From Gemmatimonadota bacterium (GTDB lineage Bacteria; Gemmatimonadota; Gemmatimonadetes; Gemmatimonadales; GWC2-71-9): 64,000 nucleotides of DNA. Shown here piece after piece: positions 1 to 64,000 of this stretch. The stretch spans positions 4,723,138 to 4,787,137 of the forward strand of contig CP070666.1 in assembly GCA_020351775.1 (NCBI GenBank). Direction: 5' to 3'. How positions within the stretch are numbered: position 1 is the first letter of the stretch; each line of letters begins with the position of its first letter. The translations under genes were made by a program, and so were the position numbers. The notes under the pieces are model-generated. The model saw only the letters and a list, made by a program, of their open reading frames with translations, was not told where the DNA came from and searched no databases.

Positions 1-2289
1 GCCGACAAGCGGTTGGCGGTCCACGCCGAAGACCATCCAGTCGAGTACGGCGACTTCGAGGGAATCATACCCGAGGGCAACTACGGGGCCGGGGCGGTCA
101 TCGTATGGGACCAAGGCGTTTGGACCCCGCTGGAGGACCCGGCGGCCGGGCTCGAGAAGGGCAAGCTGTTGTTCGAGCTGCGCGGTTACAAGCTGCACGG
201 CAAGTGGACGCTAGTGAAAACGAAGCGGGATTGGCTACTCATCAAGGAACGTGACACCTACGTATCGGACGATGGCACGGAGTCGTATCCGGCGGACTCC
301 GTGTTCTCAGGGCTCACGGTCGAACAACTGCGGGATGGGGTCGACCGCGCGCAGCGTGTCAGACAACGCTTGATTGCATTCGGCGCGCCACGTTCAGCCG
401 TTACTCCGTCACGAACCAAGGTCATGCTGGCGGAGACGTCAAGGGAGCCATTCTCCAGATCTGGTTGGCTGTTCGAAATCAAGTATGATGGCTACCGGTT
501 GATAGCGGGCCGCGATGCTGGGACCGCGGTTTTGCGTTCGAGGGCCGGGAACGACCTCACCGCGACCTTCCCCGACATCGCAAAGGCCGTGGAGCGGCTG
601 CCGTATGACAACTTCGCGCTCGACGGCGAAGTCGTGGTTCACGACGATAACGGATTACCCAGTTTCCAGCGGCTGCAGAAGCGGGGCCGCCTGAGCCGCC
701 GGCTGGAGATACAGCGAGCGGCCGCCGAACATCCAGCCACACTATATGCTTTCGACCTTGTCGGATTCTCGGGATTCGACCTGCGCCCACTCCCGTTGGA
801 GACGAGAAAGTCACTGCTCCGCGAGATCCTCCCCACGGTCGGCCCACTGCGCTATTCGGAACACATCGCCGAGCAGGGAGCAGCAATGTTCGAGCAGGTG
901 CAGCGGATGCGCTTGGAGGGAATCGTGGCGAAGAAGGTCGATTCGCCGTACCGGGCCGGCCGGTCTCCGGACTGGGTGAAGATCCGCGCGGACCGAACCG
1001 ATGACTTCGTCGTGATCGGTTTCACCGACCGCAAGGGATCGCGCGGCGGATTCGGAGCGCTACACGTGGCCCAATACAGGGACGGAGATCTGGTCTACGC
1101 TGGTCGAGTCGGCACGGGATTCACTGAAGCACAGCTCGACGAGGTGCGGGATCAGTTGGACGAGCGCCTGCGAGACGAGCCTCCTTGTTCGGGACCGGTG
1201 CCGAGGGGCAAGCAAAACCACTGGGTCGAACCGGAGATGGTATGTGAGATCCGTTTCCGCGAGATGACCGAAGACGGGTTACTCAGGCATCCGGCTTTCC
1301 TGCGGTTCCGCGACGACAAGGCTCCCGAGGACTGCCTTCTTGAGGTCCACCCGTCGCACGTGCCCGAGCCCATTGTGGCCGCCGAATCCTCCACTGACGA
1401 ACGCACAATCACATTCACCAATCTGGATAAAGTCTTCTGGCCTGACGAGCGGTACACTAAGGGCGACCTGATCGAGTACTACCGCTCAGTGTCCGATTGG
1501 CTGCTGCCTTACTTGAAGAACCGGCCCGTCGTCATGACGCGCTACCCTGACGGGATAGAGGGCAAGTCGTTTTTTCAGAAGGACGCACCCAAGTTCGCTC
1601 CTGATTGGATCACGAGGCTCAGGTTGTGGAGCGAGGGCTCCGAGCGGGAACTTGACTACTTCGTGGCTGACGACCTGGAATCGCTACTCTACATCATCAA
1701 CCTGGGCACCATACCGCTACACATCTGGTCGAGCCACGTCGCGGCACTAGAGACACCGGACTGGTGCGTCCTGGACTTGGATCCCAAGGAGGCGCCGTTT
1801 TCCGACGTCGTCAAGATCGCCCGCGCGCTGCGTAGCCTGTGCCACGAGATCGAGCTGCCGTCGTTCATCAAGACCAGCGGTTCGTCTGGCCTGCACGTAC
1901 TGATCCCTCTGGGGCATCAGTGCACCTACGAGCAGTCGCGCACTCTGGGGCAGCTGCTGGCGCGCGTGATCGTTGCCGAACTGCCAGAGATCGCGACCGT
2001 CACGCGGATCCCGTCGAAGCGTGAGGGCAAGGTCTACATCGACTACGTGCAGAACGGCCATGGCCGGCTGCTGGTATCTCCCTTCTGCGTTCGGCCGTTA
2101 CCCGGCGCGCCCGTGAGCACGCCCTTGAAGTGGAGTGAAGTGAACGCACGATTGGATATTGGCAAGCATACGGTCAAGAGCGTACCGACGCGGATGAGGC
2201 GGCTCAAGACTGATCCCATGGTCGAGGTTCTCAGTTTCAAGCCGGATCTGAATCACGCGCTCAATTTGTTGACGCGGAAGTTCGAGTGA
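1..2289 (+). CDS. ligD: NHEJ DNA ligase D (phosphoesterase-ligase-polymerase), 5'-truncated by window edge
   Basis: Frame open from base 1. PE motif HAEDHPVEYGDFEGIIPEGNYGAG, ligase motif I EIKYDGYR, ligase motifs EGIVAKK and WVKI, primase-polymerase motifs KTSGSSGLHV and YIDYVQN. Confidence 0.95.
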   Translation, partial: ADKRLAVHAEDHPVEYGDFEGIIPEGNYGAGAVIVWDQGVWTPLEDPAAGLEKGKLLFELRGYKLHGKWTLVKTKRDWLLIKERDTYVSDDGTESYPADSVFSGLTVEQLRDGVDRAQRVRQRLIAFGAPRSAVTPSRTKVMLAETSREPFSRSGWLFEIKYDGYRLIAGRDAGTAVLRSRAGNDLTATFPDIAKAVERLPYDNFALDGEVVVHDDNGLPSFQRLQKRGRLSRRLEIQRAAAEHPATLYAFDLVGFSGFDLRPLPLETRKSLLREILPTVGPLRYSEHIAEQGAAMFEQVQRMRLEGIVAKKVDSPYRAGRSPDWVKIRADRTDDFVVIGFTDRKGSRGGFGALHVAQYRDGDLVYAGRVGTGFTEAQLDEVRDQLDERLRDEPPCSGPVPRGKQNHWVEPEMVCEIRFREMTEDGLLRHPAFLRFRDDKAPEDCLLEVHPSHVPEPIVAAESSTDERTITFTNLDKVFWPDERYTKGDLIEYYRSVSDWLLPYLKNRPVVMTRYPDGIEGKSFFQKDAPKFAPDWITRLRLWSEGSERELDYFVADDLESLLYIINLGTIPLHIWSSHVAALETPDWCVLDLDPKEAPFSDVVKIARALRSLCHEIELPSFIKTSGSSGLHVLIPLGHQCTYEQSRTLGQLLARVIVAELPEIATVTRIPSKREGKVYIDYVQNGHGRLLVSPFCVRPLPGAPVSTPLKWSEVNARLDIGKHTVKSVPTRMRRLKTDPMVEVLSFKPDLNHALNLLTRKFE

Positions 2290-2427
2290 ACCAGCCGCTA
2301 CGGCTGCTGGATTCAGGTTGGTGGGACCGGGCAGGGCTTGGCGTCCGCAGCCGCAAGGGACGAGGCTGTTCCGGGTGACGCAGCCTGAAGCGGATGAGAG
2401 CATCAGTCCAGATAGGAGAATGGGGAC

Positions 2428-3975
2428 TTGAACACACGGCAACAGGAGTCAGGGTCAATCGGGCTCGCTTGGAGAATCGTTGGTGCACTCATTGCGGTGA
2501 AACTGGCACTCCACTTTGGCGTCAACCTGTTCGGCCCCTACGAGTTCCACCGCGATGAGTTCCTCTACATGGCCATGGGACAGCACCTTCGTTTCTGGCG
2601 CATGGACTTCCCGCCTTTCATCGCACTGGTATCCGTGCTGGAGCGTGGCGTCCTGGGTGACTCTCTGTTCGCCGTGAGGTTGTTCCCCGCTCTGTTCAGC
2701 GCCGCTCTGCTCGTGCTCGCAGCGCTGATCGCCAAGGAGCTGGGAGGCGGTCGGTTCGCGCAGGCTTTCACGGCGCTGTGCATCCTGGCGAACATCCTGT
2801 TTCTACGGGCGGGCAACCTGTTCCAGCCCGTGGTGTTCGATCAGGTCTGGTGGACGGTCGCGCTGCTCGCGCTGGTGAAGCTGTGCAAGACCGACGATCC
2901 GGGGTGGTGGCTCCTGTTCGGTATCGCCTGCGGGCTCGGCCTGCTCTCGAAGTTCAGCATTTTGATCTTCGGGCTCGCGGCCCTGATCGGGCTCGTCGTA
3001 TCTGCGCGGCGGCGCGAGTTCCTCACCGCCTGGCCGTGGTATGCGGCTCTCCTGGCGTTGCTGATCGGGAGCCCGAGCATTGTCGGTCAGATCCAGCTGG
3101 GGTTTCCGGTGCTCGATCAAATGGGTGACCTGCGAAGTGCCCAACTGGCACGCGTGACGCCGGTCGGTTTTCTGGTGGGCCAATGGCAGTGGGGACCCCA
3201 GGCCCTGGTCGCATTGGCAGGCCTGATCGCACTCCTATCTCTGCGCGGCATGAGACAGTTTCGGGTCGTGGGATGGACATGTCTCGCTGCATTGGTGCTG
3301 CTGATCCTGCTGCGTGGCAAGCCCTACTACGCCGGTCCCCTCCATCCTATGCTGCTGGCGGCCGGGGCCATCCTCATCGAGCGTCTCAGAGTACCGCGTT
3401 GGTCGACTCTGTTGCGCTGGACCACCGTCACAGTGGTGCTGGGATACTCGGTCGTGACCCTTCCCATAGGCCTGCCGATACTGGCACCTCCCACCATGGT
3501 GCGGTACCTGGACTGGCTGGGGTCGGAGGATGCGGTGACCACGAACGTGGGCAGCATCGAACGCCTGCCGCAGGACTTCGCCGACATGTTGGGCTGGGAG
3601 GCACAGGTAGATGCAATCGCGCAGGTGTATCACGGTCTCGATTCCGCGGAACAGGAACAGGCAGTCCTATTGGGTTCCAACTACGGCGAGGCGGGCGCCA
3701 TCGACTTCTACGGACCGCGCCGTGGACTGCCCAAGGCCATCGCCTACGTCGGCACCTATTGGTTCTTCGGACCCGGAGACAAGCCGGGAGACGTTGTGAT
3801 CTCGATCGGCTTTTCGTACGAGGACATGGCAGACTTCTTCGACGGTGTCACGACCGCGGCGCACGTCACGAACCGATATGCGGTAGCCGAGCAGCGTGAC
3901 CTGTTCATTTATGTGTGTCGCGGGCCCCGAGAGACGGTACAGGAGGTGTGGCCGAGCTTGGCCGGGGAGCAGTGA
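2428..3975 (+). CDS. Membrane glycosyltransferase, family 39/ArnT-like
   Basis: Multiple hydrophobic segments; motifs HRDEFLY, MDFPP, GLGLLSKFS and GKPYY typical of GT-C PMT/ArnT-like proteins. Confidence 0.8.
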   Translation: MNTRQQESGSIGLAWRIVGALIAVKLALHFGVNLFGPYEFHRDEFLYMAMGQHLRFWRMDFPPFIALVSVLERGVLGDSLFAVRLFPALFSAALLVLAALIAKELGGGRFAQAFTALCILANILFLRAGNLFQPVVFDQVWWTVALLALVKLCKTDDPGWWLLFGIACGLGLLSKFSILIFGLAALIGLVVSARRREFLTAWPWYAALLALLIGSPSIVGQIQLGFPVLDQMGDLRSAQLARVTPVGFLVGQWQWGPQALVALAGLIALLSLRGMRQFRVVGWTCLAALVLLILLRGKPYYAGPLHPMLLAAGAILIERLRVPRWSTLLRWTTVTVVLGYSVVTLPIGLPILAPPTMVRYLDWLGSEDAVTTNVGSIERLPQDFADMLGWEAQVDAIAQVYHGLDSAEQEQAVLLGSNYGEAGAIDFYGPRRGLPKAIAYVGTYWFFGPGDKPGDVVISIGFSYEDMADFFDGVTTAAHVTNRYAVAEQRDLFIYVCRGPRETVQEVWPSLAGEQ

Positions 3976-3983
3976 GCCGACAT

Positions 3984-4655
3984 ATGAGAACGAAGGAATC
4001 TCAGTTCACCGTCGAGTCCCGAGGTCCAGTCTCGGCTTTGTTGCTGCGCCCCGAAGGCGCACGGTTGCTCTACGTGCTCGGCCACGGTGCGGGCGCCGGT
4101 ATGAAGCACCCGTTCATGGAACGGGTGGCTACCGAACTGGCCGAACGGCGCATTGCCACGTTCCGCTATCAGTTTCCCTACATGGAAGCCGGCCGCCGGT
4201 CACCGGACCCACCCAAGGTCTTGGAGGAAACCGTGCGCGCGGCAATCGCAGCGGCACACAGAGCGGTGCCTGACCTGCCGCTGATAGCCGGCGGGAAATC
4301 GATGGGTGGTCGCATCAGCTCGCATGTCGCTACAGAGAACCCGCCGTCAGAACTGCAGGGACTCGTGTTCCTGGGATACCCGCTGCACGCTCCCAAGAAG
4401 CCAGCAGCAAGGCGCGCCACACACTTGGGTCAAATTGATGTACCGATGTTGTTCCTGCAGGGTACGCGTGACGACCTAGCTGATCTTGCGCTCCTCGCTC
4501 CGATAGTGCAGCGGCTGGGCTCCAACGCGACACTGCACGTCGTGGAAGGCGGCGATCACTCGTTCAAGGTTCTGAAACGGTCGGGGCGGACGGAGGATGA
4601 GGTACTGGCGGAGATCGCGGATGCCATTGACTCTTGGGCTGAAAGAGTAGCCTGA
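3984..4655 (+). CDS. Alpha/beta hydrolase (KANL3/Tex30-like family)
   Basis: HGAGAGM, nucleophile elbow GGKSMGG, QGTRD and GGDHSF. Start moved to ATG 3984, just after the upstream stop. Confidence 0.85.
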   Translation: MRTKESQFTVESRGPVSALLLRPEGARLLYVLGHGAGAGMKHPFMERVATELAERRIATFRYQFPYMEAGRRSPDPPKVLEETVRAAIAAAHRAVPDLPLIAGGKSMGGRISSHVATENPPSELQGLVFLGYPLHAPKKPAARRATHLGQIDVPMLFLQGTRDDLADLALLAPIVQRLGSNATLHVVEGGDHSFKVLKRSGRTEDEVLAEIADAIDSWAERVA

Positions 4656-4776
4656 GCAGCCGGTGCCGCACCTATTCGTAGGCTTGCCGTGCCGGTTGCC
4701 GCTGGTCAGATTGCCTGCGTCTGCAGAGCACACACGACAAACGTCGGGCCCCAGTGTCCCGGCCGGGAGAGGCATC

Positions 4777-6831
4777 ATGAGAAAGTCGAGTTTCTGGCTT
4801 CTGGCACTGGTGCTGTCGAGCCAGGTCGCCAGGGCGCAGAGCGATCATGCTGATCGGTTCCAGCTGGCAGATGTGTTCCAACTCGAGCTGGCATCGGATC
4901 CACAGATCTCACCCGACGGAAGCAAGATCGTCTACGTCCGCAACTTCATGGACATCATGACGGACCGGCGGCGCTCCAATCTCTGGATCATCAACTATGA
5001 CGGAACTAGCCATCGGCCGCTCACCACCGGCAACGCGGACTACTCATCGCCGCGTTGGTCGCCTGACGGTACCCGACTGCTGTATGTGTCGAGCGCAGAC
5101 GGCTCATCGCAGGTCTACGTGCGGTTCATGGACGACGGCCAGACCGCGAAGCTCACCAATCTGACGATGTCGCCCAGCAGCGTCACCTGGTCGCCGGACG
5201 GGGAATGGATTGCGTTTACGATGATGGTCCCTCAGCCGGCTCCATCAATCGTGAAGCTGCCGCCCAAGCCGCCGGGTGCCGAGTGGGCGGAACCAGCGGT
5301 CTATGTCGAGAAGACGATCTACCGCAGGGACGGAGCCGGGTACATTCCGAACGGCAACAGCCACATCTTCGTGCTCCCCGCCGAGGGCGGTACACCGCGT
5401 CAGATAACGAGTGGTGACTTTAACTTCGGCGGACCGCTGAACTGGTCACCCGATGGCAGCTCCCTCATCTTCTCAGCCAACCTGCAGCAGGATTGGGAAT
5501 ACAATCTCAACGACTCCGAGGTCTACGAAATCGCGGTGGCTGACGGAGCGCTCACAGCGCTGACGGACAGAGCGGGCCCCGACGGAAGTCCGGCTCTGTC
5601 TCCCGATGGGTCTCGGATCGCGTACACTGGCTTCGATGACCGCAAGCAGGGTTATCAGGTGACACATCTATACGTGATGAGCCGGGACGGCAGCGGCAAG
5701 CGGGTGCTGACCCAAGGGCTTGACCGCTCGGTTCAGGGCCCGGTGTGGAGTGCGGACGGGCGCGGCGTCTATTTCCAGTACACCGACCACGGCAACACCA
5801 AGCTCGCCTACACGTCACTGGATGGGGCTGTGCGGACGTTCGTGGGTGACGTGGGCGGCCTGTCGCTAGGCAGGCCGTACGCAGGCGGTCAGTTCTCGGT
5901 CTCGGCGAACGGGCGCTTCGCCTATACCCATTCCCGTCCGGACCGCCCCGCGGACGTCGCCGTGGCGCGCGTTGGATCGTCCGAGGGTAGGCGCATCACA
6001 GAACTCAATGAGGATCTGCTGGGGCACAAGCAGTTGGGCGCGGTCCAGGAGATCTGGTTCGAATCTTCGCATGACGGCCGTCAGATCCAGGGCTGGATTG
6101 TCAAACCACCCGACTTTGATCCCAGCCAGAAGTATCCGCTGATATTGGAGATACACGGCGGTCCCTTCGCCAACTACGGCGATCGCTTCGCCGCCGAGAT
6201 CCAGCTCTATGCGGCGGCCGGATATGTGGTGCTCTACACCAACCCAAGGGGTAGCACGAGCTACGGCGAAGAATTCGGCAACTTGATACACCACGCATAT
6301 CCGGGCGACGACTACCACGACCTCATGTCGGGAGTGGATGCGGTCATTGCCGAGGGTTACGTGGACGAAAACAGCCTGTTCGTCACCGGCGGCAGTGGGG
6401 GTGGCGTCCTATCCAGCTGGACCGTCGGTCACACCGATCGGTTCGCTGCAGCAGTCGTGCAGAAGCCCGTCATCAACTGGTACAGCTTCGTATTGACATC
6501 GGACTTCTACACCACTTTCGCACAATACTGGTTCCCAGGTAATCCGTGGGATCACTTGGAACACTACATGGAGCGCTCACCAATATCCTTCGTTGGCAAT
6601 GTCAGGACCCCAACCATGTTGATCACCGGTGAGGCCGACCATCGCACTCCCATCTCGGAATCAGAGCAGTTCTACCAAGCCTTGAAGCTGCAGAAGGTAG
6701 AGGCAGCGTTGGTGCGGATCCCGGACGCCCCGCATGGTATCGCCAACAGGCCAAGCAACCTGATATCCAAGGTTGCCTACATCTTGGCGTGGTTCGAGAA
6801 GTACCGCACCAAAGACACGCCGACATCGTGA
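4777..6831 (+). CDS. Exported S9 (prolyl oligopeptidase family) peptidase with TolB-like propeller
   Basis: Signal peptide MRKSSFWLLALVLSSQVARA after a GGAGAGG SD; repeated SPDG/WSPDG blades; triad motifs GGSGGG, GEADHR and APHGI. Confidence 0.9.
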   Translation: MRKSSFWLLALVLSSQVARAQSDHADRFQLADVFQLELASDPQISPDGSKIVYVRNFMDIMTDRRRSNLWIINYDGTSHRPLTTGNADYSSPRWSPDGTRLLYVSSADGSSQVYVRFMDDGQTAKLTNLTMSPSSVTWSPDGEWIAFTMMVPQPAPSIVKLPPKPPGAEWAEPAVYVEKTIYRRDGAGYIPNGNSHIFVLPAEGGTPRQITSGDFNFGGPLNWSPDGSSLIFSANLQQDWEYNLNDSEVYEIAVADGALTALTDRAGPDGSPALSPDGSRIAYTGFDDRKQGYQVTHLYVMSRDGSGKRVLTQGLDRSVQGPVWSADGRGVYFQYTDHGNTKLAYTSLDGAVRTFVGDVGGLSLGRPYAGGQFSVSANGRFAYTHSRPDRPADVAVARVGSSEGRRITELNEDLLGHKQLGAVQEIWFESSHDGRQIQGWIVKPPDFDPSQKYPLILEIHGGPFANYGDRFAAEIQLYAAAGYVVLYTNPRGSTSYGEEFGNLIHHAYPGDDYHDLMSGVDAVIAEGYVDENSLFVTGGSGGGVLSSWTVGHTDRFAAAVVQKPVINWYSFVLTSDFYTTFAQYWFPGNPWDHLEHYMERSPISFVGNVRTPTMLITGEADHRTPISESEQFYQALKLQKVEAALVRIPDAPHGIANRPSNLISKVAYILAWFEKYRTKDTPTS

Positions 6832-6853
6832 ATTTCGGGGGGAGGTGTGACAA

Positions 6854-7492
6854 TTGACACTTGAGAACGGAAGAACGCCAGTGGGCCGGCACGTAGTGCA
6901 TCTGGCACCTCTTCTGCTAGTCTGTCTGGCAGCAGTCGCATGTTCCCGTGAGTCGTTGGAGGTGACGCCCGACGAGGAACAGTGGGTGTCCACCGTCGGG
7001 CATGAGGCAGCCAGCTCGCTCACGCAAGGTCTGGTTGCACGCCTGCTGGCGGCAATTGAAGAAGGTGGCCCCGCACGCGCCGTTGATGTCTGTTCCAACG
7101 AGGCACTGCAGCTCACGGCGGAGATTCGACAGCAGATGGCAAACGGGATCGAGTTGAAGCGGACCTCGTTCAAGTACAGGAACCCGGCAAACGCACCCGA
7201 CAGTCTGGAGACCGCCGCGATCACTCACTTCGTGGAGATGCTGGCAAGCCAAAGCGAGCTGCCGCCGTACCATGTACAGCAGGTGGCCCGAGATACGTTC
7301 CGTTATTACCAACCACTGGTGGTCAACCAGCTGTGCGTCCAATGCCACGGTACACCCGAGACGATGTCCCCTGAAGTGCAAGCGCAGCTAGCGGCACGGT
7401 ACCCCGATGACCGAGCCGTGGGTTACTCGGTGGGTGAGCTGCGGGGTGTCATAAGGGTCTCGATCCCGGCGAGTGTACTAGAGGAGCAGTAG
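6854..7492 (+). CDS. DUF3365/Tll0287-like c-type heme lipoprotein
   Basis: GGAGG SD before TTG; lipobox-like LAAVAC; RTSFKYRNPANAPD; single CxxCH (CVQCH); C-terminal GYSVGELRGVI. Confidence 0.8.
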   Translation: MTLENGRTPVGRHVVHLAPLLLVCLAAVACSRESLEVTPDEEQWVSTVGHEAASSLTQGLVARLLAAIEEGGPARAVDVCSNEALQLTAEIRQQMANGIELKRTSFKYRNPANAPDSLETAAITHFVEMLASQSELPPYHVQQVARDTFRYYQPLVVNQLCVQCHGTPETMSPEVQAQLAARYPDDRAVGYSVGELRGVIRVSIPASVLEEQ

Positions 7493-7559
7493 GGACTCCG
7501 GGACGGAGTTGAGGCCACCAACCACGAGATGAGACGATCGCGATGTAAGGAGGTTCAGC

Positions 7560-8030
7560 GTGTCCGTTGACCCAGGGAAGACTGCTCCGGCTTTTACACT
7601 GCGAGATGAGAACGGGACCCAGGTAGCACTCAAGGACTACCGTGGCAAGGACGTGATCGTCTACTTCTACCCAAGGGACTCCACCTCCGGCTGCACCAAG
7701 GAGGCGCAGGGTTTTCGAGACCTGTGGCAGCAAATCCAGAAAGCAGGTGCCGTGGTAATTGGAATCTCTCCGGACAGTCAGGCATCGCACCAGAGATTCA
7801 AGCTCAAGTACGACTTACCGTTTCCGCTCCTGTCCGACCCCGACAAGAAGGTGATGCGGAAGTACGGCGCCTTCGGCGAGAAGATGATGTACGGCAAGAA
7901 GACCCAGGGCGTGATCCGTTCTACGGTGTGGATCGGGCCAGACGGTCAGGTCAAGCGGCACTGGGCAAAGATAGCTAGGGCTGCAGACCACCCCGCCAAA
8001 GTCCTGGAGGCGTTGCAGGAACAGGGATAG
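7560..8030 (+). CDS. bcp: Peroxiredoxin BCP/PrxQ, single cysteine
   Basis: YFYPRDSTSGCTKEA (PxxxTxxC), GISPD and LLSDPD; AGGAGG SD before GTG. Confidence 0.9.
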   Translation: MSVDPGKTAPAFTLRDENGTQVALKDYRGKDVIVYFYPRDSTSGCTKEAQGFRDLWQQIQKAGAVVIGISPDSQASHQRFKLKYDLPFPLLSDPDKKVMRKYGAFGEKMMYGKKTQGVIRSTVWIGPDGQVKRHWAKIARAADHPAKVLEALQEQG

Positions 8031-8049
8031 CGCAATGCAGCCGATCTAT

Positions 8050-8076
8050 CCCTTCTTCTCCACACGGGAAGAAGGG
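8050..8076. terminator. Probable bidirectional terminator hairpin between convergent genes
   Basis: CCCTTCTTC(TC)-CACAC-(GG)GAAGAAGGG stem-loop between the bcp stop (8030) and the 8085 stop. Confidence 0.6.
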
Positions 8077-8084
8077 GCATCACG

Positions 8085-11000
8085 TCACCTGTTGCCGCCG
8101 CCACCCCTTCGAGAGAGTTCCCGGTAGTATTGGTCCACCAGTTCGCGGTACCCTTCCGGCACGTCGTCCGAGCCAGCCAGATAGAGCCGTTCGGCGGCCG
8201 CTTCGCCCAGCAACTCCTTGCGTAGGTTGAACTCGAAGTCTTTGAGACCCTGAATCACCTCCAACTCCAGTTCATCGAGTCCCAGCGGTTCTCCCAACTC
8301 CCGCTGGAAGTCACGGATCCCGGCGATCACCTCGCCCAAGTCATCGACATCTACATCCTCTCGGCGCAGCTCGTCACGCAATTCGGACAGTTCGTTCTGG
8401 CGCTCCCGCAATTCGCGCTGGAACTGCCGCACGTCGCCCGGAAGGAGTCGCGCCTGCCCGCCACCGCCGCCGCCCATCGATGGCGGCATTGCAGTCCGCT
8501 CATCGCCACCCCCCTCGCTCTGCCCTTGTCGGCCTTGTTGACCTTGCTGGCCCTGTTGGCTCTGCTCGCTCCCCTGCTCGGCGGCCGCGCGCATGCGCTC
8601 GTTGAGCGATTCCAGAGCGTTGACCGCGTCCCGGGTGCGGTCGAGTGAGCGTGCCAGGCGCTGTTCCCTGGACTCCCCGATTGCGTCGAGGCCGGCTGCG
8701 ATTCGCTCGGTGAGCTCATCGATATTGCTCGCAATCTGATCCTCCAGGTTGCGAGCGTACTCCGGCGAACCCTGTTCGATCACGCCGCGAGAGTATAGGA
8801 TCTTCTCGCGCAGCTTGTTGTCGCGAATCGACGCGGCTGCCTCTCTGAGCTCGCGTGCTGCCTCCTGCTGTTCGCCCTGAGATTCGCGACTCATTTGTTC
8901 CAGTTCAGCTTCAATCCCTGCCACCTCCTGAGCCATTGCCTCCTTGCGCTGCCGCAGCCTGTTGATCTGTTCCGCGCGAGTCCGAGCATCCATGCTCAGG
9001 TCGGCCACATCCTGCTGCGTCTCCTGCTGCTCCTGCGCCAGCCGCTGCGCACGCCGCAGAGCATCCTGCACGTCTCGCTGGAGCCGCCCGGTCCTGTTCT
9101 GATCCATCAGCCGACGTGCTTCCCGGAGCTGGTCCAGCGCTTCGACGCCCTGGGCCACACCGCTATTGCGGGAGTTGGAAGCGGCCCGTCGCATCGCTTC
9201 TGCAGCCTCTTGTAGGTTGCGCACGGTCTCTTCCAGCTCGGGGCGCCCTTGTTCCCGCGACAGCCGTTCCAGCTGGCGTGCCAGCTCTTCCGCCTCCTCC
9301 GCCAACCGACGCTGTGACTGCCCACCGCCACCACCACCGGCTTGATTCTGGAGATTCTGCTGGGCTGCTCGCATGCGCTCGTTCTCTTGTTGCTGTCGGC
9401 GAGCCAACTCCCTCAGCTTCTGGGTTATCTCGTCCAGCTCCTGGTCGACCTGCTCCTGCTGACCCCGTTGGATCTGCTCGTACTGGTTACGCATGCGGTC
9501 GAGTTCGAGATCGAACAGGTCGGCCAGATCCTCCATGTCCGACTCCTGGCCACCACCGCCGCCACCACCACCGCTGCCCCGACTCACCTGCACCTCGCGG
9601 TATGCGGCTTCGGCGCGTTGCAGGTGTTGGAGTGCACGCTGTTCCGGCGGAAGCGCTTCCGGGGCATCCCGCTCGCCCAGCTCCTCCTCGGCGGCTTCCA
9701 TCGCCTCGATCGCCTGCGGCAGCTCTTCCGCAATCGCACGAAACGTTGAGTCGAGTTGCACGATGCCACGGGTGTTGATGCGCTGGACGAGAACCTCGAC
9801 TTCTTCGCGCAGCCGGCCCTGGGCCAAAGCCAGGGTCACTAGGTTCTCATTGTACTCTGCGTCGGTGTACTCGTCGCGGTCACGGACCATCCTGAAGGTG
9901 CCGGCAATTATGTCCCGTTGCCGTCGCGACAGATCACCGCTCATCTCGCCTGCGCCCCCGCCGCCACTCATTCCTGGCGGCTGCTCGCCCTGGCGGTATT
10001 CGCGCTCGAACGGCCTCACTTCCATGAAGTAGATGTCGGTCATCGCCCCCTGGGTGTCGGGACCGCGATCAGCTTCGGAAACGCGGCCGTAGTACGAAAT
10101 CAAGTCACCTGGCTCGAGCTCTAGCTCCTCGATGAACATCGTGTGGCTGGCCGTGACCTGCTTGCGAACGCTACCCCCGCCAAACAGCAGTACGGTGTCC
10201 TGCGCACCGCCATTGACCGAGTAGATCAACTCGAGCCGGGCGAGGCCGTAGTCGTCCTCTGCCTGCAACTCCGTAAATACCTCTTCCACAGAGGTGACGG
10301 TTATGTCGCGCCCCGGTTTGGAAAACGAGACGACTGGAGACTGATCGGTCAGCACATCGATTATGTAGTCGGGAGATGCGACGACTAGGTCGCCTTCGAA
10401 ACCCTGCAACAGAACACGATACTGCCCAGGATCGCGGATATTCATCGTGCCCTTCAGCAAGCCTTCCTCGCCAGGCTGCAACGGAATCGTATCACGATCA
10501 TCCAGCACCAACACACCATTCGTGACCGGCATTGTCGCCGTCACCCGCAGCTCGACTCGGGTTCCTCGCAGTGCCGCAATGTCACCCGTGTTCTCTTGCC
10601 GCTGCGGCGACAACCCGGTGTACGCGGGGAAATGGTACTCCACGTCTATCTGGTCGACGTAGGGGAGATCGGCTACGTCGATTCGGAACAGTGGTGACCG
10701 CACGCTGCTGGCCTCGACATAGTATTCGGTCTGCTCCGACAGGTCGAACAGCAGCAAGGCGAATTCACCGGTCTCCTCGTCGACGGTCATGGGCCAGCGA
10801 TCCCATTGAGACTCGCCACTGCGCTTGACCGCCAAATCGACTTCGTTGGAATTGAAGTTCTGCAGTATTGCGGTGATCCGCAGATCGGCGCCGCGGGCCA
10901 CTGTCACATTACCCGGTACAACGGTGATCGAGTAGGGGTTGGTCGTAGCAGCCTCGTTCCACGGAGTCAGCAGAAACGGAGCGCTGTGCTCGAGAAAACC

Positions 11001-11537
11001 GGGACTCAAAAGTACGAACGCCATACCCGCCACAGTGGCACCGGCCAGGAAACCGGACGATGTAGCGAGTCCTTTGCGTTCTACACGGTTCCCCTCCTCT
11101 ACCGCTACACAACGCTCTATGGCTTGACGCAGCATGCGCCTCACCAGCTCCGGTGAATGCCCCGCGCGCTCCAACTTCTCGGCATCGTCACCGAACTGCA
11201 CACCGCTCAAGACGTAGCCATGCAACGAGGGTTCGTGCTCCTCGAGATAGAGCGCCACTCGCTCGTCCGACACCTTCCGCGCGAGTGGTATTATGAGGAA
11301 TCTCACGAGCAGTGCCATCAGAGTCCCGTACGTCAGAACCTGGAAGACAGCTACGGCGGCTGGCGTGAAGCGGAAGTAGTCCATGCCATAGGCCGAGATC
11401 AGGAAGGAGACGATCCCCCCCGCAAGCAAGATGCCGAGGCCGCGCAGCACAATGCGGAGGCGCCATCTGTTCCTGACCGACCGGATCATCCCTATGAGAT
11501 CGCTGTGGCTGGACGCTTCAAACAGCATTCGCATCAA
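8085..11537 (-). CDS. Large membrane-anchored coiled-coil protein (DUF4175-like), last gene of MoxR operon
   Basis: Three N-terminal TM segments, Ig-like beta region, long Q/E/R coiled coils with poly-Gly linkers, C-terminal VPEGYRELVDQYYRELS. Confidence 0.7.
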   Translation of the reverse strand: MMRMLFEASSHSDLIGMIRSVRNRWRLRIVLRGLGILLAGGIVSFLISAYGMDYFRFTPAAVAVFQVLTYGTLMALLVRFLIIPLARKVSDERVALYLEEHEPSLHGYVLSGVQFGDDAEKLERAGHSPELVRRMLRQAIERCVAVEEGNRVERKGLATSSGFLAGATVAGMAFVLLSPGFLEHSAPFLLTPWNEAATTNPYSITVVPGNVTVARGADLRITAILQNFNSNEVDLAVKRSGESQWDRWPMTVDEETGEFALLLFDLSEQTEYYVEASSVRSPLFRIDVADLPYVDQIDVEYHFPAYTGLSPQRQENTGDIAALRGTRVELRVTATMPVTNGVLVLDDRDTIPLQPGEEGLLKGTMNIRDPGQYRVLLQGFEGDLVVASPDYIIDVLTDQSPVVSFSKPGRDITVTSVEEVFTELQAEDDYGLARLELIYSVNGGAQDTVLLFGGGSVRKQVTASHTMFIEELELEPGDLISYYGRVSEADRGPDTQGAMTDIYFMEVRPFEREYRQGEQPPGMSGGGGAGEMSGDLSRRQRDIIAGTFRMVRDRDEYTDAEYNENLVTLALAQGRLREEVEVLVQRINTRGIVQLDSTFRAIAEELPQAIEAMEAAEEELGERDAPEALPPEQRALQHLQRAEAAYREVQVSRGSGGGGGGGGQESDMEDLADLFDLELDRMRNQYEQIQRGQQEQVDQELDEITQKLRELARRQQQENERMRAAQQNLQNQAGGGGGGQSQRRLAEEAEELARQLERLSREQGRPELEETVRNLQEAAEAMRRAASNSRNSGVAQGVEALDQLREARRLMDQNRTGRLQRDVQDALRRAQRLAQEQQETQQDVADLSMDARTRAEQINRLRQRKEAMAQEVAGIEAELEQMSRESQGEQQEAARELREAAASIRDNKLREKILYSRGVIEQGSPEYARNLEDQIASNIDELTERIAAGLDAIGESREQRLARSLDRTRDAVNALESLNERMRAAAEQGSEQSQQGQQGQQGRQGQSEGGGDERTAMPPSMGGGGGGQARLLPGDVRQFQRELRERQNELSELRDELRREDVDVDDLGEVIAGIRDFQRELGEPLGLDELELEVIQGLKDFEFNLRKELLGEAAAERLYLAGSDDVPEGYRELVDQYYRELSRRGGGGNR

Positions 11538-11571
11538 CCTTCTCCTGTTCCAGTAGTCGTGAGTCCCCTAC

Positions 11572-13665
11572 TCATGGATTCCTGCGTGAGACCCGGTTCG
11601 ATATCGCCGATTCGGCCACGAGAATCGCCAGGACTGATATCAAGAGATACCACCAAAGTGCCTGTCTTCGTTCCTTCTCAGTGGGTGTGAGCGTGGCCGC
11701 CAGGTCGGCGGCGGCCTGGCCGGCTCCCCGATACGTCACTGAACTGGCCAACTCCTCGGCGTCGAGTCGCGATAGGTTCGACTCGGTCACATCGAGGTTC
11801 ACGGCAATCGCACCAACCACGTCATTGTCTCCGGCATGCCGGATCTCGTAGAAGCCTTGTTCAGCAAGTGTCAGGTACTCCGTCGTAGATCCGATTTGTC
11901 TCACCTCCCGTTCGCCCGCAGGTGACTCGATGATGATGTCGACCCCAGTGCCCAGTACGGATACGGTGCCATCGACCACACCTTGCGCCAAATATTGTGA
12001 GAGGTCCAAGACCTGTCCTGCGATGAACCACGATTCTCGGGGCGCGTACCGAGCCAGATGTCGGACCACTTGGTGCAGGGTCGGCAGGAACACCGGTTGC
12101 AACGGCAAATCGTTCCAAGAGTTGGAAAGCCCTGACGCCCACACCAGCATCTTGCCGCGACCTACTCTTGTTTCGGCCAACGCGATGTTGCCGTCATCGA
12201 ACCTAGCGAGCACCGCAGACCGCCCCTCGTCTTGGATCCGACGGTATCTGAAGTAGCGTGCTTGAGAGAAATCGCCGCTCCTGGGAGCGCTGAACACATC
12301 GAACACGGGGTGCTTATAGTCCATTATGCTCAACGTGCCGCCGCGGTCCCCCAGTCGATCTACCGGCACGCCAATAGCACCCGGCAGCAGATCTGCGGCA
12401 TCCTGCGGCCACGAACTGGGACCGGACCGTGGTCCCAGCACCGCCATCACCCCACCTCCATCGTTCAAGAAGCGTCGCAGCCGCGTGCCGCTGGTCCCCG
12501 TCGGGAACGGCGCATCGTTCAGTATCACCACCGAGTTGGCGTCGAGATCAGACGGTCGCAGTGCGCTGATCGGTTTGACGGTCACTGTGTGCGGTGGCTC
12601 ACTACCTATGCTCAGGGCGCGGTGCAGATAGAGACTCTCGTCTCGGCCGGCATTGGCATGTTCCAGAATGAGAACCGAGATACTCTGGCCCGGCGAGAGC
12701 ACGAAACGGAACACATTGTCCAGCGGCAGAGCGTCGGCAGCCAGCTGGACCGATCCGCGGACTTCACGCCGCGGCATGGCAAACGAGGGAAATCGCACGG
12801 TCGCCGAGCCATTGGCATCGACGCTCACTCCTTGGCTGCCCACTTGGTCACCGTCCAGCAGCAGTCCGATCTGAGCGTTCTTGAGTGAGTCTTCTCCCTG
12901 ATTGGCCACGCGGGCCAGCACTGCCACCAGCTCGCGGCCGTCGCGGTAGATGCGGTCGAGCGTCAGATTCGTGACGGCGATGTTAGCTGGATCGGGCTCC
13001 GCCACGTCGATCAACTGCAGCTCCGTACCCGTGGGAAGCTGGATCTCTGCCTCCTGTTGCCAACCGACTTTCTGGAAGTCCGTCACCAGGATCGCCTCGC
13101 GATTGGGCAGTTGGCTCTCGGCGAGAATCTGCTCTGCCAGCTGAAGCGGCGTTGCGTAGCGTGTGGTCCCATTACTCAGCTCGGCCGCATCGAGCGCGGC
13201 CCTCAACGCTGCACCATCGCCCATCGCATCACTCACCGCCGTGGCGTGATCCGAGAACAGAACCAGGGTTGCTCGGTCTTCGGGTCCGAGTCCGTCGATC
13301 ACGCCATGGGCTGCATCGAGCGCCCGCGACCAACGGTCGCCGTATCCCATGCTGTACGACCGATCAACCATCAATACCACTTCCCGAGCCGTTTCCAATC
13401 CGATCCCGCCCACAGCGGCGTTCTCCAGCAAAGGACGGGCAAACGCCACCACGAGAATCACGATAGCGGAACTGCGCAACAAGAAGAGCAGCCAGTGTCT
13501 GATGCGCTGACGCCGCGCGGTCTTGTACGGCACACGGCGGAGAAACATCAGAGACGGGAAGGGTATCGCCTCTTTCTTGGTCTTCTGCGTGAGGTGAATG
13601 ATGACCGGTATCGCCAGTGCCGCTAGACCAGCCAGGAACAGCGGCGCGAGCAATGAGATTCCCAT
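11572..13665 (-). CDS. BatA-domain + VWA membrane protein
   Basis: N-terminal LAALAIPVIIHL...FPSLMFL (BatA double TM), ARP, MIDAS DRSYS, C-terminal TM; TGATG overlap with upstream DUF58 gene. Confidence 0.85.
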   Translation of the reverse strand: MGISLLAPLFLAGLAALAIPVIIHLTQKTKKEAIPFPSLMFLRRVPYKTARRQRIRHWLLFLLRSSAIVILVVAFARPLLENAAVGGIGLETAREVVLMVDRSYSMGYGDRWSRALDAAHGVIDGLGPEDRATLVLFSDHATAVSDAMGDGAALRAALDAAELSNGTTRYATPLQLAEQILAESQLPNREAILVTDFQKVGWQQEAEIQLPTGTELQLIDVAEPDPANIAVTNLTLDRIYRDGRELVAVLARVANQGEDSLKNAQIGLLLDGDQVGSQGVSVDANGSATVRFPSFAMPRREVRGSVQLAADALPLDNVFRFVLSPGQSISVLILEHANAGRDESLYLHRALSIGSEPPHTVTVKPISALRPSDLDANSVVILNDAPFPTGTSGTRLRRFLNDGGGVMAVLGPRSGPSSWPQDAADLLPGAIGVPVDRLGDRGGTLSIMDYKHPVFDVFSAPRSGDFSQARYFRYRRIQDEGRSAVLARFDDGNIALAETRVGRGKMLVWASGLSNSWNDLPLQPVFLPTLHQVVRHLARYAPRESWFIAGQVLDLSQYLAQGVVDGTVSVLGTGVDIIIESPAGEREVRQIGSTTEYLTLAEQGFYEIRHAGDNDVVGAIAVNLDVTESNLSRLDAEELASSVTYRGAGQAAADLAATLTPTEKERRQALWWYLLISVLAILVAESAISNRVSRRNP

Positions 13666-14558
13666 CAGCGGACCCGACTCATCCGTTCCCGACGGGACAG
13701 GTATTCGAATAGGGCATAGTCCAGCGGCTTCGAGGTCACGAATCGGCAGTAGTCGATCCCGTTCGCCACCAAGCGTTGGGAAAGCGTGTCCAGGTGTTCA
13801 CCCATCAGCGAGCGATATTGCTCGCGCAATGTCTCAGGCACCACTGGGATCCGCTCGCCACTCTCCAAATCTTCAAAGTGAGCCGCCTCGGCAAATGGAA
13901 ACTCGATCTCGGCAGGATCGAGCACGTGGAACACGATGATGTCGTTCCCCCTGTGCCGCAACCTGCTGAGGGCCTTGACGACCCTAGCAGGATCCTCGTA
14001 GAGGTCCGAGATCAGCACGAGGATGCTTCGTCGACGCAGGATTTCGGCGACCTTCAGCAGAGGTTCTTCGAACTTACCGCTACGTCGCGAGTCGAGCGTG
14101 TCGATCTTGTGCAGCACGATGTCCAGATGCTTGGCTGACGCCGGTACGTAATCGACGATGTCCTGGTCGAAAATCACGATACCGACGCGGTCGCGCTGTT
14201 GGCGCGAGAAATAGGAGAGGCACGCAGCGAGATAGCGACCGTAGTCCAGTTTGCTCAGGCCGTTGCTCGAGTAATCCATGGAACGCGATATGTCGAGCAG
14301 AACGAGGAAGTTGGCATTCGTGTCGGCCTCGTATTCCTTGACATAAAATCGGTCTGTCCGACCGAAGACCCTCCAATCGACCCGCCTGATGTCATCGCCC
14401 GGCATGTAGGGCCGGTGTTCGGCGAAGTCCACCGACAAGCCGAAGTACGGCGAGTGGTGCAGGCCATTGATGAACCCATCCACCACCGTTCTGGCCAGCA
14501 AGTCCAGGCTGTCGATTCTGGCCAGGACCTTGGGGTCGAGGAATTGAGAGGTCTTCAC
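13665..14558 (-). CDS. DUF58 family protein (VWA-like MoxR partner)
   Basis: GLHHSPYFGLSVDFAEHRPYMPGDDIRRVDW, MIDAS DISRS, ISDLY. Confidence 0.92.
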   Translation of the reverse strand: MKTSQFLDPKVLARIDSLDLLARTVVDGFINGLHHSPYFGLSVDFAEHRPYMPGDDIRRVDWRVFGRTDRFYVKEYEADTNANFLVLLDISRSMDYSSNGLSKLDYGRYLAACLSYFSRQQRDRVGIVIFDQDIVDYVPASAKHLDIVLHKIDTLDSRRSGKFEEPLLKVAEILRRRSILVLISDLYEDPARVVKALSRLRHRGNDIIVFHVLDPAEIEFPFAEAAHFEDLESGERIPVVPETLREQYRSLMGEHLDTLSQRLVANGIDYCRFVTSKPLDYALFEYLSRRERMSRVR

Positions 14559-15583
14559 ATTCCAGACTGCGGAATTGGAACGACGTCCAGCAGCTGATCG
14601 ACCAACTGATCCGTCGTCACCTGTTCCGACTCGGCGTGGAAGTTAGTCAAGATCCTATGACGCAGTACCGGATGCGCCAGAGCCTTGATATCGTCGAAGT
14701 GCACCTGATACTCGCCATTCATCAGAGCCCGCGCCTTGGCTCCGAGAATCAGATACTGCGCCGCCCTAACACTGGCGCCATAGGACACCCACTGCTTGAT
14801 GAAATCGGGTGCCCCGTTCTCGCTGGGGCGGCTGGTCCGGGCCAGATCCACCGCGTACTTCAGGACCGGATCGGACACGGGAACTTTCCGGACCAGCTGC
14901 TGGAACGCGACAATGTCCGAGCCCGTAACCGCGTGCTCGAACTCGTGTTGCTGGATCGCCGTTGTACTGCGCACGACCTCCATCTCCTCCTCGTGCGGGA
15001 GATAATCCATGATTATGTTGAACATGAACCGGTCCAGCTGTGCTTCCGGCAATGGATATGTGCCTTCCAGCTCGATTGGGTTCTGCGTGGCGAAAACGAA
15101 GAACGGCTCTTCCAGAGTGTAGGTGCGCCCCTGCACCGTCACCCGATGTTCTTGCATCGCCTCCAACAACGCCGCCTGGGTCTTGGGCGGTGTCCGATTG
15201 ATTTCGTCAGCCAGAATGATATTGGCGAACACGGGGCCCGGCATGAAGAGCATGCGACGCTGGCCGGTTTCCGGATCTTCCTGCACCAGGTCGGTGCCCG
15301 TGATATCCGACGGCATGAGGTCGGGCGTGAACTGGATACGTGAAAACTTGAGATCCAGCACCTGTGCAATGGTGTGAATCAACAGAGTCTTGGCCAATCC
15401 CGGGACACCGACTATGAGGCTGTTACCACCCACGAACAGCGATAGCAACACCTGTTCGATCACGTCTTCTTGGCCTACGATTAGCTTGCGCAGCTCGGCC
15501 ATAACCCGCGCTCGCCCTGCCTTGAGTCGGTCAGCCAGTTCGATGTCGCCGGTTGCTTGCAGTGAAGCAGGTTGTGTCGTCAT
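14555..15583 (-). CDS. moxR: MoxR family AAA+ ATPase
   Basis: Walker A GVPGLAKT, RIQFTPDLMPSDITG, Walker B LADEINR, EGTYPLPEAQLDRF. Confidence 0.95.
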   Translation of the reverse strand: MTTQPASLQATGDIELADRLKAGRARVMAELRKLIVGQEDVIEQVLLSLFVGGNSLIVGVPGLAKTLLIHTIAQVLDLKFSRIQFTPDLMPSDITGTDLVQEDPETGQRRMLFMPGPVFANIILADEINRTPPKTQAALLEAMQEHRVTVQGRTYTLEEPFFVFATQNPIELEGTYPLPEAQLDRFMFNIIMDYLPHEEEMEVVRSTTAIQQHEFEHAVTGSDIVAFQQLVRKVPVSDPVLKYAVDLARTSRPSENGAPDFIKQWVSYGASVRAAQYLILGAKARALMNGEYQVHFDDIKALAHPVLRHRILTNFHAESEQVTTDQLVDQLLDVVPIPQSGM

Positions 15584-15594
15584 TTCTCCCCGAC

Positions 15595-16377
15595 TCAGTG
15601 AGTCATTGCGTAAACGATGTAGTTGATACCGAGCTTGTATGCCTCATTGGACAGCGGGATTGGATACCAACCCTGGTCTGACCATTCCCAATAGTCTCCG
15701 ATGTCTGCGTTGTAATTCGCTATCACCAGCAGCCGCTTGTCCGGGTCATTGTCTTCGAAGATCCCCCAGAACTCTGCATACACAGGCTGATATGGATGTC
15801 TCAATTCGAGCGAGTCGATCTCGAAGAACGAATGGAAAATGGGATGCGAGAAATCGAGCCGCACCGGCCGTGCGTCGGGTAGCACCTGCAGCATGCCGCG
15901 TTCGAAGATGGACCATTCATACGCTCCACCATAGTAGCTGTCTGCGAAATCATCGAAGATGAGGAACCCACCCTTCAACAAGTAGTTGCGTAGCCCCGCC
16001 GCTTCCTCGCCCGCCAACGTCCAGTGCCCCGGCTCCGAAACATACGCCACCGGGTACTTGAGCAGTTCCGGGTCATCCGCAGCGAGTATGTTACTGCCTT
16101 CCATGAACGGCCGGACGTCAGTGAGTTCGCGCAGGAGCTTAACCAGGTTGGTTTCCGCGTACGGCCAATCGTGATCCCACCAGTACTGTGACCGACGTCT
16201 TCTTCTTCCACCCCAACCGTCGTTCAATGGTGTGAAGCTCAAGCGCACGAAGGTGAACCGGCCATCATAGGGCACGTTGAACTCGGTGAAGTCGGATCCC
16301 CCCTCCCAGTAGATCTGGGCCTCAGCGGGCTCGGCGACCAACACCACCAAGAACAGTACAAACGCAGCGTATCTCAC
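15595..16377 (-). CDS. Exported DUF4159 protein
   Basis: Signal peptide; WWDHDWPYAETNL, LRNYLLKGGFLIFDDF, HPIFHSFFEI, AYKLGINYIVYAMTH. Confidence 0.85.
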   Translation of the reverse strand: MRYAAFVLFLVVLVAEPAEAQIYWEGGSDFTEFNVPYDGRFTFVRLSFTPLNDGWGGRRRRRSQYWWDHDWPYAETNLVKLLRELTDVRPFMEGSNILAADDPELLKYPVAYVSEPGHWTLAGEEAAGLRNYLLKGGFLIFDDFADSYYGGAYEWSIFERGMLQVLPDARPVRLDFSHPIFHSFFEIDSLELRHPYQPVYAEFWGIFEDNDPDKRLLVIANYNADIGDYWEWSDQGWYPIPLSNEAYKLGINYIVYAMTH

Positions 16378-19049
16378 AGCCGTCTCACCTGGTTTCCGTT
16401 TCCCGTCTCGATCCGACTATGGATCTCGAGTAGCAGATCTTGAGCCTTCTGAAAGTTGGGCGCGTCCTCAAGCGCACGCAGCACCGCACGCCGAGCGTTT
16501 TCGATATCACCCGCATCGAAGTAGACGCGGGCCAGTTGGTACTGTGCTTCGGCCCGGTCGACGGGATTGAGCGCCAGGACCGCCTTGCGTTCCCGGATCG
16601 CTCTGGTCCACTCACTCAGTCCAGCGTACAGCTCGGCGAGCTTCAGGTGCAGATCAATACCCATCGGATCGATGTACACGGCCTGTTGCAGTGCCGCTGC
16701 CGCACCGCGTCTATCATTCAGCGCCTCGCGCAACTCCGCCAGTTCCATGCGGGCTGCGTAGTTGCGCTCGTTGATCGCTGTCAAGTGATCCAGCTCGGCC
16801 GCTGCCCGCTCAAGTCCACCCTGTTCCTTGTAGATCCGGGCTAGATGCCAGTAGGGACTGTCATCGCCGGCATATTCGGGAAACAGCGATTTGGCTTGCT
16901 CCAGGTAGCCAATCGCCTCGTGTGGCCTGCCCTGCTCTACCAGCAAGGTCCCCATAGCGAGCTGTGCCACGAAGTCGTCGGGTTGCCGGCGCGCCCGGTC
17001 GGCAATCTCCTCGCGAGATCGATGCGGCGGGTCATCCGACGACGCAGTGCTGCGCAGTGCCGCCAGCGGGCCCGCGAACCGCTCCTGCAGATAGTCGTCG
17101 AATACGGTGTCGAACTCCTCGATATCCATTGCGAGCACGGATTCGAACGCGCTCGTTATGGACCGACCGGCACCGAACTCCTCGAGCAGCTCGACCAGCG
17201 TCTGGAACCCGTGTTCGCGCTCTATCAACTCGCATACAAGTGAAGCCTGATAGTAGGAGTGCCCGATCTGTTCCGGATAAGCGGGCCGCATGAAACCGTC
17301 ATTCAACTTGCTCACCGGGACCAGCCTCCCCTGGAGGTAGGCCACCAGGAAACCGGGATTCACATCGTCTCCCCAACCCGGTCGGGCCCGGCGTTCCTCG
17401 TACACGGCCAGGCCCTCGGTGAACCACCGTGGCACGCGATGGTCACTGATACCCATGTGGAAGGTGTGCGCCAACTCGTGCCACAGAGTCGAGCCCCAGT
17501 TGAAATCTCCCGTCTCGCGAGCCGATGGTGAGTCCATTGCAACCACCGGACCGAAGCTCACGCCCAAGGCTCCCAGGCCCGTCAAGCCGACGGTGCGTAC
17601 CGAGAAATCTTCGTGGTTGGGGAACACCTCCACCCTGACGGGAGTCGCCGCCCGGAAACCGTACTTCGCGGCCAAGCTATCATACGCTTCCTCCGCCAAC
17701 TCCCCGAAGTAAAGCGACAGCAACCCCGCCTCACCCGCATCCATGGCGAAGTTGAACCGCTCGGTGCTCGTCTCGGTGTACTGAACCAGGGTATCGAGTA
17801 GATCCAGAGTATTCTTGGTCCAGGGATCGTGCGGATCACCCTCGAACGCAGTCTCCAGGTTTTCCCGTCCGGCCCGCATCCGGCCGGTCCGCATCTGGTT
17901 GATGCCGAGTAGCGTGAAGCCACGCCAGGAAGTGGGGTCTAGCTCCACCGCACGCTGTGCGAACTCGACTGCCTCAGCGTACAACCTGGTGCGAACGCAC
18001 GCCTCGGCAAGCGTATTGTAGAGTCCACCATACCGCGGATTGAGCTGCAGTACTTGGCGCTCTGCGGCGGCGAACCCTGCTTCGTCACCTTGCAGGAACC
18101 GGGCAGCCGCCAGAACCGACAAGGCCTCGAGCGATGTCGGGTTCACGTCCAGCGCACGCTCGAGCTCCACGAGCGCCCTCTGGTAGTCTTCACTCTCGAG
18201 CAGCAACTGGGCCAGAAACACCCTGGCTGCAACCAGATTGGGGTTCACTTCGAGAGCCCGCTCGGCCGTGTCGAAGGCGCCGGGCATGCCCGCCGATTTG
18301 AACGTGCGTGCGAGCCCCAGTAGCGCACGGGGATGACCTGGGCTCTGTTCCAGAATGGCGGCGAATGTCTCCTCCGCCAAGTCGAAGCGGTACCGTTCAA
18401 GAAACAACTCACCAACCCAGACCTGCGGTTCTAGATCACCCGGATCAGCGGCGATCGCCTCGTCGTATGCCCGCAGCGCGTCTTGAGCCAGTTGCCAATC
18501 CTGCAGGCTCAGGTAACGTACCGCTCCTGCCACCGCCCTCAGTTCGGCGGCTGTGAGGCCTTCACCCCGATTGTAAACGTCGATGAATCGGTCGAACTCC
18601 CGGCGCGCAGCTTCAATTGCACCGCTCTCGTAGTGTTGCGCCGCCAAGTTGTAGCGGGCCAGCAGGCTGTCGGACGCGGCGCCGCTTGCCCGTCGGAACG
18701 CGTCCTCGGCGCCCTCCCGATCACCCCTGAGATAGAGCACTTCGCCCAAGGCGTTGGCCAGTTCCGCCGAGTTGGGATTCCCGCGGGAGAAGCGCTGCGC
18801 TGCCTGCTGCGCGTCTTCGTAGCGACCGACCTCGACGAGAGCCGCGACGAGACCGCGCGCCGCCTCGGCCGACGACGTCTGGCGCCGCGTGACACGGGAG
18901 AACATCGCTATGGCATCATTGTAGCGGCCCGAGCGGAATGCAGTTCGGGCCTCTGTAACGGTCTGCGCATGGAGCGGTTGCCAAGGCAGCGAGAGGACGA
19001 GAAACAGCCAAACGGTCGCGGGCCGAATGTACTGCTGGGGGCTACTCAT
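16374..19049 (-). CDS. Exported TPR-repeat protein with central zinc peptidase (MA-clan/gluzincin-like) domain
   Basis: Signal peptide; many TPR-like helices; LWHELAHTFH (HExxH) followed by PRWFTEGLAVYEE. Confidence 0.85.
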   Translation of the reverse strand: MSSPQQYIRPATVWLFLVLSLPWQPLHAQTVTEARTAFRSGRYNDAIAMFSRVTRRQTSSAEAARGLVAALVEVGRYEDAQQAAQRFSRGNPNSAELANALGEVLYLRGDREGAEDAFRRASGAASDSLLARYNLAAQHYESGAIEAARREFDRFIDVYNRGEGLTAAELRAVAGAVRYLSLQDWQLAQDALRAYDEAIAADPGDLEPQVWVGELFLERYRFDLAEETFAAILEQSPGHPRALLGLARTFKSAGMPGAFDTAERALEVNPNLVAARVFLAQLLLESEDYQRALVELERALDVNPTSLEALSVLAAARFLQGDEAGFAAAERQVLQLNPRYGGLYNTLAEACVRTRLYAEAVEFAQRAVELDPTSWRGFTLLGINQMRTGRMRAGRENLETAFEGDPHDPWTKNTLDLLDTLVQYTETSTERFNFAMDAGEAGLLSLYFGELAEEAYDSLAAKYGFRAATPVRVEVFPNHEDFSVRTVGLTGLGALGVSFGPVVAMDSPSARETGDFNWGSTLWHELAHTFHMGISDHRVPRWFTEGLAVYEERRARPGWGDDVNPGFLVAYLQGRLVPVSKLNDGFMRPAYPEQIGHSYYQASLVCELIEREHGFQTLVELLEEFGAGRSITSAFESVLAMDIEEFDTVFDDYLQERFAGPLAALRSTASSDDPPHRSREEIADRARRQPDDFVAQLAMGTLLVEQGRPHEAIGYLEQAKSLFPEYAGDDSPYWHLARIYKEQGGLERAAAELDHLTAINERNYAARMELAELREALNDRRGAAAALQQAVYIDPMGIDLHLKLAELYAGLSEWTRAIRERKAVLALNPVDRAEAQYQLARVYFDAGDIENARRAVLRALEDAPNFQKAQDLLLEIHSRIETGNGNQVRRL

Positions 19050-20044
19050 CGAGGCTCAACACCTTTCTCCCGCTCTCTGATCGCGCGAGAGACGCGGGCC
19101 AGCTCGAGCAGCAACCCCTCCAATTCCTGTCCGTACACCTCCGGATCTATCGATTCCTTGCGGCCGCGCAGATCGGCGACAGCCTGCTGCAATACGCGTT
19201 GTCTGCTCAGCAGCTCAGCCAGTTGCGGATCCGCAGTAGCGACTGCCGTAGCCGCATCTGCTCCCTCCAACACGAACTGACGGGCCAGTGCTCCGTCAGC
19301 TACGCTCGGATCTGGTTCGGCACTGCCTTCTCCGTCGCCGTTGTCGTCCAGCTGAGCGTGCTCTGTGAGGATACGGTCATCACTCTCGTACGCCCGCCGC
19401 AATTCGAGCCTGGCATAGTTAAATGCCTCGAGAACTGACACTCGCTCGTCCTTATCCACATCCGCTACGTCTTCCGCAAAAGCCTGCACGAAATACTGAC
19501 AGAAGACGGTCTCATTGCGTTCGAACGGCGATTTCGTGGCGGTAATGATGGTCCTCCCGGGCGCAGAGAGTTCCTTGACGAAGTCTCCACTGGCACTGGT
19601 TGTGTTGACCAGGACAACTCGCTGTGCCGTGAATTGATCCAGTACTATCGCGAAGTCGGCAGCAGACATATCAGGGCCGGGCAAGCTGAACAGCGATCGG
19701 TCTCCCTGATAGCTGCCGTGCCCTATGAGCAGGATCAGCACCCCTTCACCGGGCTCCAGACCGGCAGCCAACTCCGCCAGCGTTCCCTGCACATTCTCCT
19801 TCGTAGACCTGGCAGTTATGCTTTCGAAATCGAGCGATTCCTTCTCAGCCAGGTACGTTATGTTTGCTTCCGGGACAGCGAACCGCTGCCGTGCGGCATC
19901 GATGAGAGTCATGGCCCACCGATGGAATTTCTCGCGGTGGGCCTGATCTCCACCAAGACCGCTCACAATGACAAGGTGGGTCTGGGACGCGGCCGGCTGC
20001 GCGAGCGCGAGCAGTGATAGTGCGAGCGCTGCGAACGGCTTCAT
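19046..20044 (-). CDS. Exported caspase/legumain (clan CD, C13-like) fold protein with C-terminal coiled coil
   Basis: Start at ATG 20044 (ATGA overlap) gives signal peptide MKPFAALALSLLALAQPAAS; LLIGHGS and VNTTSASG occupy the His and Cys positions of clan CD proteases. Confidence 0.6.
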   Translation of the reverse strand: MKPFAALALSLLALAQPAASQTHLVIVSGLGGDQAHREKFHRWAMTLIDAARQRFAVPEANITYLAEKESLDFESITARSTKENVQGTLAELAAGLEPGEGVLILLIGHGSYQGDRSLFSLPGPDMSAADFAIVLDQFTAQRVVLVNTTSASGDFVKELSAPGRTIITATKSPFERNETVFCQYFVQAFAEDVADVDKDERVSVLEAFNYARLELRRAYESDDRILTEHAQLDDNGDGEGSAEPDPSVADGALARQFVLEGADAATAVATADPQLAELLSRQRVLQQAVADLRGRKESIDPEVYGQELEGLLLELARVSRAIREREKGVEPR

Positions 20045-22335
20045 ATCAGGCCTCGTGCACGGCGGTACCCCCACTCCGTGGCGACGAGCCCAAGCAGCAG
20101 GAAGAACACTATGGGCATGTCCCACAAGTCCTTCTCCTCATAGACCGTTGAGCCGCTTTCCGTGTAGCGGACGTCCTCTGGCAGTGAGCCAACCGTCTGC
20201 GGTGTGTAAAACCTACCGCCGGTCTCCTCAGCCACTCGCCGGAGTAGAGTGGACCGCATTTGAGCGCCGAAGTACTCCTCCACTGGCTCCGCGACTTCGA
20301 CAAAAGAGGTAGCGTTCCCGAGCAACTCACCGTCACGGTTCACCTCAACACTGATTTCGTACAGGCCATTCTCGTCAGCAACGAAGCTCGCCTCGTATTC
20401 GCCATCGCGCTCCACAGTCCACTCCATATCCAATGCCTGCTCCAGGCCAGACGGCGTCGTGACGCGCGCCGTTGCGTGAGCATCATTGACCTTCAGATAA
20501 GCTGAGTCGACCACCTCCGTCGTGATGGTGAGCCTCTCTCCGACCCCAGCCCGATCTTTCGGCACAGCCGCGTGCACCTGGTCCGGCACTGAGCTGACGA
20601 GCCAACGCAACAGCTGACGCCAGAAGGACTCGTGGGTCATGTCGTCAAGAGGGATATCGGCGTGCATCTGCCAAATCCAAGAGTCCTGCACCGGAAACGC
20701 GACCACCCGACCCCGGCCAAACCGCTGCGCTGCAAGTACGACGACACCCTCGGCTCCGTTTCCGTGACCGGTGAGCAGGGTGCTCGCTCCCGGCTTGACT
20801 TCGAAGACAGGATTCACCGTCGAAAGCGCGGGTAGACCTGCCCAGCGTTCTGCCGATCCCTCGGGCGTCGGCGAGAGCTGAGTGACCGGATGTGAGCGGC
20901 CAGTCGGAGTGAGTTCCACCGACACTTCGCTGAAAAACGTGGAAGAGTCGTTCTCGGGGCGCGGTTCCAGGACGACCGGCAAGATGTTGCTGATCGGAGT
21001 GCCGGCGTACCCGCCCTGACCGAGTGCGTTGCGCCCTCCCAGGGCCAGCAACCCACCACCCCGCTGGCCGACGAACTCAGCGATCATCTCCAGCTGGCCG
21101 TGGGTGAAGAAGCTAGCTTCCACGCTGCCAAGTATGATCCCGCGATACTGGAATAGCTCCTCTCGGGTGGTGGGGAATCCGCCCGCCAACTCATCCGCCT
21201 GTTCGACGTCGTACCGCTGGAATTTGTTGTCCGCTGTACGCTGCAGGATCACCACGTGAAGATTATCGTCCTCCGCGATCGCACGCCTCAGGAACTTGAC
21301 CTCAAACCGGGGTTCACCTTCGAAATAGAGTATCTTCTCTCGACGGTCCCGCACGTGGATTAGAACATCGCGCTCGTTGTTCTCATCGACCAATTCTTCC
21401 AGTTCCGGCAGGATGCGAAAGCGGAACAGACGGGGACCAGTTTCCGTGACCTCGAAATGTGCTCGAACCGTCGTCACCTCACCCTCACCCTGTAGTTCCA
21501 CTGCCTGGGCGCTCACGATCCGGCCGCCATCTTCCACGTTGAGCTGCACCGTCTCGCCACCGAATCCCGTGTGAGTGACCATCACATCCACAGCAACCGC
21601 CGAGCCCTCCAGCACAACACGAGGCGCCTCGACCCGCGCGATCTCGATGTCCCGTTCGAACTGCTCCCGACCGATACCCACAGTATGCACCGGCACACCG
21701 CGACTGCGGAGTTGCAGCACGGATTCCGTCAGCGGATCCTCCGAATTATCGGCTCCGTCTGTGAACACGATCAGGCCTGCCAGTGGCAACGTGGACAGCT
21801 CGCTGCGAGCTTCGTCCAACGCGTGACCCAACCTCGTCTGGCTGCCGGTGAACGTCAGCTCGTCCGAGCCCGATATGCGCTGCAACGATTCTGAGAAACG
21901 GAAGAACCGCAACTTGAAACGTTCGGACAATCCCGTGAGGAGCTCGCTGCCTTCCGGACCGAACTGCTCCCGTATGAACTCGCTGCGTGCCTGCCCTGCG
22001 TCGGCGACCTGCATACTGCGCGAATCGTCCAGCAGGATACCCAGGTAGTTTTCCTGCGGGACCACCGTTGGGACGACCAGCATCGGGCGCAACAGACAGA
22101 ACACCAGGACGGCCAGCACCGACACCCGCAGCACGGCCAGGAGCGCCTTATCGGCGGTACCCAGCTTGCCACCGAGTCTCACATAGCTCAGCAGCGGCGG
22201 AATCACGAGTGCCAGACCAATGACGATGAACAGCAGAACCGGCCATGGTGCATGCAGCACGAACTGCCCGTTGTCAAACACGACGGGACGATATTTGAAC
22301 AAGAACTCGAATACGGTCGCCGGCGGGGATCCCAT
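20041..22335 (-). CDS. Membrane protein with VWA, Ig-like and glutamine-amidotransferase-like (DUF1355-type) domains
   Basis: Two N-terminal TMs, MIDAS DDSRS, FTDGADN, EGEPRFEVKFLRRA, FVGQRGGGLLALGG, QRFGRGRV, C-terminal TM. Confidence 0.75.
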   Translation of the reverse strand: MGSPPATVFEFLFKYRPVVFDNGQFVLHAPWPVLLFIVIGLALVIPPLLSYVRLGGKLGTADKALLAVLRVSVLAVLVFCLLRPMLVVPTVVPQENYLGILLDDSRSMQVADAGQARSEFIREQFGPEGSELLTGLSERFKLRFFRFSESLQRISGSDELTFTGSQTRLGHALDEARSELSTLPLAGLIVFTDGADNSEDPLTESVLQLRSRGVPVHTVGIGREQFERDIEIARVEAPRVVLEGSAVAVDVMVTHTGFGGETVQLNVEDGGRIVSAQAVELQGEGEVTTVRAHFEVTETGPRLFRFRILPELEELVDENNERDVLIHVRDRREKILYFEGEPRFEVKFLRRAIAEDDNLHVVILQRTADNKFQRYDVEQADELAGGFPTTREELFQYRGIILGSVEASFFTHGQLEMIAEFVGQRGGGLLALGGRNALGQGGYAGTPISNILPVVLEPRPENDSSTFFSEVSVELTPTGRSHPVTQLSPTPEGSAERWAGLPALSTVNPVFEVKPGASTLLTGHGNGAEGVVVLAAQRFGRGRVVAFPVQDSWIWQMHADIPLDDMTHESFWRQLLRWLVSSVPDQVHAAVPKDRAGVGERLTITTEVVDSAYLKVNDAHATARVTTPSGLEQALDMEWTVERDGEYEASFVADENGLYEISVEVNRDGELLGNATSFVEVAEPVEEYFGAQMRSTLLRRVAEETGGRFYTPQTVGSLPEDVRYTESGSTVYEEKDLWDMPIVFFLLLGLVATEWGYRRARGLI

Positions 22336-23142
22336 CTAATGACTCATCCCGTATATGATCATGTTGATGCCGAGTTTGTACGCAAAGCTGGAATACGTGA
22401 ACGGGTACCACGGCTGCTCAACCCATTCCCACGCGTCTCCCAGATCCGTGTTCCAATTAATCACAACCATCAGACGCCCTTGCTCGTCGAAAATCCCACG
22501 CAACGCCGGCTGACATGGCATGTAGCATTCCCACGTCCGCCCGCCCCGGGCGGCGAGGCCCACCTGGGGAACCTGGACGATCTCATCGATTTCGTAGAAG
22601 GCACTGAGCAACGGATGATCCAGAGGAATGTCCACTATCGGGTACTCAGGCAACACCCGGCCGATCTCGTACTCGAAGTTCTGCCACTCTCCCACGTCCC
22701 AGAAATCGTCGATTACGAGAAAGCCGCCGGCCAGCAGGTAGCTCCGCAGACCCTCGATCTCCGCCGGGTTCAGGGCCATGTATCCGACCTCCAACGCATA
22801 CAGAAACGGAAACCGCCGCAGCTCCGGGTCGTCGAGCCGAACCGGATGCTCGTATTCGTAGGCGTCTATGTTCGTGTACCGGCGGACACCGACCAGGAAT
22901 TGGACATCGGCTTTGGGGAAATCGGTTTCCCAACTGTTACCGCGCCAACCGTGCCCGCTGTAGATCGCTCTGGTGAAGTAGAATTCCCGTCCATTCACAG
23001 CGGCGCCTGCGGGTGGTGGCACACTCACTGCTGGCCGCTGGCCTTTCTCAGCTCGACCTGCCGACGCGGAACCCCAAGCGACTGCACCGAGGGATGTGGC
23101 CCCGAGAATGGCTAGCGCTGTGGGTAAAGCATGCAGTTTCAT
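22336..23142 (-). CDS. Exported DUF4159 protein (first gene of operon)
   Basis: Signal peptide; WETDFPKAD, LRSYLLAGGFLVIDDF, NTDLGDAWEW, AYKLGINMIIYGMSH. Confidence 0.85.
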   Translation of the reverse strand: MKLHALPTALAILGATSLGAVAWGSASAGRAEKGQRPAVSVPPPAGAAVNGREFYFTRAIYSGHGWRGNSWETDFPKADVQFLVGVRRYTNIDAYEYEHPVRLDDPELRRFPFLYALEVGYMALNPAEIEGLRSYLLAGGFLVIDDFWDVGEWQNFEYEIGRVLPEYPIVDIPLDHPLLSAFYEIDEIVQVPQVGLAARGGRTWECYMPCQPALRGIFDEQGRLMVVINWNTDLGDAWEWVEQPWYPFTYSSFAYKLGINMIIYGMSH

Positions 23143-23215
23143 CTAGTTCGGCCCGGGCCGTCTCCATCAATACCGGTTACGCCGCCCTTTGGTTCCCTCA
23201 GCCCGTACGCTCGGG

Positions 23216-23815
23216 TCAACTGGTTTCCCCTCGCACTGCCTCCTCTTGACTCTCCCCAGGGCATACGCTGCGGCGGATGTACTCGATCAGACTGGTAGGC
23301 AACTGGCGGATGCGCTGCTCCACCATCGGATCGTGACACTGGCCACCCTCACCGAACACCTTCCGCACATTTGCCACCGAGCACGATCCGGGCAGTACGA
23401 TACCGCCCACATGCGAGCATACGCTGCGCAGGTGCTCCAGTGCCTTCACCGCACCGATCACACCACCAGCGACCCCGAGCAAGGCGATTGGCTTCCCGCT
23501 CAGCTCCGAAGGATAGCCCAGGTTGTCGATGATCAGCTTGGCCCCACTGCTGAAGCTGCCATGGTACTCTGGGGTTGCAAGAATGACGCCGGTTGCTCCC
23601 CCAATGGCAGCGCGCACCGTCTGCACGTCCGCGGACGGTCCGCCGGCACCCGGTAGCGGCAGCTCCATCCCGGCAGGATCTACCACCTCCACGCTCACGT
23701 CAGGGATCTTGCGCAACTCGTCCAACACTAGAGCAACTGCCTTCGCCGTGTAGTTCCCGACGCGGGCGCTGCCAATCACGACCGCTATTGTGATTCCGCC
23801 CTTCTCTGGCGGCAT
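23216..23815 (-). CDS. NAD(P)H-dependent FMN reductase
   Basis: GSARVGNYT, TPEYHGSFSSGAK, SGKP and GAVKALEHLR; GGAGG SD before ATG 23815. Confidence 0.85.
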   Translation of the reverse strand: MPPEKGGITIAVVIGSARVGNYTAKAVALVLDELRKIPDVSVEVVDPAGMELPLPGAGGPSADVQTVRAAIGGATGVILATPEYHGSFSSGAKLIIDNLGYPSELSGKPIALLGVAGGVIGAVKALEHLRSVCSHVGGIVLPGSCSVANVRKVFGEGGQCHDPMVEQRIRQLPTSLIEYIRRSVCPGESQEEAVRGETS

Positions 23816-23823
23816 GCAGGCCT

Positions 23824-24103
23824 CCGGTTTCCCGGTGTCGCGGTTTCCCGTTGCCCCGGACCATGCTTCTTCCCCATCTTGCCTTAACCCGGTAACCCGG
23901 TGGTGCCGGTGGGCAGCCAAGCGAGGCTCACTGATCAACCGCTCCGTAACTCAATCAGCCGAACAGCGCGCTATCGATCCGTAGCTCTGTAGCCCCACTT
24001 CTACTACGTCTTCCGCGCGCCGCACGTTGCAGGTATTCCCGGTTACCCGGTCTCCGGCGGTTGTTCGGCCTCTACACCTCGCACGCCGTCCCAGCTTCCC
24101 GGT
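23824..24103. repeat. Cluster of short T(T/A)(T/A)CCCGG-type intergenic repeats
   Basis: CCGGTTTCCCGG 23824, CGGTTTCCCG 23841, TAACCCGG x2 23885-23900, TTCCCGGTTACCCGG 24036-24050, TTCCCGGT 24096. Confidence 0.45.
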
Positions 24104-24132
24104 GGTTGCGTCCCCCTCTTTGCTGCCCTCCA

Positions 24133-24173
24133 TGTATTCTGTACTCTGTACTCTGTACGAGACTCTGTACGAG
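24133..24173. repeat. Short heptamer tandem array (TGTACTC)n
   Basis: TGTATTC TGTACTC TGTACTC TGTACGA GACTC TGTACGA G. Confidence 0.7.
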
Positions 24174-24238
24174 CCGCCCAAACTACGGTTCAGCCCGAGA
24201 GAGCGCCAGGCGACTGTGACCGCCAAGTATTGAACTTG

Positions 24239-25024
24239 TTAACCGAGTAACACACCGGGCAGATCGGCTATCGAGTTCACAACCATGTCAGGTTGGATGT
24301 CCGGGTCGGTGAGATCGGTCTCCTGGAACTTCCCGGTGCGGACGAGGATCCCCCTGCCCCCGACATTCTGGATACCCACAATGTCGTTCTCCAGATCGTC
24401 GCCTACCATGACCACGTCTCTGGGCGAGAGTGCCATCGATTGAGCGGAGAGTTGGAAGAACTCCGGGTTCGGCTTCCCCACGGTGGTGGCCTGGCGTCCC
24501 GTGGCGTATTCGAGCGCAACGATGAATGGACCGGCGTCCAACGTTATGCCGTCCGCAGTTCTCCAATAACGGTTCCTGTGCGTGGCAACCAAGATGGCAC
24601 CGCCGTTCAGCCAGCGGAACGCTCGATTCAGCAGTCCAAAGCTCCATTCGTATCCCAAATCACCCACCACTACCGCTTCCGGACTGTCCTCATCAATCGT
24701 TAGGTGACCGAAGTCCTCCCGAGTAGCCTTCGGCAAGCACAAAGCAACCCGCTCAATCCCGTGGCCGACCAGCCACGAGGCCGCTCCCACGGTCGTGGTG
24801 AACAGCTCCTCTAGTTCGGTCTCGATTCCCAGACCCTGCAGGTGCTCACGGACCTCACGCCGGGACATGCGTGAGGTGTTGGTGACAAACCGGAACGGGA
24901 TGCCGGCTCGCCTCAGCTGCACCACGGTCTGGGGAGCGCCGGCAATGGCCTTGTCCACATCATAAAGGGTGCCGTCGAGATCGAGCAGCACCCCATCGGC
25001 CTGCAGTGACGGCCTGGTTGGCAT
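24239..25024 (-). CDS. HAD-superfamily subfamily IIA hydrolase (LHPP/TIGR01458-like)
   Basis: Motif I LLDLDGTL, VTNTS, VGKP and motif IV MVGDDLENDI. Confidence 0.9.
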   Translation of the reverse strand: MPTRPSLQADGVLLDLDGTLYDVDKAIAGAPQTVVQLRRAGIPFRFVTNTSRMSRREVREHLQGLGIETELEELFTTTVGAASWLVGHGIERVALCLPKATREDFGHLTIDEDSPEAVVVGDLGYEWSFGLLNRAFRWLNGGAILVATHRNRYWRTADGITLDAGPFIVALEYATGRQATTVGKPNPEFFQLSAQSMALSPRDVVMVGDDLENDIVGIQNVGGRGILVRTGKFQETDLTDPDIQPDMVVNSIADLPGVLLG

Positions 25025-25308
25025 CACCGCAGCAGCCACCAGACTGTCACGCACAGGACTATCACTGCTAGCGCGGCAACCCCCCAGCGCAGCCCACGGA
25101 CCCACCGACGTCTATGCTTGCGGCGTCGTGGCGGCACTAGTACAGAGCGGCGACGTGTATTGAGTGGCATCTCCACTGAGGCTTGGGTTCAGATCACGAA
25201 GTTACGACAAAATCGGGCGAGGCGGTATCCTGGCCCGGCACACGGGTCGTAGCCGAGCGGATGCGCCTGAGATCACCGAGCCACCGCCCGACCAGCCACC
25301 GGGGCCAC

Positions 25309-26379
25309 TCACCGCACAGGATTATCGGGTCTCAGTATCGGTGCCAGAAACCGCCATATCTCGCGGCGCGACTCCTTTGCCGCCTGGGTATCCATTCGGT
25401 TGAACCCGTGACCACCCGGTTCGTCCTGGTAGATCTTGTATTGGAATCCCGTCTTGCCCTCTGCTTTGAGTGCCTGAATGAGCCGCTCGACCTCGAGCAC
25501 ATTCACGTCCGCGTCGTTGGTGTTGGTGTGAATCAGTAACGGCGTTCCGTCATATTTGTGAGTGTTCCACGACGGTGACCGGCGGCGATACTCCTCCACG
25601 TCCTCATACGCTGATTTGCCAATGTGATAGTCCACCGAGTACAGGTCACGATATCCTTGCGTCTTGTATCCCATCCGGGCTATGAGATCGCTGACCGGAA
25701 CGCCGGCGTAGGCGGCGGCGTAGGCATCGGGATGTTCAAAGATGTTCATGAGAGCATGCAGGCCGCCATGGCTCCATCCAACGATGCCGACCCGGTTTTC
25801 GTCCAGGAAATCGTAGTTGTCCAACATGAAGTTGCGGGCTGCAAAGGTGTCCTCAATTTCCAGGCCGCCGTAGTCGATTGTCCGGTAGAACCCTCCGCCG
25901 TACCCGGTACTGCCGCGGTATTCAGGCGCTACTACCGTGTAGCCCTGTTCCAGCATCTCCCTCAACCGGTTCGTGGTGCCGGTGTTGAAGTTACTGTGTA
26001 CTCCGCCGTGAGGGTACACAATCAGCGGTTGTTTCCTGCTACGATCCAGGTTCCGGGGTATGAAGACGTACGCACTGATCCTCAGTGGATTGCCCGCACC
26101 CTGGGCCGTGGGATTGGGCTCGTACCTGGGCGGCGGTCCGGTGAACTGTACCATGTCTATCTCAGCGATGTCTCCGACACGATGAAAGAACATTATGTCG
26201 TCGATTCGCCGGTTGATCGCGTCGATCTGGTGGCGCAAGCTCTCGATGTGATTCTCGAGCATATCCTTGATCTGGTGAACATCATCGGCGCTCTGCGCAG
26301 CGAGGGTCATGGGGTAAAAGCCGAATCCAAAAGCCAGTGACACGACCAGCGGTCGCGCGTTGATTCTCAATCGCTTCAT
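25309..26379 (-). CDS. Exported S9-type alpha/beta peptidase lacking a propeller domain
   Basis: Signal peptide; YPHGGVH, PEYRGSTGYG, nucleophile GWSHGG, NDADV and GGHGF. Confidence 0.85.
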   Translation of the reverse strand: MKRLRINARPLVVSLAFGFGFYPMTLAAQSADDVHQIKDMLENHIESLRHQIDAINRRIDDIMFFHRVGDIAEIDMVQFTGPPPRYEPNPTAQGAGNPLRISAYVFIPRNLDRSRKQPLIVYPHGGVHSNFNTGTTNRLREMLEQGYTVVAPEYRGSTGYGGGFYRTIDYGGLEIEDTFAARNFMLDNYDFLDENRVGIVGWSHGGLHALMNIFEHPDAYAAAYAGVPVSDLIARMGYKTQGYRDLYSVDYHIGKSAYEDVEEYRRRSPSWNTHKYDGTPLLIHTNTNDADVNVLEVERLIQALKAEGKTGFQYKIYQDEPGGHGFNRMDTQAAKESRREIWRFLAPILRPDNPVR

Positions 26380-26634
26380 TGGGACGACTCCTGCGAATGT
26401 AGTGTCTGGACTGAGTATGCGTTGAGCTGATACTGACGCGAGTGGTGACTGACTCCAAAGATACGGGCCTGCTGTCTACCGGACCATTCGTCATCGGCTG
26501 GCGATCATCTCCGGCACTCGCCCAAGGTTGTCCGACCCGTTTACCCAACGGATCTCCGCCCGACACAACCGTGCTCCAAACGGTATATTGACTGACCGAG
26601 ATACCAGCAGTGCTCTCTCACTCAGGACCAACCG

Positions 26635-27498
26635 ATGCCCTGGAAACCGATCATCGCCGGTGTGAGCGAATCTGCCGAGAGTGCCTGGGCCGCCACCGTG
26701 GCCTGGAACATCGCCCGGGCTGCAGAGTCTGATTGCCATCTGATACACGCCAGTGATCAAGCAGCTGACATCCCCGTGTGGGTACAGACGCTGGTGGATA
26801 TAGACGAGCTGGAGACCAAACTGACCGCCAGTACGCGACAGCGGATCGAAGAGCATCTCGTCGGGAACGTGCCGTTCGAGTCACTGCAGCACCTTGAGGT
26901 TCGGCTCGGTAAGCCGAAATGGGTCCTCGCGCGGGTTGCGAACGAAAAAGATGCCGGACTGCTGGTCCTGGGCGGTAAAAAGCGGTCCGGCCGCAAGTTC
27001 GGTGGGAGCACCGCATTTCATGTGGTACAGTCGGTGGACGTTCCTACGCTCATCGTCGTTCCCTCCGGCAAGGACCCCGAGCGCGTTCTGGCCGCGGTCG
27101 ATCTCTCGCACGCCGCCGAGCCAACGATAGTGGCAGCACAACAGGTCGCCGACTTCCTCGGTGCCAAGCTCAAGCTGATCCACGTCGTCGAGCCTATGCC
27201 GGACATTCCGAGCTACACCATCGACCTACCCGAGGCACAGAATATCAAGCGGGCCACTGAACAATTCGAGCAGATTGTGCAGCCGTTGATCGAGAGTGGC
27301 CACATAGAAACCGATGTGGTTTCCGGTTCGGCGGATGCTACCATAGCAAGAGTGGCAGAGGAGTGGGATGCCGATATCGTGGTGATCGGATCACACGGCA
27401 AGGGCTGGGTCGAACGGATCCTACTGGGTAGCACTACTCAGAAGCTGATCAGAAACATGCCGGCGTCCCTGTTGGTAGTATCAGTACCCGAGCCCTAG
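26635..27498 (+). CDS. Universal stress protein, two USP domains
   Basis: IIAGVSES and VLAAVDLS domain starts; LLVLGG and IVVIGSHGKGWVERILLGST. Confidence 0.9.
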   Translation: MPWKPIIAGVSESAESAWAATVAWNIARAAESDCHLIHASDQAADIPVWVQTLVDIDELETKLTASTRQRIEEHLVGNVPFESLQHLEVRLGKPKWVLARVANEKDAGLLVLGGKKRSGRKFGGSTAFHVVQSVDVPTLIVVPSGKDPERVLAAVDLSHAAEPTIVAAQQVADFLGAKLKLIHVVEPMPDIPSYTIDLPEAQNIKRATEQFEQIVQPLIESGHIETDVVSGSADATIARVAEEWDADIVVIGSHGKGWVERILLGSTTQKLIRNMPASLLVVSVPEP

Positions 27499-27580
27499 AC
27501 TGCCGCAGCCCAGATTCCACTAGCAGATGAGATTTCTACTTCCCGCTTGACCGCAGCGGCCGCGGGGCCGTTACCAACAG

Positions 27581-28228
27581 CTAGCCCAGGACTCGCAGCA
27601 CTTCCTTGTCCAACCGATGACCGCCGGCAAAGCGGATCACGGAGTAGTCGAAACCGTGCTCCCTGAGACGTGCCTCCTGCTGCTCCAGCACCTCCGACGA
27701 TGCATACTCGTCCGTTTCCCCGACAACGAAATCAAGACCGGCGCCACCCATGCGTCGACGCAACGCCGCCAGGTCCACATCGGGTGGCATGGCTCCGGCC
27801 CACAGGACGACCCTGTCAGGCTGCACCTTGCCACGTTCCACCCAGCGCGATACGGTGGCCGCACCCTGGGAAAAGCCCAGTAGGTGTAGCGCCACGGACT
27901 CGCGGCCTACCTCGGCCAACACGTGATCGCTCACGGCATCCAAGTAGCCCACGTAGTCGGCGATCTCGACTCCCCGATCCTCCTTCGTCATCCAGCTCGC
28001 TCCTACTACACCTGCCGAGTGATCGAGGTAGAAGCGGGACAATCCCTCGGGAGCCACGATGAGGCGTGTACCATCGTCCAATACTCGAAAATAGTCGATG
28101 AACTGGGTCACGAGCTGGCCGTAACCGTGACACACGATCCAGACCTGCCTGAGTCCAGGGTGCACGCCGCCAAGTGTGACACAGCGTGCCGACCGCGCTA
28201 CCTCTATATGGAATTCCCGCTTCTCCAT
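27581..28228 (-). CDS. Phospholipase/carboxylesterase family esterase
   Basis: CHGYGQ, PEGLSRFY, GASWMT, GFSQG and GGH; GGAGAAGGGG SD before ATG 28228. Confidence 0.85.
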   Translation of the reverse strand: MEKREFHIEVARSARCVTLGGVHPGLRQVWIVCHGYGQLVTQFIDYFRVLDDGTRLIVAPEGLSRFYLDHSAGVVGASWMTKEDRGVEIADYVGYLDAVSDHVLAEVGRESVALHLLGFSQGAATVSRWVERGKVQPDRVVLWAGAMPPDVDLAALRRRMGGAGLDFVVGETDEYASSEVLEQQEARLREHGFDYSVIRFAGGHRLDKEVLRVLG

Positions 28229-28332
28229 CCCCTTCTCCCAAGACACCAGTCATTCCCGGGTCGCCGCTCGGCGCATCCCATACGCGGCAGCCACTTGCCC
28301 CAGATTGCCACGGCGGTTGTGCCAAAAGCCGT

Positions 28333-29292
28333 CTAGACCTGGCGTTGCACCTCCGTCAGTACTTGACGTATGATTCGCACGTGTTCCGGCCCGGTCCTGC
28401 AACAGCCACCGATGCAGGATGCTCCCAGAGTTCGCCATTCTCCGGCGAGCTTGCTAAAGTCGACCGGCTCCGCCAACCCGATCCATGCCTTGCGGCCGGC
28501 ATCCCAACCCTCGCCCGAGTTCGGATACACCATGATTGGCTTGTTAGTCACGCCAGTCAGACACTTGATCAACCCAGACACCGTACTTGGTGGGGTACAA
28601 TTCACTCCAATTGCACCGAGTTCTTCCACCGCGGCGAACTCACGTACGACCTCGGCCAGAGGACTTCCATCAGCAATGTGGGTCTGGTCACAACAGTTGA
28701 AGCTGATCCAGGCCGTCGGACGACCGGGTGTCTCCTCCAACAGACGTACGATAGCACGAGCCTCACTATGTGACGGTATGGTTTCGCACGCGATGAGATC
28801 GGCCCCGGCTTGGGCCAAGAGCTGCCACCGGCACCGATGGAATTCATACAGATCGTCCTCATCCAGTCCGTAGTCACCTGTGTACTCTGACCCGTCGGCG
28901 AGGTAGGCACCGTAGGGTCCAACGCTCGCCGCCACCAGTGGACGCAGTCTTCCAGCGCGGTTGGCTGGATCGCTCCAGAACCTCTGCCGCGAATTGAGCG
29001 CAAGCTCCACTGACTGGCACAGCAATTCATTGGCTTCAGCCTCAGTCAACCCGTGTCGCATCAGTCCGGGGAGCGTCGCCTGATAGCTCGCAGTGGCGAT
29101 GCAGTCAGCTCCGGCCCGCAGATAGTCGCGGTGCACGCACTGGATTAGCTCCTGATCCTCGAGCAGCACCTTGGCGGACCATAGTTCGTGGCCGAGATCG
29201 GCGCCGCGGACCTCCAACTCAGTGGCGAGTCCACCGTCAAGAACCAGAAAGCCCTGCTGTTCGATGAATCGGTTGATCGGATTAGTCATGCA
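28333..29292 (-). CDS. mmuM: Homocysteine S-methyltransferase
   Basis: LDGGLATELE, ASVGPYGAYLADGSEY, CETIPS, zinc ligands GVNC and GGCC, YPNSGE. Confidence 0.92.
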   Translation of the reverse strand, partial: CMTNPINRFIEQQGFLVLDGGLATELEVRGADLGHELWSAKVLLEDQELIQCVHRDYLRAGADCIATASYQATLPGLMRHGLTEAEANELLCQSVELALNSRQRFWSDPANRAGRLRPLVAASVGPYGAYLADGSEYTGDYGLDEDDLYEFHRCRWQLLAQAGADLIACETIPSHSEARAIVRLLEETPGRPTAWISFNCCDQTHIADGSPLAEVVREFAAVEELGAIGVNCTPPSTVSGLIKCLTGVTNKPIMVYPNSGEGWDAGRKAWIGLAEPVDFSKLAGEWRTLGASCIGGCCRTGPEHVRIIRQVLTEVQRQV

Positions 29293-29323
29293 GGTGGGCT
29301 TCCACCGTACAGGCAAGCACAAT

Positions 29324-29352
29324 GGGGGAAACGGACCGCAGTCCGTTCCCCA
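29324..29352 (-). terminator. Stem-loop after the VPS10/BNR gene
   Basis: GGGGAAACGGAC-CGCA-GTCCGTTCCCC, about 20 nt past the 29374 stop; no clear U-tract. Confidence 0.4.
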
Positions 29353-29373
29353 CGGTCACACATCCCTCTCGCT

Positions 29374-32300
29374 TCATCCACCCGGTTTCTTGGGCACCTC
29401 GATCGGCTCACCCGGGTCGGGTCGGATTTTGTGCTCGTCGCAGGCACGATACAAGGCTGGCAGTCGTTCATTGATCACATCGTTGATTTGCTCCACCAGA
29501 CCTGGGACTTTCTCCCACGCCTGATCGATCTGCCACAACTGGTCCGCGGTAGGCAGCGCGGTGGACCCTTCAATGGCATTTGCCACTCTGGCATCGCGGT
29601 TGGCCTGGTTCAGCTCCTGCCGAATCTCACCGATCATTTCGCCTAGTTGCTTTGCCTGTTCCATCAGCGATTCGGGTGCGGCTTCGTGTTGCCTCAGGAG
29701 CTCCTCGATTTCGGTGACCCTGCCACTCAGTCGGGACACAGCCTGCGTCGCTTCACGGATGGATTTGCTGAGCTCATAGACGCTCATCAAGGCATCCTGC
29801 CGCGCCCGCAGGTCCGCATCCGATATCTCAATTCGTGGATCTCCACGGACTTCTACCTCCTCAGAGAACGTCTGACCGGCAACCTGCAACTGTACGGTGT
29901 ACGTCCCGGGCAACACGCGAGGCCCGGTCGGGCCGACCCCCCCCTGGCTTCCAGGCGTGCTGTACGGTGGTTCGATCCGCAGATCCCATATCACTTCGTG
30001 AACCCCCGGATCACCCGGTCCTTCCAGTTCGCGCACCGCCTCACCGCTGGAATCCAGCACTGTGAGCTTAGCATTCGTTTCGCTCGTTCCATGCGATCGA
30101 GGCTCTTGCACCTGGCGCTGCACGCTGGGCCCTCCGTTGGACGGCGTAGTCGCTACGACCGGGGCTTCTCCCCCCTCCAACTTGTCCCGCAGGTAGTAGC
30201 GGATGCGCGCTCCTATCGGCGGATTGGCTGCAGCATAGTCGGCATGCCAGAACGGCCAGCTACCGGCCAGCGAGTACATGGTGGCCGCGCGTATCGGAAA
30301 CACGTGCGCGGTAGTACCCAGCAACTCTGAAGTCAGCTGCTCCAGGGGGATTATGTCATCCATGATCCAAATGCTGCGCCCGTGGGTTCCCAATATTAGG
30401 TCATTGTCGCGCCCGTGGATCACGATGTCGTCGACCGGTACCGTGGGGAGGTTGTTCTTCAGACGCGACCAAGTACCGCCGCGGTCAACCGAGAAATACA
30501 CGCCAACCTCGTTGCCCAGGAACAGCAGGTTCTGGTTGCTGACATGCTCAGCAATCACGTTCACCGACCAGCCGTGCGGTAGACCCTCAGTGATGGCCTG
30601 CCACCGCCGCCCGAAGTCCTCGCTCACGTATGCGTAAGGTGCGAAGTCATCGTTGCGGTGTCCGTCAAACGTGGCGTATACCCTGCCCTCAGCGAAGCGC
30701 GATGGGACTATTCTGCTCACATATGTCCGTTCGGGCAGCCCTCTCACGTTCGAGGTCAGGTCAGTCCATGTCGCACCACCATCTCGAGTCAGCTGGACGT
30801 TGCCGTCGTCAGTGCCAACGTACACGACATCGGTGTCGAGCGGTGATTCGCCGATGGTCGTGATATTGCCGTAAGTGGAGATCCCATCGTTTGCCGATAA
30901 CATGGGCTCGGATCCCAGCACGCCCATGATCTCCAACTCCGTACGGTCGATTTGCTTGGTCAGGTCGGGACTGACCTCCTGCCATGTCACACCCCGATCG
31001 GGTGATCGCAACAGCACGTTGGCACCAGTGTAGATAGTCGCAGGGTCGTGAGTCGAAATCACGATGGGAGTGTTCCAATTGAACCGGAATGACCGATCTG
31101 CCTCCTCATCATCGCCAGGCCGCGCCACCGGCCGGATGCGCGTGCCTTCGCCCGTCGTCACGTCGACCCGTCCGATGTTTCCGCCCTGAGACTCCGCATA
31201 GAGAATTGTGTGGTCGGTGGGATCGATGAGGTTGAAGAAGCCGTCACCACCCCAGACGTCGTACCAGTCCGAGTTCTTGATGCCGTAGGCGTTGAGTGTC
31301 CGGCTGGGCCCGCACCATGAGCTGTTGTCCTGCAAACCGCCGCACACGTAGTACGGGTCTCGCATATCGACACCGACCTGGTAGAACTGCCCGATGGCCA
31401 GGTTGTCATACATGCGCCAGCTTCGAGCGCGGTCGAACGAAGCTGCCACACCACCGTCATTGCCAATGATCAAGTGATCAGAATCGCGGGGATCGATCCA
31501 CAGGGCATGGTGATCGACGTGGATATCCTGGGCTCCATCGTTGCGGAACGTCTTGCCCCCGTCTTCCGATATGGCCAGCTGAGTTCCCAACACGTAGATC
31601 CGCTCGGGATCGTTGGGATCGATACGAATCTGGCTGTAGTACATCGGCCTGGGATTCGTACTGCTGATTCTCTCCCACGTTTCACCCCGGTCGGTCGAAC
31701 GGTAGACTCCACTCTTACGTTCAGTCTGTGGCCCTCCACCACCAAACCCGCGCGACGGGTCACGTTTGTCAGCCTCTACCACGGCATACACCAAGTTCCC
31801 ATCACGCCGATAGACATCGAGACCGATTCTGCCCTTGTCACCCTCAGGCAGACCGTTCTCCAATTCCTGCCAAGATTCCCCACCATCGAGCGTGCGATAG
31901 ATTCCGCTACCCGGTCCACCACCATTGAAGCCCCATCCTGTGCGGCGCCGCTGATACATCGCCGCGAACATCGTGTTTGCGTCCCCAGGATCCATAGCCA
32001 AATCGATTGCACCTGTGTTCTCGTCCACGAACAGAACCTTCTCCCACGTATCGCCGCCGTCGCGTGTGCGATATACCCCTCTGTCATCATTGGGGCCCCA
32101 TAGGTGTCCGACTGCAGCAACGTACACGACGTTGGGGTTGGTCGGATGAATGACAATGCGGCCGATGTGGTGTGTGTCATCCAGTCCCATGTGTGTCCAT
32201 GTGTGCCCGCCATTGGTGGATTTGTAGACACCGTTGCCCCAGGGTGAGCTTTGACGGTTCTGGGGCTCGCCGGTTCCGACCCACACGATATTCGGATTCG

Positions 32301-32622
32301 ACGCCGCCAGGGTCACGTCACCGATGGAAGCCGTGGGCTGGTCGTCGAACAGCGGCTCCCAAGTGGTCCCATGGCTCGTGGTCTTCCACAGGCCGCCCGA
32401 TGCCGTCGCGACATAGAAGACCTGCGGCTTGGATTCGACCACCGCCACATCGGCGATTCGGCCTCCCATCACGGCAGGACCGATCTCACGGACCTCGAGA
32501 CCAGCGACAGCAGCTCGCACGTCGGTCTGCGCCAGCATCACGTCGGTGGCAGCCAGTGAGAGGAGAGCCACTGCAGCCACCGCAACCGGGTGGATCACAG
32601 CACAAAAGTCAGGCAACCTCAT
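29374..32622 (-). CDS. Exported VPS10/BNR-repeat (sortilin-like) beta-propeller protein, paralogue B
   Basis: Signal peptide; IGPAVMGGRIAD; repeated SxDxGxTW Asp-box motifs; GGLQDNSSWCGPS; C-terminal FlgD-like domain and coiled coil. Confidence 0.85.
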   Translation of the reverse strand: MRLPDFCAVIHPVAVAAVALLSLAATDVMLAQTDVRAAVAGLEVREIGPAVMGGRIADVAVVESKPQVFYVATASGGLWKTTSHGTTWEPLFDDQPTASIGDVTLAASNPNIVWVGTGEPQNRQSSPWGNGVYKSTNGGHTWTHMGLDDTHHIGRIVIHPTNPNVVYVAAVGHLWGPNDDRGVYRTRDGGDTWEKVLFVDENTGAIDLAMDPGDANTMFAAMYQRRRTGWGFNGGGPGSGIYRTLDGGESWQELENGLPEGDKGRIGLDVYRRDGNLVYAVVEADKRDPSRGFGGGGPQTERKSGVYRSTDRGETWERISSTNPRPMYYSQIRIDPNDPERIYVLGTQLAISEDGGKTFRNDGAQDIHVDHHALWIDPRDSDHLIIGNDGGVAASFDRARSWRMYDNLAIGQFYQVGVDMRDPYYVCGGLQDNSSWCGPSRTLNAYGIKNSDWYDVWGGDGFFNLIDPTDHTILYAESQGGNIGRVDVTTGEGTRIRPVARPGDDEEADRSFRFNWNTPIVISTHDPATIYTGANVLLRSPDRGVTWQEVSPDLTKQIDRTELEIMGVLGSEPMLSANDGISTYGNITTIGESPLDTDVVYVGTDDGNVQLTRDGGATWTDLTSNVRGLPERTYVSRIVPSRFAEGRVYATFDGHRNDDFAPYAYVSEDFGRRWQAITEGLPHGWSVNVIAEHVSNQNLLFLGNEVGVYFSVDRGGTWSRLKNNLPTVPVDDIVIHGRDNDLILGTHGRSIWIMDDIIPLEQLTSELLGTTAHVFPIRAATMYSLAGSWPFWHADYAAANPPIGARIRYYLRDKLEGGEAPVVATTPSNGGPSVQRQVQEPRSHGTSETNAKLTVLDSSGEAVRELEGPGDPGVHEVIWDLRIEPPYSTPGSQGGVGPTGPRVLPGTYTVQLQVAGQTFSEEVEVRGDPRIEISDADLRARQDALMSVYELSKSIREATQAVSRLSGRVTEIEELLRQHEAAPESLMEQAKQLGEMIGEIRQELNQANRDARVANAIEGSTALPTADQLWQIDQAWEKVPGLVEQINDVINERLPALYRACDEHKIRPDPGEPIEVPKKPGG

Positions 32623-32718
32623 GTCACGGTCCTCTGCTATTGTTCTGAAGCGTCCCAAACGCCGGATCGGGAAAAGGGTCTTCCATTTCTCGATCCCTGC
32701 TCTGCGTCACCACTGATC

Positions 32719-35700
32719 TCACGGCCTCCGCGGTACCTCCAGGGCCTCCCCCGGAGACGGTCGAATCCCGTGGTCGTTGAGTTGCGCATACAGCGCTGGT
32801 ATCTGGGTCGTTATGACCTCGTTCAGCCTCTCGATAAGGCCGGGTACTTGTTCCCAAGCTCGATCGATCTGGAACAGTACGTCGGGTGAGGGGCGAGTGG
32901 TTGAACCCTCGAGCATGTATGACGCCCGGGCGCCACGGCTCGCCTGCCCAAGCTCGCGGCTGATGGCACCGAGCTCCGTCGTGATATCGGTGGCGGCCTC
33001 TCCCAGCGATTCGGGAGCTGCTTCGTTGTCTCGGAGCAGGTCCTGGATTTCGGTGAGCTGCTCGTTTAGTTCGCGCACCCGTCTGCCCGCGTCGTAAAGC
33101 GGCTTGGCCAACACGTACATGCTCATTAGCGCGTCCTGGCGGGCCTGCAAGTCGGCCCGCGAGATCTCCACGCGCGGGTCCAGCCTCACTTCGAGGTCGG
33201 CAGTCATGCTCTGACCCGCCGCATCGAGACGCACCGTATAGGTTGCCGGCAGCACCTTGGGACCTGGAGGCGCACCGAAGAAACCTCCTTGCTGGCCGGG
33301 GTCAGGCTCGTAGGGCCGTGGCAACCGGAGGTCCCAGATCACCTCGTGGCCCCCTGCCGCACCCGGTCCATCCAATTCCCTCACAACCGCGCCGCTCGCG
33401 TCCAATATCGTGAGCCTGGCCATGGCAGTGTCGACATTAGGTCCGTTCGATCCCGCAACTGCGGTTGCGGCAGGTTCGATATCCTCCGACAAGTAGTAGC
33501 GGATCCTGGCCCCGTGCGGAGGGTTGGGCGCTGCGAGCGCACCCGGTGTCCAGCCCTGGGGCGTGTACGGCGTGTACGAGCTAACCGAGCGAACCGAGAA
33601 TAGATGAGCGGCAGAGGCTAACACCTCCTGGGACAGTTCCTCCAACGGTGTGATGTCATCCATGATCCAAATCCCACGACCATGAGTGCCGATCACGAGA
33701 TCGTTATCTCTGGGATGCACGATGATGTCGTCAACCGGCACCGTGGGAAGGTTGTTCATCAAACGGGTCCAGCTAGCACCCCTGTTGATCGAGTAGTACA
33801 CCCCGATCTCGTTCCCGAGGAACAGCAGGTTCGGCTGGCGCGGGTGCTCGGCGATGATGTTGACCGACCAGAGCCCGGGAAGCCCTTCGACTATGGGGGT
33901 CCAGCTGGCACCGTAGTCTTCGCTCACGTAGGCGTAGGGATCGAAGTCGTCGTTGCGGTGGCCATCGAACGCCGCGTAGACTCTACCCTCAGCGTGCCGC
34001 GATGCTACCACCCGGCTAACGTAGGTTCGCTCAGGAAGGCCCCGAAAGTTTCCGGTCAGGTCGCTCCAGGTGGCTCCACCATCTCGTGTAACTTGAACGT
34101 TGCCGTCATCGGTCCCAACGTAGACAAGATCACGAGTGAGCGGTGATTCGCTAATTGCAGTCATGTTTCCGTAGGTGGAGATCCCATCGTTCCTGGAAAG
34201 CGCTGGACGCGAAAGCCTGACGCCCATGATCTCCATGGTGTCGCGATCGAGCTGCTTCGTGAGATCCGGACTGATCTGCTCCCATGTGAAGCCACGGTCG
34301 GTCGATTTGAACAGCACGTTGGCACCGACGTAGATGGTGGCGGGATCGTGCGATGACATGACTATCGGCGTATCCCAGTTCCATCTGAACCTCGGCATCT
34401 CGCCCTCTTCGTCTGGCCGACCGCTCGGCCGCACAGTAGTACGCTCCATCGTCTTGAGGTCAACTCGAAAAACGTTACCCCCTTGCGACTCGGCGAACAT
34501 GATGTCCGGATTGCTGGGATCGATCAGGGTATAAAACCCGTCACCGCTACCGACGTTATACCAATCGCGGTTGCGGATTCCCTGGTTGGAAAGCGTGTTG
34601 CTGGGACCACACCAGGACCCGTTGTCCTGTAGTCCACCACACACGTAATACGGATCACGCATGTCCACACCGATCTCATAGAACTGCGCCAGAATCATGT
34701 TGTTGATCTGACGCCAGTTGTCCGATCGGTCGTACGAGATATCGACGCCACCATCACCACCGAGGATCAGGTGATTCGAGTTGGCCGGATTGATCCACAG
34801 CGCGTGGTGATCCGAGTGCACTCCGCGAGCGGCATCCGCAGTGAACGTCTTTCCACCGTCACTCGAGCGGTACAGGTTGGCGCCGGCAGCGTAGACACGT
34901 TCTGGATCATTGGGATCGACACGGATCTGACTGTAGTACATCGGCCGGTTGTTGGTCTCATTCCTGAATTCCCATGTCTCGCCGCGATCCAGGGACCGGT
35001 ATACACCCCTGCCCTGCCGCGCCTCGACTTGGGCGAACACGATGTTGCCATCGCGCCTGTATATGTCGATGCCGATCCGCCCCTTATCGCCCTCCGGCAG
35101 TCCGTTGGTGAGTTCCTGCCAGTTCGCACCGCCATCGGTAGTGCGGTACAAACCACTCCCCGGCCCACCACCGCTAAAGCCGAAGCCTGTACGGCGCCGC
35201 TGATACATGGCCGCAAACAGTGTCTCCGGATCACCGGGGTCCATTGCCAGATCGATGGCGCCGGTGTTCTCGTCGACAAACAGCACCAGATCCCACGTTG
35301 TGCCGCCATCGACGGACTTGTAGACGCCCCGCTCTGGGTTGGGACCCCAGAGATGGCCGACAGCCGCCACGTAGACGACGTCGGGATTCAACGGGTGGAT
35401 CTGAATCCGGGCGATGTGGTGTGTATTGTCGAGACCCATGTGGGTCCACGTGCGTCCGGCGTCGGTCGATTTGTAGACACCGTTGCCCCAGGGAGAGCTT
35501 TGACGGTTTTGGGGCTCACCTGTCCCGACCCAGACGATGTTGGGATTCGAAGGGGCTAGTGTCACGTCGCCCACGGATGAGGTGGGCTGGTCGTCAAAGA
35601 TCGTCTGCCAAGTGGTGCCGTGGTTTGTCGTCTTCCACACTCCACCGGTGGCCGTGCCTACGTAGAAAATCGCCGGGTTGGACTCGACGACCGCCAAGTC

Positions 35701-35871
35701 AGACACCCGGCCGCCCATGATTGCAGGGCCTATGTTGCGCCATTCGAGGGCGGTCGCTGCGCGCTCGAGGCCGGTTTGGGCCGACGCCGGCGCAATGGGA
35801 TGCATGACCGGGACCGCGACAATGGCTGCCAAGGCTAGCCACTGCACATACTTTGGGCTAGGCAATTGCAT
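32719..35871 (-). CDS. Exported VPS10/BNR-repeat beta-propeller protein, paralogue A
   Basis: GGAGG SD before ATG 35871; same architecture as the neighbour, with identical stretches such as WVGTGEPQNRQSSPWGNGVYKST. Confidence 0.85.
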   Translation of the reverse strand: MQLPSPKYVQWLALAAIVAVPVMHPIAPASAQTGLERAATALEWRNIGPAIMGGRVSDLAVVESNPAIFYVGTATGGVWKTTNHGTTWQTIFDDQPTSSVGDVTLAPSNPNIVWVGTGEPQNRQSSPWGNGVYKSTDAGRTWTHMGLDNTHHIARIQIHPLNPDVVYVAAVGHLWGPNPERGVYKSVDGGTTWDLVLFVDENTGAIDLAMDPGDPETLFAAMYQRRRTGFGFSGGGPGSGLYRTTDGGANWQELTNGLPEGDKGRIGIDIYRRDGNIVFAQVEARQGRGVYRSLDRGETWEFRNETNNRPMYYSQIRVDPNDPERVYAAGANLYRSSDGGKTFTADAARGVHSDHHALWINPANSNHLILGGDGGVDISYDRSDNWRQINNMILAQFYEIGVDMRDPYYVCGGLQDNGSWCGPSNTLSNQGIRNRDWYNVGSGDGFYTLIDPSNPDIMFAESQGGNVFRVDLKTMERTTVRPSGRPDEEGEMPRFRWNWDTPIVMSSHDPATIYVGANVLFKSTDRGFTWEQISPDLTKQLDRDTMEIMGVRLSRPALSRNDGISTYGNMTAISESPLTRDLVYVGTDDGNVQVTRDGGATWSDLTGNFRGLPERTYVSRVVASRHAEGRVYAAFDGHRNDDFDPYAYVSEDYGASWTPIVEGLPGLWSVNIIAEHPRQPNLLFLGNEIGVYYSINRGASWTRLMNNLPTVPVDDIIVHPRDNDLVIGTHGRGIWIMDDITPLEELSQEVLASAAHLFSVRSVSSYTPYTPQGWTPGALAAPNPPHGARIRYYLSEDIEPAATAVAGSNGPNVDTAMARLTILDASGAVVRELDGPGAAGGHEVIWDLRLPRPYEPDPGQQGGFFGAPPGPKVLPATYTVRLDAAGQSMTADLEVRLDPRVEISRADLQARQDALMSMYVLAKPLYDAGRRVRELNEQLTEIQDLLRDNEAAPESLGEAATDITTELGAISRELGQASRGARASYMLEGSTTRPSPDVLFQIDRAWEQVPGLIERLNEVITTQIPALYAQLNDHGIRPSPGEALEVPRRP

Positions 35872-35933
35872 CGGATTCAACCTCCGTGTTGAACGCAGAG
35901 TGATGCCTCTGTTGCACGAGGTAGCGATAGCGA

Positions 35934-35961
35934 ATTCTACGCGCGGTACAGACGGGAGCAA
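35934..35961 (-). promoter_or_regulatory. Putative sigma70-type promoter of the VPS10 pair
   Basis: Minus strand TTGCTC-N16-TAGAAT, about 60 nt upstream of ATG 35871. Confidence 0.4.
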
Positions 35962-36102
35962 GGCCGGCGCACCCGGCATCTCCACCCTCGTGCAGAGTGC
36001 AGAGTTCGCTGAGGATCTCACCGTGAAGAGGTCGGAAGTACGCCCTGTACCTCTCAGTTGCCGAAGTGCGCGTTGTAGACAATGGACTCCCCAGGGACCC
36101 GT

Positions 36103-37169
36103 ATGCGCTTATCTACGTTCGTCATCCCAGCTACAGTCGCGGTCGGGTTCCATGATGCCAGGAGAGGACGGTCACTGAATCCATCACATCACGCGAGAGC
36201 TCCGGAATCTCGGTCGCAGAGAACGTCGAGCCGGCGTGGCAGAATGGTAACAGCTGGCGTGTGGCCGAAGCACCGACCATAGCGACCGGCCTGACGGGAG
36301 GAGACCTCGCGTACGAGTTGTTCCGACACCGGGCTGCGTTCCGTTTGAGCGACGGACGTGTCGTGATCGCTGATGACGGGACTCAAGAGATCGGTTATTA
36401 CAATGCTTTGGGTGGCCACCTGAGCTCTCTTGGGCTTCGCCGCTACGGTGACGCTCTGACCACTAGTATCGTGAGGAACAGTCTTCTGCGTTCGAGCTTC
36501 ACGGACACCGGTGAGTTGCTCGACACGCTCGGGGTCTTCCACAATCGAGTCACGGACGTCCAGACACGATCCATAGGTAAAAACAGCTTCCGCAGCCCCG
36601 CAGACGTGGTTTTTTCGTCACGGGCCGTGTGGTTTGCCAATAGACAGAGGCTCTTCGTAGGAATGTCCGGCCGGTACGAGATCCGAGCACAAGGGGAGGA
36701 CGGGACCTTGCACAAGATCATACGCAAACACCACACTCCCGTGCCGGTCACGCGTCAGGACTAAGAGCGGTTGGTGCAGGCTCGGCGCGATATCTGGTAC
36801 GACAGGTCGGACAATCCCGAGATCCAGTACGTACTGCGTACCCTCGAGCAATCACAACCGCCCGACGCGTTTCCGGCGTTCGATCCACAAGTGCTCAATG
36901 ATTGGGGCTGGCGGATCGGAGCTTAACTGCTGCAGGACCGGGACAAGAATCTATGGGTGGCTGAATTCGGGCCGCCTGGCTATGGCCTGCCCCGCTGGAG
37001 CGCCTTCGATGTGCAAGGGCGATGGATGGGAGAGATCGCACTCCCTGAGAGACTCATTGCCACAGACGTCGGCTCCGGCTACGTACTCGGTCTGTGGAGC
37101 GACGAGCTGGGCATCGAGAGCGTCAGGATGTACGACTTGATCAAGCCCGGGATCACCGACCGACCATAG
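36103..37169 (+). pseudogene. Decayed exported 6-bladed beta-propeller protein
   Basis: Signal-like MRLSTFVIPATVAVG at 36103, then a frameshift. One frame reads SSGISVAENVEPAW...GDLAYELFR...DGRVVIAD...PVPVTRQD*ERL...IGA*LLQDRDKNLWVAEF...DELGIESVRMYDL, with in-frame TAA at 36762 and 36924. Confidence 0.7.
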
Positions 37170-37271
37170 GTGCACCGAGTACAGAGTGCAGGATACATGA
37201 CCAACAGGTCCGCCGGGACATCGAGACCGGCGGGACACCGGATCAGCCGGCCGACTGCAGAGGACCCGCGA

Positions 37272-39863
37272 TCAGAGACTGGGTTCCTCTGACTTGGGCC
37301 ACACCTCTGTCCAGATGCGCCACGATACCCAACCGCAAAACAGAACCGTGGCTGCAGTGAAGCCGCTGACGCGGAGCATCGCGTTGCCCAGCGCTGCCCT
37401 CGTATCTGGTACCACATCTCCGAGCTCGAATGGGAAGTCGAGCAGAAACTCCGCGTATGCCCCCAATAAAACGAGTCCCAGCAGGGTCACGCCAACCGCT
37501 ACTGCCGTCGCAGTTCGCCGCCAGAACCGACCCAATGCCCCCAGTGCCAACAGTGCCAGCCCCAGAATCCGTACACCCACCAGCCACTCGTGGAATCCGG
37601 CGTTATACCCGTATGTGAGCCTCGCCAGGTCGGTCCAAGCGAATATCGCGACACTTGCTCCAAGTGCCAACATCAAGGGCCATTGCTGGAACGCCCCGTC
37701 CTGCCCGATGTGCCCCGGGAGCGGCGTCCGGCGCCGCAACGCTTCTCGACCGGCGTGCGCAGTCATGTGCGAGTCAGGTCGATCCAACCTGCGATTGGCG
37801 CGATGCGAGCGTGGCGCTGGTTCCTCACGAGCGGACTCGGCAGACTGAGCGATGCCAACGTGTATCTCGGGTGTCGCTCGCGACTCAGCAGCTCTGGCTG
37901 CAGCATCTTCAGGCTGCTTGGCGCCGACGTCCGGCTCTTGGACAATCGCAGTAGGCTCTTCGGACGTATCCGGCACTCCCAGCACCTCCGGCTGCACCGC
38001 TGACAGCGAATCATCCTCCCGTGGCTGCACGGCTTCCGGCGCTGTGACATCCGGAGTGCTCTGAGCGGTTGACCCAGGTTCGTGCGGGACCTCCACGTCG
38101 GCCACCGGCCGTGGGGGTTCTTGCGGCGTCGGCTCGACTCCCAGTAGCTCCTCGACGGATACCGGCACCTTGTGAGTCACGTCAGCGATCGTCCACGGCT
38201 CGATCAACTCGGTTTCTGCAGAATCCGCCCCCGACCGTGGTACTCCCAGTAGGTCTTCGATGGATGGCTCTTTAGAATCGGTCCCGGCCTTCATCTCTTC
38301 GTATTGCGACCAGCTTTCTACCAGCTCGTCCGCCTCGGCTGCCACTCGAGGTGCACCAGTCCCCTGTTCCCGAGCCGCCTGGTCCCTGATGGAGGCTGCA
38401 GATTCCGGCGGTGCCATGGTCTGGCCTTCTTGTGCCGCCGGTTCCTCTGCCTGGGGCCTAACGAGACACTGGTATCCTCCGAACGTCCCGTTTCCCGCGT
38501 TCCGGGGGATCGCCGTGAGCAAGGCCGGCAGCACCGCTCCGTCCTTTGTCCGTAGGCGGATGGGAAGGTTCTTGACGAAGCCATGCTTCTGCACATTCTC
38601 TCCGAACAAGCGAGCGTCCGGAACTGCTGCGTAGAGCTTCCGGGCCTTGACGTTGATCATCTCTTCGCGGTCATAGCCCCACAGTTCTACCGCCGCTTCA
38701 TTCACCTCAGAGATGCGGCCATTCTCACCTGTGAGATAGACCGGATCCAGAGTGTGCTCAAAAAGCGAACCGTACCTCTCCTCGGTTTCGCGCAGCTCCT
38801 GTTCGTCCTGTCTGCTCTTTTTTCTCTCTCGCGCGACGACGAGAGTGTATGTCCGGTTGGCGAAGTCACGTTTGGTGACAGCTACTTCCACAGGAAAACC
38901 ACTGCCGTCACGACGCCGGTGCACCCTGCCACAGACCCACGGACGCTGCACCCTACGCGCCTCCGTCTCGACATCCGCCTCACCGTCCGGACAGCCCAGC
39001 GGGAACTCGACGTCGACATCGTGGATCGTGGAGGAGAGGAGCTGCGTTCGGGGCAGTCCAAGCCACCTCAGTGCCGTCTCATTGGCATCGATGAATCGAT
39101 CGGTCTCTGGATCGATCACGAAAATGGCCTCGTCCGCTTGATCGATCAGCGACCTGAATCTGGAGAGCGATGCCAGCGTCCGCCTGAGACTCGCCATCTC
39201 ACCAGAGAGCTTCTCGATTCGAGCCTCCAGCTCCTCACGCTCGACACGATGCAGCGCCTGCGTCTCACGCACGGCCTGTTCTGTCTTCTGCTGCTGCCTG
39301 CTCTCACGCGCCACTACCAGAGTGTAGGTCCGGTTCGAGTAGCGGCGCTGCGCGACGGCGACCTCAACGGGAAAGCAAGTCCCGTCACGGCGGCGGTGGA
39401 CTCTGTTGCACACCCAGGAGCGGCGCAAATCCCTCGCGTTCCCCGATGGGTCTGACTCAGACTCCGGGTATGCCAGCGGGAACTCGACATCGACGTCGTT
39501 GGTAGTCAGCTGGAGAAGTTCCTGACGGGAAAGGCCAAGCCATCTAAGCGCTGTCTCGTTGGCATCGACAAACCTGTCAGTCTCAGGGTCGATCACAAAG
39601 ATGGCCTCATCCGCCTGATCAATGATGGTCCTGAATCTGGCGTGGGATACCAGAACGTGTTTGAGGCTATCCATCTGCCCTGACAACGTGTCTAGATGTG
39701 CATCCATCTCCTGAGGCTCGACTGGACGGGCCACCTCTGGACCGGTCACTGCCCGTGACGGACGGGGAGGTGTGACCTTCCCCAATCCCTCGGTTGAGAT
39801 CCGGCCGCGGTGTGGCGGCTTCCACCCTGTTGCTGGTTTTTCGTCGCTGTTTCTTTCTGACAT
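37272..39863 (-). CDS. Triple-PAS protein with long acidic/Pro-rich linker and C-terminal 4-TM domain, no output domain
   Basis: PAS signatures RFRTIIDQADEAIFVID...RRRDGTCFPVEV (two copies) and RYGSLFEHTLDPVYL...; ~250 aa low-complexity linker; four hydrophobic segments at the C-terminus. Confidence 0.85.
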   Translation of the reverse strand: MSERNSDEKPATGWKPPHRGRISTEGLGKVTPPRPSRAVTGPEVARPVEPQEMDAHLDTLSGQMDSLKHVLVSHARFRTIIDQADEAIFVIDPETDRFVDANETALRWLGLSRQELLQLTTNDVDVEFPLAYPESESDPSGNARDLRRSWVCNRVHRRRDGTCFPVEVAVAQRRYSNRTYTLVVARESRQQQKTEQAVRETQALHRVEREELEARIEKLSGEMASLRRTLASLSRFRSLIDQADEAIFVIDPETDRFIDANETALRWLGLPRTQLLSSTIHDVDVEFPLGCPDGEADVETEARRVQRPWVCGRVHRRRDGSGFPVEVAVTKRDFANRTYTLVVARERKKSRQDEQELRETEERYGSLFEHTLDPVYLTGENGRISEVNEAAVELWGYDREEMINVKARKLYAAVPDARLFGENVQKHGFVKNLPIRLRTKDGAVLPALLTAIPRNAGNGTFGGYQCLVRPQAEEPAAQEGQTMAPPESAASIRDQAAREQGTGAPRVAAEADELVESWSQYEEMKAGTDSKEPSIEDLLGVPRSGADSAETELIEPWTIADVTHKVPVSVEELLGVEPTPQEPPRPVADVEVPHEPGSTAQSTPDVTAPEAVQPREDDSLSAVQPEVLGVPDTSEEPTAIVQEPDVGAKQPEDAAARAAESRATPEIHVGIAQSAESAREEPAPRSHRANRRLDRPDSHMTAHAGREALRRRTPLPGHIGQDGAFQQWPLMLALGASVAIFAWTDLARLTYGYNAGFHEWLVGVRILGLALLALGALGRFWRRTATAVAVGVTLLGLVLLGAYAEFLLDFPFELGDVVPDTRAALGNAMLRVSGFTAATVLFCGWVSWRIWTEVWPKSEEPSL

Positions 39864-41843
39864 GCGCTACACAACCTCAGCCCAACGGGTTCTGCGGCAC
39901 CCCACTGCTGCCAGTAGGCCACCGCCCACCTGTCGCGTGGTTTGGACTGCCCCCGCGGAATACACCAGAAGGCACCGTTGCTGAGGCTCACCTGATCGAG
40001 ATCCTGCTAAGGTACCACGGCAATTCCGCGGGCGGAATGGTCCCCCCTTAGTAAGTGGTTCGGGGCTCGCGCCGTTCACCGCGCTCGCCCCAGGCGCCAC
40101 AGAAACGCCGCAAGCCCAACACAACCCAACACGGTCACAGCGGTGAACTCCGACGCCCGCCGCCTAGCGCTGTCCAGCTCGGCGTCGGATACGACGTCCC
40201 GGAGGCCGAACGGGAAATCGAGCAGGTAGGCGCCATAGGTGAAGAGCATGACGAGCGCCACGCCTAGGCATACGACAGCGAGCGCTCTGGCAGCACCCTT
40301 ACCTCGTGGACCCGCGATCCCGAGGGCCACTAGGCCGCCCGCCAGGAAGCGCAGCGCATACTGCCACTCCTGAACACCAATGTTGTACGGAAAGCCGGCC
40401 ACTGCCGCGTCAGTCCAGCCAACCAACGAGAGTACCACCCCGAGCGTCAGCAGCGACCACCAGAAGACCGGCCGCCTCTTGGCGGCGACTGGCGGAGGAG
40501 CGGGACGGCGTTGCCACGGGGCTGCCCCTACTGGATCTTCCTTGATCCGACCGGCGTCGACGCATTTGCGAGATGACCGGTGCGCCGATCGAGTTGTGAC
40601 GGGTGCGCCCGCGTGGACCTCGTAGCCGTGAGCGGAGCCCATCAATGGACTGAACACCACGCCCGCATGTTGATCTTTGACGGGGCCAGCTCCTGGCGTG
40701 CTTTGCGAAGGTCCACCTAACTCACGTGGCCGTTTGGGATCGTCGGGTGCGACCGCCGGGGTGACATCGTCTTCGACAGGTCCGGCGCCCGCGCGGTCCT
40801 CCGGGATGTCACTGGCCAGTTCCTCTGATGCGTGACACGGTTCCTCCTCCCACACTGGGTCCGAAGACGCCTCCTCCCAATCCGGCATACTGATGACACC
40901 ATGTGCCTCCAGATCACCGTACGATGCAGCAGCCTGCTCGATCTCCCGGGATTCGGAGCGCTCCGCTGGCGCATCCTCATTGTCTGCCACGCTCGCTGCA
41001 GTTGCCTTGTGGTCCGCCGATTCGGCAACGGAACCATCCTCACAAGGTCGCTCAATATCCTCCTGCGCCGCTCGTTCGATCTCGCCTGCTTCTTCCGAGC
41101 AAGTGAAGGTCTCCGACGGGTCCGCTCCGCAGCGGATGAGACACTGGTATCCGCCAATGGCGCCGTCGCCTGTGTGCCTCAATGTCGCCGTCAACAGACC
41201 GAGGAACACCGAGCCGTCACGGGCACGGAACTGGATCGGGAAATCGCGGACGTAACCGCTCTCTTCGACAATTTCCTGGAACCTGCGGATATCTTGAGCG
41301 TCGGTGTAAAGAGCCCGAGCTTCGAGGCCGATGAGGTCCTGCTCGGGATACCCGAACCGCTCGACTGCAGCCCGATTGACTCTGGCGATCCGGCCATCGC
41401 GTGTGGTGATGTAGATGGCATCGTGAGATAGGTCGAAGAGACTGTGGTAGTCTCCCTCCGCCTCACGCAACGCGTGCTCAGCCCGCTGGCGGCGCTTGCT
41501 CTCACGAGCGACAACGAGTATGAACGTGCGGTCCGCGAAGCGGCGCTGCGCCACGGCTACGTCCACCGGAAAACAGGTGCCGTCCCTGCGACGGTGAACA
41601 CCTTCGCCGTGAATCCACGGTCGATCCAGGTTCCTGGTATCGGTGACGTGGTCCGCTCGAGTCTCCCTGTATTCCAAGGGGAACTCGACGTGCACGTCAT
41701 TCACGGTGAGTTGCAGCAACCGGCTTCGTGCTAGGCCGAGCCACCGCAGCGCAGTCTCATTGACGTCGACGAAGCGTCCGGTGGCCGCGTCGATCACGAA
41801 CATGGCCTCGCCCGCCTGGTCGATCAGCGTCCTGAAACGGGCC
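38828..41843 (-). repeat. Three closely related PAS-coding units (about 38828-39163, 39309-39642, 41504-41843)
   Basis: Shared peptide RFR(S/T)(L/I)IDQA(D/G)EA(I/M)FVID...F(V/I)D(A/V)NETALRWLGL...DV(D/H)VEFPL...VHRRRDG(T/S)xFPV(E/D)VAV...RT(Y/F)xLVVARE. Confidence 0.85.
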
Positions 41844-42097
41844 AACGGGGCCAGCGTGCGTCTCAGCTTGGTCAACTCGGCTGAGAGTCGTTCGACCTGC
41901 CTCTCGAGTTCGTGCCGGGAGACCCGGTCGACCGCGTCAGACAGATCGGCATGGGGCGAGGGCGAGCCTGTCACGCCAGGATGCTCATCAGCACCCTGCC
42001 CAGAAGGCCCTGATTTATCCGGCCCGTCGACCGGTAGCTGCCCAGCATCGGGATCTATCATTGGTTGGCCGCCAAGCGTGCGCCTGCGTTCCGACAT
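40076..42097 (-). CDS. Double-PAS protein with acidic linker and C-terminal 4-TM domain (paralogue of 37272-39863)
   Basis: Both proteins start MSER; homologous PAS units; shared C-terminal motifs WTD, YNxGxxEW and LLDFPFxLxDVV. Confidence 0.85.
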   Translation of the reverse strand: MSERRRTLGGQPMIDPDAGQLPVDGPDKSGPSGQGADEHPGVTGSPSPHADLSDAVDRVSRHELERQVERLSAELTKLRRTLAPLARFRTLIDQAGEAMFVIDAATGRFVDVNETALRWLGLARSRLLQLTVNDVHVEFPLEYRETRADHVTDTRNLDRPWIHGEGVHRRRDGTCFPVDVAVAQRRFADRTFILVVARESKRRQRAEHALREAEGDYHSLFDLSHDAIYITTRDGRIARVNRAAVERFGYPEQDLIGLEARALYTDAQDIRRFQEIVEESGYVRDFPIQFRARDGSVFLGLLTATLRHTGDGAIGGYQCLIRCGADPSETFTCSEEAGEIERAAQEDIERPCEDGSVAESADHKATAASVADNEDAPAERSESREIEQAAASYGDLEAHGVISMPDWEEASSDPVWEEEPCHASEELASDIPEDRAGAGPVEDDVTPAVAPDDPKRPRELGGPSQSTPGAGPVKDQHAGVVFSPLMGSAHGYEVHAGAPVTTRSAHRSSRKCVDAGRIKEDPVGAAPWQRRPAPPPVAAKRRPVFWWSLLTLGVVLSLVGWTDAAVAGFPYNIGVQEWQYALRFLAGGLVALGIAGPRGKGAARALAVVCLGVALVMLFTYGAYLLDFPFGLRDVVSDAELDSARRRASEFTAVTVLGCVGLAAFLWRLGRAR

Positions 42098-42142
42098 TCA
42101 ACTGCCAATCCAGACCGCGCGCCCCGCCCGGCCTGGCAATCC

Positions 42143-42171
42143 AAAATACCCCTAGAAGCTTGCTACGTCAG
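42143..42171 (-). promoter_or_regulatory. Putative sigma70-type promoter for the PAS-4TM genes
   Basis: Minus strand CTGACG-N17-TATTTT, about 45 nt upstream of ATG 42097. Confidence 0.35.
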
Positions 42172-42174
42172 GGT

Positions 42175-42199
42175 TTATCCACATCTCGCCTGTGGATAA
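42175..42199. promoter_or_regulatory. Inverted pair of perfect DnaA boxes
   Basis: TTATCCACA (42175-42183), 7-nt spacer, TGTGGATAA (42191-42199). Confidence 0.7.
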
Positions 42200-42517
42200 G
42201 CAAGAGACATGCCCCACCCTACAGCGGCTAATCCGGTGTGATTGGCGATTCTGGCGGATCGGTGCAGCAGGACGGCTGGGTGGGATGGGCGAGACATCGT
42301 AGCCGCAGTCGGCCCGAACCCGAAGTCAACAGTGTAAGTTACTTGTTTGCAAATAGTTAGCTGTACAAGCCTGACTGACCGACTAAACCGTCCTTCACCT
42401 CGGGTACTGTAGAGAGGATCCGCCAGTGTGCGGTTTCCGCAACGATCTTCCCGATCGTTTGGTACGCCCTTCGAGCATCGGATGGGGCATCCAGACCCCG
42501 CCGGGAGGGGACCCGGT

Positions 42518-42526
42518 TGTGGACAA
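42518..42526 (-). promoter_or_regulatory. DnaA-box-like site (one mismatch)
   Basis: TGTGGACAA, i.e. TTGTCCACA on the minus strand, in the same intergenic region. Confidence 0.4.
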
Positions 42527-42579
42527 CCACTCCATCTCGTTACGGGCCCGTGATATACGCGACGGGGCGGCGCCAATGC

Positions 42580-43710
42580 CTATTGCAGGCCCACGAGTTC
42601 AGCGTTCGATTCAGTGTCCTTCATGTATGTGAGAACCGCGTTCATCTGATCAAATGGCGTCATCCCACCCAGTTGCCGGCGCAGAGCATTGGACGTGGTA
42701 AGGGCCGCCTCAGAAAGGAGCAGCTCCTCTCGCCGCGTCGCACTCTGATCCAAGTCGATCGCCGGAAATAGCCTACGCTCGGCCAGCTCGCGGCTGAGCA
42801 CAAGCTCACTATTGCCGGTACCTTTGAACTCCTCGAAGATCACCTGGTCCATTCGTGAGCCAGTATCCACCAGGGCAGTTCCCACAATTGTCAACGACCC
42901 CCCCCCTTGCGCTGCATCGATCTTGCGGGCACTTCCGAGGAACCGTTTCGGTTTCTCCAGCGACATCGCATCCAGTCCTCCGGACAGAGTTCGCCCACTC
43001 CCCGACTCGACCGTGTTGTGGGCGCGAGCCAGCCTCGTGATCGAGTCGAGGATGATCACTACATCATCGCCCTGCTCGACGCGCCGGCGCGCCCGCTGTA
43101 ACGTCATCTCTGCGACGGCAACATGTCGTTCTGCCCGCTGGTCGAAGCTAGATGCTATCACCTCACCGAATCCGCAGACTTCCATCTCCGTCACTTCCTC
43201 GGGTCGCTCGTCTATCAGCAGGATCAGTAGGGTGCACTGCGGGTAGTTTGTCACTACACCTTCGGCTATGGCCTGGAGCACCATGGTCTTACCGGCTTTG
43301 GCCGGCGCGACGATCAACGACCGCTGTCCCTTTCCGAACGGACAGAACAGATCGATGATCCGATTGGTGTAGTCCGGTTTACCCCTCCGCATCAAGCCAC
43401 AGTCGAGTACGAGTTGCTCGTCGGGGTGTACAGCCCTCAACTTGGTGAACTCGCCTCTATCTGCGACGGCGCTGGGATCGAGCCCGTTGACCAGATCCAC
43501 GCGTACCAACCTGGGGCTCTTGCCCCGCTTACCGGGCTTCCCCACCTCACCTGTTATCGCGTCACCAGTGCGGAGCTGCAATCTGTCGATCATCCGCCGG
43601 CCTACGTAGACATCGTTCTTGCCGGCTAGGTAGCCATCTTCACGCCGGCGGATGAACCCGGCGCCGTTGCCAAGTACCTCGAGTACGCCGAGTTGTTCCG
43701 ACTCGGTCAT
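42580..43710 (-). CDS. rho: Transcription termination factor Rho, short form lacking the N-terminal helical domain
   Basis: GVLEVLGNGAGFIR (OB fold), Walker A APAKAGKT, LLIDERPEEVTEM, Walker B LDSITRLARA, SGRTLSGGLD, TGSRMDQVIFEEFKGTGNSEL, ATRREELLL. Confidence 0.92.
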   Translation of the reverse strand: MTESEQLGVLEVLGNGAGFIRRREDGYLAGKNDVYVGRRMIDRLQLRTGDAITGEVGKPGKRGKSPRLVRVDLVNGLDPSAVADRGEFTKLRAVHPDEQLVLDCGLMRRGKPDYTNRIIDLFCPFGKGQRSLIVAPAKAGKTMVLQAIAEGVVTNYPQCTLLILLIDERPEEVTEMEVCGFGEVIASSFDQRAERHVAVAEMTLQRARRRVEQGDDVVIILDSITRLARAHNTVESGSGRTLSGGLDAMSLEKPKRFLGSARKIDAAQGGGSLTIVGTALVDTGSRMDQVIFEEFKGTGNSELVLSRELAERRLFPAIDLDQSATRREELLLSEAALTTSNALRRQLGGMTPFDQMNAVLTYMKDTESNAELVGLQ

Positions 43711-43736
43711 CACACAAACACCGTTTCAGCAATCAT
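43710..43736 (-). other. 8-codon leader ORF (MIAETVFV) overlapping the rho start
   Basis: GGAGAG SD-like motif, ATG at 43736; its TGA (43712-43710) overlaps the rho ATG as TGATG. Confidence 0.4.
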
Positions 43737-44026
43737 TCTCTCCAAACATACCTTTCGCACAGATTGTAGGGACCGTAGCATATAGCCATCATTCCTGCCG
43801 AGTCCTTGAGCAGATAGCTGCAGGCCATACTCTGGGAACCCTGGGGTCGCTACCGTCGTATTGCCGGGCGTTCGGGCAGGTCAGCTCTTTGGAACAACCA
43901 CACCTGCCAACTTGGGAGCGGGTGGCTCGTCGTGCAACCGGAAGTACCGCAAAGATAAGCGCTTAGTCCGGTTCGCGCGAGTGCGGCGCCCCCGGACGTC
44001 TAGCCCAATCCGTCTGTCCCGCCAAA

Positions 44027-44066
44027 TTGCTCGCCGGACGCTTCCTTCAGGTCCGGCGGCGAGCAA
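44027..44066. other. Strong intergenic stem-loop upstream of rho
   Basis: TTGCTCGCCGGAC-GCTTCCTTCAG-GTCCGGCG(GCG)AGCAA. Confidence 0.5.
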
Positions 44067-44577
44067 GCAGGTCGGTCACACCGTCAGCAACCATCCATCC
44101 CGTGTTCATGACAGCCGAGTCGTAGTCGTGCTGCGCGGCTGCCCTCTACTCAAAAGCCTATCAGCCACGTGTGGGACAATTGCAGCCCGCCCTGTACCCG
44201 ACTGGCTATCGCATCCTCTCAGAACTCGATCACTCACGCGTGTGGAGACCGGTCTCATTCACAGCGCAACGCCGAGCTGAGATTGCGGTTGCCTCGGCTC
44301 GCTAGGACCCGAGCATCCCGCCCCGCTCGCTGAAGCGAATTCACGTCGCCTCGAAGTGGTTCAGGAGACCTGCCGATGGTACTGGCTCAGCTCTCTGGCG
44401 GTGTGCACCAGAAGACATAGATTATGTGTAGTCAACCGCGGGCGTTGGCCTATTAATGATCGAGATATTGACCGGCGATTGCCAGTGCTGGAGTGCAGCG
44501 GGATCGCCGTTTGTGTTTCACCCCCCGGTCACTACCTCTAGAGGCTACCCCGGCTTTGATTGGTCTGGAGGCGCAAT

Positions 44578-45843
44578 ATGAAGGACGAGCGTAAGACCAA
44601 AGGGCAGCTCATAGAGGAGTTGACCATGTTACGCCGCCAGGTTGCGGAACTCCAGGGGTTCGCGTCCGAGCGGGTCCAGGTCGAAGACGCCTTGAAGGAG
44701 AGCGAATCACGGCTGCGGCAGATAATCGACCTCGTACCCCACATGATCTTCGTGAAGGACTGGGACGGCCGTTTCATCTTGACCAACAAAGCGGTCGCTG
44801 AGGCCTACGGAACAACGGTGGAAAAGCTAACCGGAACGCGGCATTCCGAACACCACAAGGACGAGGCAGAACTCAAACACATGCTCAATGACGATCAGGA
44901 GGTCATTTCGGAAGGAGTCCCCAAATTCATTCCGGAAGAGACCTTCGTGGACGCGATCGGAAAGCGGCGTGTGCTACAGACGATAAAGATCCCATTCAGT
45001 ATGTCAGGAATCGACCAGCCTGCTGTTCTGGGCGTGGCACTGGACATAACAGATCGTCTTCGTGCCGAAGAGGAACGGCGTAGGCTGGAGGCCAGGATCC
45101 AGCAGGCGCGCAAGCAGGAGAGCCTCGCCGCTCTCGCCAGTGGCATCGCCCATGATTTCCACGAGCTGGTAACCAACATACTCGACAATGCCGCGCTCGC
45201 CAGGGCAATGCGGTCTCCAGAGGGGCGAGAATTGCTGGGGAACATAGAGCGAGCTGCGCGGCGCGCGGCGGATCTGACCAACCAGATGTTCGTCTATGCT
45301 GGTGAGGTCCGGTTCGAGGTATGCGCTCTGTTTCCCAATCGTCTGGTAGAAGACATGGCACATGTCCTCGACGCTATCGTGTCCAGCAAGGCGGAGCTGC
45401 GTTACGATCTATCGTCCGAATCACTGCCGATTCTGGCCGACCCCGGAAGACTACGTCAGGTCGTCATGAACCTGGTGACCAACGCCTCAGAGGCGTTGGG
45501 CGATGAGCCGGGTTCGATCACGGTGTCGACCGGGCTCGTGGACGCTGGGCGCGAGTATCTCGATTCGGCCTACATCGACGACGATCTACCGGAAGGCCGA
45601 TACGCTTTCATAGAGGTGACCGACTCCGGCCAAGGAATGGACGCCGCGGAACAAGCGAAGATGTTCGATCCTGTGTTTTCGCGGAAGTTCGCCGAGGGTG
45701 GTCTGGGCTTGGCGGCAGTCCTGGGTGTGGTCCGCGGTCATAAGGGGACGATCAAGGTCGATAGTGCTCCAGGACGAGGGACTACGATCAGGGTCCTGTT
45801 CCCGACTCCTCCACCGGTTCCGTTTGGCAGCGGGTCTGGCTAG
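44578..45843 (+). CDS. Cytoplasmic PAS-PAC histidine kinase (no receiver)
   Basis: N-terminal MKDERKTKGQLIEEL coil, PAS IFVKDWDGRF, H-box GIAHDF, N-box MNLVTNASEA, DSGQGM, GLGLAAVLGVV. Confidence 0.88.
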   Translation: MKDERKTKGQLIEELTMLRRQVAELQGFASERVQVEDALKESESRLRQIIDLVPHMIFVKDWDGRFILTNKAVAEAYGTTVEKLTGTRHSEHHKDEAELKHMLNDDQEVISEGVPKFIPEETFVDAIGKRRVLQTIKIPFSMSGIDQPAVLGVALDITDRLRAEEERRRLEARIQQARKQESLAALASGIAHDFHELVTNILDNAALARAMRSPEGRELLGNIERAARRAADLTNQMFVYAGEVRFEVCALFPNRLVEDMAHVLDAIVSSKAELRYDLSSESLPILADPGRLRQVVMNLVTNASEALGDEPGSITVSTGLVDAGREYLDSAYIDDDLPEGRYAFIEVTDSGQGMDAAEQAKMFDPVFSRKFAEGGLGLAAVLGVVRGHKGTIKVDSAPGRGTTIRVLFPTPPPVPFGSGSG

Positions 45844-45862
45844 AATCCCGCCGCCCCGATAC

Positions 45863-46153
45863 CTACGGGCGCTCGGGCGGTTCGCTCCCAGCCTCGTGCG
45901 CACGTGCCCGAGCCAATAGCCGTTCGGCGAAATCGACGCGCTCGTGCAACTCGCCGAAATCCTCACGTAGCAGCTGAACCTGATCTCGGAGATTCTCCAC
46001 GGCATCGCTGAGCCGTTCTACTTCTCCTCGATCCGGTGACGACAGCCGGTCCGTCCTCGCCTTGAGCCACATCTTCATACCGATCAACGTGAACGTGCCC
46101 AGGCCGAACAACGCAATCAGCGGTGCGATCGACTCCATCAAGGCAACCGGCAT
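45863..46153 (-). CDS. Small single-TM coiled-coil protein (PspB-like architecture)
   Basis: GGAGGAG SD before ATG 46153; TM IAPLIALFGLGTFTLIGM; C-terminal ELHERVDFAERLL. Confidence 0.7.
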   Translation of the reverse strand: MPVALMESIAPLIALFGLGTFTLIGMKMWLKARTDRLSSPDRGEVERLSDAVENLRDQVQLLREDFGELHERVDFAERLLARARAHEAGSEPPERP

Positions 46154-46477
46154 TTTCTCCTCCGTTGTCGTAGTTCCCTGAGCCATACCGGAGCACTCAG
46201 CTATCTTGTTTCGGCTTCGCAACCGGTCCCGGCCCCTAGGGACGAGCCGGCGCTTCGCTGCCACGCTACCCGCCTGAGAAGAGGGGACCCGATCTCTAGT
46301 GTGACTATCTCGCGAGGTCCCAGTGCAACCGAAACTGTGTGCAAGATCTGTCTTATGACCGCCGAAATCGACTTGTGCCATGGCGGGATTGAGTTTACCG
46401 TCCGAGGCATTTTGATCAAGGTCTAACACATATCCAACGCGGCTTCGGCGAGATTCCGAAGGCATGGAGAGCTACCA

Positions 46478-47302
46478 ATGGAGCAGATCGACCTAGAAAT
46501 GATATTGGGCCAACTGGCCGGTCTCGTCAGTGCCTGGGGCCTCAAGATCATAGGCGCCACCGCGGTTCTGATTATCGGACGTTTTGTCGCTCGCTGGACG
46601 CGTCGGCTCATCCGCAACCTGATGCAGCGCGGTCAAGCAGACGCCACCCTGGTCCCGTTCGTTGCAGGCCTAGCCTACTACCTGATACTCGCCTTTGTCG
46701 CGGTAGCAGTATTGGGAATGGTCGGTGTCCAGACGGCCTCCATGGTTGCCGTTCTTGGCGCGGCGGGCTTGGCCGTCGGGCTAGCGCTGCAGGGCACACT
46801 ATCCAACTTCGCCTCAGGTGTGATGTTGCTGGTGTTCCGTCCTTTCGGAGTGGGCGACTATATCGACGCTGGTGGGACTGCTGGATCCGTTGAGTCAATT
46901 GGCTTGTTTTCCACAACGCTCAACACGCCCGACAACGTTCGCATCGTCATACCGAACTCGGCGGTGTACGGGAACACCATCAAGAACTATGCAGCCAACC
47001 CGACACGGCGCAACGATATCGTGGTGGGAGTGTCCTACGACGACGACTTGGGAGCCGCCATGAACACCATCGAGCGGGTGATCAGAGAAGATGCCAGAGT
47101 GTTGACAGAGCCGGCGCCAGTGGTCGCGATCAGCGAGTTGGGGGATTCTTCTGTCAACATCGTGGTTCGCCCATGGTGTACAAAGGAGGATTACTGGCCC
47201 CTGAGGTTTGATCTGATGCGCACGCTCAAGGAACAGCTCGAAGCAGCCGGATGTTCGATCCCGTACCCGCAGCGTGACGTACATCTGCACCAGGTATCCT
47301 GA
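46478..47302 (+). CDS. mscS: Small-conductance mechanosensitive channel
   Basis: LGAAGLAVGLALQGTLSNFASG, RPFGVGDYI, TPDNVRIVIPNS, IPYPQRDVHL. Confidence 0.95.
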   Translation: MEQIDLEMILGQLAGLVSAWGLKIIGATAVLIIGRFVARWTRRLIRNLMQRGQADATLVPFVAGLAYYLILAFVAVAVLGMVGVQTASMVAVLGAAGLAVGLALQGTLSNFASGVMLLVFRPFGVGDYIDAGGTAGSVESIGLFSTTLNTPDNVRIVIPNSAVYGNTIKNYAANPTRRNDIVVGVSYDDDLGAAMNTIERVIREDARVLTEPAPVVAISELGDSSVNIVVRPWCTKEDYWPLRFDLMRTLKEQLEAAGCSIPYPQRDVHLHQVS

Positions 47303-47349
47303 GCAAGTGCGGCCGGACGTGAGAATCAGCGAGCTGATCGAACAGTATG

Positions 47350-47948
47350 GCACTGCGACCTCTGCCCCCAGCGTCGGATCGGATACAGAATCGCCGTTGC
47401 CATCCTTGTGACAGCTCCCACACGCGCCTGTCGCCGCAGGCTCGTGGCAGCTCTTGCACGACAAGTCGCTGTAGGAAACGTCGGTAAACCGTTCGAACCC
47501 CTGTTTGGGCTCGCATCGTGCCAACTCATCTGACCTTGCCCGGTGGCGTGCAAGCTTGCCGGATGGTACTCGTCCCAATCGAAGAGATTGGTTTTGACCG
47601 ATGGCGAGTTGGTGCTCTCAGGCGCACCGGCCTCGTTGATCGCGATCACAGCGACCGCATATGACTCGTCGTCCTCCAGCCCACTGGCGGATGTGAACAT
47701 TGCCTCCGTAGCAGCACCGGTCACGTCCTTTGCTAGCGTGTCAGGATCGCTTCTCAGCTCAGCACGGTAGGAGTTCGCCCCACTTACTGCGGTCCAAGTA
47801 ACCGTGATCGTGTCTGCAGTGGGGACGGCCTGGACAGCGGCGGGCTCCGGCAGCTCCGGCCCCGAAGCCTGACGTCGCTGTAGGCTCCCAGGGAGAAGAC
47901 CCCTGCCAAGCAGACTACTGGCAAAGTTCTCAATCTGCGGCACATCAT
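47350..47948 (-). pseudogene. Decayed lipoprotein: fibronectin type III domain + multiheme cytochrome c
   Basis: GAGGGGGAG SD, signal MMCRRLRTLPVVCLAGVFSLGA(Y)SD; frameshift ~47869; FN3-like ITVTWTAVSGANSY...YAVAVIAINEAG; SLHATG; frameshift ~47500; GFERFT...CKSCH (47444-47458) and CGSCH (47408-47422); then truncated. Confidence 0.7.
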
Positions 47949-48101
47949 GCAGCTCCCCCTCGTTGAGCGGATCTAGGTGCGACAGCCAAGGCCGCTTCGC
48001 GCCTCAGCTCCGCCGACGGGCTGTTCACAACTGCGCCCCGCCGGCGGTGACAGCCGCGGCCAGCGAGCCTGCTATGCTATACTGTTGCATGACGAGTTTG
48101 C

Positions 48102-48110
48102 TGTTACAAT
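48102..48110 (+). promoter_or_regulatory. Putative extended -10 promoter upstream of the pepE operon
   Basis: TGnTACAAT in an AT-richer patch. Confidence 0.35.
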
Positions 48111-48281
48111 CAACCACAAGTACCAGGTGGGAGCGGTACTTTATGGCCACGGCTCAGCGGGACCGACCTGGGCCACGATGGGACCTGATGACTGTCCGAC
48201 GCATCATTCCGTTCCCTGTCCTGGACCGGCGCCTGCGGTACAGCCACGGAAGCCAGAAACCTTTAAGAGCAACATGAAGAC

Positions 48282-49004
48282 ATGTTTAACCGACTCCTTC
48301 TCCTGAGCACCTCCACTGTTCATGGCAGCGGATATCTCGACTACTGCGCTGATCACGTTGCCGCGTTCCTGCAATCGATCCCGCAGGTGCTCTTCATCCC
48401 CTACGCCAGACCGAGCGGAATCAGCCATGCGGAGTACACCAAGAAGACACGGGAACGGTTTGCCCTGATAGGAGTGGAACTGACCGGAATCGACACGGCT
48501 GCAGACGCCCGCTCTGCGGTCCGGGACGCGGCGGCGCTGTTCATCGGCGGCGGGAATACGTTCTTGTTGCTCAAGGATCTGTACGCCGCCGGGCTCCCCG
48601 GCGTCATCCGGCAGCGTGTTGCTGCCGGCATGCCCTATGTGGGTTCCAGTGCCGGCTCCAACGTTGCCGGTCTCACTATCGGTACCACCAACGACATGCC
48701 GATCGTGTTCCCGCCCAGCTTCGACGCCCTTGGCCTAGTCCCGTTCAACATCAATCCGCATTACGTCGATCCCGATCCCGAGTCGACTCACAAAGGAGAG
48801 ACGCGAGAAACTCGCATCAACGAGTTCCACACGCTCAACCGTCAGCCTGTGGTCGCCTTGCGCGAAGGGGCGTGGCTCCGTGTAGACGCGGACACCATTC
48901 GTCTCGAAGGAACCTCCGGCGCACGGTTGTTCCGGCAGGGCGTGGCACCTGCGGAGTTCGAAACCGGCGCTCGGCTCGATTTCCTGCTCGAGGAGCGTCA
49001 ATGA
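48282..49004 (+). CDS. pepE: Dipeptidase E (peptidase S51)
   Basis: LFIPYARP, FIGGGNTF, GSSAGSNV, TTNDMPIV, INPHY, GETRETRI. Confidence 0.93.
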   Translation: MFNRLLLLSTSTVHGSGYLDYCADHVAAFLQSIPQVLFIPYARPSGISHAEYTKKTRERFALIGVELTGIDTAADARSAVRDAAALFIGGGNTFLLLKDLYAAGLPGVIRQRVAAGMPYVGSSAGSNVAGLTIGTTNDMPIVFPPSFDALGLVPFNINPHYVDPDPESTHKGETRETRINEFHTLNRQPVVALREGAWLRVDADTIRLEGTSGARLFRQGVAPAEFETGARLDFLLEERQ

Positions 49005-50047
49005 GACTCACACTTGTCGTACTGGCAGCCGGAATCTCGAGCCGCTACGGCGCACTGAAGCAGACGGAGCCTGTGGGGCCGAGCGGCGAAACCCTGATGG
49101 ACTACGCCGTGTTCGACGCCATGCGAGCCGGATTCTCCAAGGTCGTGTTCATCATCCGTGAGGAGATCGAACCGCAAATACGGGCGCACGTTGAGCCGCG
49201 CTTCGCTGCCGCCATCCAAATCGCCTTTAGGTGTCAATCATTGCACGACGTGCCTCCCGGATACACGACGCCTCCGACCCGCCGTAAACCCTGGGGAACG
49301 GCCCACGCCGTCCTCGCCGCCGCGCAGGACATCGATGGCCCGTTCGCGGTCTGCAATGCGGATGACTACTACGGCGCATCGGCATATCGCAAGCTGTCCG
49401 AGCACTTCACTACGGCCGACAGCCAGCTCCACGGCTTCGTCGAAGAGCAGACTCAGCAGCTGCAGGGCGATACGGCAGATCTTCAGGCCAACAAATCTGG
49501 AACCCCGAGTATCGCGGGGGTCGGTCGTCACTCATTGCACGAGGACGTTCCTCACGTCCTCATCGGATACCGGCTGCGCGAAACCCTCTCGGAGTTCGGC
49601 GGTGTGTCTCGCGCGATCTGCAGGTCTGACCCGGCTGGATACCTGGAGCAGTTGGTCGAAGTCAAGCAGATAGAGGAACACCGAGGACTGCTGGCCGGAG
49701 TCACGGAATCCGGCGAGCGGATTGAGTTGAGTGGCGGTGAGACCGTTTCCATGAACTTGTGGGGTTTCACAGCCGCTGTGCTGCCGGTCCTGCGGGCACA
49801 GTTCGAGGAGTTCCTCGAAGCCCACGGGGCCAGCGCCGACAAGGAATTCCTCATACCCACCGCACTCAATCAACAGATTGCACGAAACCAGGCTCGGCTT
49901 AGAGTACTGGAAGCTCAAGAGACGTGGATCGGCATGACGTTCACCCGGGATAGATCGCAAGTAGCGCAGCACATAGGTGAATTGGTACGCCAGGGCTGTT
50001 ATCCTAAGAGTCTCGCAACAGAGTTGCGGGATTCACAACAACCGTGA
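49001..50047 (+). CDS. Sugar-phosphate nucleotidyltransferase family protein
   Basis: ATGA overlap with pepE; LVVLAAGISSRYGALKQ, KPWGTAHA, NADDYYG, SMNLWGF, EFLIP. Confidence 0.85.
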   Translation: MRLTLVVLAAGISSRYGALKQTEPVGPSGETLMDYAVFDAMRAGFSKVVFIIREEIEPQIRAHVEPRFAAAIQIAFRCQSLHDVPPGYTTPPTRRKPWGTAHAVLAAAQDIDGPFAVCNADDYYGASAYRKLSEHFTTADSQLHGFVEEQTQQLQGDTADLQANKSGTPSIAGVGRHSLHEDVPHVLIGYRLRETLSEFGGVSRAICRSDPAGYLEQLVEVKQIEEHRGLLAGVTESGERIELSGGETVSMNLWGFTAAVLPVLRAQFEEFLEAHGASADKEFLIPTALNQQIARNQARLRVLEAQETWIGMTFTRDRSQVAQHIGELVRQGCYPKSLATELRDSQQP

Positions 50048-51826
50048 GTGTCCGATCACATGCAACTAACGTTCATTGACTGGACCGTTGTCTTCGTCTA
50101 CGGAGTGCTCGCTCTGGCGGTAGGGATCGTCTTCGCAAGACGCGCCGGCAAAGGCACCCATGAGTTCTTCCTCTCTGGTCGCAAGCTACCATGGTGGTTA
50201 CTCGGTACCTCGATGGTAGCCACCACGTTCTCCACCGACACACCCAATCTCGTGACCGACCTTGTTCGCACAGGCGGAGTCAGCCAGAACTGGATGTGGT
50301 GGGCGTTCCTGATCACTGGAATGTGCACGGTGTTCTTCTATGCCAAGCTGTGGCGCCGATCCGGAGCTCTCACGGATATTGGGTTCTACGAGTTGCGTTA
50401 CTCTGGAGGCCCGGCCGCCTTCCTCCGTGGATTCAGAGCCCTGTACCTGGGAGTCTTCTTCAACGTCATGATCATGGCAACAGTATCACTTGCTGCCATC
50501 AAGATCTCCGGAGTGCTGCTCGGCATCGACAAGTATACTACCGTTCTGATTGCAGGAACCGTGACCGTTGTCTACTCTGCGACTGCGGGACTCTGGGGAG
50601 TGGTCGTCACGGACCTGTTGTTGTTCGTCATTGCGATGATCGGGTCTTTCGCGGCCGCCTACTTCGCACTGCAACAGCCGGAAGTAGGGGGCCTTGCGGG
50701 AATGGTGTCCAATCCGGCTCTTGCGGATAAGCTGTCGTTGTTGCCCGACTTTTCTGACTGGACAACGGTGCTACCCGTCCTCGTCATCCCCATTGCTGTT
50801 CAGTGGTGGAGCACATGGTATCCGGGTGCAGAGCCGGGCGGTGGCGGTTACGTGGCACAGCGCATGCTGGCGGCACGCAATGAGAATGAATCAATGCGCT
50901 CCACCCTTTGGTTCAACATCGCGCACTATGCCCTCAGGCCGTGGCCGTGGATAATCGTCGCGTTGTGCTCCCTGATCGTATATCCTAGCCTCGATTCAAT
51001 CACCATGCGGTTCCCCGGCCTCGATCCGTCTATCGTGCGACACGATCTCGCCTATCCGGCAATGCTGGTCTTCCTGCCGCACGGACTGCTGGGCCTCGTG
51101 GTAGCATCCCTGGCAGCCGCGTACATGTCCACGATCAGCACGCACTTGAACTGGGGTGCCTCCTATATAGTAGATGACTTCTACCGTCGCTTCATAGCAC
51201 GCGATAGCAGCGAAAAGCACTATGTCGCCGTGGGTCGCGCTGCGACAGTTCTGTTGATCATCCTTGCATGCGTCATCGCCCTCTGGCTCGAAAACGCAAT
51301 GCAGGCCTTTCAGATCCTGCTACAGATAGGTGCCGGCACCGGACTGATCTTCTTGCTGCGCTGGTTCTGGTGGCGGATCAATGCCTGGAGCGAGATCTCG
51401 GCGATGGTCATCTCATTCGCAGTAGCTGTCTACTTTCAGTTCATACATGAGGCAATCGGATTCGCTCCCATTCATCCCTCACTCATGCTAGTGATTGGTG
51501 TTGCCGTTACCTCCGTAACATGGCTCACGGTGACGCTCTTGACTCCACCCACACAAGCCGACACGCTGCAGCAGTTCTATGACAAGATCCGTCCCATGGG
51601 ACGAGGTTGGGGCAAGGTTGTGCAAGTCACACGCAGTTCAGAGAGTGAGAGTGCCAGTGCGGCTTTCCTCTGCTGGTTCCTGGGCTGCCTCGTGGTGTAC
51701 GGAGTGCTGTTCGGAACCGGCTATTTCATCTATGGCGCGGTTACATGGGGATTGCTCTGTGCCGTGATCGTTGTCACCGCTGCGTTCGGTTTGTTCAACA
51801 CGTTGCCCAAGGTGGGGTTCGAGTAG
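50048..51826 (+). CDS. Sodium:solute symporter (SSS) family transporter
   Basis: FFLSGRKLPWW, ATTFSTDT, QRMLAAR, LAAAYMSTISTHLN; many TM segments. Confidence 0.9.
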   Translation: MSDHMQLTFIDWTVVFVYGVLALAVGIVFARRAGKGTHEFFLSGRKLPWWLLGTSMVATTFSTDTPNLVTDLVRTGGVSQNWMWWAFLITGMCTVFFYAKLWRRSGALTDIGFYELRYSGGPAAFLRGFRALYLGVFFNVMIMATVSLAAIKISGVLLGIDKYTTVLIAGTVTVVYSATAGLWGVVVTDLLLFVIAMIGSFAAAYFALQQPEVGGLAGMVSNPALADKLSLLPDFSDWTTVLPVLVIPIAVQWWSTWYPGAEPGGGGYVAQRMLAARNENESMRSTLWFNIAHYALRPWPWIIVALCSLIVYPSLDSITMRFPGLDPSIVRHDLAYPAMLVFLPHGLLGLVVASLAAAYMSTISTHLNWGASYIVDDFYRRFIARDSSEKHYVAVGRAATVLLIILACVIALWLENAMQAFQILLQIGAGTGLIFLLRWFWWRINAWSEISAMVISFAVAVYFQFIHEAIGFAPIHPSLMLVIGVAVTSVTWLTVTLLTPPTQADTLQQFYDKIRPMGRGWGKVVQVTRSSESESASAAFLCWFLGCLVVYGVLFGTGYFIYGAVTWGLLCAVIVVTAAFGLFNTLPKVGFE

Positions 51827-51874
51827 AATCCCTCGTGGCCGCCTGCTTTGAGGTCACCCGACGAGGCGCCAGCA

Positions 51875-53083
51875 TCACAGCTCAACTACGGAGGCTCCTC
51901 CTGACGGCTGCGCGACGAACAGTGAGTCGCCCAGCTCACCCTCGCAACCTGCAGCAATGTAGTACTCTCGCTCCAACCGGTGGAGTACCCGTTCTACCTC
52001 CGTGGCTGGGCTGAGCGCGACGACACAGCCGCCGAATCCGGCACCTGTCAGTCGGGCTCCAGCTACGCCGGCACCGAGGGCGACGGCCGTCAGCTGGTCC
52101 AGTGCCGCGCAGCTGACGGCGAAATCGTCACGCAGGCTCTGATGCGACAGATTCATCAGCTTGCCGAATCCGGCAATATCATCGGCCTTTAGTGCCACTT
52201 CGGCCGAGGTCACCCGCGTGGCCTCGGTAACCACGTGACGAAAGCGGGGGAACAGGGATTCTTCCAGCACACCCTCCGCAGCAGCGAGCAGGTCGGCCAC
52301 GGGCATACCCGACATCAAACCGGGATATGAGACTGCCTCCCCCAGCCCTAACGCCGTCGCTACGCGCCGCAACGCCTCCTCGCATTCACGGGTCCTCTGG
52401 TTGTAGACCCGCCGCGTTGCACCGGATTTCTCCGCTCGGATGCCGCTGAAGGCCACAATGAACCGCCATCCGTTGGGAATTGGTATCGGCGTAAGTCGCA
52501 GTGGATTGAAATCGATTCTGCTCGCAGACCCAGGCTGCGCCCCGAGGCAGATAGCCTGATCCATACCACCGCCTCGAGTCCCCACATATCGCTCCGCCTC
52601 GGCAATCAACTCCATCAGCTGCGCTGCTCCAATGGCCACGTCGTTCAGGTCCACAATCATCAGCGCCACCGCCATTACCAGGGCAGACGACGAACTCAAA
52701 CCAGCCGCGATCGGGATATCGGACGACACCACCGCATCGAAGCCCGCCAGTGGCCCATAACGCTGAGCCAACGCCTGGCCAGCAGCCTTGGCGTAGTTGC
52801 CCCAGTCGCCCCCAGGGAACGGATCTATGTCACCGGTCAGCTCGAAGCTGCGTGGTGGGAAGCGAGGATCAGTGTTCGCGATGCAAATCTCACCATCCTT
52901 GCGTAACCGCGATACCAGTGTGAGTCCTCGCTGGATGGCCATGGGGACCACGGGGAGCCCATTGTAGTCGGTATGATCGCCCATGAGGTTCACCCGGCCA
53001 GGAGCACGCACCATGTGCGTGAAGCTGGATCCACCAAACTGCTCTGCAAATGCGGCCTGCAACTGTGTGTCGGGACGGGTCAT
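51875..53083 (-). CDS. galK: Galactokinase-family (GHMP) sugar kinase
   Basis: APGRVNLMGDHTDYNG, PIAAGLSSSSA, GGMDQ, GARLTGAGFGGC. Confidence 0.88.
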   Translation of the reverse strand: MTRPDTQLQAAFAEQFGGSSFTHMVRAPGRVNLMGDHTDYNGLPVVPMAIQRGLTLVSRLRKDGEICIANTDPRFPPRSFELTGDIDPFPGGDWGNYAKAAGQALAQRYGPLAGFDAVVSSDIPIAAGLSSSSALVMAVALMIVDLNDVAIGAAQLMELIAEAERYVGTRGGGMDQAICLGAQPGSASRIDFNPLRLTPIPIPNGWRFIVAFSGIRAEKSGATRRVYNQRTRECEEALRRVATALGLGEAVSYPGLMSGMPVADLLAAAEGVLEESLFPRFRHVVTEATRVTSAEVALKADDIAGFGKLMNLSHQSLRDDFAVSCAALDQLTAVALGAGVAGARLTGAGFGGCVVALSPATEVERVLHRLEREYYIAAGCEGELGDSLFVAQPSGGASVVEL

Positions 53084-53248
53084 TACCGATGGTGGCTCAG
53101 ATCATTGGAGCGAGGCGGCCGCGAATATGATGGGCAAAACCCCCGAGTACCGCAACCATTCTACGGGGCTGCTGATCCGGCTCACCGCACCCGGCCGGCT
53201 GATTTGCTCAGATTAAGAGGAAGGTCAGAAGCATCGTCACAATACGCC

Positions 53249-53272
53249 AACCCCGGGCTCAGGCCCGGGGTT
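53249..53272 (-). terminator. Perfect inverted repeat after the TPR lipoprotein gene
   Basis: AACCCCGGGC-TCAG-GCCCGGGGTT, about 30 nt beyond the stop at 53302. Confidence 0.55.
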
Positions 53273-53301
53273 AGCTCGCGGCCGGCTCATCTGCTCTTGG
53301 C

Positions 53302-54477
53302 CTATCCTTCGCGCCCCCCACGGCCAGTGGTGTCCGGCTTGACCTTGGTCGAGTCCCGTCTCACTGCCGTGGTATCCTGCCTGCTCGCGACCCCCGAATC
53401 TTGCTGTGGTGTGTCGTCGACGGGTTGCAGTAGCTCCTCCAGCGGCGCCTGCGGCAGCTCAACCCCAGTTGGCTCCTCGTCGAGCGGAGGGACTTTGGCA
53501 ACGGGCGGATACCAACCCTCCATCTCCGTCACGAACTGCCGTGCCAGTGCCGTCAGGTTGACAGGCACGGTCGTGGGATCCTCCTCGAGCCGCGTTACCC
53601 GAGCCAGACTGACGGATGCCTTCTCGTACCCATCGTCTTGCTCCAGCGCGGCTGCATATGCCTCGGCCGCAGCAGTGAAGTGGCCGGTCCGCTCCAATGC
53701 GACGCCAAGATTGTTGTGGAACACCGCTACATCGCTGCGCAGCTCGGTGGCCCGCGCCAGCGGATACAGGGCCTCCTCGAACAACCCCTGCCTGATGAGC
53801 GCCAGGCCAAGATTGTTCATCGACCAGGAATCTTCCGCGTTAACCGATATCGCTTCCCGGAATGAGTCGATCGCATCATCGTCTCGACCTAAATCCAGGT
53901 AGGCTATACCCCGCAGCCGGTAGCCCGCATCCGAGGCCGGATCGATGTCCAAGGCGACCTCTAGTTGCGCGAGCGCCTCCGCGGTCCGCTCGGTCTCGAG
54001 CAAAACACGGCTAAGGTTGTGCATGCTCTTTACGTGATTGGGGTCCAGTTCCAGGGCCCGGTTGAAGGCTGCTTCGGACCGCTCCAGGAAACCGGCCTTC
54101 AAGGCTGACAGGCCAAGCATGTACTGCCCCCAAGCGTTGTCGCCTTCGCGCTCAATGTAGGCCGTGAACATGTCGACTGCATCCACGTAGCGTCGCTCGA
54201 AGTAGGCGGCCTCCGCCTCCTGGTACGTGACGGCTGCGGGATCGAACTGCGGGACGTCGGCCGGCTCCGGTGGCTCAGGCTGCTCGACCGGCGGGGCAAC
54301 CCAAGACGCCGGTTGCACGGCTTCTCTTCTGGGAGTCTCCTGCACCGCCGGCTCGCTGCGGTCGCCGATCGGTATGTCGCAGCCCAGACCGAAAATGGCC
54401 AGTCCCAGCAGTACGGCGACAGCAAGCCGTCCCGTCCGCTCCTGCAACCTGGACTCGGGATTGAATGTGAAAGACAT
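53302..54477 (-). CDS. TPR-repeat lipoprotein
   Basis: GAGGAGG SD; lipobox FGLGC; Pro-rich linker; about 6 TPR units (e.g. WSMNNLGLALIRQG, FHNNLGVALERTG). Confidence 0.85.
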   Translation of the reverse strand: MSFTFNPESRLQERTGRLAVAVLLGLAIFGLGCDIPIGDRSEPAVQETPRREAVQPASWVAPPVEQPEPPEPADVPQFDPAAVTYQEAEAAYFERRYVDAVDMFTAYIEREGDNAWGQYMLGLSALKAGFLERSEAAFNRALELDPNHVKSMHNLSRVLLETERTAEALAQLEVALDIDPASDAGYRLRGIAYLDLGRDDDAIDSFREAISVNAEDSWSMNNLGLALIRQGLFEEALYPLARATELRSDVAVFHNNLGVALERTGHFTAAAEAYAAALEQDDGYEKASVSLARVTRLEEDPTTVPVNLTALARQFVTEMEGWYPPVAKVPPLDEEPTGVELPQAPLEELLQPVDDTPQQDSGVASRQDTTAVRRDSTKVKPDTTGRGGREG

Positions 54478-54540
54478 CGTGAACCTCCTCGGCTGTGCGC
54501 CACTACCAAGCGCTGGTGATCAGTTGTCACCAGCACCAAA

Positions 54541-54556
54541 GGCAAGCGCGCTGCCA
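54541..54556 (-). promoter_or_regulatory. Sigma54 (-24/-12) promoter of the TPR lipoprotein gene
   Basis: Minus strand TGGCAGCGCGCTTGCC = GG-N10-GC with TGGCA and TTGC cores, about 65 nt upstream of ATG 54477. Confidence 0.7.
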
Positions 54557-54652
54557 GCCGGCGAGGTTCCAGCCTGAACCTCCTAAAACCATGTTGGATA
54601 ATAGGTTACAGCGAAAGACCCTAGCCCGGCCGAGCACCGTGACGGGTGTCAT

Positions 54653-54701
54653 GTGTCCAATTGGACACCTAGATCCACACGGCATGTGTCCACTCGGACA
54701 C
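54653..54701. promoter_or_regulatory. Tandem palindromic enhancer (UAS) for a sigma54 activator
   Basis: GTGTCCAATTGGACAC (54653-54668) and GTGTCCACTCGGACAC (54686-54701), 33 bp apart, 100-145 bp upstream of the -24 element. Confidence 0.7.
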
Positions 54702-54773
54702 GCGCATCTGCCCCCCACCCTCTCAGTCTCGCTCGACTCGGCCACACCGCCCAGCCCTAGCTCCGGAGCTGTA

Positions 54774-56165
54774 CTACTCTCCCCGTCTCTCAATCCCATG
54801 CCGTCTCATGATCTTCAGCAGACTGGAGTGATCAGCAAGACCAAGAGCCTTGGCTGTACGCGTGACGTGCCAACCGTTCCGCTCCAGCGCTGCGACTACG
54901 ATCTTCCGCTCCGCTTCGGCTTTCTGCTGCTGGAACGTCACAGCAACAGCATCAGAGGCTCCCACGGTATGATCGGCACTACGGATCTCGGGGGGTATGT
55001 CCGCTAGTTCGATGCTGTCTCCGTCGGATGCAATGATCATCCGCTCGACGATGTTGCGCAGCTCGCGCACGTTGTTGCGACTCCAACGGTAGGCCATCAG
55101 GACTTCGATCACGTCGCCAGCGATGCCCTTTTGCCGCACTCCGAATCGTCGGCATGTCGAAGCCAGGAAATGGCGGATCAATTCCGGTAGGTCCGACATC
55201 CGGTCACGCAGGGGCGGCACCTGTAGCACGTGAACGTTGAGCCTGTAGTAGAGGTCACTCCGGAAGCGATCGCCCTCCACTTCCTGCTCAAGATTGCGGT
55301 TGGTGGCTGCTATGACCCGAGCCTTGACAGTGATCAGCCGGCTACCGCCGACGCGCGTGATCTCTCGCTGTTCCAGCACTCGCAGCAACTTGGCCTGCAC
55401 CTGAGGTGTAAGCTCACCCACCTCATCGAGGAACAACGTACCCGATCCTGCTGCCTCGAACGCACCCTTGCGAGTGCTGCTCGCTCCGGTGAAGGCCCCG
55501 CGTTCGTGGCCAAATAACTCGCTCTCGACCAAGCTCTCGGGCAGTGCCGCCGAGTTGATGGCAACGAATGGCAACTCGCCAGCTCGCCTGTCGCTGACGT
55601 TTGCATTCTGCCACAATCGGTGGAGCTCACGAGCCACAAGCTCCTTTCCCGAACCGCTTTCGCCAACGATTAGCACCGGGCTCGGTATCGGGGCGATCCG
55701 CTCGATCATATCGCGGAGCTGTTGCATGGCGGGGCTGTCGCCCAGCAACGCAGACTCGGATCCCAGGCTCCTCCTCAGAGACCTGACTTCTATGGTCAGG
55801 CGCCTCCGCTCCAACGAGTTCTCGATCTCTTGCACCACGCGTTCCATCGACTCGGTCTTATCGATGAAGCCGTAGGCGCCCAGCCGGACAGCTTGTACGC
55901 AGCGGTCGTAGTTGCCGGTACCCGTGTAGACAATCACGGGGATGTCACTGCCACGTTCCCTCAGCCTGCGCAACACATCGAAACCATCCACTCCCGGCAT
56001 CTCCAAGTCGAGGATCACACAGTCGATAGGCTCGCGCTCCAGCAGGTCCAGACCCACCACGCCACTGGTGGCCACCAGTGTCTCGTACCCGCCGATTCTC
56101 TTCAGATCGTAAGAGTACTGATCGGCCATGGCGGGCACGTCGTCGACCACGAGGATGAGGGTCAT
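54774..56165 (-). CDS. Sigma54-dependent (NtrC-type) response regulator
   Basis: Receiver LVVDD/ILDLEMP, Walker A GESGSGKE, ESELFGHERGAFTGA, LFLDEVGEL, DLYYRLNV, Fis-type HTH. Confidence 0.95.
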   Translation of the reverse strand: MTLILVVDDVPAMADQYSYDLKRIGGYETLVATSGVVGLDLLEREPIDCVILDLEMPGVDGFDVLRRLRERGSDIPVIVYTGTGNYDRCVQAVRLGAYGFIDKTESMERVVQEIENSLERRRLTIEVRSLRRSLGSESALLGDSPAMQQLRDMIERIAPIPSPVLIVGESGSGKELVARELHRLWQNANVSDRRAGELPFVAINSAALPESLVESELFGHERGAFTGASSTRKGAFEAAGSGTLFLDEVGELTPQVQAKLLRVLEQREITRVGGSRLITVKARVIAATNRNLEQEVEGDRFRSDLYYRLNVHVLQVPPLRDRMSDLPELIRHFLASTCRRFGVRQKGIAGDVIEVLMAYRWSRNNVRELRNIVERMIIASDGDSIELADIPPEIRSADHTVGASDAVAVTFQQQKAEAERKIVVAALERNGWHVTRTAKALGLADHSSLLKIMRRHGIERRGE

Positions 56166-56268
56166 CACTGCTCTCTTGGACCACTGCTCACGCAGCTGCG
56201 CCCCTTGTGAAGGTATCGGTCCGTCCAGCCTGGGCTTCCCCTTATGCAACTCGCTTTGGCCAAACCAC

Positions 56269-58071
56269 TCATGATGCCGTGCCAGTCAGTGCCGGAAGTT
56301 CGACTGTGAACCTCGTCCCCACACCCGGCTCGCTCTCGACACGCAAAGTGCCGTTCATGTCCAACACCAGTCGCCGCACGACGGACAGACCCAACCCCGT
56401 TCCCCCGGGCTTGGTCGTGTAGAAGTCTTCGAACGCGCTGTTGAGCTGTCCCTCACTCATTCCCGGGCCCGTATCCACTACTACGATCTCCACGAAGCGC
56501 CCCGGGCGTCCCACAACCGTTCGAGACGACACCGTCACCGTTCCCGGCCCGGGCTGCACCGCTTCAATGGCATTGGCGAGCAGGTTCTCGATGATGCGGC
56601 GCAGTGCCACCGGGTCTCCTCTCACCACTGGGGCCCTTTCCTCCAAGTCCAGGCAGACATGCGGCGTAGCGCCGAGCCCTCGACACGACTGCCGCACGAC
56701 CTCGTTCACATCACACGGCTGAAGCTCAGCCTTGGGGTAGAGACGCGCATAGTTGGCAGCGAGGTTCTCGAGGTACGTGATGCTGGAATCGAGCGTGGCC
56801 TCCCGCTCACAGTACACGCTTGTGACCCGATGCGGGTCGTCGCGAGCCACCTGTTGTAGGTGACGCAGCACATTGCGGATCGGTATTAGGCCATTCTTGA
56901 TGTCGTGGTTGACTTGACGCGCGATTTCCCCAACCGCGGCACGCCGCTCGATTTCCTTCAATCGGGCCGCCGAGTTCCTCAGGCGATCGGTCATCGACCC
57001 GAGCAGCCGTGATAACGCTCCGATCTCGTCCTTGCGCTCGCTCTCGAAGCCCACATCCAATCGATCCAAGTCTAACTGTGACGTCTTGCTTGCGAGTTCG
57101 GCCAGCGGTCTACTCAGACGGGAAGACAGCCAGATCGCTAACACCAGGGCTGCTACTGCCGTCACGCCGATCGCCACTGCAAACCGGACATCGATGCTCC
57201 GCTGCAACTGATGCAGCCCCGAGAGCGGGTGAGTCACCAAGATCTTGGCCGTCTGGATCTGCCCGCCTGCGCGAGGCACAACGTAGGGAATCGCTATCTC
57301 GGTCACGATCTGATCGGACAGTGCCGGTGAAGCGGCAACTTGTGCTCCCTCTGATCTTCCCACTTCCTCCTCCTCCCCATCTTGTTCCCCCGATATCCGG
57401 CCGCTGCCCACACCATCGTCGATCAGCCTCTGCTCCAACTCTGGCTGAGAGGATAGTACACCACCGGGATAGACCAACGACGCTGCCAGCTCCTGATCAC
57501 CCGCCAGCCTCCGAAGGAATCCTCGCTCAACAGATCTGCCGCCTACGATCGTGAACCACCTGCCACCGACCAGAGCGGAATCGCTCAGCACCAGCGCCAG
57601 AAACGGCGCCGCAGCAGTGCGGGCACTGACCAGGGCAATCCCGACGAGGGAGTCACTCAACGCGGCAGGTAGTTCGGGCTCGAATCGATCGTACTCGTTG
57701 CGAAAATGACCCGAACTTATGATGCGACCACTATCGTCCTGGAGCTGAAGCATTGCCAGGCCGGTGGACCGCATCGCTCTACCGGCCAGCTCGAGCACGT
57801 ATTGCCTGCCGTCTGAGGCTCTGTGAAGCACGGCATTCCGAAACCGATTGTCCGCTTGGAGGTCCGCCGCCAAGCCGCCCAGCCGCGCCGCGATTTCATC
57901 GCTCTCCCTCGATAGCTCGGCTTCAATGAGTGAAGCCAGTGCTGCCACACGTCCTTGATACTGCTGCGTCAGGCGATTTCCCATGTTGCCGCGAATCCAG
58001 AGGCCCACCACGACGAGCGGGACAACCACCAGTGCTGCGAAAGCCACGAGCAAGCGAGTACGAAAGCTCAT
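56269..58071 (-). CDS. Membrane HAMP histidine kinase (NtrY-like)
   Basis: Two TMs, HAMP with DEIGAL, H-box VNHDIKNG, NLLANAIEA, DTGPGM, FYTTKPGGTGLGL. Confidence 0.9.
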   Translation of the reverse strand: MSFRTRLLVAFAALVVVPLVVVGLWIRGNMGNRLTQQYQGRVAALASLIEAELSRESDEIAARLGGLAADLQADNRFRNAVLHRASDGRQYVLELAGRAMRSTGLAMLQLQDDSGRIISSGHFRNEYDRFEPELPAALSDSLVGIALVSARTAAAPFLALVLSDSALVGGRWFTIVGGRSVERGFLRRLAGDQELAASLVYPGGVLSSQPELEQRLIDDGVGSGRISGEQDGEEEEVGRSEGAQVAASPALSDQIVTEIAIPYVVPRAGGQIQTAKILVTHPLSGLHQLQRSIDVRFAVAIGVTAVAALVLAIWLSSRLSRPLAELASKTSQLDLDRLDVGFESERKDEIGALSRLLGSMTDRLRNSAARLKEIERRAAVGEIARQVNHDIKNGLIPIRNVLRHLQQVARDDPHRVTSVYCEREATLDSSITYLENLAANYARLYPKAELQPCDVNEVVRQSCRGLGATPHVCLDLEERAPVVRGDPVALRRIIENLLANAIEAVQPGPGTVTVSSRTVVGRPGRFVEIVVVDTGPGMSEGQLNSAFEDFYTTKPGGTGLGLSVVRRLVLDMNGTLRVESEPGVGTRFTVELPALTGTAS

Positions 58072-59582
58072 GGCCGATATAGCAGCAAGGTGCCGTCCCA
58101 GTCGATTGTGAGCGCAACACGGTCGCGGCGCACAACGGCCCGCTTTCGCGTATCTACCAGCGGCGCAATCGCACGCGCGAGTGACAGCGCGGCGAGACTG
58201 ACTGGAGCTTCACTGCGCACGAGCCACGGTATGGTCGCGACCAGTTCGGCCGCGGCCTGGCACCGAGCCGAGACAGTGCGAGGCAACCCGACCACATATG
58301 CCAGTTCGGCACCCGACCGCAGCGTGCTGTCGAACGCGGCAGGATTGAGTCCCACAGCCGAGAGCCGGGACTCGCCCGTCGAGACCGCGGCGGCGATATC
58401 CGGCGCGATTCCCAGTGGCGCAAGTATCTCCGTATCTTTGCTCGATGCACCCAAGGCAACGAGTCGTTCGGCGAGGTCGCGGGCAACCGGATCGCCAGAT
58501 CGATAGACAATCCGTTCCGTCCCGCTCCGGCCCGTCGCACTTGTGATCGCCGATTCCGGCCGGACTGTGGTCGCGTCACACATGCTCAAGTCCATCCACC
58601 AGTGTGGAGGCTCGGCCGCACGGGCTTCGGCGCGCACAGCGTGCCTTGCCAGTTCCTCTAGCGTTCGTCTTGGCAGGCCGCTCTCGTCCGGGATCACATC
58701 TCCCCCGGGTTGTCCGGCTCGTGATGGACGCGATCTCCGCGGGGAGACGACTACGCGGGTTCGATCCCAACTCATGGGGACGACCAGGTATTCGGATTGG
58801 GAGCCAGCGTAATCAAGCGCCCGCGGATCTTCGGTCACCAGCAGGTCGTGACCCTCGTCGATCACGTCACGCGGGTCCATGCCACTTACCATCTCGAATC
58901 GGATAGGGCGATGTTCCCCAACCCCGTCGGGGTGGGCTGCGGTCAAGATGAGGGTCATATCGGAGTCGGTGCCGGCGACGCGATACGGCCCCGTCCCAGC
59001 CGGCCACTCGTCCGGGGCAGACGCGGCTGTCACCCCCAAGTCCGGGTTGGCAAACAGCAGCGGTATCGATTCATGAAGCCTACCGAGCCAGACCACCAAC
59101 TCGTTGGAGCCTGCAACGTAGATCGAATCCGGTTCCATCCCCAACCGGCGTGCCGCCCCCGAAGACAGCCAACTCGCCACCACGTCGGTGGCCGTGACGG
59201 GGCTACCATCCCAGAACCGAGCATCACGACGCAACAGGAACCTCCACTTCCGTCCCTCATCGTCCGGACTCCACGCCTCGGCCAAAGCCGGGAGCGGACG
59301 TCCCCTGCAATCCGCCCTGATAAGCGCTTCGTAGAGGTGACGGTAGACCATCCGCTCGCTGTCGTTATGCGAGGTGGAGAGTCCGGGGCGTCGCACATCT
59401 TGCAGCAATGCGACCCGTATGGTGTCGCCTCGAGCGGATGGCGGCGAGACGAGGACGCACTCGTCCGACTCCGGTTCGCCAGCTGAGCGCGGTGGCGGCG
59501 TGGTACCACAGTTGGCGACCAGCAGCCCCAACAGGAATCGAAACGCCGCTCGTCGGAAACAAGACAACCGCATCGTGTGCAC
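58068..59582 (-). CDS. Divergent family-5 solute-binding-like lipoprotein, coupled to the kinase
   Basis: Lipobox-like LVANC; HLYEALIRAD...PALAEAWS...WRFLLR...FWDGSPVTATDV matches the OppA/DppA N-terminal region; ATGA overlap with the kinase. Confidence 0.65.
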   Translation of the reverse strand: MHTMRLSCFRRAAFRFLLGLLVANCGTTPPPRSAGEPESDECVLVSPPSARGDTIRVALLQDVRRPGLSTSHNDSERMVYRHLYEALIRADCRGRPLPALAEAWSPDDEGRKWRFLLRRDARFWDGSPVTATDVVASWLSSGAARRLGMEPDSIYVAGSNELVVWLGRLHESIPLLFANPDLGVTAASAPDEWPAGTGPYRVAGTDSDMTLILTAAHPDGVGEHRPIRFEMVSGMDPRDVIDEGHDLLVTEDPRALDYAGSQSEYLVVPMSWDRTRVVVSPRRSRPSRAGQPGGDVIPDESGLPRRTLEELARHAVRAEARAAEPPHWWMDLSMCDATTVRPESAITSATGRSGTERIVYRSGDPVARDLAERLVALGASSKDTEILAPLGIAPDIAAAVSTGESRLSAVGLNPAAFDSTLRSGAELAYVVGLPRTVSARCQAAAELVATIPWLVRSEAPVSLAALSLARAIAPLVDTRKRAVVRRDRVALTIDWDGTLLLYRP

Positions 59583-59756
59583 GACCAGCTAGTTGGCCGC
59601 CGTGAGCACTGGGGCAATCGTCGCAGCACCCAGCTCAACGACCAGGGCCCTACGGCCCGATGATCGGATGTATGACATGGTTGGGTACCTGCACTGCGCG
59701 TGACTCCATCACACTACGCCGCTGGCGCAGGCTTCGCCAGGTCGAGTCCCTAGATT

Positions 59757-60330
59757 CTAGCCTAGATCGAGTTCACCAGGATTGCCACCAATAGCAGCAA
59801 CAGCCCCCGGGGATCCCTCAGTTGGAGATAGCCTGTCGCTCGGCTTCACCAAGTTGACACTGGCGTAGACAGCGCCCACGTGTGCCCCTGGACGCTCGAC
59901 CACGTCCGCCGCGACTCTGAACCCGAGGTGTCTCTTCACACAGAATCCGACGTGGGCTGCAGCTCCGACCCCCCCACGGGAATCGAATAGCAGGGCACCA
60001 AGCCCGATGTCGAGCACGATGCCACGCGGTTGGGTTCTTGCGCGGGCCTTGAGGGCCGACCCGTGTATCTCCCTAGAAATCAACTCCAACGAGACCTGTC
60101 CCCCCAACAGCCGACCCCCAGCCGCTCACTGGCTGGAGCAATCCGCATTCCCATCTGAGGTTGCGATTGGCACTGGTGGTGAGAGAGCCGAAGTCGAATC
60201 TGAAAGCGTAGCCCACGTCTGAAACGCAATGACGTTGGCACTCGCCGAATTCTGTACATGGGACTGATGTGTCCTGTGCGGCGGCCTTGCGCGCCAGCAA
60301 GGGACATGACGCCAGGATCGCCGGTGGCAT
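59757..60330 (-). pseudogene. Decayed exported, probably outer-membrane beta-strand-rich protein
   Basis: Signal-like start ...AAAQD; alternating beta-strand patterns (NLRWECGLL, AVGGTGLVGVDF); TAG at 60073-60075 and a frameshift ~60055 into ALKARAR...VLDIGLGALL...VYASVNL. Confidence 0.4.
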
Positions 60331-60491
60331 TCAGTATCCTAAAATCAGTTATTACTAGTCGGCTGCGATGTTCCCACCCCGGCTGATGTCCCTGCGTTGG
60401 AGCACTGAGTCCGTGCCAAACTCAGTCGACGACCGCGCCTCACATGCAATCGAAGCGGGCCGATCTACGATACCGCTGAATCGGGCCAGCC

Positions 60492-61268
60492 CTACTCGGC
60501 TGCCGAGTGCAGGGCAAAAGCGGCACCTTGCGGATCCAAGCACTGCGCCACCATGTCGCCGCCGGGTACCTCCATGGGGCCGTTCAGCACCGTCCCCCCC
60601 AACTCTCTGACCTTTGCAGCGGCCTGATTCACATCGTCCACCCTCACATAGAGCAGCCACGATGACGGCACATCCTTCGGCTTGTCGAACATCCCGCCGA
60701 GCGGAGTCCCGGTCCCGGGGCAGCCGTACATGTGGTAGATCCCCATCTCTCCCATGTCGTAGGAATCCGCCGTCTCCCAGCCGAAGAGCTTCTGGTAGAA
60801 GTCGAACGCAGCAGTCTGATCCTGGGTGGCCAACTCGTGCCACGAGAATTCACCGATGCCGGGTGGTCCTTCATGGCCTGGTGGTTCTTCGAACGGTGCG
60901 ATCACAGCAAACACAGCATGCTGCGGATCTTGCAGCACGGCGAAGCGTCCGGCTGCCGGAATATCAGTGGCAGAGACCAGCACCTTGGCACCGAGTTCCA
61001 GCGCTTTGGCCACCGTGGCATCGGCGTCCGGCACCGCGACGTACGCGACCCAGTGCGCAGCTGCACCTGACTGGCGCGCCTCCTCCGGTAGACTCACTAT
61101 GCCCCCCAGCGGCACTTCTCTGTTTGTCCATATCAGGTAGGGTTGGTCACCCTCCCACGGCGTGGTCCCCCATCCGACGAGATTGCTGTAGAAGTCCGCT
61201 GCTCCCTCGACGTCGGAAGTAATAAGGTCGTACCAGACGAACCGGCCCAGCGGTACCGTGCCCGACAT
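60492..61268 (-). CDS. VOC (glyoxalase/bleomycin resistance) family protein, two domains
   Basis: FVWYDL...FYSNLVGW and FSWHEL...FYQKLFGW; WVAYVAV, WLLYVRV, DPQHAVF, DPQGAAF. Confidence 0.92.
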   Translation of the reverse strand: MSGTVPLGRFVWYDLITSDVEGAADFYSNLVGWGTTPWEGDQPYLIWTNREVPLGGIVSLPEEARQSGAAAHWVAYVAVPDADATVAKALELGAKVLVSATDIPAAGRFAVLQDPQHAVFAVIAPFEEPPGHEGPPGIGEFSWHELATQDQTAAFDFYQKLFGWETADSYDMGEMGIYHMYGCPGTGTPLGGMFDKPKDVPSSWLLYVRVDDVNQAAAKVRELGGTVLNGPMEVPGGDMVAQCLDPQGAAFALHSAAE

Positions 61269-61506
61269 AGGTCCCCCCGTTCACATTTGCCTCGGTTATG
61301 GGAAACGGTGAATTATCGCATGAGCGGAGCGACTACACTACCACGGGACCACGGCTTGCCAGCGTCGCTCCCGCAGACCAGAATCCTACTAGCGCCACCA
61401 GCGACGAAACTTTCCTGGGCGGGGAGCCGTCGAGAAATGCGGAGGGATCCGCCCGGGGGCACGGCAGCACATCAGGAGGTATTGAGGGCTACTTGGGGAC
61501 GACAGT

Positions 61507-61992
61507 ATGGCGTTGATCGAATGTCCTGAGTGCGGAGCCGATGTATCGTCCAAGGCTGCGACGTGCCCAAGGTGCGCCTACCCGGTGAGCAAGAAGGTGG
61601 CTGGCCGTTCATCCGGGCTCCGGTCGCCGTACGGCGGCCTGGAGGTAGCCAAGCAGCTCCTCGGCCGCGTCGTGTTGGGCGGAGTTCTGTTTGCTAGTGG
61701 AGTGACATGGGAGGCACCACCAGTATTGATCTCATCACTCGTGATTTTCGGAACGTGCGTGCCGATCTGGCTGCGCGCCAGGAAGGCGGCGATCCTGGGA
61801 TACGCTGGTGACTCGGCCGTGCTCGAGGCTCGCGTGAAAGAGCTGATGGCAGACATGGAGTATCGCCAGATGCAGCAGCTGGACGAAGTAGCGGAACAGA
61901 ACTCGCGCCAGATTGCCGAACTAGAGGAGAGATTGGACTTCACCGAACGGTTGCTGGCGAAACAGGCCGACCAGTTCCAGAGGCCCAATTGA
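61507..61992 (+). CDS. Zinc-ribbon + 2-TM + PspB-like coiled-coil protein
   Basis: CPECG...CPRC; hydrophobic hairpin; C-terminal ELEERLDFTERLL. Confidence 0.75.
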   Translation: MALIECPECGADVSSKAATCPRCAYPVSKKVAGRSSGLRSPYGGLEVAKQLLGRVVLGGVLFASGVTWEAPPVLISSLVIFGTCVPIWLRARKAAILGYAGDSAVLEARVKELMADMEYRQMQQLDEVAEQNSRQIAELEERLDFTERLLAKQADQFQRPN

Positions 61993-62072
61993 CGCAACAG
62001 CCAAACGCGGCCAATGTTCGGTCAGGTCCGAGAGCAACACATCAGTGACGCGCGTGGAGCGCGATACGATCT

Positions 62073-62645
62073 ATGATGGCCCGCAAGAAACACGATTTCG
62101 ACTACGATTACGATCCTGACGACGACTTCGAGCTCGACCCGAGCGAAGATCTGAACTACGACAGGGAACTCGATTTCGAGGATGCTGATGAGTTCAGCAT
62201 CGGCCCGATGGCGGGCACGGGGAATGACGACGACGTCGAGATCTCCATGGAAGTCGACGCGGATGGCAGGGAAGTATGGTACGCCCAAGATCCGCGGATT
62301 CCCGGCAGCAGCTCGATCGGTCATAGTGCAGAAGAGGCCGTGGAGGGAGTGGAAGACCGGCGGCGACAGTACCGTGAGATGCTGCGCCGTTCCCGTGAGG
62401 AGGAGCTGGTGGAAGAGGCCGAGGAGATCCCGGAGCCAGAACACTCGGGCGAACATGAAGTCCAGATTTCAATGGAGGTCGACGAAAAGGGCAACGAGGT
62501 CTGGTACGCCCAAGACCCCCGAGTCCCTGGTAGTAGCTCGATCGGCCACAGCGCCGAGGAGGCGGTAGACGGGTTGGAGCAACGGCGACGGAAGTACCGG
62601 GAAATGCTGAGGAAGTCGAGGCGAAAAAAGAGTAAGGGGAAGTAG
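62073..62645 (+). CDS. Acidic/basic protein with two tandem HicB-like domains
   Basis: Two copies of ISMEVDxxGxEVWYAQDPRxPGSSSIGHSAEEAVxGxExRRRxYREML, matching the HicB pattern (xxDExGxYxAxxPxLPGCxxxGxTxEEAxxxxxEA). Confidence 0.7.
   Translation: MMARKKHDFDYDYDPDDDFELDPSEDLNYDRELDFEDADEFSIGPMAGTGNDDDVEISMEVDADGREVWYAQDPRIPGSSSIGHSAEEAVEGVEDRRRQYREMLRRSREEELVEEAEEIPEPEHSGEHEVQISMEVDEKGNEVWYAQDPRVPGSSSIGHSAEEAVDGLEQRRRKYREMLRKSRRKKSKGK
62235..62621 (+). repeat. Internal duplication, two ~162-nt units (62235-62396, 62460-62621)
   Basis: Period 225 nt (75 aa); near-identical peptide units. Confidence 0.9.
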
Positions 62646-62654
62646 AGCAGGAAC

Positions 62655-63015
62655 TCAGCCCCCGAATATCACCTCGAGGCGCGCCACATTGTCGCACATC
62701 ACACTCAGGTAGTCTCCTGACGCCGGTCCGTTACCGCACTGATCAAACACGACTGATTCCACTCCCAGCTCGCGCAGTTGCTGAGCATTGGCCGTAAGCG
62801 GGGTGTCCCAAAGCATCCACTCGGCCGCGTCATCCGGCAGGATCGACCTCAGCCCCAGCACATGTCCGCGCTGGGCTCATCGTCCGGTTCCCACTGGACG
62901 CTTCTCACGTTGAGACCGCAGCGCCTGGAGAGGTACTGATAGACCAGGTGGGAGGCTAACAGCGGTCTAGCTGCATCACCCCGTACAGCTTCGCCGATTC
63001 GGCGATCCAGTGCGG
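62655..63015 (-). pseudogene. Remnant (C-terminal half) of a ZnuA-like metal ABC substrate-binding protein
   Basis: PLLASHLVYQYLSRRCGLNVRSVQWEPD, frameshift ~62860, WMLWD...LGVESVVFDQCGN...GDYLSVMCDN; N-terminal half not recognisable. Confidence 0.65.
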
Positions 63016-63227
63016 AGTAGGGTACCGCCACATGGATATCGCCCACGGCGGAGCAGGGCTCTGCTCTATTGATGCTTGGGACAATTCCGGGGGGAACGCT
63101 GTGGACGAGACGAGGCTGCTACCTTCGTGGCGTGGGATCGCCCTGGCAACAGACCGTGGGCCGGCGACAACAGGTACCAATGTACGTGAGGTGCAGATGT
63201 CGCTATCGTGGTCGGGTAAATCGATGC

Positions 63228-63530
63228 TCATCCCGCCTTCTCGGACGCATTGGACTGGCGCTTCAACCACATGGCGACTATTCCCTCACACAGCCCCCGG
63301 TACACATCCATCCTACACTGTCCTTGATTCATCATGTCCACTAGCACCGGTAGCAGGGCCTGCACCAGTTCGGCGCGCCGCTGGTGCCCGTACGCATCCC
63401 AGTAGCTGTTGACTAGTTCGATCACGCGATCGGGCGGGGGACCCGTGAGCTTGAGAAACTCATCGGGCAGCGATCGGGCGGCTTCGAGATCGCGGTCCGA
63501 CACCATACCCATCGGAGACCATCCTTCCAA
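63228..63530 (-). CDS. Small hypothetical protein
   Basis: 100-aa ORF with plausible amphipathic helical composition; no family recognised. Confidence 0.3.
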   Translation of the reverse strand: MEGWSPMGMVSDRDLEAARSLPDEFLKLTGPPPDRVIELVNSYWDAYGHQRRAELVQALLPVLVDMMNQGQCRMDVYRGLCEGIVAMWLKRQSNASEKAG

Positions 63531-63802
63531 CCAAGGCGGAACAGTAAACGTTCTCAGAAAGTGCCGCGAAAATCAGCTCTCGGCTAGAGTGACCCTCCCT
63601 TGCTTGGCCAGCTGAAAGTCGCGGTCTTGCCAGCCGGCACCGTCCCAGCTATGGGCAGCTCAGCGTTTCCTGACCGTGCCGCATTCCGAAACGCCTTTGA
63701 AGACGACCAAGTCACCTATGTAGTTGATTCGACCGCACTGCCACCGGGTGCAGCGTTCACCAAACCGTAGCTGACACCGGCCTGGAACTGCAGCTTCCGA
63801 CC

Positions 63803-64000
63803 TCAGAGTGCGATGCCGTTCGCCTCCAGTTCGAACAGCAGGTCATCGCGACACACGACCGCCGGTGTCTCCAACAGAACGCCCCGTGGGATCGCATGGT
63901 TCTCGCAGTATGCGACGAATGTCGGAATGTCGGCAATGTCTCTGAAGTACGCCACTCCACGGGTGACATTGTCCCAATCCATGTTCTTTGACAGCAGAAT
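63803..64000 (-). CDS. RidA/YjgF-fold protein (FkbO/Hyg5-like subgroup), 3' end only
   Basis: My translation from base 64000: ILLSKNMDWDNVTRGVAYFRD...TPAVVCRDDLLFELEANGIAL*. Not in the ORF track. Confidence 0.7.
   Translation of the reverse strand: MLLSKNMDWDNVTRGVAYFRDIADIPTFVAYCENHAIPRGVLLETPAVVCRDDLLFELEANGIAL

Follow-up and report, generated by a model that had tools for sequence, protein, structure and literature searches.

Gene organization of the tandem pair

Two adjacent genes lie on the minus strand of the window, by which we mean the whole stretch of 64,000 nucleotides from a sediment Gemmatimonadota bacterium that was analysed here, and both open reading frames (ORFs) were found as the original prediction had described them (all feature coordinates below are window positions on the minus strand). 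The ORF at 37272..39863 encodes the long paralogue of 863 amino acids (P0001), which consists of an N-tail, two successive units of a coiled coil and a PAS-A domain, a PAS-B domain, an acidic linker and a membrane domain of four transmembrane helices (4TM), as assigned from the ORF, Pfam, NCBIfam and the AF2 model m8867372852c1. The ORF at 40076..42097 encodes the short paralogue of 673 amino acids (P0002), with a coiled coil, PAS-A, PAS-B, an acidic linker and a 4TM (ORF, Pfam and NCBIfam). The start of P0002 is uncertain, as the ATG at 42097 gives 673 amino acids and the GTG at 41974, used by the gene call in the public collection, gives 632. The two proteins share 39% identity from end to end over 662 columns (E 3e-116), the C-terminal membrane part included. 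They are separated by a spacer of 212 bp (39864..40075), whose length is similar in three related contigs (212–235 bp) and in which a scan for promoters and terminators revealed nothing convincing, the counts being not above those of shuffled controls. No transcripts of this stretch were found, and the matching public runs are DNA only, from sediment and mangrove metagenomes.

About 40 proteins of the same plan are present in public metagenomes and metagenome-assembled genomes, which indicates that P0001 and P0002 are neither chance ORFs nor a single case. In the search of genome contigs the matches were obtained with an alignment as the query, while a single protein as the query gave none. 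Moreover, the long and the short forms adjoin each other on several independent contigs, so the tandem pairing is conserved and a heteromer of the two products is plausible from their gene order. We found no published description of a PAS array lacking an output domain combined with an acidic linker and an HpsJ-like 4TM.

The two genes adjoin rho and sortilin-like genes. The short Rho encoded upstream was considered as a specific partner and rejected, because copies with 58–88% identity occur in many genera that do not have the fusions. This Rho is not the main one of the genome, which is encoded at C1:2.437 Mb, but a second paralogue; it is not linked to the fusions in another genome of the same genus (G001), and no rho gene adjoins the more distant PAS-4TM genes. 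A PAS kinase of 427 amino acids, encoded at 44560, is conserved only inside a close synteny block. Both the short Rho and the kinase are tied to P0001 and P0002 by local synteny only, and none of the compared contigs revealed a neighbour conserved across the family of PAS-4TM genes.

The PAS array

Pfam detected three PAS stretches in P0001 and two in P0002 and no other family above threshold, and the only NCBIfam model above threshold was the PAS S-box model TIGR00229 (127 and 89.5 bits for P0001 and P0002, respectively). The domains belong to the PAS superfamily (PAS_9, 105 and 71.9 bits; PAS, 94.7 and 78.9 bits), and the AF2 model has PAS folds, with a long helix ahead of each PAS domain of P0001 (residues 50–83, 189–242 and 350–370). 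Pfam and AF2 agree with the predicted order of a coiled coil leading into the PAS domains. The first unit of P0001 (residues 50–188; 39300..39716; AF2 and Pfam) comprises the coiled-coil helix 50–83 and PAS-A copy 1, with strands in residues 87–187. The second (residues 189–349; 38817..39299; AF2 and paralogue alignment) comprises a connector helix of 54 residues and PAS-A copy 2, which is the copy that aligns with PAS-A of P0002. PAS-B follows (residues 350–470; 38454..38816; Pfam, alignment and AF2) and terminates in an invariant GGYQC motif. In P0002, the coiled coil, PAS-A and PAS-B occupy residues 56–322 (41132..41932; Pfam and alignment). PAS-B is FixL-PAS-like by sequence, as it aligns with the PAS domain of FixL (1d06, E 2e-9). 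A haem PAS of the FixL type was nevertheless rejected, since the position of the proximal F-alpha His is R or Q in this family. Inspection by eye revealed no LOV or PYP motif, and judged from its sequence the PAS array is without a recognisable cofactor motif.

No match to HisKA, HATPase, GGDEF, EAL or MCP models was obtained in P0001 or P0002 with Pfam and NCBIfam even at E values up to 1, and kinase, GGDEF, EAL and MCP domains are also absent from the approximately 40 family members. The claim that the pair has no kinase, GGDEF, EAL, HTH or MCP domain was upheld in these searches, and as far as domain models can tell neither protein has an output of the enzymatic or DNA-binding kind. This also distinguishes them from the receptors of the Aer type. 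Both have a cytoplasmic PAS ahead of a membrane segment; in Aer, whose PAS is N-terminal, the linker is short and structured and the membrane hairpin is followed by a HAMP-MCP output, whereas Pfam and NCBIfam detected no HAMP-MCP domains in P0001 and P0002.

In the structure search, the best match of the PAS array was PpsR lacking the HTH (4hh2, E 5e-17, 417 columns). Like P0001 and P0002, PpsR/CrtJ has several PAS domains joined by long helices, and both proteins give partial matches to TIGR02040; unlike them, it has a C-terminal HTH and no membrane tether made of a linker and a 4TM. Membership in the PpsR family was rejected, as the TIGR02040 scores are 67.6 and 57 bits against a cut-off of 275.4 and an HTH is missing. 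No true PpsR was found in the genome that carries P0001 and P0002. The PAS domains of PpsR serve oligomerisation and the binding of a partner (AppA), not catalysis. The PAS part is probably a cytoplasmic rod linked by coiled coils, with a PpsR-like fold and in a dimeric state.

The same core of coiled coil, PAS-A and PAS-B, which corresponds to residues 56–322 of P0002, occurs in approximately 30 Gemmatimonadota species in proteins where a degenerate receiver replaces the linker and the 4TM. One copy is present in the same genome as P0001 and P0002 (C1:1235009-1236739). This PAS/pseudo-receiver family (for example, P0033 and P0042) has 35–55% identity to P0001 and P0002 in the core and also has no output domain. 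The differences are that its members have an extra N-terminal PAS, are soluble and end in the receiver-like domain. The family is more widespread than the PAS-4TM fusions, and no conserved neighbours were found across 25 loci. The position of the acceptor Asp, D57 (CheY numbering), is D in 12 of 35 sequences and otherwise occupied by G (11), A (10) or E (2); that of D13 is D in only 2 of 35, and K109 is kept in 24 of 35. A true response-regulator receiver, with its acceptor Asp and acidic pair D12/D13, was rejected for this family, the acceptor Asp being mostly replaced; the scores against Pfam Response_reg are 17–35 bits. The presence of the PAS core together with a degenerate receiver in about 30 species suggests that the core works without a classical output.

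The acidic linker

The linker of P0001 (residues 471–726; 37686..38453) was delimited by pLDDT values of 31–38 and composition, and counts 258 amino acids by motifs, of which 50 are acidic and 22 basic. That of P0002 (residues 323–545; 40463..41131; alignment A2 and composition) has 224 amino acids, with 45 acidic and 21 basic ones. Disorder-promoting residues make up about 71–72% of both, which is in line with the disordered acidic leash of about 200–250 residues that had been proposed. Within the P0001 linker, the motifs DELVESWSQYEEMKAG (512–527) and EPSIEDLLG (532–540), at 38244..38330, are conserved in 12 orthologues, in which L514, S517, W518, Y521, E522, M524, S534 and L538 are invariant, and the only sizeable helix that AF2 places in this linker is 510–527. 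Two motifs of the P0002 linker are conserved in the lineage in alignment A2, namely VVFSPLMGSAHGYEV (480–494; 40616-40660) and APWQRRPAPPP (526–536; 40490-40522). Motifs that are short and invariant, inside a disordered stretch of varying length, are what is typically seen where proteins bind partners.

Only the linker is left unassigned in the two proteins, and it is there that an artefact or decay, in the form of a frameshifted sensor kinase or a degenerate catalytic domain as the original prediction had warned, would have to be located. This explanation found no support and is hardly credible, being contradicted by the evidence: the linker gives no match at E values up to 1 and has pLDDT below 40, its length varies from 74 to 351 amino acids across the family with the reading frame kept, and none of the approximately 40 intact homologues of the same plan carries a kinase. 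A long exposed linker would be open to a protease, and the PAS core also occurs in soluble paralogues, so one could assume that the PAS array is inactive at the membrane and is freed by cleavage in the linker, in the manner of membrane-tethered regulators. This is very unlikely, because there is no linked protease gene in the examined neighbourhoods, no DNA-binding domain to be set free, and P0001 and P0002 have four transmembrane helices, unlike the known substrates of intramembrane proteolysis, which are single-pass proteins.

Polar scaffolds of the SpmX and PodJ kind recruit kinases, and the logic of their architecture is similar to that of P0001 and P0002, with a folded cytoplasmic module, an acidic disordered region and C-terminal transmembrane helices. 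The comparison with PodJ made in the original prediction holds as an analogy of architecture; the closer case is SpmX and not PodJ. In Caulobacter, SpmX consists of a folded domain, an acidic Pro-rich disordered linker and C-terminal transmembrane segments (PMC5347347). It differs from P0001 and P0002 in its lysozyme-like domain and its two transmembrane segments, and there is no homology in sequence or fold. Membership among such scaffolds was rejected, since P0001 and P0002 have no homologous lysozyme-like or PodJ domain and the likeness is one of architecture alone.

The membrane domain and its relatives

The 4TM covers residues 727–854 of P0001 (37302..37685) and residues 546–668 of P0002 (40094..40462). 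The predicted C-terminal four-helix membrane domain was confirmed by hydrophobicity and by AF2, which places the helices of P0001 at 728–743, 757–776, 778–809 and 821–854 with pLDDT 82–90, and the four hydrophobic segments together with the positive-inside pattern are compatible with a topology in which both termini are inside. The domain is homologous to stand-alone membrane proteins of Gemmatimonadota of about 170 amino acids. In a phmmer search of 1.84 billion representatives they were matched with E about 1e-7, and a profile built from the stand-alone proteins only, without the fusions, recovered the 4TM of P0001 and P0002 with E 2.5e-12 and 3.2e-8, respectively. By these comparisons, the 4TM is a diverged branch of the stand-alone family.

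The stand-alone proteins in turn match HpsJ-like NCBIfam models in each of 12 tests (E 1.8e-9 to 3e-5), with scores of 16–37 bits that are all below the curated cut-offs (60 bits for NF038305 and 140 bits for NF050013) and with matches confined to roughly the first 100 positions of the models. PF28006 is precomputed on the stand-alone proteins and likewise on P0150, a protein that scores 59.5 bits with HpsJ_fam, near the threshold; PF28006 probably represents the HpsJ family, and no name for it was found in the local Pfam or in the literature searched. An hhalign comparison of the stand-alone alignment with P0150, a single HpsJ-like sequence as the target, gave 59 columns with P 8e-4 and a probability of 24%, and alignment A1 gave no match to P0150. 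P0001 and P0002 themselves match neither the HpsJ models nor PF28006 and are not HpsJ members by cut-off, so the similarity to HpsJ (NF038305, NF050013/14/19; associated with hormogonium polysaccharide and cyanoexosortase) runs through the stand-alone relatives only. They also differ from HpsJ in being fused to PAS domains and in belonging to a genus without exosortase, and the fused clade has lost a segment of 10 residues (T..LD..P) that is conserved in both the stand-alone and the HpsJ proteins, which suggests that the fused membrane domain may have changed its function. No fold or family for the 4TM was found with the local Pfam, a sequence search of the PDB and Foldseek on the PDB.

Thus, of the proposal that the 4TM is a plain, nameless anchor, the membrane domain stands and the namelessness does not, since the domain belongs to a stand-alone family with sub-threshold similarity to HpsJ. 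Nor does the C-terminus match a known output family, the HpsJ-like proteins being a named, biochemically uncharacterised and non-signalling family. The hpsJ gene of Nostoc punctiforme (Npun_F0077) is part of the hps locus, and an altered polysaccharide was reported after it had been deleted (PMC10581220, PMC5702739).

The most conserved positions of the 4TM are in the extracytoplasmic loops (GW[TS][DE], EW and FPF.L.D.VPD). Since the loops are the best-conserved part, they could sense a cue in the envelope or the periplasm and, by a shift in oligomerisation, alter what the PAS array binds, and in the sister family a (pseudo)receiver, which is an input-type module, has the same C-terminal position. 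Such outside-in sensing is improbable, as the loops measure no more than about 12 and 25 residues and contain no ligand-binding fold, no fold match being found in the PDB.

The polysaccharide locus and the origin of the fusions

In at least nine genomes, the stand-alone 4TM genes are located, often in tandem, inside a conserved polysaccharide locus, which contains genes for an outer membrane protein (OMP) barrel, unk330, the 4TM (×2), unk277, an XrtA-system deacetylase, FemAB and an aminotransferase. The deacetylase (TIGR03006) and FemAB (TIGR03019) are both above cut-off in nine genomes, and some of the HpsJ-like matches adjoin an exosortase gene. The location of HpsJ-like relatives in a locus of the XrtA/PEP-CTERM type shifts the reading towards the cell envelope, and the 4TM appears to descend from small membrane proteins of exopolysaccharide/exosortase clusters, with a similarity to HpsJ that is below the cut-offs. 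The genome with P0001 and P0002 retains the polysaccharide locus, at C1:3.709-3.715 Mb and with OMP-barrel and unk330-repeat proteins, without the 4TM genes, and the fusion genes are about 1 Mb away from it and not in an exosortase or polysaccharide locus. No exosortase and no stand-alone 4TM were found in any of the eight genomes of this genus, and unk277 is absent from the genus as well. The lack of exosortase in the whole genus weakens a direct link to it. In this genus the 4TM persists only as PAS fusions, so that stand-alone and fused forms have a complementary distribution across genera.

The PAS core is also joined to a 4TM of the stand-alone type in another genus (L118 and L119). A single fused clade was rejected on the tree of the PAS core (p-AU 0.025) and not on that of the 4TM (p-AU 0.52), in a test whose groups were picked after viewing the trees and in which long branches are present. 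The fusion may have arisen twice.

These distributions bear on the explanation that the 4TM is an effector that keeps an HpsJ-like role in the export of polysaccharides or surface proteins, with the PAS arrays as a regulatory input fused to it. The proteins would then possess an output, in the shape of a component of a membrane machine. The stand-alone relatives within the polysaccharide locus, the loss of the 4TM genes from the locus of this genome, which leaves the fusions as the only 4TM copies, the conservation peak in the extracytoplasmic loops and the joining of a PAS core to a 4TM of the stand-alone type in another genus are consistent with it. However, a disordered linker of 220–260 amino acids would transmit a conformational change poorly, exosortase and unk277 are missing from the genus, the fused clade has lost the motif shared by the stand-alone and HpsJ proteins, and the genes are remote from the polysaccharide locus. 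We consider this explanation possible and rather doubtful.

Proposed mechanism and implications

The reading we prefer, to which we give a probability of roughly 45%, is that P0001 and P0002 are membrane-tethered PAS adaptors on a repurposed membrane module of an exopolysaccharide (EPS) locus. Both proteins would sit in the inner membrane with the PAS rod in the cytoplasm, and the 4TM would hold them there as homo- or hetero-oligomers, possibly beside remnant polysaccharide machinery. A cytoplasmic signal would lead the PAS array and the linker motifs to bind soluble partners or to let them go, and we infer that the signal would be passed by recruitment or sequestration and not by allostery through the linker. 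What the analysis establishes is the anatomy, the homologies, the gene contexts and the distribution among taxa, and what it proposes is the adaptor mechanism, the oligomers, the partners and a tie to polysaccharide export. The earlier idea of a membrane-tethered PAS sensor or scaffold is retained here as to the flexible acidic leash and the lack of an output domain, and is changed as to a purely anonymous anchor, the 4TM belonging to a family with sub-threshold similarity to HpsJ.

It is difficult to assign a PAS protein to a pathway when it has no output, and the Gemmatimonadota abound in soils and sediments and have received little study. The analysis links a PAS core of this kind, a long acidic disordered tether bearing motifs and an HpsJ-like membrane module; furthermore, it defines a conserved module of the polysaccharide locus (OMP barrel, unk330, 4TM ×2, unk277, deacetylase and FemAB) and shows one genus without exosortase and stand-alone 4TM genes. 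If the 4TM only anchors the proteins in the membrane, the pair remains a lineage-specific curiosity of domain architecture. The findings lead to the hypothesis that regulation, or the tethering of signalling proteins, takes place at a site of polysaccharide or surface-protein export in Gemmatimonadota. In cyanobacteria, hpsJ is genetically tied to motility-associated polysaccharide; annotation pipelines have a name for HpsJ-like proteins, and we know of no mechanism or regulator for them. Read as a Rosetta stone, the fusion would mean that the PAS/pseudo-receiver proteins of Gemmatimonadota and the HpsJ-like membrane proteins of exosortase-type polysaccharide loci act together, which we put forward tentatively and think unlikely on present evidence. 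If it is true, P0001 and P0002 would be the first recognisable sensory input to the machinery associated with HpsJ and exosortase.

Organization of the paralogous pair

The two minus-strand genes are adjacent in the window, at 37272–39863 (P0001, the long paralogue, 863 aa) and 40076–42097 (P0002, the short paralogue, 673 aa from ATG; a public collection instead places the start at GTG 41974, for a product of 632 aa), and the ORFs and translations agree with the original prediction. The alignment of the two proteins begins with the first coiled coil and extends through the last membrane helix, at 39% identity (E = 3e-116), as claimed for paralogues. According to Pfam, P0001 has three PAS stretches and P0002 has two, with no other family matched above threshold, and the PAS S-box model was the sole above-threshold match in NCBIfam, where partial matches to multi-PAS models including PpsR (67.6 and 57 bits, cut-off 275) are far sub-threshold. 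In the AlphaFold2 model of P0001, for which a family alignment of 35 sequences was the input, a long helix precedes each of the three PAS folds (50–83, 189–242 and 350–370), residues 471–726 have a pLDDT of 31–38 except for a helix at 510–527, and the C-terminal helical membrane domain (728–854) reaches 82–90. The linkers (258 aa in P0001 and 224 aa in P0002) contain more acidic than basic residues (50/22 and 45/21, respectively). Hydropathy and the Lys/Arg distribution are consistent with four transmembrane helices and a predicted topology with both termini in the cytoplasm, the basic residues lying in the N-flank, the short loop 2 and the C-tail, and the acidic ones in loop 1. Outside-in sensing via conserved periplasmic loops of the membrane (4TM) domain is a rival reading of the function that we consider improbable. 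Thus, the ORFs, domain searches, alignment, model and topology confirm the initial observation in every particular, namely coiled coils with PAS domains, a disordered acidic linker, a C-terminal four-helix membrane domain and the absence of any output domain.

The family and its linker motifs

A search of 5.8 billion proteins revealed about 40 that share this plan, each of metagenome or MAG origin, and record titles assign them to Gemmatimonadota, Gemmatimonadales and Gemmatimonadaceae; that the arrangement is an artefact is extremely improbable. The DNA of the window itself was found only in DNA runs, from metagenomes of sediment and mangrove. The family architecture is one to three units of coiled coil plus PAS-A, one PAS-B, the linker and the 4TM domain, and PAS-B terminates in an invariant GGYQC. 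The Cys of this motif, in the last PAS-B strand (P0001 residue 466, window 38466–38468; P0002 residue 319, 41141–41143), is kept in 35 of 35 aligned members; it may serve in redox chemistry or cofactor attachment, or have no more than a structural role.

The linker ranges from 74 to 351 aa across the family, and its sequence is variable save for short motifs conserved inside orthologous groups. The long form has the invariant residues L514, S517, W518, Y521, E522, M524, S534 and L538 (12 sequences) in a motif DELVESWSQYEEMKAG ... PSIEDLLG, which coincides with the sole sizeable linker helix in the P0001 model, and the short form carries VV.NRL.GS..GYE and APWE.KP.PP. This conservation pattern and the length variation rule out that the linkers conceal a catalytic domain or a kinase disrupted by a frameshift, either of which the original prediction had named as refuting it. 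A disordered tether of such length and variability is unlikely to relay a conformational change; nonetheless, it carries the conserved short motifs. Freeing of the PAS array by proteolysis, another reading of such a tether, is still less probable than sensing through the periplasmic loops.

Relatives of the PAS array

In the PDB, the full-length P0001 model is closest to PpsR lacking the HTH (4hh2; 417 columns aligned, E = 5e-17), followed by other tandem-PAS proteins; the likeness to PpsR lies in the PAS array and the difference in the HTH, which P0001 does not have. No true PpsR was found in the genome of the window. By analogy, the PAS array resembles one that works by oligomerisation and partner binding. 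PAS-B is akin in sequence to the FixL PAS domain, and a FixL-type haem PAS was rejected, as the haem-ligating His is not conserved. The PAS-A segment DVEFPL.YP... is a conserved loop of low model confidence, at the position where PAS domains usually have the E/F helices.

About 30 further Gemmatimonadota species also have the core of coiled coil, PAS-A and PAS-B, in proteins ~590–620 aa long which, unlike P0001 and P0002, have an additional N-terminal PAS and a weak receiver-like domain in place of the linker and 4TM domain. A third core paralogue in the same genome (own-genome contig coordinates C1:1235009–1236739, minus strand; fetched locus L117 7010–8740) consists of a long coiled coil, the core and a receiver-like domain. 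With residue positions set by a CheY ruler sequence, the phospho-acceptor position is Asp in only 12 of 35 receiver-like domains and most no longer have the acidic pair. The domain is largely a pseudo-receiver, and the whole core family thus lacks a classical output. No conserved neighbour was found around its soluble members.

Kinship of the membrane domain

The 4TM domain matched nothing in local Pfam or PDB sequences, and its AF2 model (pLDDT 78.7) had no significant Foldseek match. When 1.84 billion cluster representatives were scanned exhaustively with phmmer, just 24 relatives emerged, among them stand-alone proteins of about 170–180 aa. In genome searches, the PAS-fused form was found in seven of the eight genomes of the window's genus, including the window's own, and in at least two other genera, and the stand-alone form (160–225 aa, often as adjacent pairs) in 40 of the 301 genomes sampled from the phylum; the two forms occur together in no genome examined. 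A profile made from stand-alone proteins only, searched against six-frame ORFs of the window's genome, recovered P0001 (E = 2.5e-12) and P0002 (3.2e-8) and no other match better than E 0.01, so that the relationship of their 4TM domain to the stand-alone family is solid.

The stand-alone proteins matched the NCBIfam HpsJ-like models (NF050013, NF038305) in 12 of 12 tests, always over model positions ~4–100 and below the cut-offs (E = 1.8e-9 to 3e-5, 16–37 bits). In a large protein collection they carry precomputed PF28006.1, an accession newer than our local Pfam. The HpsJ-like protein P0150 (300 aa) likewise has PF28006.1 and matches HpsJ_fam over the whole model (59.5 bits, cut-off 60); hhalign of the stand-alone alignment against this single sequence aligned TM1, the loop and TM2 (P = 8e-4, but a probability of only 24%). 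Hence the stand-alone family is probably related to HpsJ, at a sub-threshold level, and P0001 and P0002 themselves have no direct match to the HpsJ models or PF28006. The earlier reading of the membrane domain therefore stands as regards its four helices, and changes mainly in that the domain belongs with a stand-alone, probably HpsJ-like family. We know of no mechanism for HpsJ.

Polysaccharide loci and exosortase

In Nostoc punctiforme, hpsJ (Npun_F0077) is located in the hormogonium-polysaccharide locus (PMC10581220), and its deletion is reported to alter polysaccharide in a statement of PMC5702739 citing Risser and colleagues. The stand-alone 4TM genes are within one conserved cluster in nine Gemmatimonadota genomes (L023, L024, L025, L027 and L125–L129), with a partial version in four more. 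The cluster comprises an OMP beta-barrel gene (~1000 aa, CarboxypepD_reg + OMP_b-brl_4), unk330 and unk277 (~330 and ~277 aa, without family assignment), one or two HpsJ-like 4TM genes, a sugar aminotransferase, an XrtA-system polysaccharide deacetylase (TIGR03006, 320–341 bits, cut-off 276) and a FemAB-family XrtA/PEP-CTERM-associated protein (TIGR03019, 286–302 bits, cut-off 260), the last two exceeding their cut-offs. Outside the window's genus, 24 of 53 relatives carry exosortase (PF09721), which is found more often with stand-alone or HpsJ-like genes (16/22 genomes) than without (8/31; Fisher p ~0.001, uncorrected for phylogeny), and in three genomes an HpsJ-like match is at most 2.5 kb from the exosortase gene. 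The membrane module has its own history as a polysaccharide/exosortase-locus component.

No exosortase was detected in the eight genomes of the window's genus. The polysaccharide locus of the window's genome (C1:3.700–3.716 Mb, in L124, C1:3700000–3719999) contains the aminotransferase, FemAB (302 bits), deacetylase (341 bits), OMP barrel and glycosyltransferases, together with an O-antigen-ligase-like gene. Through rearrangement the locus has come to consist of two divergent arms; unk330 is doubled there into a 722-aa ORF, 4TM genes are absent from the locus, and unk277 is nowhere in the genome. The XrtA-system-named deacetylase and FemAB genes persist there despite the absent exosortase. It is conceivable, at roughly one chance in four, that the fused 4TM domain retains an HpsJ-like effector role controlled by the PAS arrays.

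Evolution of the fusion

In the 4TM tree, the fused forms of the window's type form one clade (100/99) apart from the stand-alone forms, and have lost a 10-residue segment (T..LD..P) conserved in stand-alone and HpsJ proteins. The duplication into long and short paralogues came after the fusion. Two minus-strand fused genes of genus g9 (L118 1379–3334 and L119 1092–3221; PAS core, linker and 4TM) encode a 4TM of stand-alone type with T..LD..P retained, and their PAS cores fall within the pseudo-receiver clade; they may represent a second, independent fusion. A single clade of all fused cores was rejected on the PAS tree (AU p = 0.025) and not on the 4TM tree (p = 0.52), with groups named after seeing the trees and long branches involved. 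This difference suggests two separate joinings of the modules or else a single old fusion with later domain swaps.

Gene neighbourhood

Neighbours in fetched loci were taken from crude longest-ORF calling followed by tblastn or hmmscan identification. Three related contigs share the order PAS kinase (opposite strand), short Rho, short PAS-4TM, long PAS-4TM and two sortilin/BNR-like genes, with a spacer of 212–235 bp between the PAS-4TM genes. The short Rho (window 42580–43713, minus strand, 377 aa) lacks the N-terminal helical bundle and is the genome's second Rho paralogue; the main one lies at C1:2436966–2438045 (~2.437 Mb; 433-aa frame). As it is found at 58–88% identity in many genera of the family that have no fusions, the short Rho is an old paralogue not tied to the PAS-4TM genes. 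The remoter, single-copy family members have entirely different neighbours. Thus, the linkage to Rho and the kinase, which had been put forward as possible partners, is local synteny and not a conserved system.

A gap of ~480 bp (window 42098–42579) separates rho from the short PAS-4TM gene; related contigs have a gap of comparable size, with small ORFs of 71–83 aa called in it. Promoter and terminator scanning gave counts not above shuffled sequence. Directly downstream of the pair, two paralogous genes (29374–32658 and 32719–36021, minus strand) encode sortilin/VPS10-BNR-like secreted proteins of ~1100 aa; the pairing is kept in related contigs, with GH38, GH20 and CBM9 genes nearby.

Proposed function

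The component parts are of already known kinds: PAS domains, a PpsR-like array, a membrane module that is HpsJ-like via its stand-alone relatives at sub-threshold level, and an SpmX-type tether (PMC5347347). In the libraries and papers searched, we found no description of the combination of PAS array, linker and 4TM, or of a link between an output-less PAS family and HpsJ-like/exosortase-locus membrane proteins. The function we infer, with the HpsJ link below threshold, is that P0001 and P0002 are membrane-tethered adaptors (probability about 0.45). This reading is favoured because neither protein has a catalytic or DNA-binding part, the array is PpsR-like, the disordered tether bears motifs and the 4TM has a polysaccharide-locus history. 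We assume that the 4TM part would position the proteins in the membrane as homo- or hetero-oligomers, perhaps beside the remaining polysaccharide machinery, where the PAS array and linker motifs would capture or release soluble partners upon a cytoplasmic cue.

Follow-up and report, generated by a model that had tools for sequence, protein, structure and literature searches.

Gene setting and DnaA boxes

The window analysed here, a stretch of 64,000 nucleotides, belongs to a Gemmatimonadota MAG whose assembly consists of about 588 contigs joined by 100-N spacers. On its minus strand, a short rho paralogue lies directly upstream of a gene encoding a PAS-4TM protein. The two genes are separated by a 482-bp non-coding spacer (42098-42579, from the rho stop at 42580 to the PAS ATG at 42097), and all three DnaA boxes considered in this work lie inside it. 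Boxes were scored against the consensus TTATCCACA and, in relaxed form, against TTWTNCACA.

The box scan of the window returned the perfect consensus TTATCCACA on the plus strand (42175-42183, 9/9) and, after a 7-nt spacer of sequence TCTCGCC, its exact complement TGTGGATAA (42191-42199), which reads TTATCCACA on the minus strand and again matches at 9/9 positions. The third box, TGTGGACAA at 42518-42526, reads TTGTCCACA on the minus strand with one mismatch at position 3, and is a lone 9-mer without an inverted partner. These elements and their neighbours, including those introduced in later sections, are the following:

37272-39863, minus strand: PAS-4TM paralogue, following the first PAS-4TM gene
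40076-42097, minus strand: PAS-4TM gene, 673 aa, first gene downstream of the box element
42141-42149, minus strand: conserved block CCAAAATAC (minus strand GTATTTTGG), putative -10 (TATTTT) of a weak sigma70-type promoter or 5'-UTR element
42175-42183, plus strand: left DnaA box TTATCCACA, perfect consensus, at about +5 to +13 of the predicted sigma54 transcript
42191-42199, minus strand: right DnaA box (TGTGGATAA on the plus strand), perfect consensus, at about -11 to -3 of the predicted sigma54 promoter
42200-42213, minus strand: candidate sigma54 (RpoN) -24/-12 element, GGCATG-TCTC-TTGC, aimed at the PAS-4TM gene
42227-42238, no strand assigned: conserved block GCTAATCCGGTG, with genus consensus GCTAACCCGTTG in the alignment, adjoining the candidate -24 element on its upstream side
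42336-42361, no strand assigned: AT-rich patch with an IHF-consensus core CAA-N4-TTA (core 42350-42359), in all five complete genus spacers
42518-42526, minus strand: third DnaA box, oriented like the right box, 54 nt beyond the rho stop
42580-43713, minus strand: short rho paralogue (NCBIfam Rho NF006886, 478.7 bits, alignment starting at profile position 51)

Our re-reading of the sequence agrees with a preliminary description of this DNA, which had reported the pair with its 7-nt gap at 42175-42199 and the one-mismatch box at 42518. The AT-rich stretch that it placed at about 42336-42361 is also present, though modest (GC 0.42 over 60 nt, 70% AT in the best 30 nt). Profile searches found PAS domains alone in the PAS-4TM proteins, with no DNA-binding or kinase output domain, and no gene for a DNA-binding regulator is encoded beside the box site. 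Neither iterons nor further dyads in the rho-PAS spacer are conserved among relatives; an imperfect dyad in the AT patch of G000 was dropped, as relatives do not keep it.

Chance expectation

Perfect DnaA boxes are not in themselves unusual in this genome, with 16 in the 5.45-Mb assembly, an ordinary number for 9-mers of like composition (mean 12). Only the pair described here lies close together among the 16, and the probability that any two of them fall within 25 bp is about 1e-3. The genome also contains 554 perfect inverted repeats with 9-nt arms, among which the expected number carrying a DnaA-box arm is 0.0016. When DnaA-box clusters are ranked by box content, the rho-PAS locus scores highest in the assembly, and the pair is unlikely to have arisen by chance. 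A second convergent pair, TTTTCCACA-N20-TGTGGAAAA at genome position 3524054, was rejected as a conserved DnaA site: it follows just after the tmRNA gene, and the DNA differs there in every relative.

Conservation within and beyond the genus

The region was compared by BLAST with 40 relatives, and in three same-genus genomes the comparison left one small conserved island within the spacer, exactly over the palindrome. Four same-genus spacers were then aligned with that of the window and a sixth genome was added. The box pair is kept in six of eight same-genus genomes, while the surrounding spacer has largely diverged, and in the same fraction (6/8) the exact 13-mer TGTGGATAAGCAA is present as a single copy at the rho-PAS locus. 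The motif was not seen in the other two genus members, G001 and G003. The extended motif also turns up with one mismatch, as TGTGGATATGCAA, in G000 and G003, but these copies were discarded, being at unrelated loci and in one case inside an ORF.

The two arms behave differently. The right box is invariant at 9/9 positions in the six genomes, and the invariant stretch on this side reaches 15 nt, longer than the 9-nt box. On the left, the core TCCACA is invariant, while positions 1 and 3 vary (TTATCCACA, TTGTCCACA, ATTTCCACA or GTTTCCACA). The arms are 7 nt apart in four genomes and 6 nt apart in two, giving an extended conserved motif TTnTCCACA-N6/7-TGTGGATAAGCAAGAGnCATGCC. Further upstream, the third box is kept as TGTGGA(C/G)AA in five genus genomes, 314-332 bp from the right box, and the IHF-like core CAA-N4-TTA is kept in the five genomes with a complete spacer, 149-162 bp from the right box.

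Outside the genus the convergent pair is absent: 77 further genera of the family lack it, as do 79 other rho loci of Gemmatimonadota. An element linked to rho throughout the phylum is ruled out, given that the pair occurs at only the same-genus locus among 80 Gemmatimonadota rho loci. Since discrete blocks and the distances between them are kept in the genus and the pair is absent from other genera, we conclude from these alignments that the box element is real, under selection and specific to the genus. Among the findings that the preliminary description had named as speaking against it were a failure of the boxes to be conserved in relatives and a role of the palindrome purely as an RNA hairpin. 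As for the former, same-genus genomes conserve the pair together with the third box and the AT patch, as islands in a spacer that has otherwise diverged.

The latter, a hairpin belonging to the rho 3' region or to the PAS 5' leader and serving as terminator, processing or stability signal, found no support either. A 9-bp stem with a 7-nt loop is possible, and a 6-bp core can pair in all six genomes. However, there are no compensatory changes: the left-arm variants break the pairing, and the right arm is constant. The predicted fold does not stand out from those of shuffled sequence (z = -0.88), no U-tract follows on either strand, and an Rfam search of the spacer gave no match. If the sigma54 start proposed below is right, only half of the palindrome would be transcribed. 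We consider an RNA hairpin highly improbable.

DnaA as the candidate binder

The genus DnaA can be judged from its own gene. The dnaA promoter, GGGGTCAAGGTTGACTTTTCCACAT-N9-TACAAT, is the same in 7/7 genus genomes and carries a TTTTCCACA box between its -35 and -10, which, judged by sequence, is the classical layout of autoregulation. In DnaA domain IV, we compared the residues that we take to be the DNA contacts of the E. coli protein: R399, D433, H434 and H439 are identical, while T435 is replaced by S and P423 by V. Because the dnaA-promoter box is invariant, TGTGGA/TCCAC boxes occur in the dnaA-dnaN spacer and domain IV is conserved, the DnaA of this genus evidently reads TTnTCCACA. The positions that vary in the left arm of the pair also vary in known DnaA boxes: at position 3, the relaxed consensus allows W, and the dnaA-promoter box and the third box carry T or G.

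The variable 6-7 nt spacing, the variation of the left arm beside a fixed right arm, and the occurrence of the third box as a lone half-site are more easily explained by a monomeric binder than by a dimeric repressor, and DnaA is the most economical candidate for the protein that would bind the pair. The competing view is that another transcription factor, whose operator happens to resemble a DnaA box, regulates the PAS-4TM promoter without DnaA. The palindromic form, the overlap with a promoter and the confinement to one genus are what a local operator typically shows; a scan of very many windows should turn up some 9-mers that look alike by chance; and the 15-nt invariant right arm exceeds the box. 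Nevertheless, both arms match the consensus at 9/9 positions, for which the expectation is the 0.0016 palindromes given above; the 6-7 nt arm spacing and the lone third site are ill-suited to a fixed dimer; and the invariant extension of the right arm is explained by the putative sigma54 element. Neither an adjacent DNA-binding regulator nor DNA-binding domains in the PAS proteins offer such a factor, and with a conserved domain IV, DnaA would be expected on a perfect box in any case. Weighing both sides, we regard an unrelated operator as unlikely and keep DnaA as the candidate binder.

The chromosomal origin

In this assembly dnaA lies on another contig than the rho-PAS locus, at the contig edge. 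The dnaA-dnaN spacer of the genus, 229 bp long, aligns throughout in all genus members. It contains tandem TGTGGA... boxes after the dnaA stop together with opposed ...TCCAC(A/G) boxes, then a box-like TTnTCCAGATATCAA and, some 13 nt beyond it, the tract CTACTAnnnCTACTA, which does not vary (TAC TAG TAC TAC, with TAG repeats on the other strand), followed by a stretch of 73% AT before the dnaN ATG. This architecture of boxes, trio-like tract and AT stretch is conserved in 7/7 genus genomes. The basal unwinding system of bacterial origins has been described as a DnaA box (with at most 2 mismatches), 0-16 bp, at least 3 NAN trios (consensus 3'-GAT-5') and an AT-rich unwinding region (PMC8287927); the dnaA-dnaN spacer has the same order of box, spacer, trios and AT stretch. 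Its boxes are degenerate compared with the perfect rho-PAS pair.

The near-complete genome G025, from the same order, presents the same dnaA-dnaN architecture, with a perfect box that precedes dnaA by about 90 nt, and its cumulative GC skew over 400 kb is V-shaped with a minimum about 26 kb from dnaA. For the genome of the window, a genome-wide skew is meaningless, the file being contigs joined by N spacers; the same-genus 'chromosome' CP070792.1 is probably made of joined contigs too. On this layout and its conservation, we are confident in assigning the oriC of the genus to the dnaA-dnaN spacer.

The possibility that the rho-PAS cluster is itself the chromosomal origin, or a second, accessory one, has several points in its favour: no box cluster of the assembly is better, an AT-rich patch lies between its boxes, and with dnaA at a contig edge oriC could in principle be missed. 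It also has one formal box-trio match, TTATCCACA followed by 11 nt and GAT AAG CAA GAG, i.e. (NAN)x4. That match, however, is made up of the second box and the promoter block, and none of its triplets equals 5'-TAG. No lasting change of GC-skew sign occurs at 42 kb within the contig, the cluster has three boxes only, and the pair is missing in 77 other genera. The conserved origin layout lies instead in the dnaA-dnaN spacer, in the 7/7 genus genomes and in the same-order genome, where the skew turns about 26 kb from dnaA. An origin at the rho-PAS locus is thus very improbable, which bears out the preliminary description, where a true oriC had been judged less likely.

A candidate sigma54 promoter

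On the PAS-sense strand, the sequence beside the right box reads GGCAYG-N4-TTGC and contains the GG-N10-GC core of sigma54 promoters. Of the 12 positions defined in TGGCACG-N4-TTGCW, 10-11 agree in 6/6 genus genomes, in each of which TTATCCACA follows directly:

G000: GGCATG-TCTC-TTGC, then TTATCCACA
G007: GGTACG-CCTC-TTGC, then TTATCCACA
G002: GGCATG-TGTC-TTGC, then TTATCCACA
G004: GGCACG-TGTC-TTGC, then TTATCCACA
G006: GGCATG-GCTC-TTGC, then TTATCCACA
G005: GGCATG-CCTG-TTGC, then TTATCCACA

In a single GC-rich genome such a pattern is not rare (about 0.017 expected per spacer strand), and it shows no genome-wide enrichment, so the case for sigma54 rests on the conservation of the consensus positions across species. 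The genome encodes rpoN (434 bits, above the cut-off) and at least 16 sigma54-activator domains, with 18 Sigma54_activat matches, 15 of them full-length. Elsewhere in the window, at 54478-54773, a second GG-N10-GC promoter, TGGCAG-CGCGC-TTGCC, is preceded by dyads and an AT patch in the same layout.

We consider a sigma54 -24/-12 promoter beside the right box to be moderately probable. If this assignment is right, transcription would start near 42188, between the two boxes in their 7-nt spacer and some 90 nt ahead of the MSE... start codon. Counted from there, the right box would occupy -11 to -3 and the left box +5 to +13, so that the pair would lie across the start, which is the position of an operator. 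No conserved dyad that could serve as an activator binding site (UAS) was found upstream, where the IHF-like core and the third box are the only conserved elements.

A sigma70 promoter and terminator scan of the spacer returned nothing. By inspection, a sigma70-like candidate can be read on the minus strand as CTGACG (42167-42172) placed 17 nt before TATTTT (42144-42149), with 8/12 matches in G000 only and a -35 that is poorly conserved in the genus; it may be a second, weak promoter. Measured from it, the pair would sit at about -38 to -62, an activator-type position. The preliminary description had the pair abutting a PAS-4TM promoter of this kind. That the pair adjoins a promoter-like element holds, but the -35 proposed there is weak and the sigma54 element (10-11/12, 6/6 genomes) is the likelier one.

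The AT-rich patch contributes a further element. In G007 it is a full match to WATCAANNNNTTR (AATCAACAACTTA). The genome encodes one HU-like protein and, besides, one contig-truncated protein that scores best against IHF models, though below their cut-offs. In sigma54 promoters the IHF site is usually 40-90 bp upstream; here, the IHF-like core is about 160 bp upstream of the candidate promoter (about -160), which is unusually far. By its sequence and place, the patch fits the architecture of a sigma54 promoter as well as that of a datA/DARS-type site.

Proposed regulation of the PAS-4TM genes

The previous observations lead to the following proposal. The rho-PAS spacer would carry a genus-conserved, non-origin DnaA-box cluster, in which DnaA binding gates a probably sigma54-dependent promoter of the PAS-4TM genes. 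We see the chances of this reading as evenly balanced. Mechanistically, the two convergent perfect boxes are placed directly downstream of the sigma54 element and would span about -11 to +13. As a monomeric binder of consensus boxes, DnaA would occupy the pair and hinder the sigma54 RNA polymerase in binding or opening. We infer repression as the probable direction because of the position of the pair across the start site. Expression of the PAS-4TM sensor would then follow free DnaA, i.e. the replication or growth status of the cell. With a third box about 320 bp upstream and an IHF-like bend about midway, a third DnaA could join by looping.

As the strongest DnaA sites of the assembly are found here and the origin boxes are degenerate, the locus would inevitably also soak up some DnaA. 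Several points weigh against the gating proposal: the restriction of the element to one genus, with the motif not seen in G001 and G003; the frequency of sigma54-like matches in a single GC-rich genome; the lack of a recognised UAS; the unusual distance of the IHF-like core; the activator-type geometry that the weak sigma70-type promoter would give; and the expectation that, in a very large scan, sites of other factors will sometimes look like DnaA boxes.

Relation to DARS and datA

The same features could describe a locus that acts on DnaA itself, controlling the DnaA cycle as E. coli DARS or datA do, with the promoter either incidental or serving to clear the site by transcription. In E. coli, DARS reactivates ADP-DnaA, and datA brings about IHF-dependent hydrolysis of ATP-DnaA, or titration. 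Read directly, E. coli DARS1 is TTATCCACT-N5-TGTGGATAA-N3-TGTGTATTA and lies in the bioD-uvrB promoter region. Head-to-head boxes are described as the prominent feature of DARS, and in DARS2 an IHF site and additional boxes lie within about 400 bp (PMC5742627, PMC8682772). The rho-PAS pair has the opposed orientation of the DARS core boxes I and II, as in DARS1, and in the manner of DARS2 and datA it is accompanied by an IHF-like core and another box, all within about 330 bp. Like DARS, it is intergenic and promoter-associated, and it provides the strongest DnaA sites of an assembly whose oriC boxes are degenerate.

The differences are also considerable. The spacing of the pair is 6-7 nt, compared with 5 in DARS1. 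Box III, which in DARS stands beside box II in the same orientation, has no counterpart here: GCAAGAGnCATGCC at that place is not box-like and is better read as the sigma54 promoter, and GCAAGAGACATGCC after the right box fits no box at any offset. There is no recognisable Fis site. A profile search of the genome found nothing over the cut-off for Hda, the RIDA partner, so that an E. coli-type ADP-DnaA cycle is no more than conjectural in this organism. Moreover, such systems have been described only in E. coli and close relatives, while the present element belongs to one genus. Taken together, a DARS- or datA-type function appears rather unlikely.

In datA, a single IHF site is needed among the boxes, and the essential boxes share one direction. 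At the rho-PAS locus, the right box and the third box do point the same way with the IHF-like core between them, but the left box is opposed, so that the pair departs from the datA arrangement, and the one protein that scores best against IHF models falls below their cut-offs. Like datA and the DnaA-box clusters (DBCs) of B. subtilis, the locus combines non-origin, predicted high-affinity boxes that are conserved in close relatives and would be able to titrate DnaA; it differs in having only three boxes over 350 bp.

A more specific form of this idea can be drawn, in which a DARS-/datA-like element exists outside Proteobacteria, composed of a head-to-head perfect pair, an IHF-type bend and a distal box, and sigma54 transcription from inside the pair periodically strips DnaA from it. 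We hold this to be quite improbable. Were it true, an environmental signal would feed directly, via a sigma54 activator, into the replication-initiation potential of the cell.

Implications

Non-origin DnaA-box clusters and DnaA-controlled promoters are already well known, and a specialist would presumably not be greatly surprised by the rho-PAS cluster, whose function is proposed here from sequence. However, the control of DnaA outside the origin, by titration, reactivation or its role as transcription factor, has been worked out almost wholly in E. coli, B. subtilis and Caulobacter. A literature search found no work on a Gemmatimonadota origin or DnaA, nor any in which DnaA acts at a promoter of the sigma54 type. 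The rho-PAS locus offers a clean, phylogenetically footprinted non-origin cluster in this phylum, and its three predicted DnaA sites around the start of a sensor operon, away from the origin, suggest a link between replication status and expression.

If DnaA gates a sigma54 promoter, this would be an undescribed combination, tying an unusual pair of PAS-4TM sensors to replication status. Control of the DARS/datA type would reach beyond enterobacteria should the site act on DnaA itself. In either reading, the element is a short, well-defined DNA fragment open to test.

Comparison with known promoters

The gating of a sigma54 promoter by DnaA would bring together features of two known classes. 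The first comprises sigma54 promoters with an IHF-assisted upstream activator, such as the nifH, Pu and glnHp2 types, with which the locus shares the GG-N10-GC core, an AT-rich IHF-like site upstream, and rpoN and activator ATPases in the genome. It differs from them in that no activator dyad was recognised and DnaA boxes occupy the start region.

The second class is that of DnaA-regulated promoters, including E. coli dnaA, nrdAB and mioC and the regulons of B. subtilis and Caulobacter. There, as at the rho-PAS locus, consensus boxes overlap or adjoin the promoter, and the initiator doubles as a transcription factor, a role that DnaA would have here too. In contrast to these examples, the promoter is apparently of the sigma54 type with boxes that would straddle the start, and two PAS-4TM sensor genes would be controlled instead of a gene of replication or nucleotide metabolism.

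Predicted replication origin at dnaA-dnaN

The assembly that contains the window is given as one 5.51-Mb contig. It was made by linking about 588 contigs through spacers of 100 N, and the first ~360 of these contigs run from longest to shortest. Because these contigs were joined artificially, whole-genome skew or distance measures on this file are meaningless. The same-genus "chromosome" CP070792.1, which is 69% complete, was probably built in the same way, from joined contigs.

On its sequence features, the dnaA-dnaN spacer is the predicted oriC of the genus (local coordinates within a locus elsewhere in the assembly are bracketed here and below):

2007986-2009566 of the assembly (L001, 1477-3080), outside the window: predicted oriC and dnaA promoter region

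The spacer contains degenerate DnaA boxes in tandem and opposed orientation, the box-like sequence TTnTCCAGATATCAA, an AT-rich stretch and a DnaA-trio-like tract, CTACTAnnnCTACTA, that is invariant in the genus. Equally invariant is the dnaA promoter, TTGACT-17-TACAAT, whose own spacer encloses a TTTTCCACA box. This architecture was also seen in one same-order genome, whose GC skew turns near dnaA.

Other DnaA boxes

A second convergent box pair is found downstream of the tmRNA gene:

3524054-3524091 of the assembly (L141, about 1555-1592), outside the window: TTTTCCACA-N20-TGTGGAAAA

It lies ~35 nt past this gene, which encodes the tag ANTDLALAA, and past the gene's terminator hairpin. The DNA 3' of ssrA is different in every genus relative, and the pair was therefore rejected as a conserved DnaA site; by the same sequence comparison the region is variable and probably a hot spot for integration.

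Within the window, a third perfect box, TTATCCACA, occurs at 19452-19460, inside an ORF on the minus strand (19046-20125). It stands alone and probably arose by chance.

Surroundings of the short rho paralogue

At 42230-42319, directly upstream of the candidate sigma54 promoter, the plus strand is strongly G-rich (GC skew +0.24 to +0.47), and therefore the minus-strand RNA downstream of the short rho paralogue would be C-rich and G-poor. Such an RNA would resemble a Rho-utilisation (rut) site, and the stretch may be a Rho-dependent terminator of the paralogue's own transcript. On its other side, an unusually long divergent intergenic region (43714-44559, 846 bp) separates the paralogue from a PAS histidine kinase (44560-45843); a long leader of the rho gene or a regulatory RNA could lie within it.

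A tandem DnaA/Hda-like protein

An ordinary Hda was not found in the genome, which encodes the following protein:

4295061-4297019 of the assembly (L002, 1501-3459), outside the window: 652-aa protein with two tandem DnaA/Hda-like AAA+ modules

It lacks DnaA domain I and the DNA-binding domain IV, and a comparable match is present in the same-order genome G033 (open frame of 733 aa). Compared with known families, it scores 347 bits against TIGR00362, spread over two stretches, and 125 bits against the Hda model, under that model's cut-off; this tandem AAA+ protein might be a regulator of DnaA.
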